A DNA stretch of 64,000 nt, taken from positions 13,020,001 to 13,084,000 of the forward strand of contig OZ024741.1 of the NCBI GenBank assembly GCA_964016885.1, read 5' to 3'. The first letter of the stretch is position 1. Every line of letters starts with the position of its first letter. The notes beneath the pieces are model-generated. The model saw nothing but the letters and a program-made list of their open reading frames with translations, did not search any database and was not told the origin of the DNA. Shown here in pieces: positions 1 through 64,000 of the stretch. The stretch is from Eledone cirrhosa (lineage: Eukaryota). A program made the position numbers and the translations under genes.

Positions 1-3000
1 CAGTGTCTCGACAACTAACATCTGATGTAGGTAGTTTGTTTCATGGAGGTTTTAAAGGATGCAGTGTCTCGACAGTTAACAACTGATGTAGGTAGTTTGT
101 TCCATGGAGCTTTTAAAGGATGCAGTGTTGGGACAGCTAACAGCTGATGCAGGTAGTTTGTTCCATGGAGGTTTTAAAGGATGCAGTGTCCAGACAACTA
201 TCAACTAATGTTGGTAGTTTGTTCCATGGAGGTTTTAAAGGATGCAATGTCCCGACAGCTAACAACTGATGCAGCTAGTTTGTTCCATGGAGGTTTTAAA
301 GGATGCAATGTCCCGACAGCTAACAACTGATGCAGGTAGTTTGTTCCATATAGGTTTTAAAGGATGCTGTGTCTCGACAGCTAACAACTGATGTAGGTAG
401 TTTGTTCCAGGGAGGTTTTAAAGGATGCAGTGTCCCGACAGCTAACAACTGATGCAGGTAGTTTGTTCCATGGAGGGTTTAAAGGATGCTGTGTCTCGAC
501 AGCTAACAACTAATGTAGGTAGTTTGTTCCATGGAGGTTTTAAAGGATGCAGTGTCCCGACAGCTAACATCTGATGTAGGTAGTTTGTTCCATGGAGGTT
601 TTAAAGGATGCAGTGTCTCGACAGCTAACAACTAATGTAGGTAGTTTGTTCCATGGAAGTTTTAAAGGATGCTGTGTCTCGACAGCTAACAACTAATGTA
701 GGTAGTTTGTTCCATGGAGGTTTTAAAGGATGCAGTGTCCCGACAGCCCACATCTGATGTAGGTAGTTTGTTCCATGGAGGTTTTAAAGGATGCAGTGTC
801 TCGACAGCTAACAACTGATGCAGGTAGTTTGTTCCATGGAGGGTTTAAAGGATGCAGTGTCTCGACAGCTAACAACTGATGTAGGTAGTTTGTTCCAGGG
901 AGGTTTTAAAGGATGCAGTGTCCCGACAGCTAACAACTGCTGCAGATACTTTGTTCCATGGAGGTTTTAAAGGATGCAGTGTCTCGACAGCTAACAACTG
1001 ATGCAGGTAGTTTGTTCCATGGAGGTTTTAAAGGATGCAGTGTCTCGACAGCTAACAACTGATGCAGGTAGTTTGTTCCATGGAGGTTTTAAAGGATGCA
1101 GTGTCTCGACAGCTAACAACTGATGCAGGTAGTTTGTTCCATTGATGTTTTAAAGGATGCAGTGTCTCAACAGCTAACAACTGATGTAAGTAGTTTGTTC
1201 CATGGAGGTTTTAAAGGATGCTGTGTACCGACATCTAACAACTGATGAGGTAGTTTGTTCCATGGAGGTTTTAAAGGATGCTGTGTCTCGACAGCTAACA
1301 ACTAATGTAGGTAGTTTGTTCCATGAAGGTTTTAAAGGATGCAGTGTCCCGACAGCTAACATCTGATGTAGGTAGTTTGTTCCATGGAGGTTTTAAAGGA
1401 TGCAGTGTCTCGACAGCTAACAACTAATGTAGGTAGTTTGTTCCATGGAAGTTTTAAAGGATGCTGTGTCTCGACAGCTAACAACTAATGTACGTAGTTT
1501 GTTCCATGGAGGTTTTAAAGGATGCAGTGTCCCGACAGCCCACATCTGATGTAGGTAGTTTGTTCCATGGAGGTTTTAAAGGATGCAGTGTCTCGACAGC
1601 TATCAACTGATGCAGATAGTTTGTTTTATGGAGGTTTTAAAGAATGCAGTGTCTCGACAGCTAACAACTGATGCAGGTAGTTTGTTCCATGGCGGTTTTA
1701 AAGGATGCAGTGTCTTGACAGCTATCAACTAATGTAGGTAGTTTGTTTCATGGAGGTTTTAAAGGATGCAGTGTCCCGACAGCTAACAACTGAAGCAGGT
1801 AGTTTGTTCCGTTGAGGTTTTAAAGGATGCAGTGTCTCGACAACTAACATCTGATGTAGGTAGTTTGTTTCGTGGAGGTTTTAAAGGATGCAGTGTCTCG
1901 ACAGCTAACAACTGATGTAGGTAGTTTGTTCCATGGAGGTTTTAAAGGATGCAGTGTTCCGACAGTTAACAACTGATGCAGGTAGTTTGTTCCATGGAGG
2001 TTTTAAAGGATGCAGTGTCCCGACAGCTAACAACTAATGCAGGTAGTTTGTGCCATGGAGGTTTTAAAAAATGCTGTGTCCCGACAGCTAACAACTGATG
2101 CAGGTAGTTTGTTCCATGGAGGGTTTAAAGGATGCAGTGTCTCGACAGCTAACAACTGAAGTAGGTAGTTTGTTCCATGGAGGTTTTAAAGGATGCAGTG
2201 TCCCGACAGCTAACAACTGATGCAGATAGTTTGTTCCATGGAGGTTTTAAAGGATGCAGTGTCTCGACAGCTAACAACTGATGCAGGTAGTTTGTTCTAT
2301 GGAGGTTTTAAAGGATGCAGTGTCTCGACAGCTAACAACTGATGCAGGTAGTTTGTTCCATGGAGGTTTTAAAGGATGCAGTGTCTCGACAGCTAACAAC
2401 TGATGCAGGTAGTTTGCTCCATTGATGTTTTAAAGGATGCAGTGTCTCAACAGCTAACAACTGATGCAGGTAGTTTGTTCCATGGACGTTTTAAAGGATG
2501 CAGTGTCTCGACAGCTAACAAGTAATGTAGGTAGTTTGTTCCATGGAGGTTTTAAAGGATGCAGTGTCCCGACAACTAACATCTGATGTAGGTAGTTTGT
2601 TCCATGGAGGTTTTAAAGGATGCAGTGTCTCGACAGCTAACAACTGATGCAGATAGTTTGTTCCATGGAGGTTTTAAAGAATGCAGTGTCTCGACAGCTA
2701 ACAACTGATGCAGGTAGTTTGTTCCATGGCGGTTTTAAAGGATGCAGTGTCTTGACAGCTAACAACTAATGTAGGTAGTTTGTTTCATGGAGGTTTTAAA
2801 GGATGCAGTGTCCCGACAGCTAACAACTGAAGCAGATAGTTTGTTCCATGGAGGTTTTAAAGGATGCAGTGTCTCGACAACTAACATCTGATGTAGGTAG
2901 TTTGTTTCATGGAGGTTTTAAAGGATGCAGTGTCTCGACAGTTAACAACTGATGTAGGTAGTTTGTTCCATGGAGGTTTTAAAGGATGCAGTGTTGCGAC

Positions 3001-6000
3001 AGCTAACAACTGATGCAGGTAGTTTGTTCCATGGAGGTTTTAAAGGATGCAGTGTCGCGACAACTAACAACTAATGTTGGTAGTTTGTTCCATGGAGGTT
3101 TTAAAGGATGCAATGTCCCGACAGCTAACAACTAATGCAGCTAGTTTGTTCCATGGAGGTTTTAAAGGATGCTGTGTCTCGACAGCTAACAACTGATGCA
3201 GGTAGTTTGTTCCATATAGGTTTTAAAGGATGCTGTATCTCGACAGTTAACAACTGATGTAGGTAGTTTGTTCCATGGAGGTTTTAAAGGATGCAGTGTC
3301 CCGACAGCTAACAACTGATGCAGGTAGTTTGTTCCATTGAGGTTTTAAAGGATGCAGTGTCTCGACAGCTAACAACTAATGTAGGTAGTTTGTTCCATGG
3401 AGGTTTTAAAGGATGCAGTGTCCCGACCGCCCACATCTGATGTAGGTAGTTTGTTCCATGGAGGTTTTAAAGGATGCAGTGTCTCGACAGCTAACAACTG
3501 ATGCAGATAGTTTGTTTCATGGAGGTTTTAAAGAATGCAGTGTCTCGACAGCTAACAACTGATGCAGGTAGTTTGTTCCATGGCGGTTTTAAAGGATTCA
3601 GTGTCTTGAGAGCTATCAACTAATGTAGGTAGTTTGTTTCATGGAGGTTTTAAAGGATGCAGTGTCCCGACAGCTAACAACTGAAGCAGGTAGTTTGTTC
3701 CATGGAGGTTTTAAAGGATGCAGTGTCTCGACAACTAACATCTGATGTAGGTAGTTTGTTTCGTGGAGGTTTTAAAGGATGCAGTGTCTCGACAGCTAAC
3801 AACTGATGTAGGTAGTTTGTTCCATGGAGGTTTTAAAGGATGCAGTGTTCCGACAGTTAACAACTGATGCAGGTAGTTTGTTCCATGGAGGTTTTAAAGG
3901 ATGCTGTGTCTTTTAAGCAAACAACTGATGTAGGTAGTTTGTTCCAGGGAGGTTTTAAAGGATGCAGTGTCCCGACAGCTAACAACTGATGCAGATAGTT
4001 TGTTCCATGGAGGTTTTAAAGGATGCAGTGTCTCGACAGCTAACAACTGATGCAGGTAGTTTGTTCTATGGAGGTTTTAAAGGATGCAGTGTCTCGACAG
4101 CTAACAACTGATGCAGGTAGTTTGTTCCATGGAAGTTTTAAAGGATGCTGTGTCTCGACAGCTAACAACTAATGTAGGTAGTTTGTTCCATGGAGGTTTT
4201 AAAGGATGCAGTGTCCCGACAGCTAACAACTAATGCAGGTAGTTTGTGCCATGGCGGTTTTAAAGGATGCAATGTCCCGACAGCTAACAACTAATGCAGC
4301 TAGTTTGTTCCATGGAGGTTTTAAAGGATGCTGTGTCTCGACAGCTAACAACTGATGTAGGTAGTTTGTTCCAGGGAGGTTTTAAAGGATGCAGTGTCCC
4401 GACAGCTAACAACTGATACAGATAGTTTGTTCCATGGAGGTTTTAAAGGATGCAGTGTCTCGACAGCTAACAACTGATGCAGGTAGTTTGTTCTATGGAG
4501 GTTTTAAAGGATGCAGTGTCTCGACAGCTAACAACTGATGCAAGTAGTTTGTTCCATGGAAGTTTTAAAGGATGCTGTGTCTCGACAGCTAACAACTAAT
4601 GTAGGTAGTTTGTTCCATGGAGGTTTTAAAGGATGCAGTGTCTCGACAGCTAACAACTAATATAGGTAGTTTGTTCCATGGAGGTTTTAAAGGAGGCAGT
4701 GTCCCGACAGCTAACATCTGATGTAGGTAGTTTGTTCCATGGAGGTTTTAAAGGATGCAGTGTCCCGACAGCTAACAACTGATGCAGATAGTTTGTTCCA
4801 TGGAGGTTTTAAAGAATGCAGTGTCTCGACAGCTAACAACTGATGCAGGCAGTTTGTTCCATGGAGGTTTTAAAGAATGCAGTGTTTCGACAGCTAACAA
4901 CTGATGCAGATAGTTTGTTCCATGGAGGTTTTAAAGAATGCAGTGTCTCGACAGCTAACAACTGATGCAGGTAGTTTGTTCCATGGCGGTTTTAAAGGAT
5001 GCAGTGTCTTGACAGCTAACAACTAATGTAGGTAGTTTGTTTCATGGAGGTTTTAAAGGATGCAGTGTCCCGACAGCTAACAACTGAAGCAGGTAGTTTG
5101 TTCCATGGAGATTTTAAAGGATGCAGTGTCTCGACAACTAACATCTGATGTAGGTAGTTTGTTTCATGGAGGTTTTAAAGGATGCAGTGTCTCGACAGTT
5201 AACAACTGATGCAGATAGTTTGTTCCATGGAGGTTTTAAAGAATGCAGTGTCCCGACAACTAACAACTAATGTTGGTAGTTTGTTCCTTGGAGGTTTTAA
5301 AGGATGCAATGTCCCGCCAGCTAACAACTGAAGCAGGTAGTTTGTTCCATGGAGGTTTTAAAGGATGCAGTGTCCCGACAACTAACAACTAATGTTGGTA
5401 GTTTGTTCCATGGAGGTTTTAAAGGATGCAATGTCCCGACAGCTAACAACTAATGCAGCTAGTTTGTTCCATGGAGGTTTTAAAGGATGCTGTGTCTCGA
5501 CAGCTAACAACTGATGCATGTAGTTTGTTCCATATAGGTTTTAAAGGATGCTGTATCTCGACAGCTAATAACTCATGCAGGTAGTTTGTTCCATGGAGGT
5601 TTTAACGGATGCAGTGTCTCGACAGCTAATAACTGATGCAGGTTTTTTAAAGATGCAGTGTCCCGACAGCTAACAACTGATGCAGGTAGTTTGTTCCATT
5701 GAGGTTTTAAAGGATGCAGTGTCTCGACAGCTAACAACTAATGTAGGTAGTTTGTTCCATGGAGGTTTTAAAGGATGCAGTGTCCCGACAGCCCACATCT
5801 GATGTAGGTAGTTTGTTCCATGGAGGTTTTAAAGGATGCAGTGTCTCGACAGCTAACAACTGATGCAGATAGTTTGTTTCATGGAGGTTTTAAAGAATGC
5901 AGTGTCTCGACAGCTAACAACTGATGCAGGTAGTTTGTTCCATGGCGGTTTTAAAGGATGCAGTGTCTTGACAGCTATCAACTAATGTAGGTAGTTTGTT

Positions 6001-9000
6001 TCATGGAGGTTTTAAAGGATGCAGTGTCCCGACAGCTAACAACTGAAGCAGGAAGTTTGTTCCATGGAGGTTTTAAAGGATGCAGTGTCTCGACAACTAA
6101 CATCTGATGTAGGTAGTTTGTTTCGTGGAGGTTTTAAAGGATGCAGTGTCTCGACAGCTAACAACTGATGTAGGTAGTTTGTTCCATGGAGGTTTTAAAG
6201 GATGCAGTGTTCCGACAGTTAACAACTGATGCAGGTAGTTTGTTCCATGGAGGTTTTAAAGGATGCAATGTCCCGACAGCTAACAACTAATGCAGGTAGT
6301 TTGTGCCATGGAGGTTTTAAAGGATGCAGTGTCCCGACAGCTAACAACTGATGCAGATAGTTTGTTCCATGGAGGTTTTAAAGGATGCAGTGTCTCGACA
6401 GCTAACAACTGATGTAGGTAGTTTGTTCTATGGAGGTTTTAAAGGATGCAGTGTCTCGACAGCTAACAACTGATGCAGGTAGTTTGTTCCATGGAGGTTT
6501 TAAAGGATGCAGTGTCTCGACAGCTAACAACTGATGCAGGTAGTTTGTTCCATTGATGTTTTAAAGGATGCAGTGTCTCAACAGCTAACAACTGATGTAA
6601 GTAGTTTGTTCCATGGAGGTTTTAAAGGATGCAGTGTCTCGACAGCTAACAACTGATGCAGATAGTTTGTTCCATGGGGGTTTTAAAGGATGCAGTGTCT
6701 CGACATCTAACAACTGATGAGGTAGTTTGTTCCATGGAAGTTTTAAAGGATGCTGTGTCTCGACAGCTAACAACTAATGTAGGTAGTTTGTTCCATGGAG
6801 GTTTTAAAGGATGCAGTGTCTCGACAGCTAACAACTAATGTAGGTAGTTTGTTCCATGGAGGTTTTAAAGGATGCAGTGTCCCGACAGCTAACATCTGAT
6901 GTAGGTAGTTTGTTCCATGGAGGTTTTAAAGGATGCAGTGTCTCGACAGCTAACAACTGATGCAGATAGTTTGTTCCATGGAGGTTTTAAAGAATGCAGT
7001 GTCTCGACAGCTAACAACTGATGCAGGTAGTTTGTTCCATGGCGGTTTTAAAGGATGCAGTGTCTTGACAGCTAACAACTAATGTAGGTAGTTTGTTTCA
7101 TGGAGGTTTTAAAGGATGCAGTGTCCCGACAGCTAACAACTGAAGCAGGTAGTTTGTTCCATGGAGATTTTAAAGGATGCAGTGTCTCGATAACTAACAT
7201 CTGATGTAGGTAGTTTGTTTCATGGAGGTTTTAAAGGATGCAGTGTCTCGACAGTTAACAACTGATGCAGATAGTTTGTTCCATGGAGGTTTTAAAGAAT
7301 GCAGTGTCCCGACAACTAACAACTAATGTTGGTAGTTTGTTCCTTGGAGGTTTTAAAGGATGCAATGTCCCGCCAGCTAACAACTGAAGCAGGTAGTTTG
7401 TTCCATGGAGGTTTTAAAGGATGCAGTGTCCCGACAACTAACAACTAATGTTGGTAGTTTGTTCCATGGAGGTTTTAAAGGATGCAATGTCCCGACAGCT
7501 AACAACTAATGCAGCTAGTTTGTTCCATGGAGGTTTTAAAGGATGCTGTGTCTCGACAGCTAACAACTGATGCATGTAGTTTGTTCCATATAGGTTTTAA
7601 AGGATGCTGTATCTCGACAGCTAATAACTCATGCAGGTAGTTTGTTCCATGGAGGTTTTAACGGATGCAGTGTCTCGACAGCTAATAACTGATGCAGGTT
7701 TTTTAAAGATGCAGTGTCCCGACAGCTAACAACTGATGCAGGTAGTTTGTTCCATTGAGGTTTTAAAGGATGCAGTGTCTCGACAGCTAACAACTAATGT
7801 AGGTAGTTTGTTCCATGGAGGTTTTAAAGGATGCAGTGTCCCGACAGCCCACATCTGATGTAGGTAGTTTGTTCCATGGAGGTTTTAAAGGATGCAGTGT
7901 CTCGACAGCTAACAACTGATGCAGATAGTTTGTTTCATGGAGGTTTTAAAGAATGCAGTGTCTCGACAGCTAACAACTGATGCAGGTAGTTTGTTCCATG
8001 GCGGTTTTAAAGGATGCAGTGTCTTGACAGCTATCAACTAATGTAGGTAGTTTGTTTCATGGAGGTTTTAAAGGATGCAGTGTCCCGACAGCTAACAACT
8101 GAAGCAGGAAGTTTGTTCCATGGAGGTTTTAAAGGATGCAGTGTCTCGACAACTAACATCTGATGTAGGTAGTTTGTTTCGTGGAGGTTTTAAAGGATGC
8201 AGTGTCTCGACAGCTAACAACTGATGTAGGTAGTTTGTTCCATGGAGGTTTTAAAGGATGCAGTGTTCCGACAGTTAACAACTGATGCAGGTAGTTTGTT
8301 CCATGGAGGTTTTAAAGGATGCAATGTCCCGACAGCTAACAACTAATGCAGGTAGTTTGTGCCATGGAGGTTTTAAAGGATGCAGTGTCCCGACAGCTAA
8401 CAACTGATGCAGATAGTTTGTTCCATGGAGGTTTTAAAGGATGCAGTGTCTCGACAGCTAACAACTGATGTAGGTAGTTTGTTCTATGGAGGTTTTAAAG
8501 GATGCAGTGTCTCGACAGCTAACAACTGATGCAGGTAGTTTGTTCCATGGAGGTTTTAAAGGATGCAGTGTCTCGACAGCTAACAACTGATGCAGGTAGT
8601 TTGTTCCATTGATGTTTTAAAGGATGCAGTGTCTCAACAGCTAACAACTGATGTAAGTAGTTTGTTCCATGGAGGTTTTAAAGGATGCAGTGTCTCGACA
8701 GCTAACAACTGATGCAGATAGTTTGTTCCATGGGGGTTTTAAAGGATGCAGTGTCTCGACATCTAACAACTGATGAGGTAGTTTGTTCCATGGAAGTTTT
8801 AAAGGATGCTGTGTCTCGACAGCTAACAACTAATGTAGGTAGTTTGTTCCATGGAGGTTTTAAAGGATGCAGTGTCTCGACAGCTAACAACTAATGTAGG
8901 TAGTTTGTTCCATGGAGGTTTTAAAGGATGCAGTGTCCCGACAGCTAACATCTGATGTAGGTAGTTTGTTCCATGGAGGTTTTAAAGGATGCAGTGTCTC

Positions 9001-12000
9001 GACAGCTAACAACTGATGCAGATAGTTTGTTCCATGGAGGTTTTAAAGAATGCAGTGTCTCGACAGCTAACAACTGATGCAGGTAGTTTGTTCCATGGCG
9101 GTTTTAAAGGATGCAGTGTCTTGACAGCTAACAACTAATGTAGGTAGTTTGTTTCATGGAGGTTTTAAAGGATGCAGTGTCCCGACAGCTAACAACTGAA
9201 GCAGGTAGTTTGTTCCATGGAGGTTTTAAAGGATGCAGTGTCTCGACAACTAACATCTGATGTAGGTAGTTTGTTTCATGGAGGTTTTAAAGGATGCAGT
9301 GTCTCGACAGTTAACAACTGATGTAGGTAGTTTGTTTCATGGAGGTTTTAAAGGATGCAGTGTCTCGACAGTTAACAACTGATGTAGGTAGTTTGTTCCA
9401 TGGAGGTTTTAAAGGATGCAGTGTTGCGACAGCTAACAACTGATGCAGGTAGTTTGTTCCATGGAAGTTTTAAAGGATGCTGTGTCTCGACAGCTAACAA
9501 CTAATGTAGGTAGTTTGTTCCATGGCGGTTTTAAAGGATGCAGTGTCTTGACAGCTAACAACTAATGTAGGTAGTTTGTTTCATGGAGGTTTTAAAGGAT
9601 GCAGTGTCCCGACAGCTAACAACTGATGCAGATAGTTTGTTCCATGGAGGTTTTAAAGGATGCAGTGTCTCGACAGCTAACAACTGATGCAGGTAGTTTG
9701 TTCTATGGAGGTTTTAAAGGATGCAGTGTCTCGACAGCTAACAACTGATGCAGGTAGTTTGTTCCATGGAAGTTTTAAAGGATGCTGTGTCTCGACAGCT
9801 AACAACTAATGTAGGTAGTTTGTTCCATGGAGGTTTTAAAGGATGCAGTGTCCCGACAGCTAACAACTAATGCAGGTAGTTTGTGCCATGGCGGTTTTAA
9901 AGGATGCAATGTCCCGACAGCTAACAACTAATGCAGCTAGTTTATTCCATGGAGGTTTTAAAGGATGCTGTGTCTCGACAGCTAACAACTGATGTAGGTA
10001 GTTTGTTCCAGGGAGGTTTTAAAGGATGCAGTGTCCCGACAGCTAACAACTGATACAGATAGTTTGTTCCATGGAGGTTTTAAAGGATGCAGTGTCTCGA
10101 CAGCTAACAACTGATGCAGGTAGTTTGTTCTATGGAGGTTTTAAAGGATGCAGTGTCTCGACAGCTAACAACTGATGCAAGTAGTTTGTTCCATGGAAGT
10201 TTTAAAGGATGCTGTGTCTCGACAGCTAACAACTAATGTAGGTAGTTTGTTCCATGGAGGTTTTAAAGGATGCAGTGTCTCGACAGCTAACAACTAATGT
10301 AGGTAGTTTGTTCCATGGAGGTTTTAAAGGATGCAGTGTCCCGACAGCTAACATCTGATGTAGGTAGTTTGTTCCATGGAGGTTTTAAATGATGCAGTGT
10401 CCCGACAGCTAACAACTGAAGCAGGTAGTTTGTTCCATGGAGGTTTTAAAGGATGCAGTGTCTCGACAACTAACATCTGATGTAGGTAGTTTGTTTCATG
10501 GAGGTTTTAAAGGATGCAGTGTCTCGACAGTTAACAACTGATGTAGGTAGTTTGTTTCATGGAGGTTTTAAAGGATGCAGTGTCTCGACAGTTAACAACT
10601 GATGTAGGTAGTTTGTTCCATGGAGGTTTTAAAGGATGCAGTGTTGCGACAGCTAACAACTGATGCAGGTAGTTTGTTCCATGGAAGTTTTAAAGGATGC
10701 TGTGTCTCGACAGCTAACAACTAATGTAGGTAGTTTGTTCCATGGCGGTTTTAAAGGATGCAGTGTCTTGACAGCTAACAACTAATGTAGGTAGTTTGTT
10801 TCATGGAGGTTTTAAAGGATGCAGTGTCCCGACAGCTAACAACTGATGCAGATAGTTTGTTCCATGGAGGTTTTAAAGGATGCAGTGTCTCGACAGCTAA
10901 CAACTGATGCAGGTAGTTTGTTCTATGGAGGTTTTAAAGGATGCAGTGTCTCGACAGCTAACAACTGATGCAGGTAGTTTGTTCCATGGAAGTTTTAAAG
11001 GATGCTGTGTCTCGACAGCTAACAACTAATGTAGGTAGTTTGTTCCATGGAGGTTTTAAAGGATGCAGTGTCCCGACAGCTAACAACTAATGCAGGTAGT
11101 TTGTGCCATGGCGGTTTTAAAGGATGCAATGTCCCGACAGCTAACAACTAATGCAGCTAGTTTGTTCCATGGAGGTTTTAAAGGATGCTGTGTCTCGACA
11201 GCTAACAACTGATGTAGGTAGTTTGTTCCAGGGAGGTTTTAAAGGATGCAGTGTCCCGACAGCTAACAACTGATACAGATAGTTTGTTCCATGGAGGTTT
11301 TAAAGGATGCAGTGTCTCGACAGCTAACAACTGATGCAGGTAGTTTGTTCTATGGAGGTTTTAAAGGATGCAGTGTCTCGACAGCTAACAACTGATGCAA
11401 GTAGTTTGTTCCATGGAAGTTTTAAAGGATGCTGTGTCTCGACAGCTAACAACTAATGTAGGTAGTTTGTTCCATGGAGGTTTTAAAGGATGCAGTGTCT
11501 CGACAGCTAACAACTAATGTAGGTAGTTTGTTCCATGGAGGTTTTAAAGGATGCAGTGTCCCGACAGCTAACATCTGATGTAGGTAGTTTGTTCCATGGA
11601 GGTTTTAAAGGATGCAGTGTCCCGACAGCTAACAACTGATGCAGATAGTTTGTTCCATGGAGGTTTTAAAGAATGCAGTGTCTCGACAGCTAACAACTGA
11701 TGCAGGCAGTTTGTTCCATGGAGGTTTTAAAGAATGCAGTGTCTCGACAGCTAACAACTGATGCAGATAGTTTGTTCCATGGAGGTTTTAAAGAATGCAG
11801 TGTCTCGACAGCTAACAACTGATGCAGGTAGTTTGTTCCATGGCGGTTTTAAAGGATGCAGTGTCTTGACAGCTAACAACTAATGTAGGTAGTTTGTTTC
11901 ATGGAGGTTTTAAAGGATGCAGTGTCCCGACAGCTAACAACTGAAGCAGGTAGTTTGTTCCATGGAGATTTTAAAGGATGCAGTGTCTCGACAACTAACA

Positions 12001-15000
12001 TCTGATGTAGGTAGTTTGTTTCATGGAGGTTTTAAAGGATGCAGTGTCTCGACAGTTAACAACTGATGCAGATAGTTTGTTCCATGGAGGTTTTAAAGAA
12101 TGCAGTGTCCCGACAACTAACAACTAATGTTGGTAGTTTGTTCCTTGGAGGTTTTAAAGGATGCAATGTCCCGCCAGCTAACAACTGAAGCAGGTAGTTT
12201 GTTCCATGGAGGTTTTAAAGGATGCAGTGTCCCGACAACTAACAACTAATGTTGGTAGTTTGTTCCATGGAGGTTTTAAAGGATGCAATGTCCCGACAGC
12301 TAACAACTAATGCAGCTAGTTTGTTCCATGGAGGTTTTAAAGGATGCTGTGTCTCGACAGCTAACAACTGATGCATGTAGTTTGTTCCATATAGGTTTTA
12401 AAGGATGCTGTATCTCGACAGCTAATAACTGATGCAGGTAGTTTGTTCCATGGAGGTTTTAACGGATGCAGTGTCTCGACAGCTAATAACTGATGCAGGT
12501 TTTTTAAAGATGCAGTGTCCCGACAGCTAACAACTGATGCAGGTAGTTTGTTCCATTGAGGTTTTAAAGGATGCAGTGTCTCGACAGCTAACAACTAATG
12601 TAGGTAGTTTGTTCCATGGAGGTTTTAAAGGATGCAGTGTCCCGACAGCCCACATCTGATGTAGGTAGTTTGTTCCATGGAGGTTTTAAAGGATGCAGTG
12701 TCTCGACAGCTAACAACTGATGCAGATAGTTTGTTTCATGGAGGTTTTAAAGAATGCAGTGTCTCGACAGCTAACAACTGATGCAGGTAGTTTGTTCCAT
12801 GGCGGTTTTAAAGGATGCAGTGTCTTGACAGCTATCAACTAATGTAGGTAGTTTGTTTCATGGAGGTTTTAAAGGATGCAGTGTCCCGACAGCTAACAAC
12901 TGAAGCAGGAAGTTTGTTCCATGGAGGTTTTAAAGGATGCAGTGTCTCGACAACTAACATCTGATGTAGGTAGTTTGTTTCGTGGAGGTTTTAAAGGATG
13001 CAGTGTCTCGACAGCTAACAACTGATGTAGGTAGTTTGTTCCATGGAGGTTTTAAAGGATGCAGTGTTCCGACAGTTAACAACTGATGCAGGTAGTTTGT
13101 TCCATGGAGGTTTTAAAGGATGCAATGTCCCGACAGCTAACAACTAATGCAGGTAGTTTGTGCCATGGAGGTTTTAAAGGATGCAGTGTCCCGACAGCTA
13201 ACAACTGATGCAGATAGTTTGTTCCATGGAGGTTTTAAAGGATGCAGTGTCTCGACAGCTAACAACTGATGCAGGTAGTTTGTTCTATGGAGGTTTTAAA
13301 GGATGCAGTGTATCGACAGCTAACAACTGATGCAGGTAGTTTGTTCCATGGAGGTTTTAAAGGATGCAGTGTCTCGACAGCTAACAACTGATGCAGGTAG
13401 TTTGTTCCATTGATGTTTTAAAGGATGCAGTGTCTCAACAGCTAACAACTGATGTAAGTAGTTTGTTCCATGGAGGTTTTAAAGGATGCAGTGTCTCGAC
13501 AGCTAACAACTGATGCAGATAGTTTGTTCCATGGGGGTTTTAAAGGATGCAGTGTCTCGACATCTAACAACTGATGAGGTAGTTTGTTCCATGGAAGTTT
13601 TAAAGGATGCTGTGTCTCGACAGCTAACAACTAATGTAGGTAGTTTGTTCCATGGAGGTTTTAAAGGATGCAGTGTCTCGACAGCTAACAACTAATGTAG
13701 GTAGTTTGTTCCATGGAGGTTTTAAAGGATGCAGTGTCCCGACAGCTAACATCTGATGTAGGTAGTTTGTTCCATGGAGGTTTTAAAGGATGCAGTGTCT
13801 CGACAGCTAACAACTGATGCAGATAGTTTGTTCCATGGAGGTTTTAAAGAATGCAGTGTCTCGACAGCTAACAACTGATGCAGGTAGTTTGTTCCATGGC
13901 GGTTTTAAAGGATGCAGTGTCTTGACAGCTAACAACTAATGTAGGTAGTTTGTTTCATGGAGGTTTTAAAGGATGCAGTGTCCCGACAGCTAACAACTGA
14001 AGCAGGTAGTTTGTTCCATGGAGGTTTTAAAGGATGCAGTGTCTCGACAACTAACATCTGATGTAGGTAGTTTGTTTCATGGAGGTTTTAAAGGATGCAG
14101 TGTCTCGACAGTTAACAACTGATGTAGGTAGTTTGTTTCATGGAGGTTTTAAAGGATGCAGTGTCTCGACAGTTAACAACTGATGTAGGTAGTTTGTTCC
14201 ATGGAGGTTTTAAAGGATGCAGTGTTGCGACAGCTAACAACTGATGCAGGTAGTTTGTTCCATGGAGGTTTTAAAGGATGCAGTGTCCCGACAACTAACA
14301 ACTAATATTGGTAGTTTGTTCCATGGAGGTTTTAAAGGATGCAATGTCCCGACAGCTAACAACTAATGCAGCTAGTTTGTTCCATGGAGGTTTTAAAGGA
14401 TGCTGTGTCTCGACAGCTAACAACTGATGCAGGTAGTTTGTTCCATGGAGGTTTTAACGGATGCAGTGTCCCGACAGCTAACAACTGATGCAGGTAGTTT
14501 GTTCCATGGAGGTTTTAAAGGATGCAGTGTCTCGACAGCTAACAACTAATGTAGGTAGTTTGTTCCATGGAGGTTTTAAAGGATGCAGTGTCCCGACAGC
14601 TAACATCTGATGTAGGTAGTTTGTTCCATGGAGGTTTTAAAGGATGCAGTGTCCCGACAGCTAACAACTGATGCAGATAGTTTGTTCCATGGAGGTTTTA
14701 AAGAATGCAGTGTCTCGACAGCTAACAACTGATGCAGGCAGTTTGTTCCATGGAGGTTTTAAAGAATGCAGTGTCTCGACAGCTAACAACTGATGCAGAT
14801 AGTTTGTTCCATGGAGGTTTTAAAGAATGCAGTGTCTCGACAGCTAACAACTGATGCAGGTAGTTTGTTCCATGGCGGTTTTAAAGGATGCAGTGTCTTG
14901 ACAGCTAACAACTAATGTAGGTAGTTTGTTTCATGGAGGTTTTAAAGGATGCAGTGTCCCGACAGCTAACAACTGAAGCAGGTAGTTTGTTCCATGGAGA

Positions 15001-42512: not shown

Positions 42513-43339
42513 GATAAGGTTTTGCTAATTAAGACTTTATTTAATACTCCATACTTCGTGAAACTAGAGGGTAGGTATAATTATAGATACCTACTACGTT
42601 TTGATGGCAAAATATTTCACCAACTTAATGATTTACATACAAACATCTTCATAAGTTGGAGGGTAATTAGTATTCAAGGCCATATTTAGACGTTGGGCGG
42701 CCTTGTGTGGCGCTGGGCAGGTTAGGTTTGGTCGGCCCCTCATATAACAACACTCACTTTAAGGCCCCATTTCTAGCTCTGTTATTACAAGTTATCATGG
42801 GGGTTTGTTCGAAGAGAGGGGCCTTGTTCGGAAAGGAGCCCTGTTCTTAGAAGGGACCCTGTTGGACCTGGGGTACCCAGGCATTCATTCCCACCACCCC
42901 ATGATAAATGCTGCCCAGTTTGTATTCATTCCTTAACTAGGCAAGTAGGAAAGTGGTAGTATATATAGATCGCAGAATTTCTCTCTCTTCATCAATTCTA
43001 TTCGGTCTAATGAATACCTAAATACTGAATTCCATGGTCTTTGAAGGCCCCATATATCCTTAAACTACAATTTATGAAGAACAGTTCTTATAGAATCAAC
43101 TCTAAGTCGTTGAAATTTATACCAGAAATTTATACCAGAAATTTATGGTATTCTTTACTCCAATGTAAGGGCGCTAGATTATCAGTTTTCTTGGGAGCCG
43201 CAAGTGTCACCCTGGGTCTGCCACCCCAGGTGTCACCCTTGCTCTGTCTGTCTCCCCACCAGTAGTTTACCGTTGTTTCTCTAACTTGTACTTCACAGGC
43301 TTCACGACAGGAATGAAATTTAGAAGCAGTCGTCCCCCC

Positions 43340-43787
43340 AAGGAAGCCTGCACAGTGCACTCTACATAGGAATGGAGTTCCAATGTATGTGGAGAAGTAT
43401 CTCCAGTATCTGTTCACAAGAGATGGAAGGCAGGAGGCTGAATTAAGTGCAAGAAATGCAGGAGCTGGTGCAGTAATGCCCCAGCTTCAGCACTCAGTAA
43501 TCAGAAAAAGGGAGGTGGTGGTAAAAGCCAAACTCGCTGTCTTCAATTTAGTATTCGTGCCAACACTTACTTATGGTTATGAATCTTATCGCGAATACAA
43601 GCGGCCGAAATGGGGTTCCTCTGAAGGGTCTTTGGAGTAACGTTACTCGACAGAGTGTAGCTCGGAGATGAGAGGATCACTCCGTGTAGAGCCGCTACTT
43701 CTACCCCCTCTCAGGAATAGTGGGTGAAGAAGAAGAAGAAGAAGAAGAAGAAGAAGAAGAAGAAGAAGAAGAAGAAGAAGAAGAAGA
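43340..43787 (+). mobile_element. RTE-clade (Expander/Rex3-like) LINE fragment with (GAA)n tail
   Basis: VEKYLQYLFTRDGRQEAELSAR...AKLAVFNLVFVPTLTYGYES, then after a frameshift RIQAAEMGFL; ends in about 20 GAA units. Confidence 0.75.
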
Positions 43788-44129
43788 TATAGTCGCCAAA
43801 ATACAAATAACTATGATAATAGCGGATAACTTAGTGTAAAGTTATTTGCAATGTCGAGACTTTGTAAACTGTTACATTTCGAGATCAATAAAATCTCCAT
43901 CAACACTTCAGATAGTCATTAAAATTATCTTACTATTCTTAAGGTTAGTACTCTCGGGTCCCAAAAAGGAGAGTGGGGTACAAGGAGGGGAGTTGGAATA
44001 AGCCGGGGGAGGGGAAGCATCGAAAAATTGTAATTTTTCTAGGTTGTCTCCATAGATTTAAAAAAAAAGCCGAATTAGTCGTTTAGTTTACATATTGAGA
44101 TCCCAACCCATCCTATTTATTTTATAACA

Positions 44130-44300
44130 TATGGGATTTCTAGTAATGTACTTTTTTGTCATATATAATGTTTTTTAATATATCAAGAAAATTGTCGCAG
44201 GGATGCTACTACTTAAAATAAAATTTCGCCGGAGATTTAGCAAAATTTAATAAACGGGTGTGTCTGAAAAGTTAATAAGTGGGGCGGGGGTCTATTATAC
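44130..44300. repeat. Unclassified dispersed repeat; second copy at about 56885-57095
   Basis: Shared TGGGATTTCT...TTTTTTGTCATATATAATGTTTTTTAAT and AATAAAATTTCGCCGGAGA..TTAGCAAAATTTAATAA. Confidence 0.75.
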
Positions 44301-44521
44301 GAGAGTAATAGAATAGAATCATTGAAACGTCAGATAAAATGTTTAATTTTCAATAAAGTGTTTTTAATGACCGTGGGGCGAGGGCTCCCGTTTATATCGA
44401 ATAGTGAGAAATGGAGAGAGTGAGAGAGACAGAGGCAGTGAGTGAAAGAGAGAGAGTATCAATACACACACGCACATGTACCCTGCTCTCTCTCTCTATC
44501 TATCTAAAAAGAAAGGAAAGT

Positions 44522-44554
<33 letters not shown>

Positions 44555-44567
44555 ATATGTGTGTGTA

Positions 44568-44598
<31 letters not shown>

Positions 44599-44621
44599 GT
44601 GTGTGTGTGTATATATATATA

Positions 44622-44707
<86 letters not shown>

Positions 44708-44928
44708 AACTTTACTCTGTACTAAAAATAAATATTTGCTCTACGGGTTTATATATACTTCTTTATATATATAATCCTTATCGAGTCCTCCTCGGAATTG
44801 GGTCTCCGTAATTATTATTATTATCATTGCCCATTTCTACCGTCCTGTATTGTCCTGTACTGTCCTTAATGTCTACTTTATGTAAACCCTTGTGGTTAAT
44901 AAAGAAAGCATTATTATCATTATCAACG

Positions 44929-45135
44929 TGCGGTGGATTGGCAGTATCGGTAGAGAGTCGGACGCCATGCTTTGCAGCATAGTGACGTCCCTTTACGGTC
45001 TGAGTTCAAATCCCGCCGAGGTTAACTTTGACTTTCATCCTTACGGGCTCGATAAAATAAAGTACCAGTAATACACTGGGATAATTGCTGGCCTTGTGCC
45101 AAAAGTAGAAACAATTATTATCATTATCATTATTA
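44929..45135 (+). mobile_element. Full tRNA-derived SINE with (ATT)n tail
   Basis: A box TGGCAGTATCGG, B box GTTCAAATCC, core CTTTCATCCTTACGGG.TCGATAAAATAAAGTACCAG, tail GGCCTTGTGCCAAAAGTAGAAACAATTATT. Confidence 0.88.
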
Positions 45136-45380
45136 CCCGCCGCCTTCCTTAGGTCAAGAAGAGCAGGAAATCTTCCTCTGTCTGGTGGCCGTTGCGAAAG
45201 AGGTTATATGGTGGACCAGGTTAAAAGGACTGAAGACAGACACTTTTCTCTTCGGCCAATCCCTCATCAACTTTTTCAACTTTCACCTGGAAAGGAAGGT
45301 GAGGGTGGAGAGAGAAGTGCTGCTCCCCCCCCCCCCCCCCCCCCAGTACATTTGCTAAAAGGTAGATGAATGTGGCGAGA
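45136..45380 (+). mobile_element. Tx1-type LINE ORF2 C-terminal fragment
   Basis: PPPSLGQEEQEIFLCLVAVAKEVIWWTRLKGLKTDTFLFGQSLINFFNFHLERKVRVEREVL aligns by eye with the end of ORF 49345-50169. Confidence 0.85.
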
Positions 45381-45640
45381 AGAGTATTACATTGGGGAAA
45401 CCGGAACGGGACTACATAAACAACAAATTAAAGACCCCACAGTCAGAAATACCACATGTAGCGCACACTTTGCATCATGCGGGAAGGGAAAATTCACAAT
45501 CTTCCCTTTCTTCAAGATATGGTCGGATAACGAACATTTCCGTAGATATAAAGAAGAATTCTTCATTGAAAAATTTAAACCACTACTGAACACGAAAAAA
45601 TGAATTAACACTCGGAGGTAAAATTCCATTTCACTAACCC
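45381..45640 (+). mobile_element. Penelope-like element GIY-YIG endonuclease C-terminal fragment
   Basis: YYIGETG...HKQQI...CSAHF...RRYKEEFFIEKFKPLLN matches the YIG half-motif and the R..E..FI..F.P.LN end of PLE endonucleases. Confidence 0.82.
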
Positions 45641-45654
45641 CCCCTCTTCTTATG

Positions 45655-45749
45655 TGTACACATGAATATATGTATGTATATGTATATATATATATATGTA
45701 TATGTATATGTATGTATGTATGTATGTGTGTATGTATGTGTTTGTATGT

Positions 45750-45810
<61 letters not shown>

Positions 45811-46102
45811 TATATGTATGTGTATATATATGTATATGTGTGTATGTGTCTGTATGTGTTTATGTGTATATATATATATATATGTGTGTGTGTATGCATC
45901 TATATATATATATATATATGTGTGTATGTGTGTGTGTGTATGCATGTATGTGTGAACGGATGTATATATACGGACATATGTATATGTGTGTGTGTGTGCA
46001 TGTGTGTGTACACGTGTGTGTGTGTGTGTGTGTATGTGTGTGTGTATGTGTATATATGTATATTTAGTTATGTATCTTTATGTGTGTATATATATGTATA
46101 TG

Positions 46103-46140
<38 letters not shown>

Positions 46141-46330
46141 CATGTGGAGGTATGAGTACATATTCGTGTGTGTACGTATGTGTATATGTGTTTTTATATG
46201 TGTCTTTATATGTTTTTATGTATGTATGTGGATGTATATGTACATGGGTGTGTGATTGATGGTGTGTGCCTATATATTCCTACATATGCCCGTGTGTGTA
46301 TGTACGTATATACGCACATATGTGTGTGTT
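45655..46330. repeat. Compound (TA)/(TG) microsatellite; similar tracts at 37.9-39.4, 41.0-41.25, 44.5-44.7 and 53.9-54.4 kb
   Basis: Directly visible. Confidence 0.95.
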
Positions 46331-46894
46331 GAACAAAGGACTAATTTTGGGATGGACGTAGAAAAATTCTTCAGAAAAAAATAATTGTTTACAAGCTTGG
46401 CAGGTGCGGTTTGCCTGTGACCATTTTCGATACAAAGGAATACTAAAAGCTTTTTCCCCTGAATAAAGGAATTTTTGGAGAATGACCGGGGCAGGCCGTG
46501 CTTGCTACATTTCTCCCCACCCAATCCTACTCACTGTCTCAACTCATTACTGCTATTAACATTTTTTCAACACACCTACACCCCTACACTTATTAAAGGG
46601 GGAGAAAAAAAAACCACCGCACCACAAACATGTTAAATCCCTATATATAGAACAACACACCACATACACATCAGTTTGACAAGCGCACCTCAGCGTGAAA
46701 GGTCTTTCTAAAAACGAAACCATACCTCCTACGTTAACCAAGAACTCCTAAGACCTAACCAACAACCAACGACTCAATTTATAAAATTTTTTTTTTTTTT
46801 TTTTTCTAATCCGGAAAAAAATTCTTTTTGGATTTTGTGAAGAAAATAAATTTGTTGAAAGCACAAGTGAAGCCATTTTTTTCTTCCCCCCTGT

Positions 46895-46930
<36 letters not shown>

Positions 46931-47171
46931 AAAATTCCAAACTTGACTGTCACCACACATTAAGAACCTGAAGATTGCGAAAGCATGAAAGTACTTGTTC
47001 AATTAACACTTAACATTTAATATACTATCATACTATTTCATTCTAATACCATTATAAATTTTAAAGGATTGTAAATAAAACGAGTAAATCAGACAAAGTT
47101 GGAATTCCTCTTATTAATATAATCTTCTATACACAATCATACACACCCGTGTATATTTATTTATCTATCTA

Positions 47172-47214
<43 letters not shown>

Positions 47215-47642
47215 GGCTGGAGTGAATATCAACAGAACTGCTAATGTAGAAGTAAGTGTATGTGTGCAAGTGTATTAGACGTGTGTGTGTGAGGGACATT
47301 TTGTATATGCGTGCGTGTCTGTGTGAGTGTGTGCCTCTGTGTGTCTGTGTGAGTGTATGTCTGTGTGTGTCTGTGTGAGTGTGTGTGGGAGTATTGTGGT
47401 GGAGGTGACGGTGGAGCAAAGCCTGACTGAAATATGATCTTGTGGAACTGAATACGGTAACACCAGCGGTAACAACAACAACAACAACAACAGCTTCAAC
47501 ACCACACACAACCACCACCGCACCACCACCAAGAACAACAACAACGACAACATTAAAAGAGATAAGTAACAAGTAGTCAGGTATATAATGTTACATTTCT
47601 TTTTTTAGAAAAAAATCACAATTAGCTTGATGTCTTTGGTGT

Positions 47643-47682
<40 letters not shown>

Positions 47683-47690
<8 letters not shown>

Positions 47691-48513
47691 ACATGGCGTG
47701 CTGCGTGGTTGCAAATGGGTTCCATATGAATAAATTTAGTCCTTCATCAGTGATCTGCCAACCTTCATTGGTATTTGATCGCTTTAAAGTCCGTATACCT
47801 CCGGTTGGTGCGAGCAACGGCTAAAGAAAGTCGTTGGGACACGTAAATAAGGGGAACGAGCGAGACTGTAAACAATCAAAGATGGTAAGGCAACGAAAAG
47901 TGAGGAAGAAAGAGTCAAGTCCCTGAAATCGATGAACATAAGTTCTGTGAAAATGTGGACGAGAGAGAATAAAGACCATCAAACCTGGTCAAAGTGTGAG
48001 TGAGGAAAGAATTTAGCACAGGTCCAACGGGAGGAAGTAGGAGATAGGAGAGGGAGTAGCAGAGAGTGAGTGAGTGAAAGGTGATGAAGAGGCTAACAGA
48101 GAGGGTGACTGTTAGAGGGGGTAAAGGGAAGTGAGAGATACAGAGAAAAGCGGAAGCGGTAAGAAAGAAACAGACGGGTCACAGCGGAGGGAAATATATA
48201 TGTGTGAATATGAAAACATGGCATGCTGCGTGGTTGCAAATGGGTTATATTTCGACCAGGTTTGATGGTCTTTATTCTCTCTCGTCCACGATTTCACAAA
48301 ACTTATGTTCATCGATTTCAGGGACTTGACTCCTTTTTCCTCACTTTTCGTTGCCTTACCAGCTTTGATTGTTTACAGCCTCGCTCGTTCCCCTTATTTA
48401 CGTGTCCCAACGACTTTCTTTAGCCGTTGCTCGCACCAACCGGAGGTATATGGTCTTTAAAGCGATTAAATACCAATGAAGGTTGGCAGATCACTGATGA
48501 AGGGCTAAATTTA

Positions 48514-48520
<7 letters not shown>
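47683..48520. mobile_element. Penelope-like inverted terminal-repeat structure in (TA)n
   Basis: About 267-bp inverted arms (47724-47990 / 48254-48520) containing CTGATGA, plus a ~39-bp direct repeat at 47683 and 48208. Confidence 0.75.
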
Positions 48521-48546
<26 letters not shown>

Positions 48547-48548
<2 letters not shown>

Positions 48549-48790
48549 TGGCTGCCAACTCGTTTTCGAGTACGGCCACTACTTCATATCCATGTAGAAG
48601 AACCCCTACTGATGCGCTGAACGAGTGTGACTTTTTAGTCCAGCCAGCGACTTGAAAACTCTGGTACAAACACTGCACTTGTGACAATTATTGACACATA
48701 GTGCTAGGCCCATGGTACCATGTGACGACAAGTGCAGAGAGATCTCCAGATATAAAGCAATGCCTGTGCCGTGAAGCTTTTATAGTGAGC
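48547..48790 (-). mobile_element. RTE-type LINE 3' end with C2H2 finger
   Basis: Minus frame CSVCTRVFKSLAGLKSHTRSAHQ-stop, then a short 3' UTR running into (TA)n. Confidence 0.6.
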
Positions 48791-49304
48791 AAAGGCACTG
48801 CACAAAGCCAGTCCCACTCTCTTAACCAAGATGATATTTACCAAAAAGAAGAACAAGTCAACATCATTGGATACCATCAGAGTTGCGGGTGTTATATCAG
48901 AGTTTTCCTTCTCCTAGAATTCTGCCTTGACAAAGGCTAAGGGGTCATCTCTCCAGGTGATTTTGGATGGCCATTGACTCTTAAGAGCTCCTTTGCCCTT
49001 TGACAGGTTTTGTTTTTAGTCCTGCAGGATGTCCAAAGTCACCCTCCTCACCAAGAAACCATGAGACAGGTTGTACTGGGATACATGTTACCACTACCAA
49101 CGATGGTAGATTACACCACAAATGTTATATATCATTCAACCTGAATCATATGGGATTTTACAAGATTTCTTACAAGATTTCTCATACATACCATATCAAT
49201 AACCATATTAATATTATAATGCTCAGTATTTATACTTTGAGCTTGTTAATTGCAGGGTATCTATATGAGTTATTAACTCTATATTTTATTTGTATATATA
49301 TATA

Positions 49305-50250
49305 GAGGCTACGGCATCTACAGGTATTCCTCACCGGTCAGCCGGTGTGGGCCCCGTTTGTGAGGCGAGCCTTCCCACAGCTCGTCTCGCTCACCGAGCT
49401 GCAATCCTGGGTGAAGCAAAGACCGATAAAACTGGGCAACTGGCACACCGAGTGTGCCCAGGCGCTCACAGCTCTCTGGCAAGCGGACCCGACTATCAGT
49501 GGAGAATCCACCTCGACATTCTATAGAGGGCTGGTGGCTAGCAAGGGCGACGACACCCTTGGAGAGTCGCTAGGCATGGAGGAGGACGAACTGGCCAGCC
49601 TGTTCGGTAGAACTTTCGGCCCGGGACCCATGGACAACTTCCAGAGGTCCCTAGCCTGGCAGTGCTACCGGGGGGCTCTGCTCGTTCGAGAAAAGCTCTA
49701 CAGACACGGGCGCCCGGGCAGGCATCCCGCGAAAAAGATCTGTCCCAGATGCGTGCGCGACGAGGAAACCGTTGCGCACGCACTAGTACACTGCCCGGGC
49801 GTTGCCGATCTGTGGGGTTACGTCGAACGACAGCTGTCGCGTGTGGCGCCGATTCGATTGGCCGCCGAGTCTGTGGTGAACATCAAGCCGCCTCCTTCCT
49901 TCAGAAATGAAGCAGAGGCGGTCTATCTGTGCGTAATAGCCATGATGAAAGAGGTCGTGTGGTGGACGCGCCTGAAAGGTCTGAGGTCGGGTGACTTTCT
50001 CTCCGGCCAACACCTGGTTTACTTCTTCCGATACCACTTCGGAAGAAGGATCAGGATGGAGAGAGAAGTGCTTGGCCCCAGACAGTTTTATGAAAGGTGG
50101 GTGAAAGAAGCGAGAATGGCTCGTGTAAATGGGCCTTCTCTCTACATTGTTCTGAAGGTGAAGAAGTGAAGAGGAAAGGAGGAGCGCCTCCTCTCTGGGC
50201 TTCCCCCGCGAAAAGGGTTGCACACTTTTCGGGAGTATGTGCAATCCCCA
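49305..50250 (+). mobile_element. 5'-truncated Tx1-type LINE: ORF2 C-terminus (ORF 49345-50169) and probable start of 3' UTR
   Basis: CPRC...EETVAHALVHC zinc knuckle, LAWQCYRGAL, LW..VE and WWTR motifs typical of L1/Tx1 ORF2 ends; begins at a (TA)n run. Confidence 0.88.
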
Positions 50251-51950
50251 ACATAAACAGTTTTTTGTTTTCTTTATTTATATATGTGTATTGCAAAGTC
50301 TTTTTTTGTGATGCTGTCAATGTTTCGAAGAGGGGAGGCGCAGATTTATTTTTGTTTGTCGAGGGTGGGTGTTTTTGATTGGAGTTGGTGTTTGTGTGTG
50401 GGTTATTTGTTGTTGTGGTGTGCTGGGTGTGTGCTTTCGTTTTTTTCTTTTAACTTGTCTGAAGGCTTCTCCTCCTTCTTCCTCAGAAGTTGGGGGAAAC
50501 TCTTCAGCGCTAGGTGGGAGGGACGTGGTGTCTGGTTGTTTTTTTTTGCGGGAGGGGTAGATTTGTTGCTGTTTTTTTATTATTAGTTTGGAATGTGTTT
50601 TGTGGTGGTGGTGGTGATGTTTGTGTCGTGCTTGTGGTTGGTGATGGTGGTGGTGATGTTTGTGTTGTGGTTGGTGATGGTGGTGGTGGTGATTTTTGTG
50701 TCGTGTTTGTGTTTGGTGCTGGTGGTGGTGATGTTTGTGTTGTGCTTGTGGTTGGTGGTGTCTGTATTTTGTTTGCTGTGTGTGGTATTAGTGTATTTTT
50801 GGAGGTGGGTGGTGTTGGTGTACTGTTTGTGGTGGGTGTAGGCAATAGTCCTTTTTGGGGGATACGATTCGGGCAGTTAGCCCTAACGTGTCCCCTTTCT
50901 ATGCATGAATAGCATGCTAGTCTTCTCCCCTCTACAATTATATATATTGGGGTGAGGTCATCCAGCCAGATGCGATCCGGGATTTGCGCTATTCTTTCGG
51001 GCCTCATTTGGACTAGTAGGTCGAGGCCCATTCCCAGGAACGCATCTCCAGATGCCTTCCCCATTGACAGCACTGTGTCCTCGCCCATGTCTATGAAGCC
51101 AGCAATAGCCCACCAGAAGTCCATTGTGGGCAGCATTGTCTGTATTTTGACTCTCTGAGTTCTTCTACCCATGTAGGAGGGATAGAAACTGTATGCTGTT
51201 GATGAGAGTGGGCTTAGGGAAAGCCTCTGTGGTGTTTCCTTGTCTTTTGTTAAAACAGAAATGCTGCCATAGAGTCGGTCCTTTCGTATGAAGGGAATAT
51301 TCTTCATATAGTCTTTTAGGACCAACTCTATCTCCATTTGGCTGGGATGTGATGGCTTTCTCGTGTGGTTTAGAATTGTTCTAAACAGAACAGTGTTTTC
51401 TAGTCTTGTTTTCTTGAATTCTGGGGGGGAATTAATGGAAAACATTCCGTTCTCCCCCAAGACTCTGTGCTTTTTTGCTTCTGCCAGTTTTTCTCTGGCG
51501 GCAGTCAAGTCAATAGGTGTATATATTATAAATTTTTTTGTTGTCTGGGCGAAAGTCGCCTTGTTTTTTGTATTCTTATTTTCTGTTTGTTTGTTTTTCG
51601 TTTGCTCATTTTCCGTAACATTTGTTTTTTCATTTTCCTTGTTTGTTTCGTTGTCTAGTTTTGTTGTATCCATTTTTTGTTCTTCAGACTTGGGGCGCGT
51701 GGCAGAGCTAATGGCAGACATGTCTGCCATCTTTCCCGCCATGCGTCCAAGAAAGAAGTTTTACAGAAAAATAGTTATTTATTTTACCCCTTAAAAAGGG
51801 GGTAAATGTAAAAATGTTTCCCTAAATAACAGGGGTAAGTGTTCCAAATGTGTTGCACTGAAAAAATTCACTGGTACTTACTATAGTAAGGGTAAATTCC
51901 GATAGAATAGCAGAGCCGATGTGAAGCGTGTCTCACTCTATCAAGATAGA
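50250..51950 (-). mobile_element. Tx1-type LINE 5' UTR and ORF1 (50510-51742, continuing past a frameshift to about 50250)
   Basis: CYSCIERGHVRANC CCHC knuckle. FYPSYMGRRTQRVKI and IIVEGRR match the ORF1 at 60.3-62.2 kb. Pro/Thr-rich tail. Confidence 0.85.
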
Positions 51951-52015
51951 TAGATAGATAATATTACTGAGAAGACTCTGAGTCTCGTGTTAGCAGCAGA
52001 GAGCAATATAATAAA

Positions 52016-52700
52016 TCTATACTATAAAGCTGACGGCCGTATGTAACAAACTTTCCGCCAAGCGGCTGGACCAAACAATACCAAATTTGCACCATAGATG
52101 TAACTTTTTCCAAGAAAGTGAGGCTATTTTTGTCTGCTGAATTTTGTTAAAAGATTAAAGACATTATTTAAATATTCACTTCTTTAAAATTTCAAATGTC
52201 AACACTTCCGGTTATACGATATTCCTAACGTCTTCGCGAACCAAAGTATCATCTTACTGTTTTCTTTCGGTTGCAACGTTTTTCGAAATATTTACTTCTG
52301 CGTTCATGCATTGATTTTTTTAGTTTCAGAAGATCCCATTAAGGGTGAAAGCGGCGATTCTTTGCTTAAACTTTAATCTGTTATTTTAATATATATATAT
52401 AATTATATATTCGTGTACAGATATTTTTGCTTACACAAAAACAAAATATAAACAAACGTATTTATTTCACGAAATCACAAACGGCTTATTGTCATTGTTA
52501 CTGCCGATATGCCTCCCAAAAAGTCCTTGCCTGGCCGCAAGATCAGATTTTCCAGAAGAAAAAATGTTACTAGAGCAACAGAGAGACTAAGCTTCGCGAT
52601 TACCATCAACAAAGCTTAGGGTCAAACCTTAAAAGTGGCTGGCCTTCATCTGAGAAAACCATGGTCAATTGTATGTAGGATGCTCTAGGGTGAGCTAAGG
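52016..52700 (+). mobile_element. Internally deleted Helitron retaining a Pif1-like helicase remnant (3' end not fixed)
   Basis: 5' A|TCTATACTATAAAGCTGA. 52587-52690 reads LSFAITINKA*GQTLKVAGLHLRKP / HGQLYVGCSR, the C-terminal helicase motifs. Confidence 0.78.
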
Positions 52701-53320
52701 AAGAGGAAGGAGAGAAGGAGAAAAGAAACCTACAATGAAAGAAGATCTTAAAGTTTACTCAAGCCAAATGTTGTATTTATTAACATTTCTATCTCCAGAT
52801 TCTTAGCAAGCTTACTGGCGCTTTAGTATGGTATTCAATTCTCATATCATTTTTTATTGATATGGTGCATATATCGCAGCTATTCATATGTTTTAAACAT
52901 TAGATAACGATTGTTGATGTATATTGTACGACAGAATTAGCTGAAAAATATTTTGAATGAACAAATAAAAGAGATATAAAAGAGCGATGTTTGTTGGTTG
53001 GTTCCTTCGCGTATCACACGAAAAGAAACGAAAAGTGACAATCGGAAAGTATGTACAGGATTGGGATAAGAGTATATCCAGGAAAGTTTATTGATACTAA
53101 TTTTATAACACAAAAGAAGAAGAAAGACATTCCACGTATGCTAACCAACCTGACTGCTATTTCTAGCAAGTTGGGAATCAACCATAAGGGATTCTCTCTC
53201 AAGTTCGTTGTCAGTGATGATCGCGTTTCGCGGCGTATGTCTCCGATTTGAACCGTGGTTTACACACATACACGCACACGAACACTGGCACAGACACACA
53301 CACACACACACACACATACA

Positions 53321-53368
<48 letters not shown>

Positions 53369-53502
53369 AACACACACAAACATACACACACACACACAAT
53401 ACACACACACACTGTAAACAAGACAATGCATTCAATACAGACGTTTTCTCTTCTGCCGGTCTTCTCTTATCATTTGTTAACCTTACCTCAGCTAGTATAT
53501 AA

Positions 53503-53890
53503 TCTTCTATATATATAAAAGCGAGGATGTGTGTGTGTCTGTGTACAACTTTGGATACCTAAGGCTTTTACAATTACCAACCGAATTTGACCAAATTTTC
53601 TGTGCACGTTGTACAGGTCACTAAGAGGGTCACATCGCAAAAATCTTTCAAATCGATCCACGTTGAGCAATAAAAAAAATCGATATCAAAATTATCGGTA
53701 GCAAAATTGATGTAAGGGAGATAACCAACTTTATTGACAATCCTTATAAAAAAAAGGGCGATAACCAACTTTATTGACAGAAATATAAACATCAGATTCA
53801 TTTGAAGATAAATCACTAATATTATCGTTTGTTTCTTGTTTATTCTTTGTTGCATTTCAAACCCCGGGCAACGCCGGGTAAATCTGCTAG
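53503..53890 (+). mobile_element. Short non-autonomous Helitron
   Basis: A|TCTTCTATATATATAAAA start, subterminal hairpin CCCGG-GCAACG-CCGGG and CTGCTAG|T end. Confidence 0.85.
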
Positions 53891-54249
53891 TATTCTCTAA
53901 TTTGATATTGAGCGTTTTCCTCGTGTTTATATAAAACTTCCTATATATATATATATACGTATATATATATATATATATATATGTCCGTGTTTGTCTCTGT
54001 GTGTCTGTGTGTGTGTCCGTGTGTATCTGTGTGTGTCCGTGTTTGTCTGTGTGTGTCTGTGTGTGTGTCCGTGTGTATCTGTGTGTGTCTGTGTGTGTCC
54101 GTGTTTGTCTGTGTGTGTCTCTGTGTGTGTCCGTGTGTATCTGTGTGTGTCTGTGTGTATGTCCGTGTTTGTTTGTGTGTGTCTCTGTGTGTGTCCGTGT
54201 GTATCTGTGTGTGTATCTGTGTTTGTCTCTGTGTGTGCCTGTGTGTGTC

Positions 54250-54281
<32 letters not shown>

Positions 54282-54764
54282 TATTTGTGTGTGTCTGTGT
54301 GTGTCTGTGTGTGTGTCCGTGTTTGTCTCTGTGTGTGTATCTGTGTGTATCTGTGTGTGTGTATATGTGTGTCTGTGTGTGTCTGTGTGTTAGTAACTAG
54401 TAATGCTGATATAATACAGAGAACGTTGACAGTGACAATAGAACAGGTGATATAAAGGAGAGAAATGTAGTGAACTGAAAGAGAATAGGCTGTCATTCTT
54501 TATCTGTAAAAGAGGGGTTAATATTGTAGAATATCTCCCAGATTGCTACATTTCATATCAATTTTAATTCAAAGAGGAAATAACTCGCAAACGAAGTTTC
54601 TATCCACTTGAAATCGTTTTTCTTACTATTTAACGTATAAATATCCACTCTAATTTCCTTCGTTTGGTGTCTTAATGATACTAATTTAATTTAATTATTG
54701 TGTGAGTGGGAAAACTACCAAAGGTGTACCAGTCCTATTCGACAGTTTCGCTTCAGTATTCAGT

Positions 54765-54810
<46 letters not shown>

Positions 54811-55032
54811 CATATATCAAAGGTATATATTGAGTTAGAAACTCAAAATAGGCTCTTACAATTAAATAGCTCAAAGATATATATATATAACATTAATGAG
54901 AATAAATGTTACTCCTTTACTAGGTGTATTTTAGCTCAATGCTATGACAGAATCAAACAGAGCCAGTATATGTGATTATAAACCACAAATTAAAAGTTCA
55001 AGACATTTAATCTCTAACAATTGTTTCTTCCC

Positions 55033-55132
55033 ATAATAATCGTTTTTACTTTTGACACAAGGCCAGCAATTACCCAGTGCATTACTGGTACTTTATTTTA
55101 TCAACCCCGTGAGGATGAAAGGCAAAGTTACC
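55033..55132 (-). mobile_element. SINE 3' half
   Basis: Reverse complement of the core and tail of the 44929 SINE. Confidence 0.8.
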
Positions 55133-55599
55133 ACAGACAGAAAAATATTTTATTTTACAATTTACTATTAGTTAGCATAAACCATAGGGGTCATCAGAGT
55201 TTAATTAAAATCCAAAATGATTAATGAAATATCAATACAAATCATTCAAGGATGACATATAACATATATCATTTATCTAATTAAACTAAATAATATGGTG
55301 TCAGTTGTATTAAAATACTTAAAAGTTATTTGGAAGACTAGTAACTTTCCAATAATGAATTGGAATTTATAGTTTTATCAAAACAATAGTCATAGTTTGT
55401 AAGAATAACTTTAAGAATAATTCATCGAGTTTAACAGGGTTAAAGTTGAAAGATATTTACTGCAGACCTAACATAGAGTTATACGGAGTGATATATATAT
55501 ATATATTAAATTTTAAGTTGTTTCAGAGATGTTATAACGACTATACTAATTATAAAATAATCAATAATATTTAGCTATATATAAGAAGAGTATATTAAT

Positions 55600-55790
55600 G
55601 GGGGATTGGCAGTATCAGTAGAGGGTCGGACGCCATGCTTTACACCAAAGAGTTACGGCCCTTTATGGTCTAAGTTCAAATCCCGCCGAGGTTAACTTTC
55701 CCTTCATCCTTACGGGGTCGATAAAATAAAGTACCAGTAACACACTGGGGTAATTGCTGGCCTTGTGCCAAAAGTAGAAACAATTAATAT
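55600..55790 (+). mobile_element. tRNA-derived SINE
   Basis: Same A box, B box, core and tail as the 44929 copy. Confidence 0.88.
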
Positions 55791-55830
55791 GAAAATCAAT
55801 AAATCTTTACGTATTTCGGGATATTATTTC

Positions 55831-56155
55831 AGGGTGGATTGGCAGTATCGGTAGAGGGTCGGACGCCATGTTAGGGTGGTGGATTGGCAGTATCGGTAGA
55901 GGGTCGGACGCCATGCTAGGGTGGTGGATTGGCAGTATCGGTAGAGGGTCGGACGCCATGCTAGGGTGGTGGATTGGCAGTATCGGTAGAGGGTCGGACG
56001 CCATGCTTTCTAGCATAGTTACGTGCTTTTACAGTCTGAGTTCAAATCCCGCCGAGGTTAACTTTGCCTTTCATCCTTACGGGGTCGATAAAATAAAGTA
56101 CCAGTAATGTACTGGGTAATTGCTGGCCTTGTGCCTAAAGTAGAAACAATTATTT
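55831..56155 (+). mobile_element. tRNA-derived SINE with its 45-bp head repeated four times
   Basis: GGGTGGTGGATTGGCAGTATCGGTAGAGGGTCGGACGCCATGCTA x4 (the 15-aa repeat in ORF 55868), then a single B box, core and tail. Confidence 0.9.
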
Positions 56156-57144
56156 TAGGGGTGAAAGGGGGGTAATTTTACATTATCTAAATATTGCTAA
56201 GGACATATATTTGAAGTAATATATGTTTACATTTACACTTATCTAAAGAATATTTTATATATGGCAAAGAGATATGTGTGTGTGAGGTAGTTAAGTGAAT
56301 TAATACATTATAATAAAAACGACCATAATTTTCGAGCTATGCTGTTGTTGTTGCTACTTAACTTACAAGTTGACAGGTGCAATGTGTCCGAACACGGAAG
56401 AGCTGAATTCCCACCGTCATCGACCCCATCTCTTTCGCCCTCCCCATCTCTCTATATAGTGAGCAAATGGGATCGCACGTGCTGGCCGCCCCACAGCCCC
56501 GGTGGACAGAATAGAGAAGGCGTTTCCCCGGAGGATGGTAAGGGAGATGCGCTGGTAAAGAGATATATAATTTATTTAGTTCAAACCTAAAGGAGTAAGG
56601 TGAGATAAGATAATCTATTATATTGAATAACTTAATATAACTTGTTAATAATGTATCAGTATCTTTTACAATATATAAATGTGGGAGACTACCTATAGAT
56701 TACTACAATACAATGGGTTTAACATAAAATTGAGAGCTGGTTGAAGTTTACAGATATAGTTTACAAATAATAGAGGTGTTGGAATAAGTGGAGGGTTGAA
56801 CATTTTCTGGAATTCTCATTAGCAGAGGGGTGGGGTGAAATAAACGGCGGCAAATTGGTAATTTTATAGTGTACATTCGTAAATGTGGGATTTCTTGCAA
56901 TGTTCTCTTTTTTGTCATATATAATGTTTTTTAATGTAAAATAAAATTATCATTAGATTCTCCAGCTTCTGTATCGATATGAATCATTTACAATAAAATT
57001 TCGCCGGAGATAGATTAGCAAAATTTAATAAGCGAAAGGGCTGGGATAAAATCGGGTGGGGTGAAAAAAATGTGGGGGGACGATTATTCAAGAGTATATT
57101 CATCCCCTGAAATTATCAAAATTATGGCTCCGAATAGAATATAT

Positions 57145-57328
57145 AATTGCTATATATGGCACAAGGCCAGCAATTACCCAGTGCATTACTGGTACTTTAT
57201 TATATCGACCCCGTAAGAGTGAAAGGCAAAGTTAACCTCAGCGGGATTTGAACTCAGAATGGCAAGGGCCGTAACTCTATCCGTCAAAGCATGGCGTCCA
57301 ACCCTCTACCGATACTGCCAATCCACCA
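57145..57328 (-). mobile_element. tRNA-derived SINE
   Basis: Reverse complement of the same family. Confidence 0.88.
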
Positions 57329-57510
57329 TATGGGGCTATTAAGTGGTGCCAATACTGGACGAAACCTATCAAAGTTATCAAACTTATCTCATATCAGTAT
57401 GTGTGTCTTAAAAAGTTCCATAATCTTTAGCTACATCCATCAAGAGTTATACCCCTTGCATGGGAATCGTACGAATTATTTCCCCTTTATATTGAATACT
57501 AAATGTATCT

Positions 57511-57588
<78 letters not shown>

Positions 57589-57651
57589 CGTGTGTACTAA
57601 TAATGTACGAAGCCGAATGTTTGGCCTTGAAGCGCTGAGAATATATATATA

Positions 57652-57980
57652 TCAGAAAGCAGCACAGCTCCCATGACTTTCGGAAACATTTTTTCACGCT
57701 CAGAGTTGCTGAGGCATGGAACAAACTACCTGCATCAGTTGTTAGCTGTCGAGACACTGCATCCTTTAAAACCTCCATGGAACAAACTACCTTTAAAACC
57801 TCCATGCTTCCTGAGATTCGGCAACACTACACCTAATATTCCTTCTCCATACACACGCACACGTGTATATCATGACTCGTACACTATTCACTTTGTATAT
57901 TATTCTATGTACTATACATGCACCTTTGATGAGTTGTAGTGCACCTGAGCACTGTACACAATAATTTCATTATTATTATT
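57652..57980 (+). mobile_element. 5'-truncated CR1-type LINE 3' end carrying one satellite monomer plus a 27-bp partial duplication
   Basis: RKQHSSHDFRKHFFTLRVAEAWNKLPASVVSCRDTASFKTSM(EQTTFKTSM)LPEIRQHYT-stop at 57834; 3' UTR with AGTGC/GCACT stem-loop and (ATT)n tail. Confidence 0.88.
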
Positions 57981-59864
57981 CTTTGAGTCTCAGTCATTGA
58001 TGTTATTTAACTGGAAAGTTTGTTGAAATGAATATCAAGCCGCTACCTGCAGCCTCAGATATTCAGGACGTATCGGAGGGTTCTTGCTGTTTCCAGCAAG
58101 CATGCCTTTTGAAGTGTTCCAAAAAGCGGGGCTGGACTCATTTTCTTTAACCATCCTTGGAAACTCTTTCAGATAGTACCTAGTGCGCCTATGACAATCG
58201 GGACGATCTTGATTTCATGGCAGTTCCAAATACTTGTTAACTCCCACTTTAAGTCCTGGTATCGGTTAATTTTCTCCCTCTCCTTTTCTTGCACTCTCGT
58301 GTCAAATGGGCAGGCTACATCCACAATCAGGCACGATCTTTTTTCCTTGTCCAAAACCACCAGGTCAGGCCTATTGTGTTCCAGTTTCTTGTCCGTCTGT
58401 ATCCTAAAATCCCACAGCACCTTCACCTGATCGTTTTCTATCACCGACTTTGGCTTATGCTCATACCACTTCTCAGAATGTGGTAAATTGTTTACTTTGC
58501 ATAGGTGCCAGTGGATCACCCTGTCCATCACATCATATCTCCAGCCTTTATAGTGAGTCTGGGCTAGGTGTTTACACTCGGATACAATGTGGGCCACAGT
58601 CTCCTCTCTCTCTCTCTCCACAGATCCTACACAGTGGGCTAACCTCCTCCTTGTAAATATGGTGTTTCACCCACTTCGTTCTGAGGGCCTGCTCTTGCGC
58701 AGCCATTAGCATTCCTTCTGTAGCCTTTTTAAGGTCTCCTCTTTTTAACCAGTTCCAGGTCTGTGGATCTCTAAATTCAGTTTTCTCAAAGAAGGTAAAA
58801 TGAAGGGATTTTTCATGAAGGTTGCTCTTCCTCCTTGCTGTTGTTTCCTCCTTGGGCATCCCCTGGTCTATTGTCCTCTCCTTCAGTACAATTCGGAGCA
58901 TTGGCTCCCTACTGTCAGTCATTATTTGTGCAGGTTGTTTTTCTCCATCTGAACACAGTCCTTTATGCTGGTAAGACCTCTTCCACCTTCAGATCTCCTT
59001 AAGTAGAGTCTATCGACATCACTCCTCTTGTGGAACATGTTGTAGATAGTCAATAGCTTCCTAGTCTTCCTATCCATTTCTTTTTGTTCAGGAACATTCC
59101 ATCTCAGAATTCCCGCACTGTACCTAATAATAGACACAGCTCGGGAATTCACTGCACTTATGACATTCCTACTATTTAGATGTGATTTTAATACGCTCCT
59201 TACTCTCCGAATGTACTCAGATCTTATCAATTCCTTCATTTTTTTGTTCTTGATGTCATCTGCCTCTAGAACACCTAAATATTTGTATCCTTCTTCAGTG
59301 TCAATTTCCTTTATCATCTCACCTGTTGGTACCTGGATTCCGTTGCTTCTGCTCAGTTTACCCCTCTTCATCACTAGGACTCCACACTTATTAACACCAA
59401 ATTCCATACATATATCATTGTTGAAAATACGTACAGTGTCAACAAGTACACCCAACTCCTTCTCACTCTTCCCAAAGAGTTTAAGATCGTCCATGAAGAG
59501 TTGATGGTAAGCTCTCCTTTTCCAAACTTGTATCAATCTCACTTTTCGCAGTATAATGGTCGGGGGCATCAGGGCAAGGACAAATAACAGAGGGGACAAA
59601 CTATCTCCCTGGAAGATACTTCTCTTGATCTTCACGCCTCCCAAGGATTCTCCACCCGATGTTAACTCTATTTCCCAGGACTTCATACTTTTGTTCAACA
59701 ACTGTCTGATGTTATCTGCCACCTTGAAGATCTCTAAGCTTTTGGTTATCCAAGAATGAAGTACCATGTCGAATGCCTTTTTGTAATCTATCCATCCCAT
59801 GGCAAGACCAGTGTGTCTCCTCTTTCAATTCCTCATTACCATTTTATCAATAAAGTAACTGGTT
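57981..59864 (-). pseudogene. Decayed 5'-truncated R4/Dong-clade non-LTR retrotransposon (RT, CCHC, restriction-like endonuclease)
   Basis: WIDYKKAFD, IFQGDSLSPLLF, FMDDLKL, YKYLG, CRICGE..ETVAHIVSEC, RPDLVV..IVDVACP, VPIVIGALG, LQKACLLETARTLR. Several stops and frameshifts; the apparent natural stop is at 58055. Confidence 0.88.
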
Positions 59865-60047
59865 ATTGTGAATTGGCAGTATCGGTAGAGGGTTGGACGC
59901 CATGCTTTCTAGCATAATTACGTCCCTTTACGGTCTGAATTCAAATCCCGCCGAGGTTAACTTTGCCTTTCATCCTTACGGGGTCGATAAAATAAAGTAC
60001 CAGTAATGTACTGGGTAATTGCTGGCCTTGTGCCAATAGTAGAAACA

Positions 60048-60080
<33 letters not shown>
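59865..60080 (+). mobile_element. tRNA-derived SINE with long (ATT)n tail
   Basis: Same family motifs; about 11 ATT units. Confidence 0.9.
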
Positions 60081-60288
60081 GGCGACCTACGTAGTAAATC
60101 GTATCATCGTGAGCTCCGCAAAGGTTTGTTATTTCCGTTTGTTAAAAATTGCCATTTATGGAAAATTTTATTGTTAACAGTTTATAAGCACGCATACATT
60201 GTTTTCCGAAAAGGACACCCAAAAAGATTGGGGCCTTGTGCCCAAAATTTTAACTTTTATTATTATCCAAAAATTTCTTTGAAGAAAA

Positions 60289-62192
60289 ATGGCTAATTCC
60301 CCTCTGCACGAAGCAGCTGAAAGCCTTCCTCACAAAATAACACCTCACACCGACACCACCATTGTAAATGTTACTACGTTTGCCAACACAAAAAAAAATA
60401 TAAGCAGTAGCAATATTTTAAATTTGTCTCAGGCAGACATTCATTTCCCGCCATTACCAATGACTGCAGGTGTTAAAGCCTCCACCACCACCACCACCGC
60501 GACAACCACCACCCCCACCACCACCGAGACAACAGAAACAAAAGAAGAGAAAAATAAATTAACTCGTGATGTCGAAATGAAATCAAGCAAAATGAACTCT
60601 TCCGCACCAAAGACGACTGACGTCACCACCACCACAACTGAAACTAAAATTAATATTAACACAAATAACGATAGCAACAACAACAACAATGACATTATAA
60701 AACCGACCCTCAGTTTCGCCATAGTAGCAAAACAATTCGAAGCATTCACGGTAACTCAAGAGGATTTAGAAAATGCCAAACAAATGGTAAAGAAAGATGG
60801 GTACAGGGTCAGCCTCACCCCCCACCCCCACCCCCACCTAATAAAATGGAGCATCGGCGCCTATGCACCGTGTCGTATAGAACAATAAATGTAAAATCGC
60901 GCCGAGTGGAACGGGCATCCGAGTCCCAAATCCAAAAAGCTTTGGGACATGTGTGGGCAAGAAAAACCCACATCAGACGTGGGCAAAAGTATGGAACCGT
61001 GGATATGTTCTTTGAAACACCAGAGGAGGCTAGAGAACACTCCATGGCCCCATTAAAAAGTGACGACTTCACACTCATCCCAAGCTATTGTGGCCAGAGA
61101 CTCGTAAAGATCAGGGTGACCCACGTTCCACCGGCCATCGAAATTCCCTGGCTAATAGCGGCTGTCCTCGCCGGCATCGAAGCCAACACGAAAATAATAG
61201 CAATAGCAAAAGAAAAGCAGGAAAACTGGTCCGGATCTGGGATGGAGCTCCTGATCCAAGCGGACCAAAAAAGCATTGAGGAGATCCCAGAGGTAATAGA
61301 CCCCACTGACGGCAGCCACCTCACGGTAATTGTCGAGGGCAGAAGACCTAGGTGTGTCGTTTGTGGTGAAGGAACCCACCTAAGGGCTTTCTGCCCTCAG
61401 GCTAAAAGGTTGAGGCCACCTCTCCTACCCACCCCAGTGACACAACCATCAACACCACCAGTAGCAGAGATGGCAGCAACAACTGTATCAGCAATAACAG
61501 AAGAAACTATAACAGCAACAACCCTAGCAACAGTAGCAAAACCAACACCACCACCACCCAACGCTTCAGAACTAGCACCAGCGCCTACACCATCCACCAC
61601 ACCACAACCAAAACTAACGGCTGTGGAGAATTTTCCACTCCCTGGCCTATCACAACTGGAGACAGATTGTGACGACGAGGAGTGGGAAACGGTATCCGGA
61701 AAAAAAAAAAGAAACCAAAAAAGAAAAAATTCTCTTCCTTCCCCCTCCAAAAACAAAATACAGAGGGAAACAAATAAACTAAGAAACAAAAAAGTTAGGA
61801 CAGATATGCCACCATCCACACCAGCATCACCAACCCCATCAACCCAAACACCAACACCATCACCATCATTAACTCCAACACCACCATCACCTACACCACA
61901 AAAGTCACCAAAATGCGAAACAGAAACAAACCCACAACAAACGCAAACAAAACAAAACAACCAAAACGATACACACTACACAGCATTAAATTTGAACAAC
62001 AAGCAATTATTACACTACATCCAACACAACACCAGCATCACAGAAAAAGACTACACAACAACCCCAAAATTCACACCACCTCCACACATACAAATCACTC
62101 GCATCACACAGAAAACGCACATGACACTAAAACAAAAAATTCCCCAAAGACATCGGAGACTTCCGACAAGCACTCTCCAGGAGGATTTATAA
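60289..62192 (+). CDS. Tx1-type ORF1 (gag-like nucleic-acid-binding protein), split by one frameshift in a C-rich run near 60820-60840
   Basis: ORFs 60289-60888 and 60846-62192 both align with the single ORF1 at 50510-51742; CVVCGEGTHLRAFC knuckle. Confidence 0.8.
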
Positions 62193-62302
62193 GGACATCC
62201 TTCCTGAGGAGGCCACAAACAGTGAAAAGGATGGAAAAACCGTCCTTCCCCTACGAGAAGTAAGGTAAGTGGTCTTTCCCATCTTTTCCACTCCTTTTCA
62301 AC

Positions 62303-64000
62303 ATGACCTCACTCAGAATAGGCAGCATAAATGCGCGTGGCTTGGGGTCGTCATGGAAGCAGGGCCACCTGCTCAACGACCTCAGGTCACTAAACATAGA
62401 TGTAGTGGCCATCAGCGAGACCAGAATCTCCGAAGCACAGGCTTTCGCACCGATCTTCGGCGGCTACGATGTGTACGCATCGCCCAGCCGTCCGGGATCG
62501 GGGGGAGGAGTTCCTGTGCTTTTTAGGAGAGGTTTGGATCTTGCCATACGGGCCATCTTCCTGGACCCAGAAGGTAAGTTGGTGGTGCTGGACGTGACCA
62601 GCGGAGACGGGCAAGCTTTCAGGTTAGTGGCCGTCTATGCCCCGACAGGAGCAGGGCTGCCTGATTTCTTCCGGCGTCTGGAGACCTTTCTTGGAACGTC
62701 CCGCTCTTTAGTGTTAGTGGGCGACTGGAACGGGATCTTAGATGCACGCTGGGATTGTGTGGGATTAGTGTATAGGGAAGGAGGGTGCAATAGTCTCACC
62801 AACCTGCTCAGACGTTTTGAACTGTCTGACAGGTACCGAATGGATTTCCCGAATGTACCAATGTGGACTTGGACAAATCGCATAGGGTCATCCAGATCAT
62901 ATCTAGATAGAGTATTTTGTAGGGAAATAGATAGGTCTAGCATAGGCTGTCCACAATTCAAGATAGTCAGCTACACGGACCACAAATTCGTGATCTGTGT
63001 GCTTGACTTAGATAGGCTTCATAGACGAGGACCCGGCTACTGGAAGCTAAACGCGTCCTTACCAGCGCGCAAGGCCTACAGAGACCGGATTAGCGAACTA
63101 GTTAAGCGGGCGTTGACGGGGGCCATCGTCAACAACAAGTGGTGGTTTGCTCTGAAAAGAGCAATTAGAATAGAGTCCATTAGGTTTAGTAAGACTTTAG
63201 CAATAGAGAAAAATAGAGCAGAGGGAGAATTAGTTAGAAAATTAGATGAGGCGCTTAGCAAAGGAATCGCGACCGACGTACTTGCGGCGAAATTGGCCCT
63301 TGACCAATTCTTCAATGCAAAGCACGAAGGCTGCGTTGTCAGAGCTAGGGTGCGTGCTCTCAGACACGAGGGGACGAAAGCCGTTCAATGGGCCCGAGTG
63401 GCGGAGGCGCGTCGTGGCAACAAAGCCACGATCCGGGCTTTGGTGGACCACGACGGGCGCATGCTACTCGATCCCGGGCAAATGTGTGAAGCTTTTCAGC
63501 GACAATTCGCTCAACTGTTCGGGGGCAGTGGCGGGCCGGATCGAGGGATGGACTTTAGTGTCTACCTCGACGGACTGCCGCGGCTTTCGGCCACTGAGGC
63601 GGAGTGTTGCGAAAAGCCGATAACAACCGCTGAAGTACGGGATGCAATGACTAGTTGCACAAGGGGTAAATTGCCTGGTTTGGATGGTCTGCCCTATGAA
63701 CTTTACGTACAAATGCCAAACTTGTTCGGAGGCCTCTTGGCGGACGTCTACTGCAACTGGCAACAGAACGGGAGATTTCCCAGCTCTGTGAGCCGAGGAG
63801 CGGTGGCGCTGCTGAGAAAGGATCCGAACAAGGGGGATAACATAGATAATTTTAGGCCTATAACTCTGCTAAACACAGAGTTCAAGATTTTGGCCAAGGT
63901 GCTAGCAAAGAGGTTGGCGCTTGTCGTTGGTGGTCTGGTGGGAGAGGCACAGACATGCGCCATTCCCGACAGATCCATCCACGACAACCTCCACCTCATG
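62303..64000 (+). CDS. Tx1-type ORF2 (AP endonuclease and start of reverse transcriptase), 566 codons to the window edge
   Basis: MTSLRIGSINARGL, ISET, VYAP, GDWN, WTW, SYLDR, TDH, YWKLN, PGLDGLPYELY, NFRPITLLNTEFKILAK and QTCAIPDRSIHDN all fall in one frame. Absent from the ORF track, presumably because it has no stop inside the window. Confidence 0.93.
   Translation, partial: MTSLRIGSINARGLGSSWKQGHLLNDLRSLNIDVVAISETRISEAQAFAPIFGGYDVYASPSRPGSGGGVPVLFRRGLDLAIRAIFLDPEGKLVVLDVTSGDGQAFRLVAVYAPTGAGLPDFFRRLETFLGTSRSLVLVGDWNGILDARWDCVGLVYREGGCNSLTNLLRRFELSDRYRMDFPNVPMWTWTNRIGSSRSYLDRVFCREIDRSSIGCPQFKIVSYTDHKFVICVLDLDRLHRRGPGYWKLNASLPARKAYRDRISELVKRALTGAIVNNKWWFALKRAIRIESIRFSKTLAIEKNRAEGELVRKLDEALSKGIATDVLAAKLALDQFFNAKHEGCVVRARVRALRHEGTKAVQWARVAEARRGNKATIRALVDHDGRMLLDPGQMCEAFQRQFAQLFGGSGGPDRGMDFSVYLDGLPRLSATEAECCEKPITTAEVRDAMTSCTRGKLPGLDGLPYELYVQMPNLFGGLLADVYCNWQQNGRFPSSVSRGAVALLRKDPNKGDNIDNFRPITLLNTEFKILAKVLAKRLALVVGGLVGEAQTCAIPDRSIHDNLHLM

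Follow-up and report, generated by a model that had tools for sequence, protein, structure and literature searches.

A 1.44-unit LINE relic in Eledone cirrhosa is a minor member of a large LINE-derived satellite spread and likely gained its junction after insertion

Interlocus conversion or the reinsertion of circles has been proposed to explain how satellites arrive at new loci, an event that is rarely caught. In the available text of Sproul et al. (2020, PMC7403614), Rsp-like repeats of the Drosophila simulans clade entered clusters of the 1.688 satellite: a junction born at microhomology, once or a few times, used its homology to a dispersed and abundant sequence to spread, with interlocus gene conversion or the reinsertion of circles as the routes proposed there, and then expanded locally. 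The landing pad in that case is another satellite, with tens of clusters. As far as the accessible part of Vondrak et al. (2020, PMC7004042) goes, short arrays in an untranslated region are already part of the dispersed Ogre retrotransposons of Lathyrus sativus and move with them, and these internal arrays expand in one chromosomal zone only, near the centromeres. The maize repeats CRM1TR and CRM4TR were formed from a segment of a retrotransposon, in this case LTR elements, and have unit ends converted from a sister subfamily; the portion of Sharma et al. (2013, PMC3648361) at hand ascribes their growth to non-allelic gene conversion, at three centromeric loci with little movement between them. 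Finally, chicken HinfI (CR1), the cetacean common satellite (L1) and Phodopus PROsat derive from LINE ORF2 or 3' ends, and in the section of the review used here (PMC9659126) they are known by the similarity of the mature satellite to the LINE.

Here we compare with these systems a LINE copy at positions 57652-57980 of a 64,000-nucleotide stretch of Eledone cirrhosa DNA, called the window (C2:13020001-13084000 of a 3.0-Gb assembly). The features of this copy, and of a large array in the same window, are as follows.

57652..57714, + strand: 3' part of the ORF2 of a 5'-truncated LINE, starting after a (TA)n run
57711..57720, + strand: left arm of an inverted repeat, 10 bp, centred on the first CATG, perfect in the native copy L105
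57715..57775, + strand: full 61-bp unit, the native ORF2 segment of the LINE, identical to the commonest satellite unit
57774..57781, strand not assigned (.): satellite-type junction, with the second CATG at the centre of a palindrome of 8 bp, identified by sequence and exact 21-mer matches
57776..57802, + strand: partial 27-bp unit, joined at a 3-bp CCT microhomology (57790-57792)
57801..57810, + strand: right arm of the inverted repeat, 10 bp, centred on the exit CATG
57803..57836, + strand: native ORF2 end and stop codon
57837..57980, + strand: 3' UTR with a private 16-bp deletion, a small terminal stem-loop (57938-57953) and an (ATT)n tail
1..20464, - strand: window part of the big array, 61-bp unit, continuing to C2:12966401
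20465..20556, - strand: flank of a separately inserted, 5'-truncated LINE, opening the big array

The motif CATG occurs at 57715, 57776 and 57803 (and further at 57672, 57871 and 57917), and the intervals are 61 bp and then 27 bp, the second copy lacking 34 bp between two CCT motifs, for a total of 1.44 units. On these points the sequence matches the preliminary description of the locus, which also had the ORF end resume in frame after the 27-bp copy, as it indeed does (...FKTS MLPEIRQHYT*). The frame through the repeat, ...FKTS MEQTT FKTS MLPEIRQHYT*, is nevertheless meaningless, because the copy is a 329-bp 5'-truncated relic. Its left inverted-repeat arm carries one private change, at 57713. 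The 27-bp unit has two matches in the 3.0 Gb, this copy and C20:13153254 (reversed control 0), and is no chance occurrence; it is the last unit at both loci, the one on C20 being a 7-unit array. The C20 twin was considered as a sister of this copy and rejected, since 3' UTR distance (10 of 164 bases differ, rank 42 of 179) and the tree indicate separate insertions; the nearest 3' UTRs, with 5 of 164 differences, are those of ordinary copies. The raw reads of two other samples contain the 61-bp junction (1,127 and 1,239 reads). Among the read-contig pieces listed, none spans the 27-bp junction; one at single-copy depth, with this copy's private base, covers 57791-57842 and thus begins beyond it.

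The big array totals 74,058 bp, or about 1,214 units head-to-tail, and is contained in a single other LINE copy, which has a 5' flank of its own; at its exit the array passes into the native end of the ORF, followed by the 3' UTR and the (ATT)n tail. Its last unit is full, and a search for the 27-bp unit within it gave none. As had been stated earlier, the 57652-57980 copy is dispersed from this array and in opposite orientation, the 5' flank of the array's LINE being about 37 kb off. Because flanks, 5' truncation and 3' UTR (12 of 157 aligned bases, plus 3 gaps) all differ, the copy is not a duplicate of the big array's locus, an origin against which the preliminary description had weighed its own reading; the array's host was likewise rejected as a sister from the 3' UTR comparison and the tree. 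The copy lies 13 Mb from the chromosome end and has an array on either side, at distances of 37 kb and 53 kb, the latter array being of 38 units. An allele at 57659 (2-4%) that is common to this copy and the big array's host is a weak hint of import, too weak for naming a donor. Within the big array, a short unit of 44 bp is present 15 times and units of 60 bp are present 50 times, recurring at kilobase spacing, and a 183-bp period outscores that of 61, signs of large unequal exchanges.

Other repeats crowd this part of the window. A different, very abundant RT-bearing LINE (57981-59824, - strand), which we take to be RTE-like, sits tail to tail in the (ATT)n tail of the 57652-57980 copy and hides its 3' target site; the same arrangement at L016 suggests targeting of ATT repeats. 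It is followed by a SINE-like element of about 190 bp (59870-60080, + strand) that likewise has an (ATT)n end and is often found right inside the tails of the LINEs studied here (at the big array exit, L013, L020 and L028), and by a two-ORF LINE (60283-64000, + strand), presumably L1/Tx1-like, with an ORF1-like frame of 499 aa and an open endonuclease-RT frame of 579 aa that runs past the window edge. An (ACT)n array of 10.5 kb (23800-34305, about 3,500 units) precedes a (GGT)n array of 1.1 kb (34699-35791). Small tandem arrays have also formed from the 5' ends of SINE-like repeats (55833-56007, 45 bp x 3.9; 35879-36025, 29 bp x 5.1), so other dispersed repeats in this distal region form arrays too.

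The long relatives L299 and L306 match the Pfam families PF03372/PF14529 (endonuclease) and PF00078 (RT), the best solved relatives of the protein are L1 and R2 proteins, and no NCBIfam profile scored above its cut-off against it. The fetched copies have varied 5' ends and (ATT)n tails. Judged by its predicted domains and by its 5' truncation and tail, the element is a non-LTR retrotransposon (LINE) with an APE endonuclease, and we assume from its C-terminal motif a resemblance to the CR1/L2 group. Its 3' end has a stem-loop and a tail, the stem-loop fold scoring z -1.8 to -2.0 against shuffles. In the available text on UnaL2 (PMC1636434), a 3' stem-loop is followed by a short terminal repeat at which the L2-type RT slips. 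Mollusc LINEs include CR1, L2 and RTE-BovB in the part of a survey that we could use (PMC10294476), which does not fix the clade of the present element. Short tandem duplications of about 19-27 bp occur around the ORF2 end in L003, L018, L021, L024, L030 and L282, and L020 has a deletion between two CCTCCAT motifs.

Over the whole assembly, strict patterns detected 5,167 copies of the LINE end with one unit, 697 in which two or more full units stand at the exit, and 22,110 exact junction 21-mers, all of which are lower bounds (reversed controls 0), while a pattern search for zero-unit copies of the LINE end gave none. In 179 single copies, the native stretch of ORF2 matches the 61-bp satellite unit at every base, and the repeat is a transposon-derived satellite, its unit being a segment of the element and its arrays long and head-to-tail. 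The locus had been presented as a snapshot of the satellite's birth, a claim that cannot be kept for a junction that exists 22,110 times at no fewer than 697 loci. Among 90 of the first 100 arrays listed (the big array and nine on C3 were left out), we counted 21 dimers, 28 arrays with 3-9 units and 31 with 10-64, and 10 run past the fetched stretch at 26 or 92 units, so that their sizes are minima. The preliminary description had asked for many loci with rising monomer counts, and loci with 2, 3, 4 and up to more than 92 units indeed occur; the opposite outcome, in which all other copies would hold one monomer, does not agree with 697 copies of two units or more. A five-unit own-type array at L220-L222 (C4:99147000-99173000) is repeated five times in a tandem segmental repeat of 5-9 kb, and at L203 (C3:347105424-347111424) a 24-unit copy and a one-unit copy lie in opposite orientation at most 6 kb apart with a shared 3' UTR start, possibly as a donor-recipient or an inverted-duplication pair.

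One striking feature of these arrays is their position. Of the arrays on C1 and C2, 71 of 74 are no more than 40 Mb from a chromosome end; for single copies whose unit is identical, the figure is 13 of 65 (p 6e-22; the two search patterns differ in strictness). The dimers alone behave in the same way as the arrays at large (13 of 14, p 5e-7). Arrays are restricted to small chromosomes and to the end regions of the others, whereas single copies are spread evenly, and the repeats were therefore not made at insertion, contrary to the suggestion that reverse transcription was the step at which they arose. Arrays have the 5' flank of their own LINE on one side and its 3' end on the other, and they have grown after insertion. 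Among arrays less than 5 Mb apart, the sharing of unit variants is about double that of shuffled positions (p 0.014 and 0.003; 66 arrays), a modest signal. In the available part of a study of two octopus species (PMC13174406), recombination is higher towards the tips of large chromosomes, and by analogy the same enrichment may hold in the present genome.

The most informative arrays are those in which junction and host disagree. The last bases of the unit vary by LINE subfamily (AAAACCTC, AAAACCCT, AAGACACT or AAGGCCTC), and slippage within a copy must reproduce the junction type of its host; one RNA cannot supply a foreign junction that has host sequence on both sides. In 74 arrays, picked by a pattern designed for them, the last unit is of CCCT/GACACT type and is preceded by a AAAACCTC-type junction, with four substitutions crossed in 15 of them. 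Own-type CCCT/GACACT junctions number only 50 genome-wide, at about 16 loci, several of which are in foreign hosts. The CCCT/GACACT subfamilies account for 12 of 30 sampled single copies, and of 12 single copies with the 3' UTR of that clade, none ends in AAAACCTC. Thirty of the 74 arrays were fetched; 27 of the 29 that were placed on the tree fall in the host's well-supported 3' UTR clade, and 27 of the 29 with a visible first unit show host markers in it. Because both 3' UTR clade and first-unit markers are those of the host, the foreign piece lies inside host sequence on both sides, and a donor-type repeat between host-type sequences is what the Rsp-like model of spread, by interlocus conversion or circles, would predict. 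In L170, for example, a host half-unit is followed by three foreign units and a host unit, and reverse cases, GG-type hosts with GACACT junctions, occur on C12, C22 and C1247 with different flanks.

Inner units of the foreign-junction arrays carry host body markers in 96, 77 and 87 of 135 cases, compared with 3, 12 and 87 of 1,079 in ordinary arrays, and keep the host end in 11 of 135. Body markers kept and host end lost would mean either short, junction-only tracts or later conversion from a one-unit allele. An in-cis correction of 2 bases by the inverted repeat was also considered, by hand, as the source of foreign junctions; it fails for the four-substitution cases and for the GG/GACACT crosses.

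In the native element, each of the two CATGs lies at the centre of one arm of a perfect 10-bp inverted repeat, which is shortened to 8 bp in the CCCT/GACACT subfamilies. The coincidence of unit limits and inverted repeat involves six extra matched bases (about 1 in 4,000, calculated by hand) and suggests a role in the founding event. One longer inverted repeat is found elsewhere in the element, and the stability of the present one shows no gain over shuffles (z -0.64). As neither DNA folds (z +0.3 to +1.4) nor RNA folds of the unit and of the 57652-57980 copy are better than those of shuffles, there is no strong hairpin hotspot. CATG-to-CATG events are rare, because the zero-unit product is absent; the proposal that such slippage is a recurrent property of this LINE family thus meets 0 zero-unit against 5,167 one-unit copies, as well as junctions that often are not of the host's subfamily.

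The explanation that we favour starts from a junction that would have been born once or a few times, in a rare event at the 10-bp inverted repeat holding both CATGs. A broken end in a one-unit copy would then invade an array elsewhere, copy across the junction and return, leaving two or more units; the route may be ectopic conversion or a template switch, and reinsertion of an array-derived circle would be equivalent here. The arrays would subsequently be lengthened, from 2 to more than 1,200 units, and homogenised by unequal exchange and by conversion in which the sister, the homologue and neighbours take part. The 57652-57980 copy is, in this explanation, one of at least 697 dead LINE copies with a repeated ORF2 segment; it likely gained its junction after insertion, by repair synthesis off an array elsewhere, and its second unit likely ended at CCT, where the return or a later deletion would have left 1.44 units. 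Likely donors would be the 74-kb array (37 kb away), the 38-unit array (53 kb) or the locus on C20, which shares the 27-bp unit. Import is not demonstrable at 57652-57980 itself, where the unit is the plain consensus and the host is of the satellite's own type. A broader claim, which we regard as evenly balanced, is that one rare LINE junction became a contagious, enzyme-free mobile satellite that homes by recombination into dead copies of any subfamily, only where recombination is high; the ratio of arrays to single copies would then be a map of ectopic recombination.

At this locus alone, a different last step is conceivable, if clearly less probable: the copy could be the remnant of a dimer or longer array that lost at least 34 bp by a CCT-CCT deletion, or its 27-bp end could have been exchanged with C20 by conversion. 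The same 27-bp last unit does close the 7-unit array on C20, and one origin plus one conversion would explain why both 27-bp units are terminal. However, the 34-bp deletion, with 2 matches genome-wide, is absent from single copies and from inner units, and short units are rare inside arrays (1 of 1,114 intervals below 50 bp in the 90 arrays) compared with nine short last units genome-wide (27, 27, 33, 34, 34, 34, 34, 43 and 45 bp), to which L002 may be added. Most short last units are joined at CCT or at the 7-bp CTGCATC, and four of the nine are in one-unit hosts. Such a remnant or exchange is compatible with repair off an array and alters its last step alone.

For the satellite as a whole, it is unlikely that each array was instead born locally and independently after insertion, by DNA slippage or unequal exchange at CATG, spurred by the inverted repeat and by end-proximal breaks, with foreign junctions as later conversions between arrays. 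Local birth fits the positional and truncation tests equally well. It is also favoured by pure own-type arrays in four subfamilies (in the three besides the satellite's own type, these are L209b, L210, the C4 repeat, L264 and L277, with 724 GG-type junctions), by private alleles in all units of the single arrays L193, L097, L089 and L232, and by the scarcity of own-type junctions in the two subfamilies with the 8-bp inverted repeat. Yet slippage at a short direct repeat is expected to give deletions at least as frequently as duplications, and the genome holds no zero-unit copy. Moreover, the CCCT/GACACT hosts with foreign junctions (74 loci) far outnumber the own-type arrays (about 4 events), and these include dimers such as L229 and L232 that had no array for later conversion to act upon.

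Very improbable, and largely refuted, is a spread by retrotransposition of one or a few master LINEs that already contained a dimer or array, at the cost of no more than the last 9 residues of ORF2. The chimeric dimers of five GG-type hosts are similar in structure and the CTTAG flank variant is common among foreign-junction hosts, both of which would fit common descent from a master; but these five hosts lie on C12, C22 and one unplaced contig, in three 3' UTR sub-lineages, and 60 of 308 single copies of the CTTAG lineage, the main host lineage, are on C1 as opposed to 0 of 74 foreign-junction arrays (p 1e-6). In a 3' UTR tree of 180 copies (119 arrays and 61 singles, those without a readable UTR having been dropped), the array label changes 47 times against 51.4 in shuffles, 54 of 500 of which are as low, and well-supported branches force at least 10 changes. 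Array status is thus scattered over the subfamily tree and does not mark one subfamily, which bears out the expectation in the preliminary description that arrays would be found on independent branches. Only 5 of 80 complete arrays lack the LINE 5' flank, where the upstream truncation rate predicts 85-210 truncations inside arrays under reverse transcription, a crude expectation that counts every upstream end as a truncation; the near absence of 5' truncation inside arrays speaks against their having travelled by reverse transcription. Position, tree and truncation tests therefore show no element of the Ogre/Tetris type, carrying and transposing an internal array, and speak equally against the array-bearing subfamily that the preliminary description had offered as its alternative. 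Least probable of all is repeated CATG-to-CATG slippage of the LINE RT during insertion, which would agree with arrays on many branches, with the slippage reported for L2-type RT at its 3' terminal repeat in the available text (PMC1636434), with a 10-bp RNA stem that can bring both CATGs together and with the other small duplications near the 3' end (L003, L018, L021 and L024), but which is contradicted by distal dimers among evenly spread single copies, by the absence of the zero-unit product that a jump across a template stem should yield, and by the inability of one RNA to supply a foreign junction between host sequences.

Transposon-derived satellites are known, and the present case is best read as a variant in which the junction is passed among dead LINE copies, the 57652-57980 copy being a minor member of a large and well-labelled satellite spread. 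A literature search outside the subscription journals turned up neither this repeat nor any case of a junction that spreads from one LINE copy to another. At hundreds of recipient loci, the sequence to either side of the imported piece still shows the lineage of the locus, more than 5,000 unconverted copies serve as a control set, and all stages from 1 to 1,200 units are present, which makes donor, tract length, homology dependence and dependence on chromosome position directly countable. If the junction is indeed contagious, a large share of the end-proximal dead copies would have been turned into growing arrays.

The Ogre-derived satellites resemble the present one in that a dispersed retrotransposon has internal arrays expanding in one chromosomal zone only, but here, by comparison with the available text (PMC7004042), the transposing element has a single unit, which is coding sequence, and it is near chromosome ends that the arrays appear. 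CRM1TR and CRM4TR share the derivation from a retrotransposon segment, the unit ends converted between subfamilies and the proposed growth by conversion, as far as the text at hand goes (PMC3648361), whereas here hundreds of loci exchange. The reviewed LINE satellites have the same kind of source, yet a series of 1, 2, 3 ... 1,200 units inside intact LINE flanks is not described in the section of the review used (PMC9659126). Rsp-like, with its microhomology-born junction, few births and spread by homology, would be matched here in each of these respects. In comparison with the available account (PMC7403614), the landing pads in the present genome would be thousands of dead LINE copies, each with exactly one native unit, of which at least 697 would have been converted, and subfamily markers tell host from donor base by base.
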